Source: a virus. Taken from it: a stretch of 30,547 bases of DNA. The notes below the pieces were generated by a model. It was not told the DNA's origin, made no database searches, and worked only from the letters and a program-made list of their open reading frames with translations. The number at the start of each line of letters is the position of its first letter. The first letter of the stretch is position 1. Of this stretch, positions 1 to 30,547 are shown in pieces. Position numbers and translations under genes: made by a program. The stretch spans positions 1-30,547 of IMG/VR virus record IMGVR_UViG_3300034069_000443; one strand, written 5' to 3'.

Positions 1-333
1 ATGAATGAAGGTACAGCCCTTAACTTCGCTACTATGGTAGACAAAAACGGACAACCTATTATTAACGCTGGTATCGTGCAAGCCCCTCAATATCGCTTCT
101 TAGGTCATGACGTAGTATTAACAGACGCTTTACCAGACTTCGACGCAGCAGTCGCAACTAATACAGTCGCTGTATTGTTTGATTTGTCTAAATATATGCT
201 TAATACTTCCTATGAAGTAGACCTTTATACATATACTGACAACGCTACACGTCAAAAAGTTTACGATTCTATCGCATTGGTAGACGGCAAAGTAATCGAC
301 GCTAACGGCTTAGTCTTCGTTAATAAAAAATAA
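1..333 (+). CDS. major capsid protein, C-terminal part (same ORF as 29609-30547, wrapped across the contig junction)
   Basis: Bases 1-141 are identical to 30407-30547, so this 110-aa ORF is the in-frame tail of the frame that runs off the 3' end. Lies after portal and prohead protease in the circular map. Confidence 0.85.
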   Translation: MNEGTALNFATMVDKNGQPIINAGIVQAPQYRFLGHDVVLTDALPDFDAAVATNTVAVLFDLSKYMLNTSYEVDLYTYTDNATRQKVYDSIALVDGKVIDANGLVFVNKK

Positions 334-344
334 GGATTTAACCT

Positions 345-629
345 ATGACGCTTGACGATGTAAAACTATATCTTCGTATCGATACCGATGAAGAAGATAC
401 AGAATTACAACATTTAATTAATGCGTCTATCGGCTATATCGAATCGACAACGGGTAAGAGATATGACGATAGTTACCCTTTAATGGGGCAACTATCGTTA
501 TTACTTATATCCCATTGGTACACTAATCGGAATATAGCCAATAAATCGTCTATGATTGCCGAGTATCCTCATTCAATAACGGATATGCTTACGACTATTA
601 AATATAACGCTACGTATGAAGAGGTATAA
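345..629 (+). CDS. head-tail connector protein (gp6-like, Phage_connect_1 type)
   Basis: N-terminus MTLDDVKLYLRID..EDTELQHLINAS..YIESTTG is the typical signature. AAGGA RBS upstream. Directly follows the capsid gene. Confidence 0.8.
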   Translation: MTLDDVKLYLRIDTDEEDTELQHLINASIGYIESTTGKRYDDSYPLMGQLSLLLISHWYTNRNIANKSSMIAEYPHSITDMLTTIKYNATYEEV

Positions 630-631
630 CC

Positions 632-1000
632 ATGATTCTAAATCCTGGAAGATTAAATAGACGTATTACATTTTATAGAAAACAAAACATTACAACGCCT
701 AAAGGCTTTTCGACTGTACAAGATACGCCCATTTATAAATGCTGGGCGGCTATCTATCCAGTCAGAAATACAGATAATACATCTAATTCTGTTATTCAGA
801 ATACAGACCAAATAAAATTTATTATTAGATATACTAAAAAAATTAATTTCGATACGAATATGACTATTAAATTTAAAGATAAAGTCTATCGGATAATTGG
901 AATTACTGATCCGTACGACGATATGGAATCCCTAGAAATTATAGCGGAATCTATTAGCCGCGGTACTAACTCAAACGATAAGACACGGGGTACGAAATAA
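632..1000 (+). CDS. head closure / head-tail joining protein (SPP1 gp16-like)
   Basis: GRLNRRITF...KCWAAIYP...IKFIIRY...VYRIIGITDP pattern typical of the family. Tightly packed after the connector gene. Confidence 0.75.
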   Translation: MILNPGRLNRRITFYRKQNITTPKGFSTVQDTPIYKCWAAIYPVRNTDNTSNSVIQNTDQIKFIIRYTKKINFDTNMTIKFKDKVYRIIGITDPYDDMESLEIIAESISRGTNSNDKTRGTK

Positions 1001-1419
1001 TGGCAAGCCTTGAATTTCTAAATATTGACGACTTAATCGATAACATCGCCAACGCTATTGCCGACTATCCCGAAGAAGCCGAAAAGGCATTAAATCGTAC
1101 AGGGTTAGCACTAAAAAAAGAATTAGCTAATAAGACACCTGATTCCGGTACGGATCATAAAAAGAAATTGTCTAAATCCTGGAAGAAGCGCGTAACCGGT
1201 ACAGACCTTACCAACTTACAAGCCGAAGTATTTAATACAGCCCCTCATATTGGTTTAGTCGATAGAGGGCATAGGCTAGTATCTAAAACTGGTAAGACTA
1301 TCGGATTCGTGCAAGGTAAACATTTTATCGATTCGACTACTAAGGAAGTCGGACGTACTGTACTTCCCGTCGAATTAAACAAAATGGTTAAAAAATTAAA
1401 GAAAAAGATAGAGGGATAA
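1000..1419 (+). CDS. HK97 gp10-like neck/tail-completion protein
   Basis: LNRTGLALKKELANKTPDSGT..KLSKSWKK and APHIGLVDRGH motifs. ATAATG start/stop overlap with the upstream gene. Confidence 0.65.
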   Translation: MASLEFLNIDDLIDNIANAIADYPEEAEKALNRTGLALKKELANKTPDSGTDHKKKLSKSWKKRVTGTDLTNLQAEVFNTAPHIGLVDRGHRLVSKTGKTIGFVQGKHFIDSTTKEVGRTVLPVELNKMVKKLKKKIEG

Positions 1420-1420
1420 C

Positions 1421-1867
1421 ATGAATCAAATCGATATTTTATCTTCCGTTAAAGATAAGATAGCGGATATATATAGTTACCCTATCTATCTTGACGAAAC
1501 AAAAGAAGGCTTCGAATCGCCATGCTTTTTCTTAAAGGCGATTCGGACGTCTAACCGCAACAATTACAACTATCAAAAGAATTATGTATCGGTATACGTT
1601 ACTTTCTTTTCCGAGAAAGGCACATTATTAGCCGAAGACTTATACGATATTCAAGATAAATTAATAAATACTTTTATATACGGATTTTATCTATTAAATA
1701 AAAGACGTCATGTCTTAACAGAAAATCTACATACAGAAATTGACGGCGATGATAGCGATATCATTATTTTCTCTTTCGATATAAGTTACTTCGACGCCTT
1801 ACCGAATACCGATACCAATAATTACGACATGATGAATACTTTACATTTACAAGAAAGGTATAAATAA
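1421..1867 (+). CDS. tail terminator / tail completion protein (XkdJ position)
   Basis: 148-aa ORF with a GAGGG RBS, last gene before the sheath. Assigned by position only. Confidence 0.45.
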   Translation: MNQIDILSSVKDKIADIYSYPIYLDETKEGFESPCFFLKAIRTSNRNNYNYQKNYVSVYVTFFSEKGTLLAEDLYDIQDKLINTFIYGFYLLNKRRHVLTENLHTEIDGDDSDIIIFSFDISYFDALPNTDTNNYDMMNTLHLQERYK

Positions 1868-2955
1868 TGGGCTTACCTGAAATTAGTGTATATTTCAAAG
1901 AAAAAGGCATCGCAGCCATTGAATCCGCTAAACGTGGTATCATTCTTCTTTTGTTGAATGATACAAGCGTACAAGCCGTTACGAAATATACAGTCTTCGA
2001 TAACGACGATATCCCCGACACATTATCCGAAGATAATAAAAAACAATTAGAATTAGCGTTAATCGGCTATCAAACTACGCCGTATAAAATCGTAGCTTTA
2101 ACATTCCCTAAAGGTGCTAAAATAACCGATATCAACGCTAAATTAAAAGCAGCCGAAGCGATTAAATTTACGTACCTAGTCTATCCGGAAGCAACAGCGG
2201 AAGAAACTTCATCTATCGCTACATGGATTAAGGCACAACGTACGCAAAAAGATAACAAAGTTAAAGCTGTACTTTTCAAAAACGCAGCCGATAACGAAGG
2301 TATCATTAATGTTACAAACGAATATTTTGAAGTCAAAGACAAAAAATATACAGGTCAACAATATCTATCCCGTATCGCTGGTTTAATTTGTGGTACACCT
2401 GCTACAATTTCTTGTACATTCGCGCCACTTCCTGAAGTTACCGGCGTAGAATTTGTAGATCGCGAAACATTAGACCGACGTATCGACGCCGGCGAATTTG
2501 TAGTCTTCGATGACGGCGAAAAAATTAAAGTAGCGCGTGGTGTTAACTCTTATGTAACGACTGTACAAGATAAAGGTAAATCCTTTAAGAAAATTAAACT
2601 CGTCGAATTAATGGATATGATCCACGACGATATTAAAAAGACAGCTGAAGATAACTATCTCGGTAAATATGCTAACTCCTACGATAATCGCTGCCTATTA
2701 ACTACAGCTATTAACGGCTACTTCCTCGAATTAGAGGCTAACTCTTTAGCCGAAAAAGGTAAAAATAACTGCACTATCGACGTAGAAGCAACTAAGATTT
2801 ACCTTATGAAAAACGGCCGCAAAACTAAAGAAGAATTAAAAGCTATGAAAGATATTGAAATCAAATACGAAAATATCGGCGATAATGTCTTCTTAACGGC
2901 TGAAATGTCCCTATTGGACGCTATCGAAACTATTAAGTTACCAATTCATATTTAA
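1867..2955 (+). CDS. contractile tail sheath protein (XkdK-like)
   Basis: 362 aa. N-terminus GLPEISVYFKEKG..AIESAKRGIILLLL typical of Firmicute sheath proteins. Gene order sheath-tube-chaperone-tape measure. Confidence 0.85.
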   Translation: MGLPEISVYFKEKGIAAIESAKRGIILLLLNDTSVQAVTKYTVFDNDDIPDTLSEDNKKQLELALIGYQTTPYKIVALTFPKGAKITDINAKLKAAEAIKFTYLVYPEATAEETSSIATWIKAQRTQKDNKVKAVLFKNAADNEGIINVTNEYFEVKDKKYTGQQYLSRIAGLICGTPATISCTFAPLPEVTGVEFVDRETLDRRIDAGEFVVFDDGEKIKVARGVNSYVTTVQDKGKSFKKIKLVELMDMIHDDIKKTAEDNYLGKYANSYDNRCLLTTAINGYFLELEANSLAEKGKNNCTIDVEATKIYLMKNGRKTKEELKAMKDIEIKYENIGDNVFLTAEMSLLDAIETIKLPIHI

Positions 2956-2973
2956 ATAAAGGATTAATCTAAC

Positions 2974-3402
2974 ATGGAAGCATATAAAGGTACACAAGTC
3001 GTAAATGGTACATGGGGCGAAGTATGGATTAATTCCCGTTATCTCGCTGAAGTCGTATCCTTAAAAGCGACAATTACACTCGATAAAACTGAAGTCAAAC
3101 ACAATAAACAACTTGCAAAAGACTATAAAGTTATGGCTATGACTTGCAAGGGCAGCATTAAAATGCATAAAGTAGATAGCTACTTCTTAAAAGAAATGGC
3201 TGCCGAAATTAAGCAAGGTAAACAACCGGTATTTACAATCGAATCTAAACTACATGATCCAGATTCTATCGGCGAAGAAAGAATCGTAATCCGCGACGCT
3301 ACATTCGATACGCTTAATCTTATCGACTGGGAAGTAGGTAAAGTCGGCGACGATTCCTATAACTTTACATTCTCCGATTACGATATCGTTGAAACTATGT
3401 AA
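2974..3402 (+). CDS. tail tube protein (XkdM-like)
   Basis: 142 aa, VNGTWGEVWINSRYLAEV..LKA pattern. Immediately downstream of the sheath gene with an AAAGGA RBS. Confidence 0.8.
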   Translation: MEAYKGTQVVNGTWGEVWINSRYLAEVVSLKATITLDKTEVKHNKQLAKDYKVMAMTCKGSIKMHKVDSYFLKEMAAEIKQGKQPVFTIESKLHDPDSIGEERIVIRDATFDTLNLIDWEVGKVGDDSYNFTFSDYDIVETM

Positions 3403-3412
3403 TTATTAACGT

Positions 3413-3442
3413 AAGGGATTCATTATTAATAGTGAATCCCTT
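3413..3442 (+). terminator. 10-bp perfect hairpin after the tube gene (attenuator/partial terminator)
   Basis: AAGGGATTCA (3413-3422) pairs with TGAATCCCTT (3433-3442), followed by ATTATTTA. Sits between the abundant sheath/tube genes and the low-copy chaperone/TMP genes. Confidence 0.4.
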
Positions 3443-3470
3443 ATTATTTAACCAAAGGAAATATATAATC

Positions 3471-3899
3471 ATGGCTGAATTAAATTTAGTCGATACTTTA
3501 TTATCTAAAGATATCGAAACATTAACACATAAGGATACATGTACTTACGTAGTTGAATCCTTATCTAAAAAAACAAACACTAACTTCGAAATTACCTTAC
3601 AAGCATTAACAGCTAAAGACTTCATGCGAATCCGTCGTAATTGTAGTACTACCGATAAGAAAGGTAAGACTATTATTAACGAGGATAAATTCGCTTCTTT
3701 CGTACTATTGGAAGGTATTAAAAATCCTGATTTACATAATGAAGCATTGGTACGCCACTATAAAGTAGCAACTCCTGCTGAATTAGTATTATCTATGTTT
3801 ACAGTCGGCGAAATCGGTGATATCGTAACTAAAATTAATGAGTTATCAGGTAATAACATCGACGACGTAGAAGAAGCGGAAGAAGAAGTAAAAAACTAA
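3471..3899 (+). CDS. tail assembly chaperone, short form (XkdN-like)
   Basis: Start moved to ATG 3471 (AAAGGA RBS 10 nt upstream). The 3432 GTG lies inside the hairpin. C-terminal GEIGDIVTKINELSG and an acidic tail are typical of XkdN-type chaperones. Confidence 0.75.
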   Translation: MAELNLVDTLLSKDIETLTHKDTCTYVVESLSKKTNTNFEITLQALTAKDFMRIRRNCSTTDKKGKTIINEDKFASFVLLEGIKNPDLHNEALVRHYKVATPAELVLSMFTVGEIGDIVTKINELSGNNIDDVEEAEEEVKN

Positions 3900-4069
3900 T
3901 TAACACCGATAGGCAAGTACAAACTATGTACTTTTTATATCGATATCATCATATAATGCCAAGTACATATTATAATATGCCAATCGGTGAAAAATTAGTC
4001 GTTAACGCCTTTGTAAGTTTTGAGATAGAAAAACGAATAGAAGAAGCCGAAAGGCTTAAAGGTGATTAA
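3471..4069 (+). CDS. tail assembly chaperone, long form made by -1 frameshift (G-T analogue)
   Basis: After slippage at 3890-3896 the -1 frame (3896-4066) adds 57 aa (LINTDRQVQTMYFLYRYHHIMPSTYYNMPIGEKLVVNAF..EAERLKGD). It fills an otherwise unannotated 170-nt gap. Confidence 0.55.
3890..3896 (+). promoter_or_regulatory. -1 programmed frameshift slippery heptamer A_AAA_AAC
   Basis: Zero-frame GTA AAA AAC TAA. The heptamer lies directly before the stop. The -1 frame is open from 3857 to 4066 and ends in TAATG overlapping the tape measure start. Confidence 0.6.
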
Positions 4070-6099
4070 TGGCGACAGTAATTGACGCAATTATCAAATT
4101 GCAAGACGACATGTCAGATAAGTTAAAGGCGGTAAACTCTAACTTAAAGAAAACTGACAGAATGGCTAAAGCCACAAGTAAAAGCATAGCCAATATGGGA
4201 AAAAACTTCGATAAAGCAGCTAGTAAATTACAACCTTTTGCAGCAGCTGCTATCGGTACGGCTACGTTAGCCGTTAATGCATTCGCCGAATTCGATACTA
4301 AACATCATGCTATGTTAAATAAACTTGATGTAGAAACTCGTAAAAGTGCAGATATATCGAAACAAGCATTTACGGATATGTCCCTCACGGTAGCAAAATC
4401 GGCCGAAGATTTAGTCGGAATTGCTAACTCATTAGGCGGCGCTATCGACGGTTTATCCGGTAATCAGTTAAATAAAATGACGCAAGAAGTCGCTAAATTC
4501 GCTATTGCAACAGATACGGCTTCCGACGTTGCGTCCGAAATGGTATCGAATACTGTTAATGCCTTCAAATTGCCGGCTGAAGAAGTCCCTAAATTATTAG
4601 ACGCTATTACGGCCGCGTCTAACTATTCTTCGGCCGACGTTAAAGACTTAGGCGAAGCATTATCTAAATGCTCCGCTTCCGCGTCCGGTATGAATCAGAA
4701 TATTTACGATACGTCCGCAGCCTTAGCCGTATTAGCTAACGCCGGCGTTAAAGGTAGTGAAGCCGGTACAGGATTATCTAACATATTCGAAAAAATGGCT
4801 AATCCGAAGAATGCCGAAGTATTTACTAATATCGGCGTACAAGTATTTGACGCACAAGGTAAAATGCGTAACTTAGTCGATATTGCTGAAGACTTTAATA
4901 ATAAAACTAAAAACATGGGCGACGCTGAAAAACAATATTTAGCTATCCAAGCATTCGGCGATGTAGGCGCGCGCGCATTTAATAAGTTAGCCGGTAATGC
5001 TGAAGCATACCGAAAGCAACAACAACAAATTAGAGATAGTCAAGGCGCTATGAATGCAGCTTACGACGAAATGAATCAATCCCTGGGCGTAAATCTTCAG
5101 TTAGCCAAGAATAGCGGTATGGCTATTCTTTATAAAATCGGCGAAAAACTAGCGCCGCAAGTTAAAGAAATAGCCGATTATTTAACCGAATTCGCTAAGA
5201 AAGTAACACAAGCCGACGACGGTACATTAGACTGGGTAATCTCAATCGGTAAAGTCGTAGTCGGATTATTCGCCTTCTTAAAAGCTGCTAGCGTTACTAT
5301 GTCTATCGTATCGGCTATTGCCGCTAATATGAAAACATTACGCGCTGTATTTAGTCTTATCCAAGTAGCAGCAAGCGGATTATTTAAAGTTTTAATTATT
5401 GGTATTCGCGCCGTAGCAACTGCTTTTATGGCTAACCCTATCGGCGCAATCATTACGGCTATTATTGTTGTATTAATGCTACTTTACTATAACTGGGATA
5501 CTGTTAAAGAATATTTAATTAAAGGTTGGGAATTAGTTAAAGCCGCCTTTAATGCCGGTGTATCCTGGTTTAACGATGTATTCGTAGCCGGTTTAAGTAA
5601 TGGTATGTCAGCATTAGGCAGCTTCTTTAGTAACGTTTGGGAAGGAATTAAATCAGGTGTAGCCGGTGCATGTGAATTCATTCGTAGTACGATTAATACG
5701 ATTATCGGATTAATTAACGGCTTATCCTTTACAATTCCTGACTGGGTACCAGGATTCGGCGGATCATCTTTCAGCATGAATATTCCGTTACTATTTACTG
5801 GTGCTGAAGATTGGAAAGGCGGCCTAGCTAAGATTAACGATCAGGGCGGCGAAATCGTCGACTTGCCTTCCGGTACTCGTGTAATGCCGCATGATAAATC
5901 TATAAGAGAAGCGCGTGATATGGGACGCTTAGAAGGCGCTACATATTCTAAGAATAATAATTCTACGACTAATATTAATATTAGTAAGTTAGCCGATTCT
6001 GTTACAGTACGCCAGGATTCCGATATCGACGAAATCGTTAATCGTTTTGTCGAAAAACTTAAAATAGCTTCTATTAACCGTATGGAAGGGGCAGTTTAA
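4069..6099 (+). CDS. tail tape measure protein
   Basis: 676 aa, helical Ala/Lys-rich N-half, segment AGVKGSEAGTGLSNIFEKM, long hydrophobic Gly/Ala/Ile block mid-protein. Lies after the chaperone pair. Confidence 0.85.
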   Translation: MATVIDAIIKLQDDMSDKLKAVNSNLKKTDRMAKATSKSIANMGKNFDKAASKLQPFAAAAIGTATLAVNAFAEFDTKHHAMLNKLDVETRKSADISKQAFTDMSLTVAKSAEDLVGIANSLGGAIDGLSGNQLNKMTQEVAKFAIATDTASDVASEMVSNTVNAFKLPAEEVPKLLDAITAASNYSSADVKDLGEALSKCSASASGMNQNIYDTSAALAVLANAGVKGSEAGTGLSNIFEKMANPKNAEVFTNIGVQVFDAQGKMRNLVDIAEDFNNKTKNMGDAEKQYLAIQAFGDVGARAFNKLAGNAEAYRKQQQQIRDSQGAMNAAYDEMNQSLGVNLQLAKNSGMAILYKIGEKLAPQVKEIADYLTEFAKKVTQADDGTLDWVISIGKVVVGLFAFLKAASVTMSIVSAIAANMKTLRAVFSLIQVAASGLFKVLIIGIRAVATAFMANPIGAIITAIIVVLMLLYYNWDTVKEYLIKGWELVKAAFNAGVSWFNDVFVAGLSNGMSALGSFFSNVWEGIKSGVAGACEFIRSTINTIIGLINGLSFTIPDWVPGFGGSSFSMNIPLLFTGAEDWKGGLAKINDQGGEIVDLPSGTRVMPHDKSIREARDMGRLEGATYSKNNNSTTNINISKLADSVTVRQDSDIDEIVNRFVEKLKIASINRMEGAV

Positions 6100-6101
6100 T
6101 T

Positions 6102-6911
6102 ATGAGTATTTTTACTTCTTCCGTAGTCGAAAATATCGTTAATAAAGGCTTAGCTTCATTATTTAACATTAATTCACTTACTAATAATGCCGAATCCGGT
6201 ACAGTTATCATTACCGGTAAAAATGGTAGTATCACTTTACCAGTTATTCCGGAATCTTACACGGTTAACGTTAATAACAATAATAGTATCATTAATATTC
6301 AATCGCTAGGCGATTTAAATATGGTAGGTAAGACTGGCCTTCGTAAAATAGCTTTTAGTACATTTTTACCGGCTATCGATTATCCTTATGCGAAAGCCGT
6401 CGATACTACTGATTATATTAATAGAATTAATAGTATTCGTACTTCCGATACATATTGTCATTTAACGATAACTGATTCTATCGTCGATTTCGACGTAACT
6501 ATCGATTCGTTTAATATCGAAGAAGGTAGCGGCGTCGGCGATATCAATATTAGTTTTTCTTTTACGGAATATAAGCATTTAAATGCTGAGTCTAAAAAGA
6601 CTGATCCGAATACTGGTTTAAAGGAAAGGCCGACTACAGCTTTAAAAAAAGTAACGGCTAACTTATCCTATAGAAGGGGAGATACGCCGTTAACTTTCCT
6701 TAACCGTGCTATTTCCAAAACTAACGGTAAAGGATTAGACGTTAATCAGCAAAAGTATTTAAAGTATGCTAAAGGCTTAGTTAAATCCGCAAGCGATAAG
6801 AAACTAACTTTCGATATCGGTGATATTATCAATCTAAGAAAGAATCAAGATAATACTCTTACGGCCAATATGAAAGGTAAGGAAGTTATTTTAAGCGAAA
6901 CGAAAGGATAA
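6102..6911 (+). CDS. distal tail/baseplate protein (XkdP position, no LysM recognised)
   Basis: 269-aa ORF directly after the tape measure. Assigned by synteny. Confidence 0.45.
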   Translation: MSIFTSSVVENIVNKGLASLFNINSLTNNAESGTVIITGKNGSITLPVIPESYTVNVNNNNSIINIQSLGDLNMVGKTGLRKIAFSTFLPAIDYPYAKAVDTTDYINRINSIRTSDTYCHLTITDSIVDFDVTIDSFNIEEGSGVGDINISFSFTEYKHLNAESKKTDPNTGLKERPTTALKKVTANLSYRRGDTPLTFLNRAISKTNGKGLDVNQQKYLKYAKGLVKSASDKKLTFDIGDIINLRKNQDNTLTANMKGKEVILSETKG

Positions 6912-6917
6912 TCTATC

Positions 6918-7910
6918 ATGACTAACTTTAAATTTTTAGTAAATGATAAGGATATCACAAATTATATAACTTCCTTTACCTGGAGTGGCGATAATAACGA
7001 AGCAGCGCGAAAGCTAGAATTTTCAATCGCTTTTAATAACGTAACTAAAGATTCTAGCTTCGTTAATCCTAAAATAGAATTAGGTGATGTAGTTATCGTA
7101 AAGTACATAGAATCTATTAATGAATTGGATTCTAAAGAAATTATTTTATTTAAAGGTAAGATATGGGTACACAATCGAGATACATCATCTTATGAAAAGC
7201 GATTCACAGCCTATGATGATTTAATCTTATTAGCTAAATCTAAGTTAAATAAGAAATTCAAAAATAGTACTGTATTAGACGATTTAAAACAAGTAGCTAA
7301 CGAATGGGGATTTAACGTCGTACTCGATAAAGGCGTAACCCTTGACGCTAAAGGCGATTTTATCGCCGACGGTATGACAGCTACGGAAATTTTTACTAAG
7401 GCCTTATCTTTACAAACTGCTAAAGATAATAAAAAGTATTCCATAATGGCCTTAGATGAAAATAATAATATTATTATCGGCGATAACAGTACGCAACAAA
7501 TAGCGAATTTTTCCTTAACAGATAAAACTAATATTCTATCGTCTTCGCATGGTGAATCCATTGAAAACCTGATATCCCTGGTTTATATTGCCGATAATAA
7601 CGGCGATACGTCATCTGATCGTACCGTTAAAGGTGAATGGGCGTTAAATAAATTCGGTAAAATTACCGAAATATATAAACCTGACGAAAAAGTCGATACT
7701 AAAACTGCTGCTACGCAATTACTTCATTCAGTCGATACTGAAGCTTCATTAAGCGCTATCGGTAACATATACTGTGTAGCCGGTAAAAGTATCGAAATTC
7801 AAGAGGAAAATCTAAAGGGTAAGTTTTTTATCAAGACAGATAGTCATACATTCCAAAATGGACAGCATACGATGAATCTTACCCTAGATTTTACTAAAAT
7901 TGTTAAATAA
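6918..7910 (+). CDS. baseplate hub protein (XkdQ / late-control-D-like)
   Basis: 330 aa. ITSFTWSGDNNEAARKLEFSIA motif typical of XkdQ/gpD-like proteins. Synteny. Confidence 0.65.
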   Translation: MTNFKFLVNDKDITNYITSFTWSGDNNEAARKLEFSIAFNNVTKDSSFVNPKIELGDVVIVKYIESINELDSKEIILFKGKIWVHNRDTSSYEKRFTAYDDLILLAKSKLNKKFKNSTVLDDLKQVANEWGFNVVLDKGVTLDAKGDFIADGMTATEIFTKALSLQTAKDNKKYSIMALDENNNIIIGDNSTQQIANFSLTDKTNILSSSHGESIENLISLVYIADNNGDTSSDRTVKGEWALNKFGKITEIYKPDEKVDTKTAATQLLHSVDTEASLSAIGNIYCVAGKSIEIQEENLKGKFFIKTDSHTFQNGQHTMNLTLDFTKIVK

Positions 7911-7930
7911 TAAGTCCGATACATATAATT

Positions 7931-8341
7931 ATGGAAAAAGATCCTATTACACAATACCTTGATATAGTTAATGGCGTAGCGGCTAATAATCAGCCGCCAC
8001 TTCCGGCGATTGGTAAAGTCTTAGCGCCGCCGCCTAATATCAAAGTACAATATAAAGATTTCATTTTAGAAAAAGAAGATGTATGGATTAGCGAATATCT
8101 ATTAATCGGCTACGAAAGGACTGCTAAAGGTACTATCGTATCCGAAACACAACCACGCAGCGGTGGCGGTGGCTATGCTTTATTCGCTTCGCATACACAT
8201 GAAATAAATAATCCGTATACGGATAACATAATCTATACAGACACATTAAAGCCTGGTGATTATGTATCGATTATTCCTTTTCAACAGACAGAAGGGGATT
8301 CTCAACAATATTTTATATCTGATAAGATAGTACATTTATAA
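7931..8341 (+). CDS. baseplate spike-like protein (XkdR / DUF2577-like)
   Basis: 136 aa. IGKVLAPPPNIKVQYKDFILEKEDV pattern and a SHTHEI His-x-His motif. Synteny. Confidence 0.55.
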   Translation: MEKDPITQYLDIVNGVAANNQPPLPAIGKVLAPPPNIKVQYKDFILEKEDVWISEYLLIGYERTAKGTIVSETQPRSGGGGYALFASHTHEINNPYTDNIIYTDTLKPGDYVSIIPFQQTEGDSQQYFISDKIVHL

Positions 8342-8358
8342 TACAGAAAGGTTAAAGC

Positions 8359-8787
8359 ATGGCTAATCCTTTCCTTAATAGTGATTTCGATACGATTACG
8401 ACTTCGAATACGCTTCCCCTATTAAAAGAATATGCATGGGATTTTACTCACGACGTTTTCAGAAAAAACGCCGACGGTCAGCATATTGTAGTAACAGAAA
8501 ACGAAGCGTTAAAAGTATGGATTTATAAAACACTTAAAACTGAAAGATTCCGTTACGTTGCCTATCATGACAGCTACGGAATCGAATTAGAAAAATACAT
8601 CGGCCAGGCTAATATTCCTGGTACGGCCGAAATGATTAAGAAAGATATCATCGAAGGCTTAAAAGTAAATCCGTATATCGTAAGTATCGATAAACTCGAT
8701 ATTACAAAGCAAGAAGACGATATAGTCGAAATCACTATTTATCTAACTTCTATTTATTCTCCGTTTGCGTTAAAGGTGGTGATTTAA
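8359..8787 (+). CDS. baseplate wedge protein (XkdS / DUF2634, gp25/W-like)
   Basis: 142 aa. Lies between the spike-like and baseplate-J genes. Confidence 0.55.
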   Translation: MANPFLNSDFDTITTSNTLPLLKEYAWDFTHDVFRKNADGQHIVVTENEALKVWIYKTLKTERFRYVAYHDSYGIELEKYIGQANIPGTAEMIKKDIIEGLKVNPYIVSIDKLDITKQEDDIVEITIYLTSIYSPFALKVVI

Positions 8788-8790
8788 GAA

Positions 8791-9834
8791 ATGGCAAAAC
8801 TAAAAGGTTTACAAGACGTTAATACCATACAACAACGTTTAATATCTACTATTAAAGGTAATCCTGAAACGATTATAGAAGGATCATTTAAGCGTGATAT
8901 TATTAACGCTACTTCCGAAGAATTTAAAAACGCTTATTTCGAAATCGATTTAGTTAAAGATTCCGCCTTTACTGCTACTTCCTGGGGCGAATATCTTACG
9001 GCTAAATGCAGCGATATGGGTATCGATAGAAAATTAGCCGTTAAAGCACATGGCGAAGTTACTGTAAAAGGTAACGCTAACGCCTGGATTCCGGCGAAAT
9101 CATTATTTCAATCTGACAGCGGTTATAAATTCTATACGACTGAAGAATCCTTTATCGACGATAACGGCACTGCTACGATTCCGATTGAAGCTGAGCAACC
9201 TGGCACAGAATATAATTTAGAAGCTAATACGATTACGATTATACCGATGAGTATAGGCGGCGTAACATCGGTTACTAATAATAATCCGACTATCGACGGC
9301 TTTAACGAAGAAACAGACGAAGCATTATATCAACGATATAGCGATTATATTAGACAGCCGGCTACTTCAGGGAATATCTTTCATTATAATCAATGGGCGA
9401 CTTCCGTTAGTGGCGTAGGCGGCTGCCGTGTAACAGAATTAGTTAACGGCCCTGGTACGGTAGGCGTCGCTATCGTCGATAGTAACGGCGATAAAGCTAG
9501 TACCGATTTAATTAATAAGGTTAAAGCCTATATCGAATTAAAACGTCCGGCCGGCGCTAAAGTTATCGTATCTACTCCGGAAATCCTTACGATTAATATT
9601 AATGTAACTGGGTTAGTCGGTACTGGTACGGAAGAAGCGTTTAAAAAATTATTAACTGAATACTTCCGTACGCACGGATTCAAATTGACTAAAGTTAGTC
9701 AGGCCGATATAGTTAAACAATTATTTAACGCCGGCTATACTGACTATAATAGTATTCAAATTAATAGTACTAATGGATCAGTAGCATTAAATGGTAAACT
9801 TCCTAAGATTGGTACGGTGGTATTCAATGGCTAG
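8791..9834 (+). CDS. baseplate J-like protein (XkdT-like)
   Basis: 347 aa. Pattern GSFKRDIINATSEEF..., GEVTVKGN..IPA...F. Conserved position. Confidence 0.75.
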   Translation: MAKLKGLQDVNTIQQRLISTIKGNPETIIEGSFKRDIINATSEEFKNAYFEIDLVKDSAFTATSWGEYLTAKCSDMGIDRKLAVKAHGEVTVKGNANAWIPAKSLFQSDSGYKFYTTEESFIDDNGTATIPIEAEQPGTEYNLEANTITIIPMSIGGVTSVTNNNPTIDGFNEETDEALYQRYSDYIRQPATSGNIFHYNQWATSVSGVGGCRVTELVNGPGTVGVAIVDSNGDKASTDLINKVKAYIELKRPAGAKVIVSTPEILTININVTGLVGTGTEEAFKKLLTEYFRTHGFKLTKVSQADIVKQLFNAGYTDYNSIQINSTNGSVALNGKLPKIGTVVFNG

Positions 9835-10477
9835 ACTAGATAATACTATCGGTAAAGATTTTATGCGTCAAGAAAAGACGAATATCCTACGTTATTTACC
9901 AGTATTCTTAAACGAAAATTCCGATACATTCCGTTTAGTAGGCGATTCGCAATCAGCTGAGCATGACGAATTAAAAGAGTATCTTTTGGACGTATATAAG
10001 CAATTCTTCATATCAACGGCTACATGGGGTTTAACTCTTTGGGAAAACGATTTATTCATTCCGGTTAATGAATCAGATTCTGACGAAGTACGACGTCTTA
10101 GAATATGGCAGAAATTGCAATCTAAACAAACGTCGACTATTCAATTCTTAACAGGCCTGTTAAATAAATTTGTTAGTACTAACGACGGTACTATTACCGA
10201 ATTATATTCGGAATATAAGTTAAGATTCGAAGTGCAAGACGGTACTATCGATAATTGGACTGATTTATTAGCAGCTATTAACCAATGGAAGCCGGCGCAT
10301 TTAGGATACTTCTTTACTACTTATTTAAACCTCGGCGAAGAAGTATACTTTTCCGGCGTCGTATCCGAAGTCGAAGAAATCTTTATTCCGGCTGATACTA
10401 ATTATACGATTGAAACATCTAGTCCTAATACGGAATCTGAATATATTCCGAAACTATTAATTCATACTAAATTTTAA
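9827..10477 (+). CDS. baseplate/tail protein (XkdU / DUF2313, Mu gp48-like)
   Basis: Start moved to ATG 9827 (MARLDNTIGKDF...), overlapping the upstream stop by 8 nt. LRYLPVFL...FISTATWGLTLWENDL motif typical of the family. Confidence 0.65.
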   Translation: MARLDNTIGKDFMRQEKTNILRYLPVFLNENSDTFRLVGDSQSAEHDELKEYLLDVYKQFFISTATWGLTLWENDLFIPVNESDSDEVRRLRIWQKLQSKQTSTIQFLTGLLNKFVSTNDGTITELYSEYKLRFEVQDGTIDNWTDLLAAINQWKPAHLGYFFTTYLNLGEEVYFSGVVSEVEEIFIPADTNYTIETSSPNTESEYIPKLLIHTKF

Positions 10478-10495
10478 AATAAAGGAAATATATAT

Positions 10496-11947
10496 ATGCC
10501 TAACAAAACTGGCGACTTCGACGTACTGAAGTTAACGAATGCCGGCCGCGATATGTTAACGCAAGGCCGCGCCGGCCACGTATTAACATTCACTAAGATT
10601 ATAATCGGCGACGGTACAGCGACTGGCGCAGCTATCGATAGTTTAACAGCTATTAAATCTCCGAAGCTAACCCTTCCTATCGCTAAAAACGAAACAGTAC
10701 ACGCCGGCCAAATGCGACTACAATTTAGAGTAAGTAATAGCCTAGTTAATACTAGCTTCTACTTCCGCGAAATAGGTTTAATGGCTAAAATCGACGACGG
10801 CCAAGAAAAACTTTACGCATATACGACATGCGGCGATAAAGCTAAATTAGTTTACGATAAGACTTACCCTATTCAAGAAAAAATTATTAATATCGATACG
10901 GTTACGGATAATGCCGTTAATGTTAAGGTTATCCTCGACTTATCTATTATGTACGCAACGAAAAAAGATATCGTCGACATGATTAAACCTCATAAGGAAT
11001 TAGCGGAATTAGATCATCCTGATTCTAGCGTTACGACTCGTAAACTTAGAGATAAATCCGTTACTTTACCTAAATTAGCCGACGACGTTAATAACTTATT
11101 GCAGCGTACTTATGTTAAGAAAACCGGCGATACTATGACTGGCAATCTTAGCCTTAATAATTCAAGTATCGGCTTTAATAACGGAAATAATACTCACGAT
11201 ACAAAAATTAGAATTGCTTCTAATGGCAATTTTGATATTGGCGTAACGGAAGATTCTGCTAATAAAAATGCTACGACTCAATTATTATTACACAGTCAGA
11301 ATAAGCCTAAATGGTACAATTCCGCTAATGGCGGTAAAGTATTAGCTACTGAAGAATATGTTAATACCGAAACCGCTAAATACTTACCGTTAGCCGGCGG
11401 TACGATGAAGGGCGATATTACGTTTAAGCGTAACCAATCTTCTATTAAATTAGACGGCGGTACGAATAAAATACACTCTATCGACGTAGGCGGCACAAAC
11501 GGCGAAAATCTCGATATTGGTAACGCCAAACAAACATCAGAAGCTAACCTATGCTGTTATAATCGTCCAGGCTGGTATGGTAAAAATAAGACTAATGAAT
11601 TTCATAAATTCGCCTTAGTAGACGACATGAAAATTATAGGCGGAAAAGTTACCGACGGACAGACAATTCCAATCCCTAGCGGATATAGTAAAGACGAATG
11701 TACTGTATTGTTATCTTTATCTAAAAGTAACGCTGAAAATATCTATGTAGATATTAGAGAATCCGGTATCGCTAACTCCGTACAAGTAGAATGTTGGGCT
11801 GATAATAATTTAACAGCGCATGTAGGTATGTGGTGGAGAAATAATGAAGGTTATTCACATAGTGCATATGGCAATGGTGAAGGTAAAGGCGACACTTGGA
11901 TGCCTGGTGAAGCTACTTATATTTGCATTGCACTAAAGAGGGCGTAA
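10496..11947 (+). CDS. tail fibre protein
   Basis: N-terminus FDVLKLTNAGRDMLTQG..LTFTKIIIGDG resembles a tail-collar fibre N-domain. Repeated GDTMTGNL / GGTMKGDI fibre motifs. Lies after the baseplate genes. Confidence 0.8.
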   Translation: MPNKTGDFDVLKLTNAGRDMLTQGRAGHVLTFTKIIIGDGTATGAAIDSLTAIKSPKLTLPIAKNETVHAGQMRLQFRVSNSLVNTSFYFREIGLMAKIDDGQEKLYAYTTCGDKAKLVYDKTYPIQEKIINIDTVTDNAVNVKVILDLSIMYATKKDIVDMIKPHKELAELDHPDSSVTTRKLRDKSVTLPKLADDVNNLLQRTYVKKTGDTMTGNLSLNNSSIGFNNGNNTHDTKIRIASNGNFDIGVTEDSANKNATTQLLLHSQNKPKWYNSANGGKVLATEEYVNTETAKYLPLAGGTMKGDITFKRNQSSIKLDGGTNKIHSIDVGGTNGENLDIGNAKQTSEANLCCYNRPGWYGKNKTNEFHKFALVDDMKIIGGKVTDGQTIPIPSGYSKDECTVLLSLSKSNAENIYVDIRESGIANSVQVECWADNNLTAHVGMWWRNNEGYSHSAYGNGEGKGDTWMPGEATYICIALKRA

Positions 11948-11950
11948 CGT

Positions 11951-12274
11951 ATGGACTATATCAAGCGTCAATCTGAAATAATCCATATAGGTAACGACTG
12001 GAATCGAAGTTATACGATTCAGGGCGACAATATTGATTTATCTAATGCTAAAGCTGTATGTAAACTCCGTACTATTAATGACGAATTAATTTTAGAAGCC
12101 GATTGCGAAATTAAAGATAAATCTATTTACGTTACTATTCCGGCTGCTAAATCTTTAACTATACCTAAAACAATATTTAAAGGCTTCTACGACGTATTTA
12201 TAGTTAGTGATACATATAGCTATAAGTTAGTTATGGGTAGCGTTAAAATTATTCATGACGTATCTTTACATTAA
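11951..12274 (+). CDS. hypothetical tail-fibre-associated protein
   Basis: 107-aa ORF packed between two fibre genes. No motif recognised. Confidence 0.4.
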   Translation: MDYIKRQSEIIHIGNDWNRSYTIQGDNIDLSNAKAVCKLRTINDELILEADCEIKDKSIYVTIPAAKSLTIPKTIFKGFYDVFIVSDTYSYKLVMGSVKIIHDVSLH

Positions 12275-12294
12275 AGATAAGAAAGGTTTAAATA

Positions 12295-13410
12295 ATGAAT
12301 AAAGAAATTATCGTTAAAATTCCTGATAACATTAATGTTAATATCGGTATTCCTGGCCGTAAAGGTAACGACGGAAATAAAGGCGATAAAGGCGATCCAT
12401 TCCGCTATGAAGATTTCACAGCTGAGCAACTCGCAGCGCTTAAAGGCGAGAAGGGCGATAAAGGCGAAGACGGCGCTAAAGGTGAAAAAGGCGAAGACGG
12501 TAAACCTGGCGCGCCTGGTAAAGACGGTAAAGCCTTTACTTACGAAGACTTTACGCCGGATCAGTTAGCAGCTTTAAAAGGCGAAAAAGGTGATCCAGGT
12601 GAAAAGGGCGAAACTGGTGATATGCCTTCTATTCCTAATACTGTACATCTTTTAAGAAAAAATTATATTTATCTACCTGGCGAAGACTTAGATACTGTAT
12701 TAACTACAATATTAAATACCATAAATAAAAATACTACTTTTATGATTCCTTATGAAAGCGCTGAAGCGATGTATCCGTTTGAAGTAGATACATTCAACGA
12801 AGGCGATGAAAATATCACCGTACATGGCTATAATCATTGTAAAGTACAAGTCGGCGAAGAAGAAGCAGTCGAAATCTTAAATAATAAAGCTATCGTACCA
12901 GTACCAAAAAATACTGGCGATTTTATCAATGTTAAATACATTAATTACTTAGGTAGAGTAGTAGCTTCTAAAAACGTTGAAAAAGTTAAAGAAGACGATA
13001 CTCCGGCTGTAGTGTATCAAGAAGACAATCCTAACATGAAACTCAGCGTAAAAGGCACTAAAGCAGTACTTGAATTTATTCAAGGGGGGCGTAATTCATT
13101 TAGTAGTAGCACATTAAAGCCTTTACAAAACACAGTAAAACGCTTAATTATCGATTTAGCTAACGTCGATAGAATCAATGATTATGTATCCCTTCCGTTT
13201 GTACCTGAGAAAGTCGTGATTATTAATTATAAGGCTAATAACTTAAACTTATCCTTCCAGGGCGATTATTACGGTATGACTAAAATCGTATCTGAAAAGC
13301 CTATTCCATATCATACGTTAAACAGTAATGGCGAATACGAAGTATCCACTTTAAATGGTAAAAGCTTTATGTTTAGCGATTCCGCTATTTACATTGGAGA
13401 CGCCTTATAA
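12295..13410 (+). CDS. collagen-like repeat fibre protein
   Basis: Gly-X-Y runs (GRKGNDGNKGDKGDP; GEKGDKGEDGAKGEKGEDGKPGAPGKDGK; GEKGDPGEKGETGD) within 12355-12621, followed by a non-repetitive C-terminal domain. Confidence 0.8.
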   Translation: MNKEIIVKIPDNINVNIGIPGRKGNDGNKGDKGDPFRYEDFTAEQLAALKGEKGDKGEDGAKGEKGEDGKPGAPGKDGKAFTYEDFTPDQLAALKGEKGDPGEKGETGDMPSIPNTVHLLRKNYIYLPGEDLDTVLTTILNTINKNTTFMIPYESAEAMYPFEVDTFNEGDENITVHGYNHCKVQVGEEEAVEILNNKAIVPVPKNTGDFINVKYINYLGRVVASKNVEKVKEDDTPAVVYQEDNPNMKLSVKGTKAVLEFIQGGRNSFSSSTLKPLQNTVKRLIIDLANVDRINDYVSLPFVPEKVVIINYKANNLNLSFQGDYYGMTKIVSEKPIPYHTLNSNGEYEVSTLNGKSFMFSDSAIYIGDAL

Positions 13411-13414
13411 AATT

Positions 13415-13750
13415 ATGTATATATTAATCTCAGATACAAATATCGTAATCGGTATGAGTACTTATAAAGAAGCGCTACTTCCTGATCTAAAACCAGGATT
13501 TAGTATCGTTACAGAAAACGAATACAATTCATTATTTAACTTAATTGATAAAATAGCTGATACTGTTAAGAAAGATAAAGTACAGCCGAAGTTAGATAAT
13601 GAAGACGCTATTAATAGCGGCAGCGACGCCGAAGATACAGTCGAATTAAATCCTGAATATATATTAGAAGCGTTAGTTGACTTACAATCACAAATATTAG
13701 ATTTAGAAGGTGGTACTACACATGAAGAAATTGAAACCGTGGCTAATTAG
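13415..13750 (+). CDS. hypothetical protein (XkdW position)
   Basis: Start moved to ATG 13415 (MYILISDTN...) just after the upstream stop at 13408-13410. Assigned by synteny only. Confidence 0.45.
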   Translation: MYILISDTNIVIGMSTYKEALLPDLKPGFSIVTENEYNSLFNLIDKIADTVKKDKVQPKLDNEDAINSGSDAEDTVELNPEYILEALVDLQSQILDLEGGTTHEEIETVAN

Positions 13751-13886
13751 CGCATACTCTAAACTCGTTATTCTCGGTAAATATACGTTGGACGAAACAG
13801 TCGCTAACGACGAAATTAAGTTAGTACCTGAATCTTACCAATCCGCCGTATCCGAATGGTTAGTCAAACATTATAACAAAGGTTAA
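13722..13886 (+). CDS. small XkdX-like protein (below the ORF-track length cut-off)
   Basis: 54-aa ORF MKKLKPWLISAYSKLVILGKYTLDETVANDEIKLVPESYQSAVSEWLVKHYNKG. GAAGGTGG RBS 8 nt upstream. Fills the 13751-13888 gap at the XkdX position. Confidence 0.55.
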   Translation: MKKLKPWLISAYSKLVILGKYTLDETVANDEIKLVPESYQSAVSEWLVKHYNKG

Positions 13887-13888
13887 TA

Positions 13889-14146
13889 ATGGATAATATC
13901 AGCTTAATTTTAGATATCGTCAAGGATATTAGAAATACGATTCATGACTTTCAAGCGCAGCAGAATGCAATGAATTCGCGCGTTACTCAAATTGAATCTA
14001 CATTGAAAGATATGGATTCTAAAATTTCTAATCATCAAGCACAACTCGATAGTCTTTGCGATAAAGACAAAAAAATTCAAGGCGTCGCTATATTCTTCGG
14101 ATTCATGATTCCGATAGCTATCGCTATTTTAGGTATTATTTTTTAA
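13889..14146 (+). CDS. xhlA: XhlA-like lysis accessory membrane protein
   Basis: 85 aa: coiled-coil N-part (RVTQIESTLKDMDSKISNHQAQLDSL) plus a single C-terminal TM helix (VAIFFGFMIPIAIAILGIIF). Lies upstream of the holin and amidase as in PBSX. Confidence 0.65.
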   Translation: MDNISLILDIVKDIRNTIHDFQAQQNAMNSRVTQIESTLKDMDSKISNHQAQLDSLCDKDKKIQGVAIFFGFMIPIAIAILGIIF

Positions 14147-14171
14147 ATCGATATCTTTAAGGTAAAGCTAA

Positions 14172-14504
14172 ATGGATATTAAGAATAAAGCGATACAATC
14201 AATTAAAAGCGCCTATAAGAATATTCGCGTCAGTAGGGTAAAACCTACTGGCGTTATTCTTACGCGCTTGCTTATCCTGGTTATGATACTACCGATATTA
14301 TTAGTTATTATCCAGTACATTATGTCTTTTATATCCGGTTATGTTAGCGACGAAGCTAATAAAATAATTAACGTCGGAATTAACATAATCGATCATATTT
14401 TTATACCGTCAGTATTAACGGCGTTAGTCGGATTCTTAGGCTTATGGCTTGATAGTAATCATAACGGTATTCCGGATAAGTTAGAAGATAAGGAAGTTAA
14501 ATAA
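14172..14504 (+). CDS. holin
   Basis: 110 aa, two hydrophobic helices and a charged C-terminal tail (DKLEDKEVK). Stop overlaps the endolysin start (ATAATG). Confidence 0.65.
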   Translation: MDIKNKAIQSIKSAYKNIRVSRVKPTGVILTRLLILVMILPILLVIIQYIMSFISGYVSDEANKIINVGINIIDHIFIPSVLTALVGFLGLWLDSNHNGIPDKLEDKEVK

Positions 14505-15061
14505 TGAAGATATTTATTAATCCAGGCCACGATTTACAATATGATAGTGGCGCTGTTAACGATATATACGGTATTACTGAAGCTGAAATAGCTAAAACTA
14601 TCGGCGATAAAGTAGCCTTTTATTTAAATAATGTCGGCTATGCTACACAAGTTATGCAGTCAGATAATTTAAATTATGATTCCGATTATGCCGATAGGCC
14701 TTACCCTGTATGTGTAGCTGCTAACGACTGGAATTCTGATATATTTGTTAGTATCCATTGTAACGCAGCTAATACACAAGCTAAAGGTACGGAATGTTTA
14801 GTCTATAATTTAGGCGGATCATCTGAAATTTTAGCTAATTGCGTACAAAATCAGATAGTTAATTCTCTTAATACTATCGATAGAGGATTAAAAGTCCGTC
14901 CGGAATTAACTGTGTTAAAACGTACTCATATGCCGGCCGTATTAGTAGAAACTGCTTTTATCGATAACGATGAAGACGCGTTACTATTAATTAATAATGC
15001 TGACGATTTCGCTGCTGCTATAGCTAGAGGTATTACAGACTATGCTTCAGCTGTTAAATAA
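14504..15061 (+). CDS. N-acetylmuramoyl-L-alanine amidase endolysin (Amidase_3), catalytic domain only
   Basis: MKIFINPGHD..GAV, FVSIHCNA, GTE, MPAVLVETAFIDN motifs. 185 aa with no recognisable wall-binding domain. Confidence 0.85.
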   Translation: MKIFINPGHDLQYDSGAVNDIYGITEAEIAKTIGDKVAFYLNNVGYATQVMQSDNLNYDSDYADRPYPVCVAANDWNSDIFVSIHCNAANTQAKGTECLVYNLGGSSEILANCVQNQIVNSLNTIDRGLKVRPELTVLKRTHMPAVLVETAFIDNDEDALLLINNADDFAAAIARGITDYASAVK

Positions 15062-15605
15062 AAGAATTATAATCGCTGCCGGAATTCTTATCATTATTAG
15101 CTTATTAGTCGGATCAGGATATTATTTCTATCATAAAGGAATACAAGATTCTACGATTCCACTTCAGCCGATAGCTAAAGTCGATTTTAATTCCGTTAAA
15201 CAAGCGCAGCAATTATCTAAAAAATATACTTCAGATTCTGATACGAAAGAAGTAGTACATTATATAGAAAAAGCTAAGGAAAAACCGCCTACTTTTCAAT
15301 ATATAACGGCTTCGCAAGCAGAATCTGATAAAAAAGCTAATTATCTTTCCAGTAAAAATAAGGCAGATTATGTATTAAAGGAAACTGAATCCGATAATAA
15401 TATAATTAATAACAATTATTATGCTATTAAACAAGAAAAGAAAAATCGTATCGGTGGCGGTATAGCCGTCATTAATAACGATATTTACGGTACGATTCAT
15501 TATCAACGCGATCGGTTAAGAGTCGAAGCCTTTAAGAGTATAACTAATCCTAAAGGTAAGAAATTAGACGGCGCAGCAGTATCGTATGACTTTGTTAAGT
15601 TTTAA
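15042..15605 (+). CDS. N-terminally membrane-anchored protein at the end of the lysis cassette
   Basis: 187 aa, TM helix IIIAAGILIIISLLVGSGYYF near the N-terminus, hydrophilic remainder ending in ..SYDFVKF. Overlaps the amidase gene by 20 nt. Confidence 0.5.
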   Translation: MLQLLNKRIIIAAGILIIISLLVGSGYYFYHKGIQDSTIPLQPIAKVDFNSVKQAQQLSKKYTSDSDTKEVVHYIEKAKEKPPTFQYITASQAESDKKANYLSSKNKADYVLKETESDNNIINNNYYAIKQEKKNRIGGGIAVINNDIYGTIHYQRDRLRVEAFKSITNPKGKKLDGAAVSYDFVKF

Positions 15606-15674
15606 ATAACATAATAATTCATTCATCATCAGCCGCAGTATTTAATACTGTTGACTATATATTTCTTTAAGAAA

Positions 15675-15710
15675 AGCGACTAAGGATTAATTTTCCTAGT
15701 CGCTTTTTTT
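15675..15710. terminator. bidirectional intrinsic terminator closing the late operon
   Basis: GCGACTAAGGA / TCCTAGTCGC stem followed by T7 on the plus strand. On the minus strand the same stem is followed by TTTTCTT. Confidence 0.75.
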
Positions 15711-15740
15711 GTCTTTTCTTATACTAATTTAGGTAAAAGT

Positions 15741-16386
15741 ACTTTGGCCGTATTGACATCGACGCCTGAAAGGCGTATCAAACATAGGCACTAAGCAACG
15801 GCTTCGGCGCATAGTATCCCCAGTAAAAATTATTTAAATAAAAATTTATTTAACTTTACTGAGGAATACTATACATTATCAAACACAGTTTACTGAAGAA
15901 TCCGTATCCGTATGCCCTATTTATAGCCGGTATTCTACTACCGTATATATTGTTACGCGTCTTAATCCATGCCCTACGTATCGTATCATTACTGATACGT
16001 CTATATAATCCCGCCACTTTCGCAGCTGCTAGAATCGAAATCTAGCGATTAAACCTTACCCATTGTAGCTGATTTATCCGCTATTTCATCGCTAAGCGGA
16101 ATGGGCGTCGCTACATCTTCTACCCTTTAGGGGTTATATAGCTTGAAATAGGTACGCTGGTATAATCCCCGTGCATTTATTGCGGTGGCTGTACGAAACC
16201 CTAGGCGAAACTATTACAATCGCTTTCCTTTATATAGCGCTGGCAGCGCTTTATTTACTTAGTAAATAATTCCGGATCTGTTTTAAGCAGCTATCCGGCT
16301 AGCTGGCTGCATGATTCTATTTTTACCCTATGCAGCGGGGCAACAAAAAAAGCATAGCCCATAAGATATATTTTTAATATCTTAGC
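15741..16386. ncRNA. ORF-free, GC-elevated, hairpin-dense block; candidate large structured RNA (strand and ends unresolved)
   Basis: No ORF >=60 aa in six frames. Many short GC-rich helices. Candidate plus-strand promoters TTGACA-17-TATCAA (15753-15781) and TGgTATAAT (16158-16166). Confidence 0.25.
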
Positions 16387-16516
16387 TATGCTAAACAAGT
16401 ACCCTTTTTATAGAGTAAAAACAGTTTATATAGTTGCATTAACTACTGTTTATATGCTATAATAAATGTACAAACTAACAAGTTAAACAAGTGCTGTGGG
16501 GTACTTGTTTAGCATA
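16387..16516. repeat. 18-bp perfect inverted repeat flanking a 94-bp promoter-bearing spacer
   Basis: TATGCTAAACAAGTACCC (16387-16404) is the exact reverse complement of GGGTACTTGTTTAGCATA (16499-16516). Confidence 0.9.
16434..16463 (+). promoter_or_regulatory. sigma-70-type promoter with extended -10
   Basis: TTGCAT (16434-16439), 18-nt spacer, TGcTATAAT (16455-16463). Confidence 0.55.
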
Positions 16517-16560
16517 TGCCTTTCAATTCTACGTCAATAGAATCGATAGGCTTTTTTTTT
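16470..16560 (+). ncRNA. candidate ~90-nt small RNA
   Basis: Bounded by the promoter at 16434-16463 and a terminator at 16518-16560. No ORF. Internal 9-bp hairpin TAAACAAGT/ACTTGTTTA (16484-16511). Confidence 0.45.
16518..16560 (+). terminator. intrinsic terminator
   Basis: GCCTTTCAATTCTA / TAGAATCGATAGGC stem (2 mismatches) followed by T9 (16552-16560). Confidence 0.65.
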
Positions 16561-16766
16561 GCACTTTTTATTTATTATTGTGTAAAGATGTATCGTCTTA
16601 TACAAGATATTGAGTTACGAAAATCAATATCGTTATGTATATAATATCATTTCTATTTCATTTTGCCAATAAAATTATTTACGAAGCCTTTATCTAAGCC
16701 ATTAAATACACCCAATGGGCGTATAATTCAATAGTTATCTTTTATTTAAAAGATAAAACTATTAAG

Positions 16767-16798
16767 GAAAAAGCACCAGTATTTTATATGCTGGTGCT
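16767..16798 (-). terminator. intrinsic terminator (minus strand)
   Basis: AGCACCAG (16772-16779) / CTGGTGCT (16791-16798) stem, followed by TTTTT on the minus strand. Confidence 0.6.
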
Positions 16799-16825
16799 TA
16801 TCCTATATCTTTTTTGTACTCATCA

Positions 16826-16858
16826 TCATAATATATCTAATACTGGATAAAGTCAATT
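16826..16858 (-). promoter_or_regulatory. minus-strand promoter, repeat copy A
   Basis: Read on the minus strand: TTGACT (16851-16856) - 17 nt - TATTAT (16828-16833). About 33 bp are a direct repeat of 16964-16995. Confidence 0.5.
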
Positions 16859-16963
16859 ACGTTATGTATCTTTTATTTAATAGAATATATAGTAAGAGGT
16901 CAAGCCAGGATATTAAACCCTGGCTTGTAATCCCTTAATTTTATTACTATTTGTAACCCAACT

Positions 16964-16995
16964 TCATAATATATCTGATAATGGATTATGTCAAT
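16964..16995 (-). promoter_or_regulatory. minus-strand promoter, repeat copy B (overlaps the stop codon of the HTH gene)
   Basis: Read on the minus strand: TTGACA (16989-16994) - 17 nt - TATTAT (16966-16971). Confidence 0.5.
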
Positions 16996-17719
16996 CATCA
17001 TCTTTTAGCTTTTTCATAAACTTATCAATCTCTGATTTTGAAGGCGTTATATATATATTTTTATCTTCAAAATTATTCTTCTTATTCTTCCCTAGATTAT
17101 CAATACTATCGTCAAGCATTTCGGCGGCGTTTACAGCTTCTAATGCTTCGTCATTTTGATTGCCAAACAAATCTTTATACAGTAGATCCATGAAGTTATC
17201 GTTAGGATTTTCTTCTCCTAGTTTTTCGATTCTGTCTTTAAATCGTTTATCTTCTACTTCATTTACTAACCTAACATAGATACTTCTCATAACGTAACTA
17301 GGTGGAATTTCTAATCCCTTTTCTATGCGATCCAAAGTCCTTGCTGGCATGCGTAAGCTAATTGCTAATTCTTCTATAGTAAGACCTAACTCTTCACGCA
17401 AATCTATAATTTCAGGACTTCCCATTAATTGATATTCCAACTCTAAGACAACATCTAATACTAAGGCTTCGGTTAAACTATTATTACATTCATTTTCTAT
17501 TTTATAGAAAAGAATCCAAGTCTTATCATCAAAATCAAGATCAGGATCTTCCAAATCGTACTTTTGCATGACATCATGATTGTAAAACCATTGCGAGATA
17601 GTCCCGTCATAATTACGCGCTATCAAAATAACATCATCATCTTTTAAAATACGATTTGTATACTGTTTTAAAAGTTTAGTATATGCTGGATACGCTGTAC
17701 TTTCTATATTTAATTCCAT
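16991..17719 (-). CDS. XRE-type helix-turn-helix protein (candidate maintenance/lysogeny regulator)
   Basis: 242 aa. Central LREELGLTIEELAISLRMPARTLDRIEKGLEIPPSYV matches the XRE HTH pattern. Acidic C-terminus. Divergent from parA. Confidence 0.6.
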   Translation of the reverse strand: MELNIESTAYPAYTKLLKQYTNRILKDDDVILIARNYDGTISQWFYNHDVMQKYDLEDPDLDFDDKTWILFYKIENECNNSLTEALVLDVVLELEYQLMGSPEIIDLREELGLTIEELAISLRMPARTLDRIEKGLEIPPSYVMRSIYVRLVNEVEDKRFKDRIEKLGEENPNDNFMDLLYKDLFGNQNDEALEAVNAAEMLDDSIDNLGKNKKNNFEDKNIYITPSKSEIDKFMKKLKDDD

Positions 17720-17831
17720 AGCGCTAATCCCCTTTACTTAACACTAATAACTTATGTATATAACTATATTTTACATCAATTTCTATCAATAATAAACTTA
17801 TATATCTTTTATAAAAAAGATTCTTTATCTA

Positions 17832-17861
17832 TTTACAAAAAGACAAAATATATGTTATAGT
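17832..17861 (+). promoter_or_regulatory. parA operon promoter
   Basis: TTTACA (17832-17837), 18-nt spacer, TGtTATAGT (17853-17861). AAAAGGGGG RBS before ATG 17889. Confidence 0.5.
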
Positions 17862-17888
17862 CTAATTAATGGAAAAGGGGGCTAAATT

Positions 17889-18617
17889 ATGAGTATAGTC
17901 GCATTTATCAATCAAAAAGGCGGCGTCGGTAAATCATTACTAGCTTTTAATATTGGTATGTATTTATCATCTATTAAAAAAAAGAAAATACTGTTTGTTG
18001 ATTTAGACGCGCAAGCCACTTTAACGGATTTAACGATTCCGACGATAGACGTAGAATATACGTTATTTGATTTACTTAAAAGAAAGGGTACTGATCCGAC
18101 TAGTGCAATTATTAGTACGGATAACTTCGATATTATCCCTGGCGACATTCAAGTAGCTGGCTTATCGTCTAAGATTCAAAAGAATAGCTTATTAGATATC
18201 TTAAAAAGCATTAAGAAGAAGTATGATTATATTATCTTAGATTGCACGCCGTCTTTAGGCAGCATGAATATAGCAGCGCTATATGCAGCCGATACTATTA
18301 TTGGTATTGTGAAACCTGATATCGTATCGACTAGAGGATTACAATTACTATCGGATACGATTAGATCGGAAGTATCACAAAGAAGAAAAATAACCGCCGT
18401 TATCGTCAATCAATATAAGAAACGTAAGATATCTGAATTGACTGTACAACTCACGAAGCAAGATTATCCGTTATTGGATACCTTAGTACGCGATTCTTCG
18501 GCACTATCGGAAAGCGCTAGTATATCGCAATCAATCATAGAATATGGAAAAAATAATAACGGCTATAAGGACATCGAAGCCGTTACGGAAGAAATGTTAA
18601 GTAAGGGGATTTTATAA
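17889..18617 (+). CDS. parA: ParA/Soj-family partition ATPase
   Basis: Deviant Walker A INQKGGVGKS at the N-terminus, DLDAQ, IILDCTPSLG. 242 aa. Confidence 0.85.
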   Translation: MSIVAFINQKGGVGKSLLAFNIGMYLSSIKKKKILFVDLDAQATLTDLTIPTIDVEYTLFDLLKRKGTDPTSAIISTDNFDIIPGDIQVAGLSSKIQKNSLLDILKSIKKKYDYIILDCTPSLGSMNIAALYAADTIIGIVKPDIVSTRGLQLLSDTIRSEVSQRRKITAVIVNQYKKRKISELTVQLTKQDYPLLDTLVRDSSALSESASISQSIIEYGKNNNGYKDIEAVTEEMLSKGIL

Positions 18618-18618
18618 T

Positions 18619-19167
18619 ATGGCACGTATGGAATTAAATGAATATCCAAAATTAAAGCAAAAACAAAATAATAAGAAAAAGCCTAAGCGTAAAGCGATTA
18701 TCTTTAAGAAAAAGAATCCGAATCTAGGGCGTAAACCTATTTACGATAGCGCCGATGACGTTAAGAATGTAAATGGATTCTTCTACGTCGATGATTATGT
18801 TTATTTCTGTAACCTTGCCTATACGTTGCGTTACACTCAAATCATATTAGCTAATAAACTTTTTACTGATTTATTTAACTACTTACGAGATACTCATAAT
18901 ACTATCGATATTATGTTTTTAATTGGTATCGGTAAGGAAGGCAATAAAGATAATTGTGTAAAGAAAAATATTCGCCTATATAAAGATATCCATGAAGAAT
19001 ATGATACGTTACGCAAAACGTCGAAACGTACTATCGCCGATATCTTTAATTGCGCTATCGAATTATTTAGACACAATAATCCGGACTTCGAAATTATAGA
19101 AAATCCAAGAATCAATATTAACGATTTTAAGATTTTACCGATGAAAGGAAATTTCCGTACAAAATAA
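18619..19167 (+). CDS. putative centromere-binding partner of ParA (Lys-rich N-tail, RHH-like segments)
   Basis: Translationally coupled to parA (TAATATG). N-terminus KLKQKQNNKKKPKRK. Segment KKNIRLYKDIHEEYDTLRKTSKRTIADIFNCAIELF looks like strand-helix-helix. Confidence 0.45.
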   Translation: MARMELNEYPKLKQKQNNKKKPKRKAIIFKKKNPNLGRKPIYDSADDVKNVNGFFYVDDYVYFCNLAYTLRYTQIILANKLFTDLFNYLRDTHNTIDIMFLIGIGKEGNKDNCVKKNIRLYKDIHEEYDTLRKTSKRTIADIFNCAIELFRHNNPDFEIIENPRININDFKILPMKGNFRTK

Positions 19168-19255
19168 ATAGGTATATCATAATATACTATTTCTAATAAA
19201 TAGATATAAATATACGTTACTTTTAATAGATTTATCCAACAAAATACGAATGATT

Positions 19256-19310
19256 ATACAGATAGTAGACCAGCTTTTCTATGAAGCCAGGTACTATCTG
19301 TATTTTTTTA
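19256..19310 (+). terminator. intrinsic terminator after the par operon
   Basis: 12-bp arms ATACAGATAGTA (19256-19267) / TACTATCTGTAT (19292-19303) followed by a T-run. Confidence 0.65.
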
Positions 19311-19321
19311 TCTAAAATTAC

Positions 19322-19347
19322 TTCCGATACCTATACACTTATCGGAA
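19322..19347 (-). terminator. hairpin after the replication gene
   Basis: TTCCGATA / TATCGGAA 8-bp stem just 3' of the minus-strand stop at 19359. The minus-strand trailer GTAATTTTAG is only moderately T-rich. Confidence 0.4.
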
Positions 19348-19358
19348 ATTATAAATTA

Positions 19359-20951
19359 TTAGCCTTTAATAAGTCGTACATTGAAGACCTTCGCTAAATA
19401 AGAAATTGCTTCCCTAAAATTACAATCCTGTAACATCATCACGCAATTAATAATATCGCTTCCATGCCCTTCGCCGTAGCTTTCACAATCCGGATTAAAG
19501 CAATAATATCGGTAGCCTTCTTTTTCATCGCCGATGATATTGGCGGAATCGTTTGTATCATCATGGAAGATACAGTTAAATAATCCATGATCCGGTACGC
19601 CTAAGAAATCGGCTAGATTATAGCGCTTTACTAAATTCTTAAAAGTAGAGGACGTTAATTTCATACCATTAATAGTATCGTTTACTAGAAAAACAGACTT
19701 TTGACGAATTGCCTTAATGCGTTGGTTATTGATTTTAGATATATCCTTAGTTTTATGATTTTGTACGGCTTTAATAGTCATAGGATACATAGTTAGATAG
19801 TCATTACAAGCGGATTCGATATCGTCTTTGGATTCAGATAATTCATGTACGAAATCATCGATATCGTATCTTACATTATTAGAATCGAAGATAGTTACTT
19901 CGTATTCGTCATAGTCGCCCTTCTTCCATGTAGTACCTGGCATACGTAATACGCGGGCTTTATCGGATACGGCGGTATCGGCTATCTTAATAGTCCTAAC
20001 TAACATATCTTCGGCAGCTTGCCATAATTCGCCATTATTAATAGGGTTAATAGCCCATATACAATGATATCCATTACGCGTATCGGTAATTACAGTCGGT
20101 ACTAATGGAAGGCTATAAATAACTTCTAACATCGCTTCTTTACGTGCAGCGACTTCTTCTAAAGTAAAGTAATTACCTTCTTCGTCTTTACCAGCGTCGA
20201 TATCGATAAATAGATTCCGATACGTCGTAATATCAGACGCCCTACGCTTACCAGCTTTACGGGATTCATTCACTAAGAAGAATGTATTAATAGTATCGCC
20301 GAAGTGGTAGATATCGGCTTTCTTATTATTTAATACTAATTCATTGAAGACTGATAAATGATTAATAGTATCGTCATCTTCAGACAAATATTCAGTAGCT
20401 TCCTTATGGGTATGTATACCATATTGGCTATAATAAGCGTCGGTAAACATAGCGATTGTAGTATCGTCTAACTTTTTATCGATATCGGACTTAAATAACC
20501 AATATGCCAATGGCGTAATACTATAATTTAGCTGCATTACAGCCGGATTCACAAATATAGCCTCATAGGTTACATCGTTATTCGAAATCCATTTATTAAC
20601 CTTGAAGATATTAGCCTTCGTACATCTAGCAAAAAACTTTTTAAAGGCGTCTTTTTTCAAGCCTAATACATCTTGTAAATCAGCTTTTTTCATAGGTACT
20701 TGACGTCGATTAATCGGATCATAGCATTTTAATGTACTATCAGATTTTAAATGCGTGGATACAACTCTTACCAGCTTTAATATATCGCTGGTGGTTAATC
20801 CTTTACTTTCGAAGTCAAAGGCATAGTCTATACTGACTTTAGTACTAAACAACTTCGCGGACTGTAAACGCCCTTCATCTGTTACGTTTGTAGTTTTAGA
20901 TTGGTAATATTTATTATTGTCATCGGCATGGGTGAATATCACATTTTTCAT
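19359..20951 (-). CDS. replication protein: AEP primase-polymerase core with C-terminal CHC2 zinc finger
   Basis: AEP motifs LFIDID (I), TRNGYHCIW (II), RVLRMPGTTWKK (III). C-terminus CIFHDD...YYCFNPDCES..GSDIINCVMMLQDCNFREAISYLA matches DnaG-type zf-CHC2. No Walker A. Confidence 0.75.
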   Translation of the reverse strand: MKNVIFTHADDNNKYYQSKTTNVTDEGRLQSAKLFSTKVSIDYAFDFESKGLTTSDILKLVRVVSTHLKSDSTLKCYDPINRRQVPMKKADLQDVLGLKKDAFKKFFARCTKANIFKVNKWISNNDVTYEAIFVNPAVMQLNYSITPLAYWLFKSDIDKKLDDTTIAMFTDAYYSQYGIHTHKEATEYLSEDDDTINHLSVFNELVLNNKKADIYHFGDTINTFFLVNESRKAGKRRASDITTYRNLFIDIDAGKDEEGNYFTLEEVAARKEAMLEVIYSLPLVPTVITDTRNGYHCIWAINPINNGELWQAAEDMLVRTIKIADTAVSDKARVLRMPGTTWKKGDYDEYEVTIFDSNNVRYDIDDFVHELSESKDDIESACNDYLTMYPMTIKAVQNHKTKDISKINNQRIKAIRQKSVFLVNDTINGMKLTSSTFKNLVKRYNLADFLGVPDHGLFNCIFHDDTNDSANIIGDEKEGYRYYCFNPDCESYGEGHGSDIINCVMMLQDCNFREAISYLAKVFNVRLIKG

Positions 20952-20966
20952 AATTGGTATCTCCTA

Positions 20967-21248
20967 TTAGTGCTTAAATTGGATATGTTTAATATCTGTA
21001 AGATATTCGATAGAATCTTCACGCTTTTCTCTTTCCTTTAAGCCGCGCGCGGTGTAACAACTGTATTCGGTACGATTCTTAATATCGGACTTATTATTTC
21101 TATCCTTGAAATACAGGCTATCTATAATAGAATCGTATTCATAAGAGTTATTAGCCCTTGAAAGGAAGCCGATAATTTCAGCTTCCGTATAGTTTTCATG
21201 ACTTAAAAGAGTATTAGCGAATTTTAAAGTATTAACATTACTTTCCAT
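20967..21248 (-). CDS. hypothetical early protein
   Basis: 93-aa ORF in the early operon. Start overlaps the upstream stop. Confidence 0.45.
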   Translation of the reverse strand: MESNVNTLKFANTLLSHENYTEAEIIGFLSRANNSYEYDSIIDSLYFKDRNNKSDIKNRTEYSCYTARGLKEREKREDSIEYLTDIKHIQFKH

Positions 21249-21504
21249 AGTGTAAATGCCTTTCGAATTGAATTAATGCGTTATGATACACGCCGTTAAG
21301 AGTGGATTTTGTAATACCTAACATAGTAGCTACTTCAGCTTGTGTATAACCTTCGATACAGATTTTTTCTAAGATAAATTGATGACGTGGCTTTAATTTA
21401 TGTAATGCTGCTTCTATATCGATTAGATATCCGACGACTTCGATATTATTCGTTGCGCTTGCTTTTAACTGGCTATACAAACTTATTACCTTCTTAGAAT
21501 CCAT
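21238..21504 (-). CDS. sigma-70 region-4-like HTH protein (candidate late-gene activator)
   Basis: LKPRHQFILEKICIEGYTQAEVATMLGITKSTLNGVYHNALIQFERHL resembles sigma region 4 / phage late activators. Confidence 0.55.
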   Translation of the reverse strand: MDSKKVISLYSQLKASATNNIEVVGYLIDIEAALHKLKPRHQFILEKICIEGYTQAEVATMLGITKSTLNGVYHNALIQFERHLHYGK

Positions 21505-21671
21505 TTATTCATACCCTTTCTGATTGCTTTCACTAAGTATTTAACGACGATAATTCCGATGTACAGGCTTAAAAGGATATGAAGGGCAGTAACGAATGTA
21601 TTCCATAGCATTAATGCTAATATCGCGCATACCATATAAAAGATTTCTTCATTTCTAATTAGTTTTTCCAT
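21486..21671 (-). CDS. small two-helix membrane protein
   Basis: 61 aa, two hydrophobic stretches, basic C-terminus. Overlaps both neighbours, which suggests translational coupling. Confidence 0.4.
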   Translation of the reverse strand: MEKLIRNEEIFYMVCAILALMLWNTFVTALHILLSLYIGIIVVKYLVKAIRKGMNKWILRR

Positions 21672-22263
21672 TTGTAACCGCCTTGTAAACTACCTCATAA
21701 TTATCTAATTTATATTCACGTATCATAATTCCTAAATCCCGTAGCAGCTTACGACTAACTATCTTTACTTTGGATTGATATAGTAGCTTCTTATGCTTGC
21801 CGTAACTGTATGTATTCGTAATTAATGTCTTAACGCTGGTATCGTCTTTAATCGATTCAGCGTAAGCCCTAAAGGCTTTTCCGTCGTAGACATAACATCG
21901 ATTTAATTCAGGGAAGACGCTAAATATGTAATCTGCTTCCGTAACCAGCGCCCAACCTTTGGTATTCGTATTTATATTACTTACGACTTCGATACATTGA
22001 TTGGAATATTTAGAATTATCCGTCTTAACTTCGATAAGTGATTCATTACTAGTAAGGATCGCTTTTACGTCGTTTGATTTAGATAATTCGTATGACGTAG
22101 TGAAATCGACGTCGATACTTCTAAAAGCCGGCGTATCACATTTAAAGACGTCTTTACCTTGCTTCGCCTTTAAATAATTCTTAACCCAGGATTCGCCATA
22201 ATCACCAAGTACTACATCTTGCCGGAATGACTTAGATAATTGTGAAATCGTTGTATTATTCAT
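21655..22263 (-). CDS. first early gene; possible PD-(D/E)XK-fold nuclease
   Basis: Start moved to the second ATG (22263), which has GAGG 6 nt upstream. IDVDF ... LIEVKTD spacing resembles a D...ExK nuclease core. Confidence 0.35.
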   Translation of the reverse strand: MNNTTISQLSKSFRQDVVLGDYGESWVKNYLKAKQGKDVFKCDTPAFRSIDVDFTTSYELSKSNDVKAILTSNESLIEVKTDNSKYSNQCIEVVSNINTNTKGWALVTEADYIFSVFPELNRCYVYDGKAFRAYAESIKDDTSVKTLITNTYSYGKHKKLLYQSKVKIVSRKLLRDLGIMIREYKLDNYEVVYKAVTNGKTN

Positions 22264-22359
22264 GCTGTACCTCATTCTGCTAAAAAGAAGACAAAATTTT
22301 TAATATAATAAAGCGTCATCGATTAACGCTTTCATAAGTTATATTACCTAGTTAGTCAT

Positions 22360-22394
22360 CTTATATTGCAAAATTTTTCATGTATGCAAAATTG
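22360..22394 (-). promoter_or_regulatory. candidate early promoter with two TGCAAAATT repeats (operators?)
   Basis: On the minus strand: TTGCAT (22384-22389) - 18 nt - TATAAG (22360-22365). Direct 9-mers TGCAAAATT at 22367-22375 and 22385-22393 overlap it. Confidence 0.35.
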
Positions 22395-22711
22395 ATATAT
22401 TATACTATTAAATTGCATTTAATGAATAATACAAGTATCGCGCTACAAATCGGCACGATATTATTCGCATTAACTGGCATTATCTATATAAAATTCTCTA
22501 CGTTTACAGTATACCATACTTAGCAACTAAAAAAAAGATAAGTATTTGACTTTTTGATTAATTTACAGAAAAATAGCTATTCTTTTCTTTTAAGCCGGTA
22601 TAAAGTCAGGCTTAAAAGGAAAGCAGCTATTTTATGGGGTACGGATTTTAAATGTATTTGTAACTGGATCATCAACGTCATAGCCGCCGGAAAAATACTT
22701 CAGCTGCAAAA

Positions 22712-22860
22712 CTACATATCTTATATTAGTGTGGATTTGTAATAAATTTTCTAAAAAAGTCAGTATTTATCTATGTTTATCGGCTTTTAGGTGGGGTATG
22801 ATTTATACCCCTTTTACTATCGAAAAGGGTACGAATCGTACCCCTTACATTGTATACAAT
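22712..22860. repeat. 149-bp repeat, copy 1
   Basis: Aligns without length change to 22998-23146. Contains TGTGGATTT, hairpins GGGGTAT-gattt-ATACCCC and GGGTACG-aat-CGTACCC, and the palindrome ATTGTATACAAT. Confidence 0.9.
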
Positions 22861-22997
22861 TAAAATCTGATATCTAATCCGGCGGCTATCTTCTTCTTTT
22901 AAGCCTATGGATTAACCTCTACCAATAGTATTACCAGCTACGATATTATTATTGACTACGGCAGCTAGAATATTTTTTAACAGCCGTAATTACAAAT

Positions 22998-23146
22998 CTA
23001 CATATCTTATATTAGTGTGGATTTGTATAAAATTTTCAAACAAATGCAGTATTTATCTATGTTTATAGCGTTTTAGGTGGGGTACGAATCATACCCCTTT
23101 TGCTACCAAAAAGGGTATCATTTATACCCTTTACATTGTATACAAT
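22998..23146. repeat. 149-bp repeat, copy 2
   Basis: First 30 nt are identical to copy 1. Hairpins GGGGTA-cgaatca-TACCCC and AGGGTAT-cattt-ATACCCT. Same terminal palindrome. Confidence 0.9.
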
Positions 23147-23151
23147 CTAAT

Positions 23152-23280
23152 TATACATATATCGCCGCCATTATTCTTATCAGATATTTAATCTAAACTA
23201 AACACAAAAGCCGTACTTTTAATACACTTAGTACGCTTATATATTGAAGGGATACATAACAATATACATATATCGCCGCC
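23152..23280. repeat. 18-bp direct repeat pair TATACATATATCGCCGCC
   Basis: Perfect copies at 23152-23169 and 23263-23280. Confidence 0.85.
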
Positions 23281-23412
23281 GATAACTTTTTTAATCACAT
23301 TTTCATTATCAGTATTATCATTAATAGATATAGATATATAGTATGTACTACCTTCAAAAGAGAATCCTCATACTAGGAAAATGCTAATATTTAAAAACCT
23401 CCTATTAAAGAA

Positions 23413-23477
23413 ATAACTTACCTTCTATTTAAGCGGTTACTCCTTACGCTAATAAATACAAGGTAGGTTATTTTTTT
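23413..23477 (+). terminator. intrinsic terminator in the leader of the late operon
   Basis: 12-bp arms ATAACTTACCTT (23413-23424) / AAGGTAGGTTAT (23460-23471, one G-U) followed by T7. Ends 16 nt before the HNH start. Confidence 0.55.
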
Positions 23478-23492
23478 ACCGATTTAAAAATT

Positions 23493-23822
23493 ATGATTTC
23501 AAAAAATCTAAAGTTTTTTTATAACTCTAAAGAATGGATACAGCTATCAGACCACATCAGAAAAAAATATTTTCACATATGCCAGGATTGCGGTAAGCCT
23601 AATTCTAAAGAAGTACATCACGTCATACCAGTTACAGAATTAAATGTACATGATCCGGCTATAACTTTAAATCCGGATAACCTAGTACTACTATGTAACG
23701 ATTGTCATAACAAAAGACATAACAGATTTAAACGTAACATATCACCAGCACAACGACGCAGTATACACTTCGATAGCATGGGTAACGTCGTATCCCTTAC
23801 TGATAATAACCCTACTATATGA
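23493..23822 (+). CDS. HNH endonuclease (packaging-associated)
   Basis: CQDCGK...EVHHVIPV...LVLLCNDCHNKRH motif. Located upstream of the terminase genes. Confidence 0.85.
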   Translation: MISKNLKFFYNSKEWIQLSDHIRKKYFHICQDCGKPNSKEVHHVIPVTELNVHDPAITLNPDNLVLLCNDCHNKRHNRFKRNISPAQRRSIHFDSMGNVVSLTDNNPTI

Positions 23823-23981
23823 TACTGGTACTGATAGTAACAATATCCCCCCTACCTACATACAAAAAACATTTTAACGAAAGACCGGCGCCCTCTTTTT
23901 CGCATAATAAAAGGGCTTTTTATTAAAAGGTGTAGTCTTTTTTAAAAAGATAATGATTTTCACACGAAAGATTATTACATT

Positions 23982-24275
23982 ATGAAACAGAATAAGTATA
24001 CCGATATCTCATTCTTTTTTAAAAAAGATACGTACGATATCGATTCTGTACTAATCAAAAGTACAGACCAATATATCGCCTTCATATTTACGAATGAAGA
24101 CGAAGCGATTCAGATTATGAATCATTTACGTTACGGCAAAACTAAAACCATTTCTTTTACGATTGCCGATACGTTATTTAAGGCGCATAATTGCGCGCTA
24201 TATTCCCTATCTAATTATACTGATAATTCAACTGTTACAATCGCTTATGATTGGCTAACATCTGAAAAGGCATAA
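23982..24275 (+). CDS. hypothetical protein
   Basis: 97-aa ORF, stop overlaps the terS start (TAATATG). No motif recognised. Confidence 0.4.
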   Translation: MKQNKYTDISFFFKKDTYDIDSVLIKSTDQYIAFIFTNEDEAIQIMNHLRYGKTKTISFTIADTLFKAHNCALYSLSNYTDNSTVTIAYDWLTSEKA

Positions 24276-24276
24276 T

Positions 24277-24630
24277 ATGGAAGAAAACAATAGAGAAAAA
24301 TTGTTGAAGAAAGAAACTAATAAATTGAAGAAGATATTTAAGCCATTACTAGACGATACATCGTTTAATATCGCGCAAGGATTGATAAATAACGCCGCCT
24401 TCATGTACATCACTCTTTTAAGTCTTCAGCAAGATATATTAATTCATGGCTGTACTGAAGAATATCAAAACGGCGCTAACCAATCCGGAATTAAAGAATC
24501 TTCTTCTATTAAAGTCTATAATAATATGATCCGTAGCTATAATACTGTTATTAAAAATTTAATAGGATTATTACCAGCTGAAAGACAATCCGACGTACAA
24601 GATACCTTAACGGCTTTTATTTCTAAGTAG
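24277..24630 (+). CDS. terS: terminase small subunit (P27 family-like)
   Basis: 117 aa. NNAAFMYITLLSLQQDILIHGCTEEYQNGANQSGIKESSSIKVYNNMIRSYNTVIKNL resembles P27-type TerS. Directly upstream of terL. Confidence 0.7.
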   Translation: MEENNREKLLKKETNKLKKIFKPLLDDTSFNIAQGLINNAAFMYITLLSLQQDILIHGCTEEYQNGANQSGIKESSSIKVYNNMIRSYNTVIKNLIGLLPAERQSDVQDTLTAFISK

Positions 24631-24638
24631 GTGAAACG

Positions 24639-26312
24639 ATGAATTATATCCAGCAATACTACGACGAAATAGAATCCGGTAAGATTATTACGTCTAAGAA
24701 AGTAGCCGCTGTATATAAATATCTTGTCTACCATTTAAAAGATGATACATCACCTTATACATATAACAACGATAAAGCATTACACGTTATTAGCTTCATC
24801 GAATCATTTTGTAAGCATGGCGAAGGTAAGTTAGCCGGTAAACCTTTTATCCTTGAATTATGGCAAAAAGCGTTATTATCGGCATTATTCGGATTCGTCG
24901 ATAAGAAGACTGGGTATCGTCAATTTAGAGAATTAATATTAATCGTAGCCCGAAAGAATGGTAAATCTGTATTCGCTTCAGCTATTGCCCTATATCTTTT
25001 ATATGCCGATAAAGAAGCTGGGGCGCAATTATACAGCGCAGCTACTAAAAAAGACCAAGCAAAAATAATATGGGAATCCGCTAAGAAGATGATAAATAAG
25101 TCGCCCGAATTGAAACGTCATGCCAAGATATATATTAGTGAAATCAAATGTGATATAGGCGAAGGCATATTTAAACCGCTATCATCTGAATCTAATACAT
25201 TAGACGGATTAAATGTACATGCTAGTTTTATAGACGAATTACACGCTATCAAAGATAAAAACTTATACGACGTATTAGTCGACGGAATGTCAGCACGTAC
25301 GCAGCCTTTATCAGTTATAACTTCGACTTCCGGTATGATTCGCGATAATATCTATGATTTAAAATACGATGAATGTACCCGTATTATTAATAGATTCTTA
25401 CAAGATGATTTTACCGATACGACAATTCTACCAATCGTATACGAATTAGATAACCGAAATGAAATCGATGCCCCTGAAAACTGGTTAAAAGCGAATCCGA
25501 ATCTAGGCGTATCAAAGCAGATATCATACCTAGAAAATAAGGTACAAGCTGCAAAAGACGATAATAGACATTTACCGAATCTACTATGTAAAGACTTTAA
25601 CATTCCAGTTAATGGGAATACTGCTTACTTCGATATCGATACGATTATTAATACCGATACTTTTGATATGGAAGAATTAAGAAATTGCTACTATATCGGC
25701 GGCTGGGATTTATCTCAACAAATCGACTTAACATCGGCTTGTATGCTGTTTAAAAAAGCGTCTTCCGATATCATATACGTTAAATCGATGTACTTTATTC
25801 CGGAAGATCGCTTAGCCGAATATGAAGCCCGCGACGATAAACCATATACAGCCTGGTACAATCAAGGACTATTAAGACTTACGAAAGGTAAGAATATTAA
25901 TCCTATGGATATATTAGATTGGTACGTTGAAATGCAAAACACATACGGCGTATTTCCTTTTAAATTCGGATATGACGCATGGGGTAGCGCCCAATTAACG
26001 GAAGGGCTTCAAATGCAATACGGAAAAGACATATGCGAAGAAGTACGCCAGGGCAAGAAAACCCTTTCTATTCCTATGCAACGTATTAAAAATGATATCG
26101 AAGATAAGTTAATTAACTATAATAACAATCCTATAACTATATGGAATTTAGCTTGCGTCGAAGCCGATACAGATATTAACGGCAATATCCAGCCGGCTAA
26201 GAATCGCAATAAAAACGGCATTAGGATAGACGGATTCGCCGCCTTACTTAATGCGTATACTATTTATTTAAACAATCAAGAAGATTATTCGTATATGAAT
26301 CTATCTTACTAG
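24639..26312 (+). CDS. terL: terminase large subunit (Terminase_1-like)
   Basis: 557 aa. GKPFILELWQK..., Walker A-like VARKNGKS, LYSAATKKDQAKIIWE, and C-terminal nuclease-region motifs. Confidence 0.9.
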   Translation: MNYIQQYYDEIESGKIITSKKVAAVYKYLVYHLKDDTSPYTYNNDKALHVISFIESFCKHGEGKLAGKPFILELWQKALLSALFGFVDKKTGYRQFRELILIVARKNGKSVFASAIALYLLYADKEAGAQLYSAATKKDQAKIIWESAKKMINKSPELKRHAKIYISEIKCDIGEGIFKPLSSESNTLDGLNVHASFIDELHAIKDKNLYDVLVDGMSARTQPLSVITSTSGMIRDNIYDLKYDECTRIINRFLQDDFTDTTILPIVYELDNRNEIDAPENWLKANPNLGVSKQISYLENKVQAAKDDNRHLPNLLCKDFNIPVNGNTAYFDIDTIINTDTFDMEELRNCYYIGGWDLSQQIDLTSACMLFKKASSDIIYVKSMYFIPEDRLAEYEARDDKPYTAWYNQGLLRLTKGKNINPMDILDWYVEMQNTYGVFPFKFGYDAWGSAQLTEGLQMQYGKDICEEVRQGKKTLSIPMQRIKNDIEDKLINYNNNPITIWNLACVEADTDINGNIQPAKNRNKNGIRIDGFAALLNAYTIYLNNQEDYSYMNLSY

Positions 26313-26333
26313 TTTATCTATTAATTAAAAGAA

Positions 26334-27557
26334 ATGGATTTTATGAGTACTGAAAAAATTAAAGACTTACTATCTAACACCGAAACAATGACATTCCTAG
26401 ATTTCTTTTCTGGGATAGGTGGATTTCATTCAGGACTAGAAAAAGCAGGAATGAAATGTATAGGCTGGTGCGAATTTGATAAATTCGCCCAAAAATCTTA
26501 TAACGCAATGTATGATACGGAAGGATTATATTTTAGTGATGACATTAGAAAATGCAACGGAAAAGAATTACCAAAATCAGATTTATGGGCCTTTGGATTC
26601 CCATGTCAAGATATCTCAATCGCAGGAAACCAACGCGGAATTAAAGAAGGTACAAGATCCGGACTCTTCTTCGAAGTTATGCGACTTCTTGACGAAATCG
26701 AAAACCCCGAAGATAAACCCAAATGGCTTATCGCTGAAAATGTTAAAAACTTACTATCAATCGATAAAGGACACGGATTCTATACCGTACTTAGTGAAAT
26801 GGCAAAGCGAGGGTACACTTGCGAATGGAAAATTTACAACACAAAAAACTACGGACTTCCTCAAAATAGAGAAAGAGTGTACATTATTGGATATTATGGA
26901 AACCCAGGTACCAGAAGCCTACTACCTAAACCAAGACAAAGTAAATCAACTCTTAACCAGATTATCCCTGGACACCAAGGAAACCGAGTTTACGACGCCG
27001 AAGGAATAGCCCCAACATTAATGGCACAAGGCGGTACACAAACTTCCTTGTATAAACTTCCTTCTAGTGGTATCCATAACTTCGGAAAATCTTCAGCATA
27101 TGAAAATAATAATACTGTATGGGCAACTGGTAACGCGCGTACTTTAACAGCTTCCGACTATAAACACGTACCCCAAGTAGCCGTACAGATTAAAAACGCT
27201 ACTGATAAAGGTTACGTCGATACTTATATCGGCGACGGAATCGATTTAAGTTACGTTAATTCAAAGACTAAACGCGGAAGGGTACAACCTCAACAAAGTC
27301 AAACCCTAACAGTTAGCGGAAGTATCGGCGTACTTGTAAATACTGATCCGATTCAAATTAGAAAATTAACACCTAGAGAGTACTGGCGATTACAAGGATT
27401 TACAGACGCCCAATATGACGCGGCCGCAGAAGTTAATTCTAAAAGCCAATTATATAAGCAGGCTGGAAATGCTGTTACTGTAAACGTCGTAGAAGCTATC
27501 GGAAATCATATCGTAGAAACAAATCAACATTTATTAGATGATTTGTCTATTAATTAA
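26334..27557 (+). CDS. DNA (cytosine-5)-methyltransferase
   Basis: Motif I FLDFFSGIGG, IV GFPCQDIS, VI AENVKNL, VIII QNRERVYIIG, IX RKLTPREYWRLQGF, X YKQAGNAV. Start could be 26343. Confidence 0.9.
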   Translation: MDFMSTEKIKDLLSNTETMTFLDFFSGIGGFHSGLEKAGMKCIGWCEFDKFAQKSYNAMYDTEGLYFSDDIRKCNGKELPKSDLWAFGFPCQDISIAGNQRGIKEGTRSGLFFEVMRLLDEIENPEDKPKWLIAENVKNLLSIDKGHGFYTVLSEMAKRGYTCEWKIYNTKNYGLPQNRERVYIIGYYGNPGTRSLLPKPRQSKSTLNQIIPGHQGNRVYDAEGIAPTLMAQGGTQTSLYKLPSSGIHNFGKSSAYENNNTVWATGNARTLTASDYKHVPQVAVQIKNATDKGYVDTYIGDGIDLSYVNSKTKRGRVQPQQSQTLTVSGSIGVLVNTDPIQIRKLTPREYWRLQGFTDAQYDAAAEVNSKSQLYKQAGNAVTVNVVEAIGNHIVETNQHLLDDLSIN

Positions 27558-27574
27558 AAGAAAGAATATAAACC

Positions 27575-27733
27575 ATGCTAGATATTATCTATTTCTTAAT
27601 TATCATCATCTTAATATTTATTATAGCTAGATTCATGTTACCGCTATTAATTGGATTATTGATATTATTGGCGGCAAGTATTCGTTATATCTATATTAAT
27701 TTGAAATCTAAACTAAAAAAGGTGCGTAAATAA
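27575..27733 (+). CDS. small hydrophobic membrane peptide (below the ORF-track cut-off)
   Basis: 52 aa MLDIIYFLIIIILIFIIARFMLPLLIGLLILLAASIRYIYINLKSKLKKVRK. Stop overlaps the portal ATG (TAATG). No clear RBS. Confidence 0.35.
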   Translation: MLDIIYFLIIIILIFIIARFMLPLLIGLLILLAASIRYIYINLKSKLKKVRK

Positions 27734-28926
27734 TGGAATTACGAAATCTATTATCTACTATCTTCGGCAATAATAAACCGCCTATTAATTTAGAAAATGC
27801 GCAGCTAATTAATTCGTTTAATAGCTTAATCACTAACTATAATTCAGAAATCTATAACGATTTAACAGTTAGATCATGCGTCGACACTATCGCGCGCCAC
27901 GTATCTAAATTAAAACCGGTACATATTATAAAAGACGAAGACGGAAGACATTTACAAAATACTACTATTAATAGCCTTCTTAATAGTAGACCAAACATCT
28001 ATATGAATACGGCGGATTTCCTTTATAAAGTTACTAGCCAACTATTATATTATGGAAATGCTTTTATCTTTTTACAAAAAGATACACAAAACAATATCAT
28101 CGGCTTCTATCCGATTGACTTCGCTACGTGTGAGTTAAAGGAAGTTAATAATGCTTTATATCTAAAGTTTAACTTTTACACCGGTAAAACTATCGCCGTA
28201 CCTTATACCGATATTATTCATATCAGACGTAACTTTTCATCTCATGACTTTTTAGGTCAAGACGCATACCAACCATTACAAGAAACTTTATCTAATCTTT
28301 TTAAAGCAAGACGAAGCATTTCGAATAAAGTAGAAAATTCCGGAAAGATTTCCGGCGTACTAAAGATTAAAGGTAACGTAGGTCAAGAAAACTGGATCAC
28401 ACAAGCTAAAACATTCGCTAAGAATTTTATGTCTTTTACAAACGATACGGGCGGTATAGCTGCTGTAGATTCTTCTACTGATTTCGTACCGATTACGAAT
28501 AAAGTAGAATCCGCCGAGGATACGCAGTTAAAATACCTTCAATCGGAAGTATATTCTTATTTCGGTTTAACGGAAGCTATCGTATCCGGTAACTATACAG
28601 AAACAGAATGGCAAGCCTTCTATGAATCTATTATCGAATCGATTAAGATTCAGCTTAGCCAAGAATTTACAGCTAAGGTATTTACAGACCAGGAAAGAAA
28701 GTACGGCAATCTTATCGATTTTAATTCGAATCGTTTAACGTACGCGTCTACGGCGAATAAGGTATCTATGGTTAAAGAGTTAGGGGCATTAGGTTTACTT
28801 ACTACAAACGAAGCCCGCGAATTGTTTGACTTACCGCCGGTAGAAGACGGCGATAGACGCTTAGTATCCTTGAATTATATTAATGCTGATAAAGCCGACG
28901 AATACCAATTAAAAGAAAAGGAATAA
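27733..28926 (+). CDS. portal protein (HK97 family-like)
   Basis: 397 aa. Lies between terminase and prohead protease. NSRPNIYMNTADFLYKVTSQLLYYGNAFIF pattern. Confidence 0.85.
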   Translation: MELRNLLSTIFGNNKPPINLENAQLINSFNSLITNYNSEIYNDLTVRSCVDTIARHVSKLKPVHIIKDEDGRHLQNTTINSLLNSRPNIYMNTADFLYKVTSQLLYYGNAFIFLQKDTQNNIIGFYPIDFATCELKEVNNALYLKFNFYTGKTIAVPYTDIIHIRRNFSSHDFLGQDAYQPLQETLSNLFKARRSISNKVENSGKISGVLKIKGNVGQENWITQAKTFAKNFMSFTNDTGGIAAVDSSTDFVPITNKVESAEDTQLKYLQSEVYSYFGLTEAIVSGNYTETEWQAFYESIIESIKIQLSQEFTAKVFTDQERKYGNLIDFNSNRLTYASTANKVSMVKELGALGLLTTNEARELFDLPPVEDGDRRLVSLNYINADKADEYQLKEKE

Positions 28927-28932
28927 TATATA

Positions 28933-29490
28933 ATGCTAGAAATTAGAAGCGCGGAAGAATCCGTATTAGAAACTAAAGAAGATATGTTTATCGCTGGCTA
29001 TGCCCTTGTATTTAATAGTCCTACGCTTATCGGATCTATTAACGATACAAATTATTACGAAGTTATCGAAACATACGCCCTTGATAATTGTGATTTAACA
29101 GATATCGTACTTCGTTATAATCACGACGATAAGACGCAATTATTAGCGCGTACATCAAATAATACGTTATCTGTTAAAGTCGACGATATCGGACTATATA
29201 TCGAAGCGACTATCGCTAATACAACTACGGGGCGCGATATCTACGAATTGATTAAACGCGGCGACATTTCTAAAATGTCTTTCGGCTTTATCGTCGATAA
29301 GGATTCTTATAAGGGTAATACCCGTCATATTGAATCTATTAAAGCGATTAAAGACGTATCCGTAGTCGATTTCCCGGCATACGATGATACATCGGTACAA
29401 GCTATCTACCGAAACTTTAAACAAATTCAAGAAGAAGCCGAAACCAATCATCTACGCGAAGCGCTTAAAGCCGTACTTTTAACGGATTAA
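28933..29490 (+). CDS. prohead maturation protease (HK97 / S78 family-like)
   Basis: 185 aa. FIAGYALVFNSPT..., LRYNHD...LLAR, GRDIYELIKRGDISKMSFGF pattern. Confidence 0.85.
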   Translation: MLEIRSAEESVLETKEDMFIAGYALVFNSPTLIGSINDTNYYEVIETYALDNCDLTDIVLRYNHDDKTQLLARTSNNTLSVKVDDIGLYIEATIANTTTGRDIYELIKRGDISKMSFGFIVDKDSYKGNTRHIESIKAIKDVSVVDFPAYDDTSVQAIYRNFKQIQEEAETNHLREALKAVLLTD

Positions 29491-29529
29491 TACGCTTATA
29501 TAGTAGAAGGTTAATATCAAAAATAAACT

Positions 29530-29558
29530 AGTGCTATCTTATCAGGTGGCACTTTTTT
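29530..29558 (+). terminator. hairpin plus T-run between protease and capsid genes
   Basis: 9-bp stem AGTGCTATC / GGTGGCACT (two G-U pairs), 6-nt loop, followed by TTTTT. Confidence 0.45.
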
Positions 29559-29608
29559 AGTACTATTTTTTCTTTTATTTAAAAGATGAAAGGCACATAA
29601 TGGCAAGA

Positions 29609-30547
29609 ATTGACGAAATTAACGCCCGAAAAGTTGAAATCCGTAGTCTTATCGATTCCGCGGATATGGAAACTTTAAAAGCATTTCAAACTGAATTAGC
29701 TAGCCTCAACGAAGAAGCCGAAGAATTACGCGCCCGCGAAGAAGTAGCTAAACAATTAGAAACTAATAACAATCTAGGAAATTCTATTAATTTAAAAGGA
29801 CAACACGAAATGACAAATCCAACATTCGAATCTCAAGAATATCGTTCCGCTTTTATGGAATATGTAACTAAAGGTACTGAAATTCCTCAAGAATTTCGCG
29901 CAGCTGCTACATCTGTAACCGCAGATAACTACGCCGTAATCCCTACGACTGTACTTAATGAAATCGTAACTAAACTAGAAGCATACGGCGATATCTTGCC
30001 ACGCGTACGCCGTGTATCTTATCCCGCTGGTGTAACTGTACCGGCTTCCGCTACTAAATTCGAAGCAGTATGGCAAAATGAAAACGCTGTAGGCGATTCC
30101 CAAAAGATGACAACTGCTTCTATCTCCTTTACTGCTTATCAACTTCGTTGTAACGCTGGCGTATCCTTCCAAATGGACGTACGCAGCCTTGCAGCCTTCG
30201 AATCCGCATTAGTTAAAAATGTAGTCGACGCTATGGGTAAAGCACTAGAAAAAGCTATCGTATCCGGTACTGGCGTAGGTCAACCGACTGGCATTACAGC
30301 AGCTACACCAGCAGCAAAAGTAGACGCTACAGCTTGCGACTATGCGACTTTGGTAAAAGCAGTAAAAGCCGTACCGACTGCATATAAAAAAGATTTTGTA
30401 TTTATTATGAATGAAGGTACAGCCCTTAACTTCGCTACTATGGTAGACAAAAACGGACAACCTATTATTAACGCTGGTATCGTGCAAGCCCCTCAATATC
30501 GCTTCTTAGGTCATGACGTAGTATTAACAGACGCTTTACCAGACTTC
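29609..30547 (+). CDS. major capsid protein, N-terminal part (continues at 1-333; start uncertain)
   Basis: The frame is open from 29600 to the window end and continues into 1-333. N-terminal coiled-coil region (..LKAFQTELASLNEEAEELRAREEVAKQLE). First in-frame starts are TTG 29609, TTG 29633 and ATG 29666. The RBS-linked ATG 29599 is in another frame. Confidence 0.8.
   Translation, partial: MDEINARKVEIRSLIDSADMETLKAFQTELASLNEEAEELRAREEVAKQLETNNNLGNSINLKGQHEMTNPTFESQEYRSAFMEYVTKGTEIPQEFRAAATSVTADNYAVIPTTVLNEIVTKLEAYGDILPRVRRVSYPAGVTVPASATKFEAVWQNENAVGDSQKMTTASISFTAYQLRCNAGVSFQMDVRSLAAFESALVKNVVDAMGKALEKAIVSGTGVGQPTGITAATPAAKVDATACDYATLVKAVKAVPTAYKKDFVFIMNEGTALNFATMVDKNGQPIINAGIVQAPQYRFLGHDVVLTDALPDF
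30407..30547. repeat. 141-bp terminal overlap identical to 1-141 (circular closure)
   Basis: Base-for-base comparison of both ends. Confidence 0.95.

Follow-up and report, generated by a model that had tools for sequence, protein, structure and literature searches.

The closest described counterpart of the locus analyzed here is throat-1, a motif that originates in the survey of Weinberg et al. 2017 (PMC5737381) and is absent from the discussion in the main text of that paper. Literature searches on throat-1 and RF03110 returned nothing further of relevance. Previously, we presume, this RNA was known only as a metagenomic motif, which Rfam lists as an sRNA. Two other RNAs with large, elaborate folds, ROOL and GOLLD, are likewise often borne by phages or prophages (PMC5737381). 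Throat-1 differs from both in size, in its specific linkage to par genes and in being without neighboring tRNAs.

The control region of the locus invites comparison with plasmids. In pIP501, the antisense RNAIII induces attenuation in the ~300-nt leader of repR (PMC4981023). More generally, pIP501, pAMbeta1 and pT181 have a sense promoter followed by a leader of ~300 nt, within which a constitutive antisense RNA of two stem-loops is encoded (PMC4981023, PMC3753616); the same layout is predicted here. In ColE1, a long structured sense RNA (RNA II) is opposed by an antisense RNA of ~100 nt (RNA I) directed against its 5′ part, and a sense/antisense pair of this general form is again predicted here. 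The phage-plasmids P1, P4 and N15 possess RNA immunity factors (c4, CI RNA and CA RNA, respectively) that work by pairing and termination. In these extrachromosomal prophages, too, RNA–RNA pairing governs elongation or translation.

A throat-1 gene in a circular myovirus genome

The window, by which we mean the whole 30,547-nt stretch of viral DNA that was analyzed (IMG/VR record IMGVR_UViG_3300034069_000443), has a terminal overlap of 141 nt and thus represents a complete circular genome of 30,406 bp. It is the genome of a small myovirus, with genes for virion structure, lysis, ParA and a RepB-primase-like protein and none for an integrase. A phage gene set combined with ParA and a RepB-primase-like protein, in a circular genome that lacks an integrase, places the virus among the phage-plasmids. 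It appears to be a plasmid-like phage, with plasmid maintenance predicted from its genes alone. Hundreds of related proteins were found, solely on metagenomic contigs of up to ~31 kb. No match came from two pattern scans across 185,579 reference genomes or from a blastn search of 15600–17000 against 50,697 GenBank phages. There are weak hints to the host: the endolysin, a single-domain Amidase_3, has phages of diderm hosts among its nearest relatives, TerL resembles that of Bacillota phages, and of plasmid primases the closest one comes from Selenomonas (25% identity). GC skew is dominated by the direction of transcription and is uninformative on the origin.

No ORF of at least 60 aa lies between 15606 and 16990, which leaves a gap of 1385 bp, and G+C is 0.40–0.415 at 15800–16400, as opposed to 0.27–0.35 in the flanks. 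A sequence-only reading of the window had pointed to a GC-elevated, ORF-free block after the lysis cassette and had proposed a large structured RNA of the kind carried by phages. The elevated G+C and the lack of ORFs are both real, the latter over a longer stretch than the ~650 bp given at the time. The proposal of a structured RNA is borne out by a full-length family match and by abundant compensatory changes in relatives. Scanned against Rfam, as that reading had advised, the region yields throat-1 (RF03110) at 16250..15918 on the minus strand, with 361.6 bits and an E-value of 8e-105 (cmscan; the gathering score of the family is 124.4 bits), and all model positions are covered (1–334 of 334). 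Compensatory changes keep the helices of the model across 22 distinct sequences, and the locus is a non-coding stand-alone gene, followed by a terminator and by genes that converge on it, in line with the Rfam type, sRNA. The GC-rich, ORF-free block is a throat-1 RNA gene on the minus strand. The earlier guess had been a GOLLD or ROOL RNA or one not yet described, and it is neither; the family is already catalogued, and the locus does not represent an undescribed RNA class. ROOL (RF03087) and GOLLD (RF01998) have no match at gathering score in the window and none at E≤10 in 15600–17050, where no other Rfam family reaches E≤10 either, except for noise on long hairpins. Strand and ends had been left open. 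The strand is minus, as G-U cells number 164 and A-C cells 20; RNA and control region together extend from ~16670 to 15670, exceeding the block first reported.

Conserved RNA beyond the Rfam model

All helices of the Rfam model are present and covary in the throat-1 core (15918..16250, minus strand). These core helices are 80–100% paired, most of them with 2–7 compensatory pairs among the 22 distinct sequences. Three helices that had been picked out by eye, at 15977–16000, 16028–16046 and 16077–16100, turn out to be part of the model, and all three covary. The Rfam model comprises 334 nt only, whereas the conserved, covarying RNA exceeds it by ~85 nt upstream and ~200 nt downstream. The additional 5′ domain (16272..16336, minus strand) consists of two hairpins and a pseudoknot. 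Hairpin E1 (16306–16336) is 99% paired with two compensatory pairs, and hairpin E2 (16288–16305) is 99% paired with compensatory change in 4 of 6 pairs. The pseudoknot joins the E2 loop (16294–16298) to 16272–16276, with compensatory change in four of its five pairs; distant members carry variants of it, CTGTA/TACAG in L052 and CTGCT/AGCAG in L065. E1 had already been noticed as a helix. Pairing had also been noticed at 16272–16298, and this pairing is conserved, but as the pseudoknot rather than as a simple hairpin.

The additional 3′ domain (15711..15917, minus strand; ~200 nt) is conserved in all loci. It contains the conserved single-stranded motifs TACGGAT and AGCCGTTGCTTAGTGCCTA as well as two hairpins, X2 (15809–15874) and X4 (15762–15776). 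X2 is a long hairpin with an AT-rich variable loop; it is 96% paired, three of its pairs are compensatory, and its G-U pairing is valid on the minus strand only. X4 was among the helices seen by eye and is maintained in relatives with differing sequences; the putative helix GC(TTCG)GC at 15801–15808 was not confirmed. A hairpin around the invariant AGTACT (~15735–15750) varies in register between lineages. Both the 5′ and the 3′ domain are retained in L052 and L065, whose proteins are only 39–63% identical. In total, the RNA past the attenuator described below comes to ~630–670 nt, about twice the catalogued 334 nt. A bidirectional intrinsic terminator (15669..15710; arms 15669–15682 and 15697–15710, flanked by A and T runs) ends the throat-1 unit on the minus strand and the late/lysis operon on the plus strand. 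Its presence had been recognized from the outset, at 15675–15710, and relatives have a terminator at this site in two or three unrelated sequence types.

A test of covariation in the homologous regions of relatives had been suggested earlier, and its outcome is clear. Standard pairs make up 95.4% of 2197 pair cells, compared with 31–43% when the partners are slid by 1–3 columns. Compensatory change is seen in 54 of 101 pairs, and the observed values are reached in 0 of 500 shuffles, a statistic that overstates independence because the sequences are related and mosaic. MAFFT misaligns core helix P1 and hairpin X4; P1 is left out of the counts, and X4 scores low. Two long-range helices proposed by RNAalifold (alignment columns 41–47/698–704 and 500–507/688–696) were set aside, being invariant with no covariation; one of them conflicts with a covarying Rfam hairpin. 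Many loops are invariant, including GGUAGAAGAUGU, GGGUAAGGUUUAAUCGC and GUAGGGCAUGGAUU, which suggests that they take part in tertiary structure or are bound by a partner. They are not accounted for by a model in which throat-1 is simply a primer or a regulator.

The predicted leader switch

The sole promoter conserved across the family is predicted to be the sense promoter P3 (16669–16641, minus strand), ~380 nt upstream of the core. It is composed of TTGGCA (16669–16664), a 17-nt spacer and TG-n-TATTAT (16649–16641), scoring 10/12 with the TG, and is conserved in all loci, in most of them directly after an upstream terminator. Transcription is predicted to start at ~16634, with the leader extending to 16345. 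An accessory region further upstream (16766..16994, minus strand), present in only a subset of relatives, has duplicated promoters P1 (16994–16966) and P2 (16856–16828) and a terminator (~16797–16766). An internal candidate, TTGCCC-18-TAGAAT (16343–16314), was rejected as the conserved promoter; it lies in the loop of the covarying hairpin E1 and is missing from L052 and L065.

The leader begins with two minus-strand hairpins, H1 (~16596–16624) and H2 (~16574–16595), both of which covary; its helices taken together are 96.2% paired, with 10 compensatory pairs. At its end lies the attenuator (16345..16392, minus strand), formed by a terminator hairpin (16351–16392; 99% paired) and a U7 tract (16351–16345). 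The sequence-only reading had listed this element as a bulged stem at 16352–16391, and it can now be identified as a minus-strand intrinsic terminator. The predicted antiterminator (16387..16516, minus strand) arises when segment a (16499–16516) pairs with segment c (16387–16404), the two forming an 18-nt perfect inverted repeat, and this pairing would open the base of the attenuator stem. Across 18 distinct sequences, pairing in its central 15 bp reaches 98.1%, as against 25–39% when slid. The antiterminator is almost invariant, with one compensatory pair, in two sequences; it is supported by conservation and thermodynamics rather than by covariation. By folding prediction, the free leader of 17 of 19 loci adopts the antiterminator as its minimum-free-energy structure and leaves the terminator base fully unpaired. 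Masking the stretch of leader that the antisense RNA covers yields the full terminator in all 19.

The antisense RNA gene itself (16434..16560, plus strand) is predicted from a −35 element TTGCAT (16434–16439) and an extended −10 element TGCTATAAT (16455–16463). This plus-strand promoter (16434–16463) is conserved in every locus examined, with the form TTGNAT-17/18-TGnTATAAT in 19 of 19. The predicted transcript (~16470–16560, ~91 nt) has a 5′ tail, stem-loop 1, a terminator hairpin (16518–16551) and a T9 run (16552–16560). Its predicted counterparts across the 19 loci are 89–92 nt in length, with two hairpins and folding energies of −26 to −32 kcal/mol, and the terminator hairpin covaries. 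Two other plus-strand promoters, put forward before relatives were compared, did not survive. In TTGACA-17-TATCAA (15753–15781), the −10 box is without T at position 6 in every variant, and the spacer is a conserved hairpin; TGgTATAAT (16158–16166) is not conserved and falls within a variable helix arm of the core.

How such a switch might operate can be outlined as follows. A transcript from P3 would have to traverse the leader, where the antiterminator competes with the intrinsic terminator. A constitutive antisense RNA of ~90 nt, made from the extended −10 promoter within the leader, would cover the upstream arm of the antiterminator, and its binding would let the terminator form. Antisense dosage would track gene copy number, so that read-through into throat-1 would fall as copy number rises, from high to low, which is the pattern of the replication genes of pIP501 and pT181. 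Promoters, antisense RNA and switch are all predicted here from sequence and comparison.

Much of this is familiar from pIP501 and pT181. An in-leader antisense promoter, a stem-loop antisense RNA with its own terminator, and a mutually exclusive antiterminator and terminator between which the antisense RNA selects are all predicted, the last by folding, and the setting is likewise a plasmid-like replicon. The locus differs from these plasmids in that it shows no sequence similarity to them, with no Rfam counter-transcript, RNAI or CopA family found at E≤10, and in that a large structured RNA, throat-1, lies downstream in place of a controlled rep ORF. ColE1 offers a parallel in its copy-number-control logic and in that the par-linked module contains no dedicated Rep protein gene. 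In ColE1, however, control works by refolding of RNA II, whereas termination is predicted here. RNA II is also without a strongly conserved tertiary-type core, and the phage, for its part, has its own primase. P1 c4, P4 CI RNA and N15 CA RNA differ in being short, simple RNAs that act on protein-coding operons, and no homology to them was found.

Distribution and probable role

Throat-1 members in relatives score 331–371 bits, with one divergent member at 153.9 bits, and the leader motif was found in exactly the 10 viral contigs that carry throat-1. The core of the window is 79% identical to that of L052, as opposed to 47–73% for neighboring genes. In four ParA-type lineages (that of the window, L048/49, L052/53 and L065), the unit sits between the par and lysis genes. 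Among integrase-type relatives, no Rfam throat-1 match was obtained in L063, L058, L054 or L059, nor in the 21.6 kb of L045 and the 15 kb of L046 that were read; for L045–47, the sequence read excludes the lysis-proximal end of the prophage, and absence covers the part read. A nhmmer profile of the whole unit found no match in L045, L063, L066, L067 or L068–L070, and the match between L063 and the window at the DNA level breaks off precisely at 15605. In the ParA-bearing L068, throat-1 is not seen over the 3.1 kb that follow parA, on a contig that ends before the lysis genes. In the distant phage L067, the slot is filled by unrelated ORF-free sequence, which has the same leader layout, including a 12/12 antisense promoter. 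In the sequence read, the throat-1 unit appears to accompany the par module and was not seen in integrase-type relatives.

This pattern suggests that the unit most likely serves the extrachromosomal (plasmid-prophage) state, and throat-1 would most probably be the RNA that limits the rate of a maintenance or replication function. The best explanation, to which we give a probability of about 0.55, is that throat-1 is a copy-number-gated RNA of a plasmid-maintenance module; it draws on gene neighborhood in a few lineages and on analogy. A bolder version has the whole 1-kb unit serve as a plasmid replicon or maintenance element based on RNA, by which a small myovirus could persist as a plasmid prophage with neither an integrase nor a dedicated Rep protein. 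Here the ~630-nt throat-1 RNA would be a rate-limiting pre-primer or a recruiter of host replication enzymes, and the antisense RNA would sense copy number; we consider this version tentative and rather doubtful. Against a replication role, the phage's own primase may make a second replicon unneeded.

It has some plausibility, short of being probable, that throat-1 is instead a trans-acting ornate RNA without relation to replication or partition, encoded by a self-contained moron at the late operon's end. Its target might then be the host or a competitor, with the RNA serving for example as a scaffold, a decoy or an anti-defense factor, and the attenuator would do no more than adjust its dosage. 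A large multi-helix pseudoknotted fold with many invariant unpaired nucleotides, a promoter and terminator of its own, and a position directly after the lysis cassette, the usual site of accessory genes in temperate phages, would all suit such an RNA. ROOL and GOLLD are likewise phage-associated with unknown function (PMC5737381), and the unrelated ORF-free sequence in the L067 slot is as expected for exchangeable cargo. For generic cargo, however, the link to par-type genomes and the absence from integrase-type genomes in the sequence read are unexpected. Antisense attenuation is best known from the control of plasmid copy number and transfer (PMC4981023, PMC3181467), and the Rfam scan shows no kinship to ROOL or GOLLD at E≤10. 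The absence of an HTH repressor gene from the modules of L026, L005 and L048, which have the RNA unit only, raises the further idea of RNA-based immunity or a lysis–lysogeny switch like P4 CI RNA, P1 c4 and N15 CA RNA; integrase-type relatives have a CI-like HTH gene beside the integrase instead. The antisense RNA of the resident would cause termination of sense transcripts from its own and from superinfecting genomes alike, and throat-1 would be the effector so controlled, acting perhaps as an RNA antirepressor or by repressing early genes. We regard this as unlikely, given that known immunity RNAs are simple molecules of 70–200 nt, not pseudoknotted RNAs of 600 or more nucleotides with conserved loops, and that the window has an XRE-type HTH gene (16991–17719) that could be the repressor.

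The remaining alternatives concern DNA or protein. RSF1010 RepB′ recognizes DNA hairpins, and the phage encodes a RepB-primase-like protein, so the block might be a DNA-level structure, namely single-strand initiation sites or an origin for a RepB′-like primase, or a packaging site. The block also adjoins the par genes, next to which plasmid L069 has an iteron origin. Yet neither iterons nor DnaA boxes were found here, integrase-type relatives with a primase of the same clade are without the block in the sequence read, and a 330-nt multi-helix pseudoknotted fold with strand-specific G-U pairing (the 164 versus 20 cells above), bracketed by promoter and terminator, makes a DNA structure very improbable. 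Sense/antisense pairs also serve plasmid stabilization in hok/sok and the par locus of pAD1, which the present pair resembles in arrangement and context. A type I toxin–antitoxin system, with a structured toxin mRNA and an antisense RNA, would nevertheless require the sense RNA to encode a small, conserved toxin. On neither strand is there an ORF of at least 15 aa with a stop column common to at least 60% of the sequences, and the longest ORFs shift in place and strand from relative to relative. Nor does any relative have an intact ORF at the throat-1 position, so that the decayed gene that the sequence-only reading had named among the outcomes that would refute an RNA fails as well. Toxin and pseudogene alike are barely credible.

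Finally, these results bear on throat-1 as a family. It has been an orphan among the large structured RNAs of the 2017 comparative-genomics surveys, a motif and a name with no organism, context or function. The window supplies a complete genome, a strand and probable ends, and it indicates that the functional RNA is nearly twice the catalogued size, for which it may be worthwhile to extend the Rfam model. As far as we have found, a home in ~30-kb ParA-type myoviruses and a leader with antisense RNA and attenuator have apparently not been described for it before. The proposed control circuit of antisense RNA, antiterminator and terminator is testable, and the occurrence of the unit in partition-type phages but not, as far as seen, in their integrase-type sister phages provides a comparative contrast. 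Should the role in maintenance or replication prove true, throat-1 would join the few large ornate bacterial RNAs to which a biological role has been assigned. If the unit is indeed a replicon, it would give an orphan large ornate phage RNA its first defined role and would constitute a new replicon type, in which ColE1-like logic is combined with pT181-like attenuation.

Identity and extent of the RNA

The stretch following the lysis cassette had been flagged as an ORF-free, GC-elevated block, and both descriptions hold. No ORF of at least 60 aa occurs across 15606-16990, a gap of 1385 bp that exceeds the size first reported, and G+C is 0.40–0.415 at 15800-16400 versus 0.27–0.35 in both flanks. 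The bidirectional terminator is present at 15669-15710, and nearly all of the helices listed by the sequence-only reading belong to a conserved structure. Scanned against Rfam, the whole window yields a single match, to throat-1 RNA (RF03110), at 16250..15918 on the minus strand. This match spans model positions 1-334 of 334 and scores 361.6 bits, the gathering score being 124.4 (E 8e-105). Suspecting a large structured phage RNA was thus correct, as the full-length match and the covarying structure attest. Because the scan matches RF03110, the RNA belongs to a catalogued family and is not undescribed, as had been considered. In a permissive Rfam scan of 15600-17050, neither of the classes suggested earlier, GOLLD and ROOL, gives a match, nor does any plasmid counter-transcript family; the additional matches are microRNA-precursor noise on two long hairpins only. 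There are no tRNAs in the window. The throat-1 family originates in the survey of Weinberg et al. 2017 (PMC5737381), whose main text does not discuss it, and our literature search yields nothing beyond that survey. Throat-1 here is a known orphan RNA family and no new kind.

Conserved-motif scans find throat-1 in 11 IMG/VR viral contigs and 19 metagenome contigs, in none of 185,579 reference genomes and in no GenBank phage. Rfam confirms 10 of the viral loci (250–366 bits), and the parent contigs are mostly 27–32 kb, with two near 40 kb. At one locus (L005, 4051-6010; contig shared with L031/L041), the leader and first ~90 nt of throat-1 are duplicated, and a second, divergent 5′ part is then fused to the full core, giving ~2 kb with neither ORFs nor an HTH gene. 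This duplication looks like a recombination scar.

Alignment of 22 distinct sequences, from -300 to +480 relative to the invariant GGTAGAAGATGT, reveals that conservation runs past both ends of the Rfam model; the throat-1 RNA is larger than modelled. Upstream of the core lie hairpin E1 (16306-16336), with variants such as GCTGCAT/ATGCAGC, GCTGTAT/ATACAGT and GCTATAT/ATATAGC, and hairpin E2 (16288-16305), in which 4 of 6 pairs are compensatory. The E2 loop (16294-16298) forms a pseudoknot with 16272-16276, seen as CCGGA/TCCGG, CTGCT/AGTAG, CTACT/AGTAG and CTATA/TATAG. Downstream are hairpins X2 (15809-15874; 16 bp, variable AT-rich loop) and X4 (15762-15776), along with strongly conserved unpaired motifs, for example TACGGAT and AGCCGTTGCTTAGTGCCTA. 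When the Rfam helices and those newly added are counted together over the 22 sequences, the 101 pairs are 95.4% standard, versus 31–43% with partners slid by 1–3 columns, and 54 show compensatory change; none of 500 shuffles attains the observed pairing values. G-U cells number 164 and A-C cells 20, hence the RNA strand is minus. Among the relatives compared, neither strand of the RNA region carries a conserved ORF. Folding of the predicted post-attenuator transcript (16344-15711) gives z -3.6.

A predicted attenuation switch in the leader

At most loci, a terminator is directly followed by a conserved extended -10 promoter, predicted at 16669-16641 (minus strand) in the window as TTGGCA-17-TGaTATTAT. 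The leader then contains, in order, hairpins H1 and H2, which covary; an invariant GTGC-A9 and, after it, hairpin H3 (16518-16551), which read on the plus strand as a classic intrinsic terminator with T9; segment a (16499-16516); the invariant ATTATAGC; segment c (16387-16404); and an intrinsic terminator with U7 (16392-16345, minus strand). The plus strand of every locus matches the antisense promoter pattern TTGNAT, 17–18-nt spacer, TGnTATAAT (16434-16463 in the window). The predicted antisense RNA, 89–92 nt long, would carry a single stem-loop between a 12-nt tail and the terminator hairpin.

Segments a and c form a perfect 18-nt inverted repeat. Across relatives, their central 15 bp are 98.1% paired, with only one compensatory pair, and the a:c helix overlaps the five terminator base pairs adjoining the U tract. 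Folding of the free leader gives the a:c helix and a fully open terminator base in 17 of 19 loci, and masking of the part covered by antisense RNA gives a complete terminator in all 19. These predictions suggest an attenuation switch upstream of throat-1. The leader motif and throat-1 occur in exactly matching sets of viral contigs. The sole internal promoter candidate, TTGCCC-18-TAGAAT, sits in the E1 loop and is missing from distant members, which argues that leader read-through is the conserved route of expression. The leader shares its layout with pIP501/pT181 copy-number control (PMC4981023, PMC3753616), but where those plasmids have a rep gene behind the attenuator, the throat-1 unit has an RNA.

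Further upstream, some relatives and the window contain a region (16766-16994) with two strong, nearly duplicate minus-strand promoters, P1 (TTGACA-17-TATTAT, 16994-16966) and P2 (TTGACT-17-TATTAT, 16856-16828). A minus-strand terminator at ~16797-16766 follows P2, suggesting a ~60-nt transcript.

Genome context and relatives

The first and last 141 nt of the window (1-141 and 30407-30547) are an exact direct repeat, which makes the window a complete genome of 30,406 bp, circular or terminally redundant. Its gene set is that of a small myovirus (sheath, baseplate, tail fibre, portal, protease, TerS/TerL, HNH, methyltransferase). The lysis cassette ends at 15605, the minus-strand early operon encodes a sigma-region-4-like protein and a RepB-primase-like protein of 530 aa, and parA with a small partner gene lies at 17889-19167. 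The window genome has no integrase, iterons or DnaA boxes. Its proteins recur in hundreds of metagenomic sequences, where no contig exceeds about 31 kb, and no isolate genome has them; on these grounds the virus fits a phage-plasmid, with putative plasmid maintenance.

Several other features were seen. Between parA and the RNA unit lies an XRE-type HTH gene (16991-17719, minus strand), which varies from 226 to 257 aa within its cluster and is optional: it is absent from L026, L005 and L048, and a 116-aa ORF takes its place in L052. The palindrome TATCTTTTAT..AAAAGATA occurs at 16736-16753, 16867-16884 and 17803-17820, one copy being in the parA promoter region; these are candidate operators or parS sites. 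A 154-nt direct repeat (22707-22860 and 22993-23146, 86% identical) lies in the stretch with few ORFs that separates the divergent early/late promoters from the HNH/terminase genes, and could be a packaging site or origin. The tail-fibre gene (12295-13410) contains collagen-like 9-nt periodic repeats (GGNGANAAA) at 12373-12606.

The throat-1 unit is associated with par-type genomes. Using the primase and the last protein of the lysis cassette as probes, we retrieved two kinds of relatives. ParA-type genomes have the unit between the par and lysis genes, in convergent orientation to the latter. These include L048/L049 (23.5 kb and 12.4 kb contigs; primase 70% identical to that of the window; throat-1 370.7 bits), L052/L053 (30.2 kb; lysis protein 62%, primase 41%; 331 bits) and L065 (27.7 kb; primase 39%; 153.9 bits). 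Both L052 and L065 keep the promoter, antisense -10 box, attenuator, E1, E2, pseudoknot, X2 and 3′ motif, with new compensatory variants. The throat-1 core is better conserved than the genes around it, at 79% versus 47–73% identity to L052.

In integrase-type relatives, the unit is not seen in the sequence read, which excludes the lysis-proximal end of L045-47. L045-47 (primase 52% identical to that of the window) sit integrated next to a tRNA gene within a bacterial contig of 175 kb. L045 (13546-15079) and L063 (6930-8393) have a tyrosine integrase in place of parAB and share the early operon or lysis genes. In L063, the integrase and a CI-like HTH gene directly follow the lysis cassette, and DNA similarity to the window ends exactly at 15605. 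Another seven contigs break off no more than 430 nt from the lysis gene, which is where a prophage would be expected to end. In L068, which is ParA-type but related to the integrase phage, the available part of the contig shows no unit.

The par-adjacent slot can hold other elements. L067 (primase 34% identical; resolvase and ParA) has a 1.03-kb ORF-free gap there (13577-14605), which repeats the layout of the throat-1 unit in unrelated sequence: a sense promoter, an antisense promoter matching at 12 of 12 positions and served by its own terminator, a candidate antiterminator formed by a 20-nt long-range complement, and an attenuator, past which ~680 nt fold with z -3.5. Since neither Rfam nor nhmmer finds throat-1 or any other match there, this may be an undescribed RNA. 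In L069, a BREX-carrying plasmid with ParA and a distant primase homologue (31% identical), the slot (9909-12087) contains a classical replicon, with six iterons (CGACCTAAAAGTTCA), three to four DnaA boxes and a Rep3 gene.

Possible roles of the throat-1 unit

We infer that the unit serves the extrachromosomal state and that its output is coupled to copy number. To our knowledge, the gene behind the attenuator is always rate-limiting for replication in the well-studied antisense-attenuated replicons, and the lifestyle-specific module of the window has no rep gene. By this analogy, we rank a role in maintenance or replication first, with a probability of roughly 0.4–0.5. A true RNA-based replicon accounts for part of that figure and, taken by itself, seems unlikely. 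Alternatively, throat-1 may be an accessory RNA like ROOL or GOLLD, which ranks second, or may act in RNA immunity, which ranks third. The conserved loops suggest that the RNA has tertiary structure or binds a partner, something that none of these models explains. With its genomic context, true extent and predicted control circuit in hand, the function of throat-1 becomes testable.

Follow-up and report, generated by a model that had tools for sequence, protein, structure and literature searches.

The window (the whole 30,547-nt stretch of DNA analysed here) is, as judged from its gene content, the genome of an ~30-kb oral tailed phage-plasmid from an abundant family: it carries parA and a Rep-primase-like gene and no detected integrase, and the similarities of its TerL and Rep-like proteins point to Bacillota. 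The region under study is a 1.3-kb non-coding block that sits between the lysis genes and parA (17889), near the replication genes; the Rep-like gene (19359-20951), whose RepB-primase-like product has a CHC2 zinc-finger domain, lies ~3 kb off. GC skew of the genome is uninformative. The block contains the following features.

15669-15710, either direction: bidirectional terminator, an inverted repeat with an A run on one side and a T run on the other, predicted to stop transcripts of the leftward unit and, arriving from the opposite side, those of the lysis genes
15918-16250, minus strand: throat-1 RNA (Rfam RF03110)
16288-16336, minus strand: a pair of conserved hairpins, 16336-16306 and 16305-16288, in the interval that separates T_L from the match to the Rfam throat-1 model
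16345-16391, minus strand: leftward intrinsic terminator T_L, GCAUAGCUAAGAUAU...AUAUCUUAUGGGCUAUGC followed by U7 (16351-16345)
16345-16634, minus strand: predicted leader RNA of the throat-1 unit
16387-16404, minus strand: left repeat arm, proposed 3' strand of a long-range (antiterminator) helix in the minus-strand leader RNA, on the grounds of the perfect repeat and arm-arm covariation
16391-16387, minus strand: last 5 nt of the left arm, GCAUA, doubling as the bottom of the T_L 5' strand
16434-16463, plus strand: sRNA promoter, with -35 TTGCAT at 16434-16439, an 18-nt spacer and extended -10 TGcTATAAT at 16455-16463
16470-16560, plus strand: sRNA, a predicted ~90-nt non-coding countertranscript recognised by fold, conservation and covariation
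16499-16516, minus strand: right repeat arm, proposed 5' strand of the long-range helix (preemptor) in the leader
16669-16641, minus strand: leftward promoter P3, with TTGGCA, a 17-nt spacer and TGaTATTAT, and a predicted start near 16634

Throat-1, T_L and P3 had all escaped the preliminary description of this DNA. The throat-1 match, at 361.6 bits (gathering score 124.4; E = 8e-105), covers the full model, positions 1-334. To our knowledge, this large, highly structured bacterial RNA has been known from human throat metagenomes only, with no organism, context or function assigned. It adjoins the unit described here in all 11 complete related loci scanned and scores 342-365 bits in 11 relatives, so that throat-1 gains a genomic context in an abundant family of ~30-kb tailed phage-plasmids. 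A literature search on throat-1 returned nothing relevant, and the RNA is absent from the main text of its 2017 discovery paper. A scan of GTDB genomes with a throat-1 pattern gave two chance matches only (Streptomyces and Latescibacterota), and a second throat-1 pattern search yielded no new loci. From the end of the leader to the bidirectional terminator (15710-15669), the leftward unit comprises throat-1 RNA and non-coding sequence only.

The repeat arms, TATGCTAAACAAGTACCC at 16387-16404 and its exact reverse complement at 16499-16516 with 94 bp in between, lie precisely where the preliminary description had placed them. This 18-nt perfect inverted repeat is the longest with a spacer of <=150 nt anywhere in the window, and it exceeds the longest repeat found in all of 200 dinucleotide-preserving shuffles (typically 11-12 nt and at most 16 nt). 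Allowing <=3 mismatches, the arm motif occurs at these two sites only in 30.5 kb, against an expectation of 0.04. The four copies of an AACAAGT core reported earlier are positioned correctly, and just one more is present in 30.5 kb, but two of the four are not conserved, the copy at 16477 reading AAAAAGT in many relatives and that at 16486 reading AGCAAGT in most. A MITE-like element with terminal inverted repeats was considered and rejected: the element is without a target-site duplication and without a second copy in the genome, and its position is identical in all relatives.

A comparison across related phages, as the preliminary description had proposed, finds the full unit in 44 related metagenomic loci (25 distinct sequences), all colinear and in the same orientation; blastn of 15600-17000 against 50,697 phage records gave no match. 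Nucleotide identity across the unit is 78-83% where that of the ParA gene is ~68-72%, which speaks for selection on the unit. The 18/18 perfection of the repeat is peculiar to this genome. Most relatives have 1-3 non-Watson-Crick positions between the arms, and C replaces T at 16509 in 19 of the 25 distinct relatives. The first covariation set comprised 15 sequences, 11 of them retrieved with the left arm as search pattern, and held no double-sided changes in the arm-arm helix; because those 11 had been found through the left arm, the set was enlarged through ParA homologues, independently of the arms. The covariation reported below is based on few independent events among closely related sequences.

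The plus-strand small RNA gene

The comparison gives good support to a conserved ~90-nt antisense RNA gene on the plus strand, its predicted transcript being driven by the repeat-flanked promoter. The near-consensus extended -10 promoter recognised in the preliminary description reads as given there, and its TATAAT and upstream TG are invariant, by column in 15 aligned sequences and by inspection in all 25, with a -35 of TTGTAT or TTGCAT among relatives and a spacer of 16-18 nt. The predicted RNA is laid out as an unpaired ~12-nt 5' tail, stem-loop SL1, a 4-nt linker and a terminator hairpin (16518-16551) followed by T9 (16552-16560). The stem and T9 terminator had thus been placed correctly; the other hairpin is likewise present but was undersized at 9 bp, and comprises 14 pairs including G.U (16482-16495 with 16500-16513). 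The right arm, read on the plus strand, provides the 3' strand of SL1 and falls within the region complementary between leader and sRNA.

The fold of the entire 93-nt RNA has an energy of -30.5 kcal/mol (z = -5.6), and both the two-hairpin fold (identical in 25/25 distinct relatives) and the T9 run (invariant in 24/25 variants) are kept. Pairing holds in 94.5% of cells on the plus strand versus 79.2% for the minus-strand mirror structure, and the terminator stem contains four covarying pairs, with G.U pairs confined to the plus strand. The SL1 loop is hypervariable, with 14 loop variants among 25 sequences. As previously described, the transcript has no ORF of its own: the plus-strand ORFs from 16491 and 16516 run through the terminator, and many relatives lack the ATG at 16516, reading ATACGCC instead. 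Coding potential of these two ORFs and of a 10-aa minus-strand ORF was rejected on account of unconserved start codons or lengths and of indels. The evident target of the sRNA would be the opposite-strand leader RNA.

The leftward unit and its terminator

P3 scores 10/12 with TG in the promoter scan, and its -10 with TG and a -35-like hexamer are retained in relatives whose flanks differ. It converges with the sRNA promoter, from which it is ~165 bp apart, and a leftward terminator at 16797-16766 would, by its sequence, insulate it from transcription further upstream. The predicted leader is complementary to the sRNA throughout 16560-16470 and folds with z = -6.4. The leftward RNA carries no conserved ORF or other evident product. 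Its sole AUG ORF within the leader begins on the minus strand at 16514 and spans 10 aa here and 12-22 aa in the relatives read, with a poorly spaced Shine-Dalgarno sequence, and a search for a type I toxin-antitoxin arrangement found no conserved small hydrophobic toxin ORF on the leader.

The T_L hairpin folds at -16.8 kcal/mol and is followed by an invariant U tract; on the minus strand 99.4% of its outer stem is paired, with a series that runs from A-U through G.U to G-C. Taken together, T_L and the two hairpins downstream of it are 99.7% paired on the minus strand versus 96.0% on the plus strand. The two downstream hairpins, 100% paired on the minus strand, show G.U pairs on the minus strand only (16336-16306) and two covarying pairs (16305-16288), and probably extend the throat-1 transcript at its 5' end. 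A candidate throat-1 promoter, TTGCCC-18-TAGAAT (16343-16314), is weak at 9/12: its -10 is mostly conserved, reading CAGAAT in some relatives, and its -35 is unconserved (GTATCC, TTGTAC or TTTCCC in several lineages). As hairpin 16336-16306 encloses this only candidate and behaves as minus-strand RNA, transcription of throat-1 would come from upstream.

Pairing between the repeat arms

The two arms covary. Six pairs show changes in both partners, where shuffles give 1.0 (0/500), and the double-sided changes trace to about four independent events: U-A to U.G to C-G, A-U to C-G, C-G to A-U, and a compensated 1-nt insertion in both arms (lineage L052). Arm-arm pairing holds in ~97% of cells on the minus strand (97.0-97.3%) versus ~90% on the plus strand (89.8%), the arm mismatches of most relatives being A.C on the plus strand and G.U on the minus strand. 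In 22/25 variants the arm duplex has its greater stability as minus-strand RNA, with a mean of -25.9 versus -21.8 kcal/mol; two single-lineage changes (L025; L032/L036) give G.U on the plus strand and not on the minus strand. An inner imperfect palindrome (16399-16425 with 16445-16471), which spans the sRNA -35, was also considered as a conserved helix and set aside as weakly supported, being disrupted in 6/15 relatives.

The long-range helix overlaps T_L over a short stretch, 5 nt or 7 nt with a 2-bp extension. Nucleotide 16389, common to both helices, is compensated in the long-range helix in one lineage (L041) and in T_L in another (L020). In silico, the two helices look mutually exclusive in folds made without the U tract: 10/10 leaders have the full long-range helix in their minimum-energy fold with 0-3 of the 7 bottom terminator pairs left, a state favoured by the small margin of 0.4-5.4 kcal/mol. 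Masking the stretch complementary to the sRNA gives 7/7 terminator pairs in 10/10 leaders. In folds that take in the U tract, 4/10 leaders, that of the window among them, keep 5/7 bottom terminator pairs together with a shortened long-range helix, and one leader (L014) adopts the full terminator with the long-range helix absent. Since folds with the U tract show both structures, the long-range helix and T_L might coexist. Covariation at helix position 3, inside the T_L overlap, indicates that, some of the time at least, the full helix is formed at the cost of the terminator. The repeat arms probably form an RNA helix that competes with the leader terminator.

Proposed control of throat-1 RNA

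These features could make the element the control region of the throat-1 transcription unit, working as a countertranscript-driven transcriptional attenuator as in pT181 and pIP501, the reading that fits best and to which we give an even chance. Transcription from P3 (16669-16641) would start a leader RNA near 16634, of which the sRNA-complementary part, including the right arm, would be made first and would fold locally into a hairpin, the complement of SL1. The left arm would emerge ~110 nt on and pair with the right arm in a long-range helix of 17-20 bp, taking GCAUA(GC), the bottom of the T_L 5' strand (16391-16345). With its base so occupied, T_L would be unable to close beside U7, and RNA polymerase would read through into throat-1 (16250-15918). 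The ~90-nt plus-strand sRNA (16470-16560), made from the strong promoter between the arms and a perfect complement of the leader, may bind the nascent leader first, by a loop-loop contact at SL1 and then as a full duplex; in that event the right arm would be sequestered, T_L would form and transcription would stop at 16345. The net outcome would be negative, dosage-dependent control of throat-1 RNA. We infer the existence of both transcripts, the supply of throat-1 by read-through and a causal role of sRNA binding in termination.

Countertranscript-driven transcriptional attenuation operates in the Gram-positive plasmids pT181 (RNAI/II), pIP501 (RNAIII) and pAMbeta1. The locus resembles these systems in having an antisense gene of the same kind (a constitutive RNA of ~85-140 nt with its own promoter and terminator, here predicted) inside the leader on the opposite strand, and an intrinsic terminator in that leader, downstream of the antisense target. 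It further resembles them in stem-loops suited to loop-loop initiation and in a low-GC, Bacillota-like host range, and may do so in an upstream preemptor, within the antisense target, that would pair with the terminator 5' strand and whose capture by the antisense RNA would free the terminator; the class is discussed in PMC2879508 and PMC1935000. It differs from pT181 and pIP501 in that no replication-initiator mRNA lies downstream, the product being the structured non-coding throat-1 RNA and the Rep-like gene standing apart, 3 kb away. The short preemptor-terminator overlap (5-7 nt) and the tailed phage-plasmid replicon are further differences, as is the lack of sequence or Rfam kinship to ctRNA families: a Rfam scan of 16250-17000 at E up to 10 (C4, ctRNA_pT181, ctRNA_pND324, ctRNA_pGA1, CopA and RNAI) gave chance matches only, mostly to miRNA-precursor models reflecting the long hairpin. 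Its non-coding regulated product would make the unit unlike any characterised attenuator of this type, and antisense-driven attenuation of a non-coding RNA instead of an mRNA would, if true, be a new use of a classical mechanism. Throat-1 thereby gains a regulatory context as well, in which a conserved leader, terminator and countertranscript are arranged like a plasmid copy-control attenuator, and the arrangement of the 1.3-kb block gives concrete predictions on RNA ends, sRNA-dependent termination, and replication and incompatibility.

The same features would also fit two overlapping but separate RNA genes that involve no attenuation, which we consider possible though on the unlikely side. 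A ~290-nt leftward RNA (16634-16345) would then always end at T_L, throat-1 would have its own promoter (16343-16314), the arm helix would be a structure stacked on the terminator, and the sRNA would act by duplex formation and RNase III decay, by transcriptional interference, or in trans on a host target. Folds with the U tract agree with this, as the window and three relatives keep a 13-pair shortened helix beside 5/7 terminator pairs, and so do the 9/12 promoter-like site between T_L and throat-1, with its mostly conserved -10, and the mere ~165 bp between the facing promoters. Yet that site has an unconserved -35 and a variable -10 and falls within a hairpin with the behaviour of minus-strand RNA, the long-range helix covaries at position 3 within the T_L overlap, and a separate leftward RNA would be one with no conserved ORF or other evident product. 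That the arms act as DNA, whether as paired protein sites that loop or occlude the sRNA promoter or as a cruciform or origin-type palindrome of a plasmid replicon, seems improbable to us. They do flank the promoter symmetrically (at about -70 and +35), the inner imperfect palindrome covers the -35, the locus lies between the lysis genes and parA beside replication genes, and co-variation of the arms would be expected of symmetric protein sites too. A single arm, however, is not palindromic, the arm motif is absent elsewhere in 30.5 kb, the inner palindrome is broken in 6/15 relatives, and the arms differ at position 8 in 19/25 and often at 3 or 17, changes that are G.U as minus-strand RNA and plain mismatches as DNA. 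An operator for the adjacent HTH protein was rejected in particular, the HTH gene (16991-17719) being missing from many relatives that retain the unit.

Two further readings came from the preliminary description. Its proposal of an antisense sRNA is supported by the invariant -10 and TG, the covarying terminator stem and the fold common to 25/25 sequences; the likeness to P1 c4 that it drew, with the right-arm segment of the sRNA pairing to the left arm on plus-strand read-through transcripts as an immunity RNA, fares poorly, and we hold it to be very improbable. In this window 16499-16516 of the sRNA is indeed perfectly complementary to the plus-strand copy of 16387-16404, but in most relatives the plus-strand pairing has A.C mismatches, the plus strand upstream is antisense to throat-1 and lies behind the bidirectional terminator, the promoter scan found no strong plus-strand promoter there, no plus-strand gene lies between the sRNA terminator and parA at 17889, and Rfam C4 gives no match at E up to 10. 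P1/P7 c4 is similarly a small phage-plasmid RNA that acts by base pairing in an immunity/maintenance region; it is cut from the transcript bearing its targets and blocks icd/ant on the same strand, whereas the sRNA here has its own promoter and terminator, an opposite-strand target and no same-strand gene downstream. The other proposal, a promoter made invertible by a recombinase that acts on 16405-16498 between the arms, has next to no probability left. Invertible promoter switches such as fimS, hin and the phase-variable promoters of Bacteroides and Clostridioides likewise have inverted repeats around a promoter, and in this one genome a perfect 18-bp repeat does bracket a strong one. Here, by contrast, all 44 full-unit loci (25 distinct sequences), from many samples, have one orientation, a scan of 2.9 million viral contigs with a flipped-junction pattern gave no match, and in nearly all relatives the arms, whose behaviour is that of an RNA helix, are imperfect. 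At only 94 bp, the segment is shorter than any invertible segment known to us. The absence of an encoded invertase, already remarked upon, was upheld for the 20 recombinase-sized ORFs scanned with Pfam (10 also with PHROGs), none of which has a recombinase domain, though a host-encoded enzyme is conceivable. Nor would a flipped promoter fire leftward to 15675 as suggested, since it would hit T_L (16391-16345) within ~80 nt.

Beyond attenuation itself, leader, countertranscript and throat-1 might together constitute an RNA-based replication, copy-number and incompatibility module of the oral phage-plasmid family, a speculative extension that we think unlikely. In it, throat-1 would serve as a primer, an origin RNA or some other RNA coupled to replication, an RNA I-like countertranscript would fix its dosage, and the SL1 loop would define incompatibility or immunity groups. 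A likeness is offered by ColE1, in which RNA I is antisense to the 5' part of RNA II, a long structured non-coding transcript; control there goes through refolding of RNA II and not through an intrinsic terminator. In parABS mycobacteriophages, a reverse-direction non-coding RNA immediately upstream of parA, between the virion genes and parABS, is reported as necessary and sufficient for plasmid-prophage replication, and its position and orientation match those of the throat-1 unit (PMC7157519); in the parts of that paper considered, these RNAs have no antisense partner described. Both comparisons are limited by the RepB-primase-like protein with its CHC2 zinc-finger domain encoded here, priming of replication by throat-1 being only hypothetical. 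If true, the module would provide a first function for the orphan throat-1 RNA, and RNA-based prophage origins like those of parABS mycobacteriophages would then occur in Bacillota-type phages as well.

The small RNA gene and its relatives

The arms of the inverted repeat (16387-16404, left, and 16499-16516, right) are 18 nt long, 100% complementary by repeat finder and separated by 94 nt, forming the longest short-range inverted repeat of the window; the longest repeat in 200 dinucleotide-preserving shuffles was mostly 11-12 nt and at most 16 nt. Allowing up to three mismatches, the arm sequence occurs at only these two sites in the window. The promoter (TTGCAT, 18-nt spacer, TGcTATAAT, 16434-16463), the terminator (stem 16518-16551, T9 16552-16560) and the four AACAAGT cores, clustered within 116 bp with five copies in the whole window, likewise agree with the preliminary description. 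Its 9-bp hairpin does use the right arm, although the stem comprises 14 pairs rather than 9 (designated SL1). The predicted RNA (16470-16562, designated sRNA) folds into a ~12-nt unpaired 5′ tail, SL1 and the terminator (–30.5 kcal/mol, z = –5.6).

Relatives were retrieved first by scanning viral, metagenome and genome collections for exact patterns, and then via ParA homologues and their contigs, independently of the arms. Both searches together gave 58 loci, 44 of which contain the full unit in 25 distinct versions. Nucleotide identity across the unit is 78-83% in relatives whose ParA gene is ~68-72% identical.

The sRNA fold is alike in 25/25 variants. The –10 element TATAAT and the TG preceding it do not vary, the –35 element is TTGTAT or TTGCAT at a spacing of 16-18 nt, and the T9 run is unchanged in 24/25 variants, with T7 in one lineage (L041). 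The two-hairpin structure pairs 94.5% of alignment cells on the + strand versus 79.2% for the minus-strand mirror structure. Four terminator pairs are changed on both sides, with a covariation score above 500/500 shuffles; SL1 covaries as well: A-U becomes C-G in L032 and L036 and U.G in L018, and AAAC/GUUU is replaced by AGC/G(U)CU. A search of described RNA families, including C4, ctRNAs, CopA and RNAI, returned no match to the sRNA unit. These patterns make it very probable that the sRNA gene is real. The SL1 loop (16495-16499 in the window) has 14 sequences among the 25 variants (L001-L057) while the stems are conserved, as would be expected of elements that determine incompatibility or immunity specificity, since a cis-antisense loop and its target loop change together automatically.

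The predicted leftward leader and its possible alternative helices

The unit sits in a 1.4-kb non-coding block (15606-16990) with lysis genes on one side and parA on the other. The minus strand of this block carries a promoter, the sRNA complement, both arms and a terminator, and the sRNA is likely, on prediction, to be the cis-antisense partner of the resulting leader (16634-16345). The structured throat-1 RNA lies downstream and adjoins the unit in 11/11 complete loci scanned.

Minus-strand features of the non-coding block
16669..16641, minus strand: P3, near-consensus leftward promoter from a promoter scan (TTGGCA, 17-nt spacer, TGaTATTAT)
16391-16345, minus strand: T_L, intrinsic terminator directly past the left arm, GCAUAGCUAAGAUAU...AUAUCUUAUGGGCUAUGC then U7; hairpin –16.8 kcal/mol
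16391-16387, minus strand: GCAUA, bottom of the T_L 5′ strand, belonging to the left arm
16250-15918, minus strand: throat-1 RNA (RF03110), Rfam full-length match, 361.6 bits (threshold 124.4)

The initial set, 15 sequences in which the arm-arm helix has no both-sided change, was biased in that 11/15 had been retrieved using the left arm as search pattern; the set was hence enlarged to 25. Here, 97.0% of arm-arm cells are paired on the minus strand, and six pairs are changed on both sides versus 1.0 in shuffles (0/500), representing ~4 events. The comparison across relatives called for in the preliminary description thus finds the unit conserved and the arms co-varying, whereas the perfect 18/18 repeat without an indel belongs to the window alone among the genomes compared.

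Both-sided changes in the arm-arm helix
Position 3: U-A to U.G (6 sequences) to C-G (L041)
Position 11: A-U to C-G (L032, L036)
Position 17: C-G to A-U (L001/L045)
L052: 1-nt insertion in both arms

Nucleotide 16509 is C in 19/25 variants, pairing with G in SL1, and the opposing left-arm base stays A, so that the pair is A.C in + strand RNA and U.G in minus-strand RNA. In 22/25 variants the minus-strand form of the arm duplex is the more stable one (mean –25.9 versus –21.8 kcal/mol); two lineages carry an arm change giving G.U on the + strand instead. This evidence that the arm helix prefers minus-strand RNA is suggestive, not decisive. Nucleotide 16389 belongs to both the arm-arm helix and T_L; 18 sequences have A there and 7 have G. 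This G forms G.U in both helices for 6/7, with full compensation in L041 (arm-arm helix) and L020 (T_L).

Folded without the U tract, the 10 full-length leaders have minimum-energy structures with 15-16/16 arm-arm pairs and 0-3/7 bottom T_L pairs, the arm-arm state being favoured by 0.4-5.4 kcal/mol; masking the sRNA target completes T_L in 10/10. With the U tract included, 4/10 leaders (the window among them) hold a 13-pair arm helix together with 5/7 T_L pairs and the L014 leader forms full T_L and no arm helix, so the two helices may coexist. In full-leader minimum-energy folds, the A9 run complementary to the sRNA T9 (16552-16560) pairs with the U7 of T_L (16345-16351), a contact that may be an artefact of the folding or may contribute to anti-termination.

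On the minus strand, two hairpins downstream of T_L (16336-16306 and 16305-16288) show 100% pairing; the former has G.U pairs on that strand only and the latter two covarying pairs. The only candidate throat-1 promoter (TTGCCC-18-TAGAAT) is enclosed in hairpin 16336-16306 and its –35 is not conserved, which together favour upstream transcription that reads through T_L into throat-1. Since the Rfam model covers neither of these conserved hairpins, the real throat-1 RNA probably exceeds the model length of 334 nt, extending 5′ to 16336 and, probably, 3′ to 15710 at the bidirectional terminator.

Proposed attenuation and competing readings

By analogy, the unit may be a countertranscript-driven attenuator of throat-1, a reading we hold at close to even odds. 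A constitutive antisense sRNA would be encoded inside the leader on the opposite strand, a preemptor segment (the right arm) within its target would pair with the T_L 5′ strand, and antisense binding would free the T_L terminator. In pT181, pIP501 and pAMbeta1, an antisense RNA lies within the leader, a preemptor competes with a terminator, and binding releases the terminator. The predicted anatomy of the window unit matches this class (treated in PMC2879508 and PMC1935000), differing in that the regulated product is a 334-nt structured RNA instead of rep mRNA.

Separate RNA genes with no attenuation are a less probable alternative, and arms acting at the DNA level, as protein sites or an origin palindrome, are improbable. 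Neither of the two mechanisms in the preliminary description is favoured. A c4-like pairing of the sRNA with the left arm on the same strand is very improbable, given no + strand target gene, the A.C mismatches in + strand pairing and no C4 match. Inversion of the promoter segment is less credible still: all 44/44 full-unit loci are colinear with the window, and the flipped-junction signature has 0 matches in 2.9 million viral contigs. Because T_L lies past the left arm, a flipped promoter, proposed to fire leftward to 15675, would meet it within ~80 nt. The initial observation is confirmed and its interpretation partly supported, in that the sRNA appears real and antisense, neither invertible nor c4-like.

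In a further reading, possible but rather unlikely, leader, countertranscript and throat-1 would act as one RNA-based module for replication, copy number and incompatibility, its specificity set by the variable SL1 loop. According to PMC7157519, parABS mycobacteriophages without repA express a non-coding RNA directly upstream of parA in reverse direction; the paper describes this RNA as both necessary and sufficient for the prophage to replicate and likens it to ColE1 RNA II and RNA I. The throat-1 unit shares its position and orientation. Even if this reading is wrong, throat-1 is placed on a replicon and linked to a predicted transcription unit and to a regulator that can be tested.

Genome context

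The window encodes tailed-phage sheath, baseplate, portal, protease, TerL and an Amidase_3 endolysin, as well as ParA and a small protein with a match to sigma-70 region 4; one further protein has weak, sub-threshold RepB-primase and CHC2 zinc-finger matches. No integrase or recombinase was detected among the window proteins scanned, consistent with the earlier statement that no invertase is encoded. The window is classed as a phage-plasmid. ParA homologues (216 at E <= 1e-40) indicate an abundant phage family and reside mostly on 28-31 kb contigs, as do most related loci, the same size as the window, which thus probably represents the entire genome of a myovirus-like phage-plasmid in human oral samples. 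A search of GTDB species representatives yielded no cultured host.

Besides P3, near-consensus leftward promoter candidates lie at 16994..16966 (TTGACA-17-TATTAT) and, in a 54-nt duplicate of it, at 16856..16828 (TTGACT-17-TATTAT), both on the minus strand, with a leftward terminator at 16797-16766 and a minus-strand hairpin at 16925-16899. The 16856..16828 promoter and this terminator would yield a ~55-nt minus-strand RNA, and L001 has a similar promoter-plus-terminator pair ahead of P3. Between the RNA block and parA, the 242-aa gene at 16991-17719 (minus strand), whose product has a weak XRE-type HTH, is an accessory insertion. The window, L004, L006, L007 and L021 carry it, L001, L005 and L017 lack it, and it went undetected in L016, L018 and L020; many relatives retain the unit without this gene. 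A second gene-poor stretch of ~1.2 kb (22276-23492), holding only short, unconvincing ORFs, lies between leftward early genes and the HNH/terminase module.

Follow-up and report, generated by a model that had tools for sequence, protein, structure and literature searches.

The locus described here belongs to a window of 30,547 nucleotides (the whole stretch of DNA that was analysed), in which parA, the gene for a small partner protein, rep and a dif-like site are grouped between the lysis genes and an early operon (Table 1). Bases 1-141 of the window are identical with bases 30407-30547 and the record is classed as DTR with a completeness of 100%, which bears out the closed genome of 30.4 kb given in the preliminary description and sets its length at 30,406 bp. 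All 41 ORFs of at least 50 amino acids were compared with Pfam, and those left unassigned were compared with PHROGs. The virion, packaging and lysis gene set is complete: TerL, portal, S78 protease, HK97 capsid, connectors and HNH are present, and profile searches found the sheath, tube, TAC, tape measure, baseplate J, fibre and amidase in the same genome. The phage has a contractile tail of the XkdN/PBSX type, an HK97-type head and HNH plus TerL cos packaging. Its host is an oral Veillonella-type bacterium, and a CRISPR spacer of a Veillonellaceae genome pairs at 38 of 40 positions with a protospacer in the early operon (22026-22065).

Table 1. Features of the locus and its surroundings, with positions in the window.
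Feature	Positions	Strand	Basis
throat-1 RNA gene (Rfam RF03110)	15918..16250	-	361.6 bits vs gathering score of 124.4
242-aa HTH_3 protein	16991..17719	-	HTH_3 E 1e-4, below cut-off
parA promoter, TTTACA-18-TATAGT with upstream TG	17804..17861	+	promoter scan
parA, small deviant Walker A partition ATPase, no N-terminal HTH	17889..18617	+	Pfam, PHROGs, motif
182-aa partner, basic N-terminal tail and uncharacterised helical body	18619..19167	+	sequence, homologues
Terminator of the parA-partner operon, long hairpin then T7	19256..19309	+	sequence; kept in all par-clade relatives
dif-like site, ACTTCCGATAC / 8-nt centre / TTATCGGAAAT	19320..19349		comparison with host dif
rep: winged-helix N-domain, AEP primase-polymerase core, C-terminal CHC2 zinc finger	19359..20951	-	Pfam, motifs, Foldseek
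Early operon upstream of rep: 93 aa, 88-aa sigma70-r4-like HTH, 61 aa, 206 aa	20967..22275	-	Pfam, PHROGs
ORF-poor region with two 154-nt direct repeats, candidate origin	22276..23492		sequence

The ParA protein consists of 242 amino acids, with the deviant Walker A motif KGGVGKS at residues 10-16 and an AAA_31 domain spanning residues 1-160 (E 1.2e-33). It also matched phrog_164, 'ParA-like partition protein' (E 1.4e-48), in agreement with the earlier assignment of this gene, and the solved structures nearest to it are Soj/ParA and pSM19035 delta. A small ParA of this kind without an N-terminal DNA-binding domain is found in type Ib partition loci, such as TP228 ParF/ParG and pSM19035 delta/omega, which the locus also resembles in its short downstream partner with a flexible basic N-tail and in the repeats in its parA promoter. 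The parA stop codon (TAA, 18615-18617) is followed by the ATG of the partner at 18619, and a ribosome-binding site, AAGGGG, is located inside the end of parA. This translational coupling and the Lys-rich N-terminal tail of the partner were both described before and stood, whereas the RHH-like segments could not be verified, because the partner matched nothing in Pfam or PHROGs, so that no DNA-binding family is recognisable in it, and its AF2 model has a pLDDT of 40. Its neighbours by a protein language model (ESM) are of the CopG/ParG/Arc type (0.87-0.91), and a distant homologue gave a match to RHH_7 (E 0.023). Compared with ParG and omega, the partner is about twice the size and has no detectable membership of an RHH family. 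Only 6 relatives were found among 1.84 billion representatives, and the distant ones that do not adjoin a parA are missing the first ~29 residues. The partner is presumed to be the centromere-binding protein. Two palindromes of the type ATCTTTT-N4-AAAAGAT overlap the parA promoter, a position which is kept in the relatives L002 and L050. Exact copies number 3 against 0.02 expected, and copies with two or fewer mismatches number 11 against 0.87 expected. These palindromes are a candidate operator and centromere, at which we infer binding.

The catalytic motifs of Rep, DxD, TRNGxH and a downstream D, are invariant in 28 homologues (D250, D252, G294, H296 and D325). A Foldseek search with the Rep model (pLDDT 77) retrieved 6zp9 with an E value of 8e-4, and 3h20 and 3h25 with probabilities of 0.99-1.00. 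The AEP fold and the DxD, sGxH and D motifs are thus those of RSF1010 RepB' and cyanophage S-2L PrimPol (Foldseek probability 0.99-1.00), which supports the previous identification of an AEP primase-polymerase replication protein. The Pfam matches of Rep were all below the curated cut-offs, including that to RepB_primase (19.7 bits vs a gathering score of 24.3 bits), suggesting that Rep is a distant member of that family at best. Unlike RepB' and S-2L PrimPol, Rep has an extra N-terminal winged helix and a C-terminal zinc finger of the DnaG-type CHC2 kind, and it has no helicase domain. The phage encodes no helicase, and the replication protein is therefore not self-contained, contrary to what had been claimed. 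Homologues of Rep were found on 51 plasmids, the best being pSRC5 (87% coverage, E 2e-38), and none were found among 50,697 phage records. A plasmid-type initiator, as indicated by these homologues, and a partition gene, parA, are both expected of a phage-plasmid.

The absence of integrases and transposases is likewise expected. No tyrosine or serine recombinase or DDE transposase was detected in the 41 ORFs by Pfam, or by PHROGs for the unassigned ones, and six-frame searches with PF00589, PF00239, PF07508 and PF00665 gave zero matches at E ≤ 1. The preliminary description had noticed no recombinase or transposase ORF and had proposed HMM searches of all ORFs against Pfam and PHROGs as a check; its reading withstood these searches.

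A dif-like site is located directly past the rep stop codon in non-coding DNA, and its pattern occurs once in the window. The dif site of the Veillonella host has two perfectly symmetric 11-nt arms around a 7-nt centre. It was present in 105 of 121 Veillonellaceae genomes, in single copy in 104, and in all four closed genomes its distance from dnaA amounts to 48.6-51.4% of the chromosome, so that this dif is validated by its copy number and its position opposite dnaA. The left and right inverted arms of the phage site each agree with the host arm at 10 of 11 positions. All five sequence variants of the phage site have a centre that exceeds that of host dif by 1 nt. The site is kept in every par-clade relative (see below), with invariant arms and a variable centre. 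Since it mimics host dif and is kept in all these relatives, dimer resolution by a host Xer-type system at 19320-19349 is likely. No canonical XerD above the cut-off was found in five host genomes, and the system acting at the site may be of the single-recombinase type. The situation resembles that of cer (ColE1) and psi (pSC101), where a replicon without a recombinase has a dif-like core, with a centre length unlike that of the chromosomal site, and a presumed role in dimer resolution via host enzymes. It differs from both in the symmetric arms and 7-nt centre of the host dif and in the lack of a recognisable canonical XerD.

Three groups of relatives were compared. The plasmid pSRC5 (NC_017074.1), circular and 35,182 bp long, comes from a cultured isolate, Selenomonas ruminantium TAM6421; no paper on this plasmid was found in the searchable literature. 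It is syntenic with the window, with tblastn matches for 25 of the 41 window proteins, and shares the order of lysis genes, parA with a small partner, rep, early genes, HNH-TerL-portal-protease-capsid and contractile tail; no integrase is annotated on it. It is a distant relative (26-59% amino-acid identity; Rep 26%, ParA 27%, TerL 40%, sheath 48%, amidase 56%), has neither the throat-1 RNA nor a Veillonella-type dif-like site, and carries rep on the same strand as its late genes. In the sister clade (int clade), Rep is 52-54% identical and a PF00589 integrase is present instead of parA and its partner. These elements sit in host contigs of 175-311 kb, adjoining a tRNA. One of them, a 29.9-kb prophage of Veillonella intestinalis, is inserted in tRNA-Thr, has a 48-bp repeat of the 3' end of that gene at its boundaries, and has its att only 174 bp past the last lysis gene. 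No Veillonella-type dif-like site was found in the int clade. The third group (par clade), with Rep 68-97% identical, comes from at least five assemblies as contigs of 23.5-30.4 kb; none of these is joined to host DNA and all cross the rep-par junction intact. They are all of metagenomic origin, and a lytic phage in the course of replication would likewise give a free circle of 30 kb in such assemblies. No par-clade Rep, and no plasmid contig consisting of a par-clade element, was found among 121 representative Veillonellaceae genomes.

The exact slot held by int/att in the sister clade is taken in the window by a 3.75-kb module (15606-19358), which contains the throat-1 RNA with an antisense partner, the HTH gene, parA, the partner gene and the dif-like site. 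The throat-1 RNA recurs in L002, a relative of the par clade, and was not found in the int clade. The HTH_3 gene, which falls within the coordinates of the preliminary description (16991-20951), is found in L048, and its chromosomal homologues adjoin defence genes. Since it is missing from the par-clade relatives L002 and L050, its product is an accessory regulator and not a core maintenance protein. The early operon is common to the phage and the int clade, and the ORF-poor region next to it is conserved at the DNA level in the par clade only. For a centromere in this region (22560-23300), the alternative named in the preliminary description, the analysis gave evidence neither for nor against.

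The extrachromosomal maintenance suggested in the preliminary description is supported, independently of gene content, by the plasmid relative pSRC5, the exchange of int for par, the unjoined par-clade contigs and the mimicry of host dif. It is thus probable that the window represents a temperate phage of a Veillonella-type host which is inherited as a plasmid without integration. After infection, the genome would circularise and then be kept as a low-copy plasmid in place of a prophage. Rep would prime replication at a nearby origin, with helicase and polymerase supplied by the host. The body of the partner would bind the parA-promoter palindromes, serving as centromere and operator, while its basic N-tail would stimulate ParA. 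Plasmid dimers would be resolved by the chromosome-dimer recombinase of the host at the dif-like site beside rep, and the phage would therefore need no recombinase of its own.

Xer-mediated integration, which had been named beforehand as an outcome that would speak against plasmid maintenance, must be weighed since a dif-like site exists. Elements of the CTXphi type insert into host dif using the host recombinase, and an IMEX-like phage could do the same, with ParA and Rep serving only a transient or replicative form; the missing integrase and a non-coding site with arms nearly identical to host dif are consistent with this. However, with its longer centre the site is better suited to recombining with an identical copy on a second plasmid than with the chromosome, and each par-clade contig examined spans the site intact. 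No copy inserted at the chromosomal dif was found among the 121 Veillonellaceae genomes, 104 of which have one uninterrupted dif. An integrated element would have no need of a dedicated partition pair or a plasmid-type Rep, and the sister clade that does integrate uses an integrase and a tRNA att and has no par genes. We therefore regard such integration as improbable. A further question is whether the palindrome is only the rep transcription terminator, with coincidental likeness to dif, in a plasmid-phage that has no dedicated dimer-resolution site. It does form a hairpin directly past the rep stop codon followed by a short T-run, and it could double as the terminator or merely be one. Nevertheless, one arm equals the host dif arm over at least 13 nt and the other at 9-11 of 11 positions, and in the relative L034 a single substitution and a single inserted base are all that separate the whole site from host dif. 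It is the centre that varies, whereas the arms are invariant and the stem shows no compensatory changes. The window contains a single instance of the pattern, as does a host genome. On these grounds a terminator alone is rather unlikely.

The phage might also be strictly virulent or only pseudolysogenic, with the ParA pair and Rep used for lytic replication or genome positioning and without stable inheritance. No CI/Cro-type switch or CI-type repressor was recognised in the Pfam and PHROGs scans of the ORFs, and the element is known from metagenome contigs only; it was recovered as a single 30,416-nt contig without loose ends in one sequencing run, possibly that of the source sample, whose depth and contig data are just as compatible with a free phage. 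On the other hand, its close kin are temperate, one of them being integrated as a prophage and another residing in an isolate as a plasmid, and the module with the par genes, the dif-like site and the throat-1 RNA sits exactly in the int/att slot. The occurrence of Rep homologues on plasmids and not in the phage database also argues against a virulent phage, and we give this explanation little credence.

As a plasmid-borne temperate phage, it is most likely a further example of a lifestyle already known. The classical phage-plasmids are P1, with ParA/ParB/parS, RepA and Cre-lox, and N15, with SopAB, RepA and a telomere resolvase; Firmicute phage-plasmids occur in the Bacillus cereus group and in C. 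difficile, and relatives of TerL were found on Firmicute phage-plasmids. The phage would share with all of these a tailed temperate nature, the lack of an integrase, an initiator of its own, ParA-type partition and, as we infer here, inheritance as a plasmid. It is much smaller (30 kb) than the classical phage-plasmids and has an AEP-type initiator, and in place of a type Ia ParA with an HTH ParB, it encodes a small ParA of type Ib-like character and an orphan partner. Where P1 has Cre and N15 a telomere resolvase, it has no resolvase of its own but a mimic of host dif. No phage-plasmid of Veillonella or other Negativicutes was found described in the searchable literature.

As a tentative proposal, 15606-19358 may be a self-sufficient 'plasmid-lifestyle cassette' that can trade places with an integrase/att cassette at one shared junction in otherwise collinear Veillonella phages, so that the swap would switch between a chromosomal and a plasmid lifestyle. 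In that case the throat-1 RNA would act in plasmid maintenance or copy control, and the phage would leave dimer resolution to a non-canonical host Xer system, which may use a single recombinase. Since one cassette makes up essentially the whole difference between the collinear phages (integrase and tRNA att in one, parA, partner, dif-like site and throat-1 RNA in the other), the genetic requirements of the two lifestyles become directly testable. The orphan throat-1 RNA gains a genomic home and a testable role, the dif site of Veillonella is defined, and candidate replicon, partition and resolution parts become available for this abundant oral genus.

The ends of the record coincide, as bases 1-141 are repeated at 30407-30547 and IMG/VR classes the record as having direct terminal repeats and being 100% complete; the element is therefore a closed unit of 30,406 bp. 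Among public sequencing runs other than human-derived ones, the element was found in one, and no RNA run was listed. In this run, possibly the source sample, the element was a single contig of 30,416 nt with 0 joints and 0 loose ends. The run is labelled 'plant metagenome', whereas an oral Veillonella host would be expected from the relatives and from the throat-1 RNA; with human-derived runs outside the search, the label says little about habitat. When the 41 ORFs of at least 50 aa were all compared with Pfam and PHROGs, a complete myophage gene set emerged (see table). The major capsid gene spans the artificial record ends (29600-30547, continuing at 142-333), and thus the ORF at 1-333 represents the 3' portion of this gene. 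When 25 kb of the window were compared by megablast, no match was found among PLSDB plasmids and INPHARED phages. The ORF scans gave no recombinase or transposase, and six-frame searches for recombinases (tyrosine, serine and the large-serine 'Recombinase' domain) and for rve transposases returned no hit at E≤1, confirming the lack of an integrase noted in the preliminary description.

Features of the element and of the host genomes compared with it
Feature	Position	Strand	Description
throat-1 RNA (Rfam RF03110)	15918-16250	-	full-length, 361.6 bits
parA promoter	17832-17861		TTTACA-18-TATAGT; two overlapping palindromes ATCTTTT-N4-AAAAGAT
parA	17889-18617	+	AAA_31 E 1.2e-33; phrog_164 E 1.4e-48
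partner, 182 aa	18619-19167	+	Lys/Arg-rich N-tail; AAGGGG upstream, in the end of parA
dif-like site	19320-19349		arms near-identical to host dif, 8-nt centre
rep	19359-20951	-	AEP-type
C5 cytosine methylase gene	26334-27557		flanking 22-nt direct repeats 26313-26334 and 27542-27563, 95% identical
packaging/head genes			HNH, small and large terminase, portal, S78 protease, HK97 capsid, connectors (Pfam/PHROG)
tail genes			sheath, tube, XkdN-type chaperone, tape measure, YqbQ-like protein, baseplate J, fibres (Pfam/PHROG)
lysis/other genes			holin-like protein, amidase, C5 methylase (Pfam/PHROG)
host dif, two examples	G034:C1:1070673-1070699; G055:C1:1694911-1694937
host CRISPR array (L079)	G108:C20:6720-8759		at least 24 repeats; repeat begins ATTGCAATAGTACCTACCG

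The relatives showed what occupies the place of an integrase. Rep had 0 matches in 50,697 phage records and matched 51 plasmids, the best being pSRC5 (NC_017074), a circular plasmid of 35,182 bp from cultured Selenomonas ruminantium TAM6421. It shares the module order of the window, and matches on it were found for 25 of the 41 proteins of the window. All homologues with Rep identities of 68-97% (the par clade) carry parA and the partner and none has an integrase; they come from separate assemblies, on contigs measuring 23.5 to 30.2 kb. In a sister clade with Rep 52-54% identical, a PF00589 integrase stands in place of parA and the partner, and copies lie inside host contigs of 175, 307 and 311 kb, adjoining a tRNA. 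The prophage of Veillonella intestinalis DSM 110113 (29.9 kb) has the 3' end of tRNA-Thr repeated perfectly over 48 bp at its two boundaries, the att repeat lying 174 bp past the homologue of the last lysis gene. The block 15606-19358, comprising the throat-1 RNA, an HTH gene, parA, the partner and intergenic sites, is in the exact int/att slot of an otherwise collinear integrating phage. The throat-1 RNA was also found in the par-clade relative L002 (13512-13848, 370.7 bits) and was absent from the integrase clade and pSRC5, and therefore the RNA travels with the par module. A Rep search of 121 Veillonellaceae genomes gave an integrase-clade prophage only, so that no isolate with a par-clade element was found. 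Literature searches on throat-1, pSRC5/NC_017074 and Veillonella or Selenomonas phage-plasmids returned nothing relevant.

The relatives have no C5 methylase gene between TerL and portal; they carry instead a Mom-like gene that lies between their HNH and small terminase genes. The C5 methylase gene looks like a swapped anti-restriction moron. The tail-fibre segment 11126-11596 shares 87% DNA identity with a chromosomal locus, a prophage, in a different genome of the Veillonellaceae (G064:C1:263925-264395). As identities elsewhere were only 65-70%, a receptor-binding module may have been exchanged recently.

The window segment 19301-19358 matched one palindromic locus per genome in the 121 Veillonellaceae genomes, with the sequence ACTTCCGATAA, a 7-nt centre and TTATCGGAAGT, the 11-nt arms being perfectly symmetric. 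The locus was present in 105 of the 121 genomes and single-copy in 104 of these, and its distance to dnaA was 48.6-51.4% of the chromosome in the four closed genomes checked (4/4). Because of the copy number, the position opposite dnaA and the likeness to the Bacillus subtilis dif site, this locus is taken to be the Veillonella dif. The phage version, which the preliminary description did not mention, immediately follows the stop codon of rep in all par-clade relatives, with invariant arms and a variable centre; in the relative L034 a single substitution and a single inserted base set it apart from the host dif. No such site was found in the integrase clade or pSRC5. Plasmids that encode no recombinase must have some other means of resolving dimers, and cer works through a dif-like core with a centre of another length than that of the chromosomal site. 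Dimer resolution is rated the likeliest role of the phage site, and the palindrome may serve as a rep terminator too.

When five host genomes were searched for XerD (TIGR02225, NCBIfam cut-off), only sub-threshold tyrosine recombinases were obtained, which hints that the Veillonellaceae dif system may be non-canonical, possibly with a single recombinase. In one genome, unlike the others, dif is followed after about 20 nt by an ORF of 334 aa whose C-terminus resembles tyrosine recombinases (1557-2558 of locus L074, G118:C6:230105-233159); the ORF could be part of a dif-inserted element with its own recombinase. The sole match in the literature on dif in Veillonella deals with a Haemophilus inovirus.

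The predicted ParA agreed with the preliminary description, with KGGVGKS at residues 10-16, as did its coupling to the partner: the parA stop is at 18615-18617 and the partner ATG at 18619. ParA is without an N-terminal DNA-binding domain, and its closest solved structures are Soj/ParA proteins and pSM19035 delta. The Lys-rich N-tail claimed for the partner was present, whereas the RHH fold was not borne out: Pfam and PHROGs gave no family match, all partner homologues gave nothing relevant against Pfam at E≤10, and the AF2 model (pLDDT 40, 8-row alignment) was too poor for a fold search. Language-model neighbours were of the CopG/ParG/Arc/RHH type, at lead level only. The partner had no match among plasmids by tblastn, and an exhaustive profile search found 6 representatives among 1.84 billion. 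Its two distant members have no adjacent parA, and their alignment starts at profile position 30, so that the basic tail is missing; this would agree with a tail that serves ParA specifically, without proving it. A complex prediction for the ParA dimer with partner residues 1-60, run without controls, scored 0.00, 'no answer', which is not evidence either way.

Rep was described as a self-contained AEP-type protein. The type was upheld, since D250, D252, T291-R-N-G-x-H296 and D325 are invariant in 28 homologues, along with a C-terminal Cys/His cluster, and the AF2 model (pLDDT 77) matches the AEP domains of cyanophage S-2L PrimPol and RSF1010 RepB'. Pfam matches to RepB_primase and Zn_ribbon_DnaG were under their cut-offs, and the N-terminal part of the model weakly resembles winged-helix initiator domains. 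Rep is not self-contained, because the ORF scans found no helicase encoded by the phage.

The palindrome of the parA promoter occurs in 3 exact copies against 0.02 expected, and in 11 against 0.87 at up to 2 mismatches; 5 of these are located in the stretch from 16.7 to 18.0 kb. The position of the pair upstream of parA is conserved in relatives without the 242-aa HTH gene, which is missing from two par-clade relatives and is therefore accessory. From this pattern we infer that the promoter palindromes are the best candidate for both centromere and operator. Conservation of the 154-nt repeat region is limited to the par clade, but Rep also differs between the clades; a centromere there is neither supported nor excluded, and an origin is the simpler reading of the region. 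Tandem chromosomal paralogues of the HTH gene (L085, G073:C9:206-1549, and G048:C32:109754-111047) showed 73% DNA identity and are part of a defence island, with genes for a D12 methyltransferase, a DUF6996/6997/7226 protein and AIPR abortive infection as neighbours. Nothing in this homologue context (D12 methylase, AIPR) pointed to a role as repressor.

As for the host, a CRISPR spacer of the Veillonellaceae genome G108 matched window 22026-22065, inside a 206-aa early gene, at 38/40 positions. Short matches of 25-40 nt to host genomes were mostly outside CRISPR arrays, and only that on G108:C20 was within one. The arms of the phage dif-like site are Veillonella-type, and the tail-fibre segment with 87% identity to a prophage of another genome in the family is further host evidence.

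The dif-like site could instead have served integration by Xer recombination. This is disfavoured because the phage centre is longer than that of the host dif, neither an integrated copy nor an interrupted dif was found, and a partition pair is carried. A strictly lytic life would agree with the failure to identify a repressor and with the lack of a known carrier strain; it is disfavoured as the nearest kin are temperate or plasmid-borne. Extrachromosomal maintenance, as proposed in the preliminary description, was supported by the plasmid relative, the int/att swap, the free par-clade contigs and the dif mimic, and we consider the phage-plasmid reading well supported and quite probable. The element is a further case of the established phage-plasmid lifestyle, not a new lifestyle.
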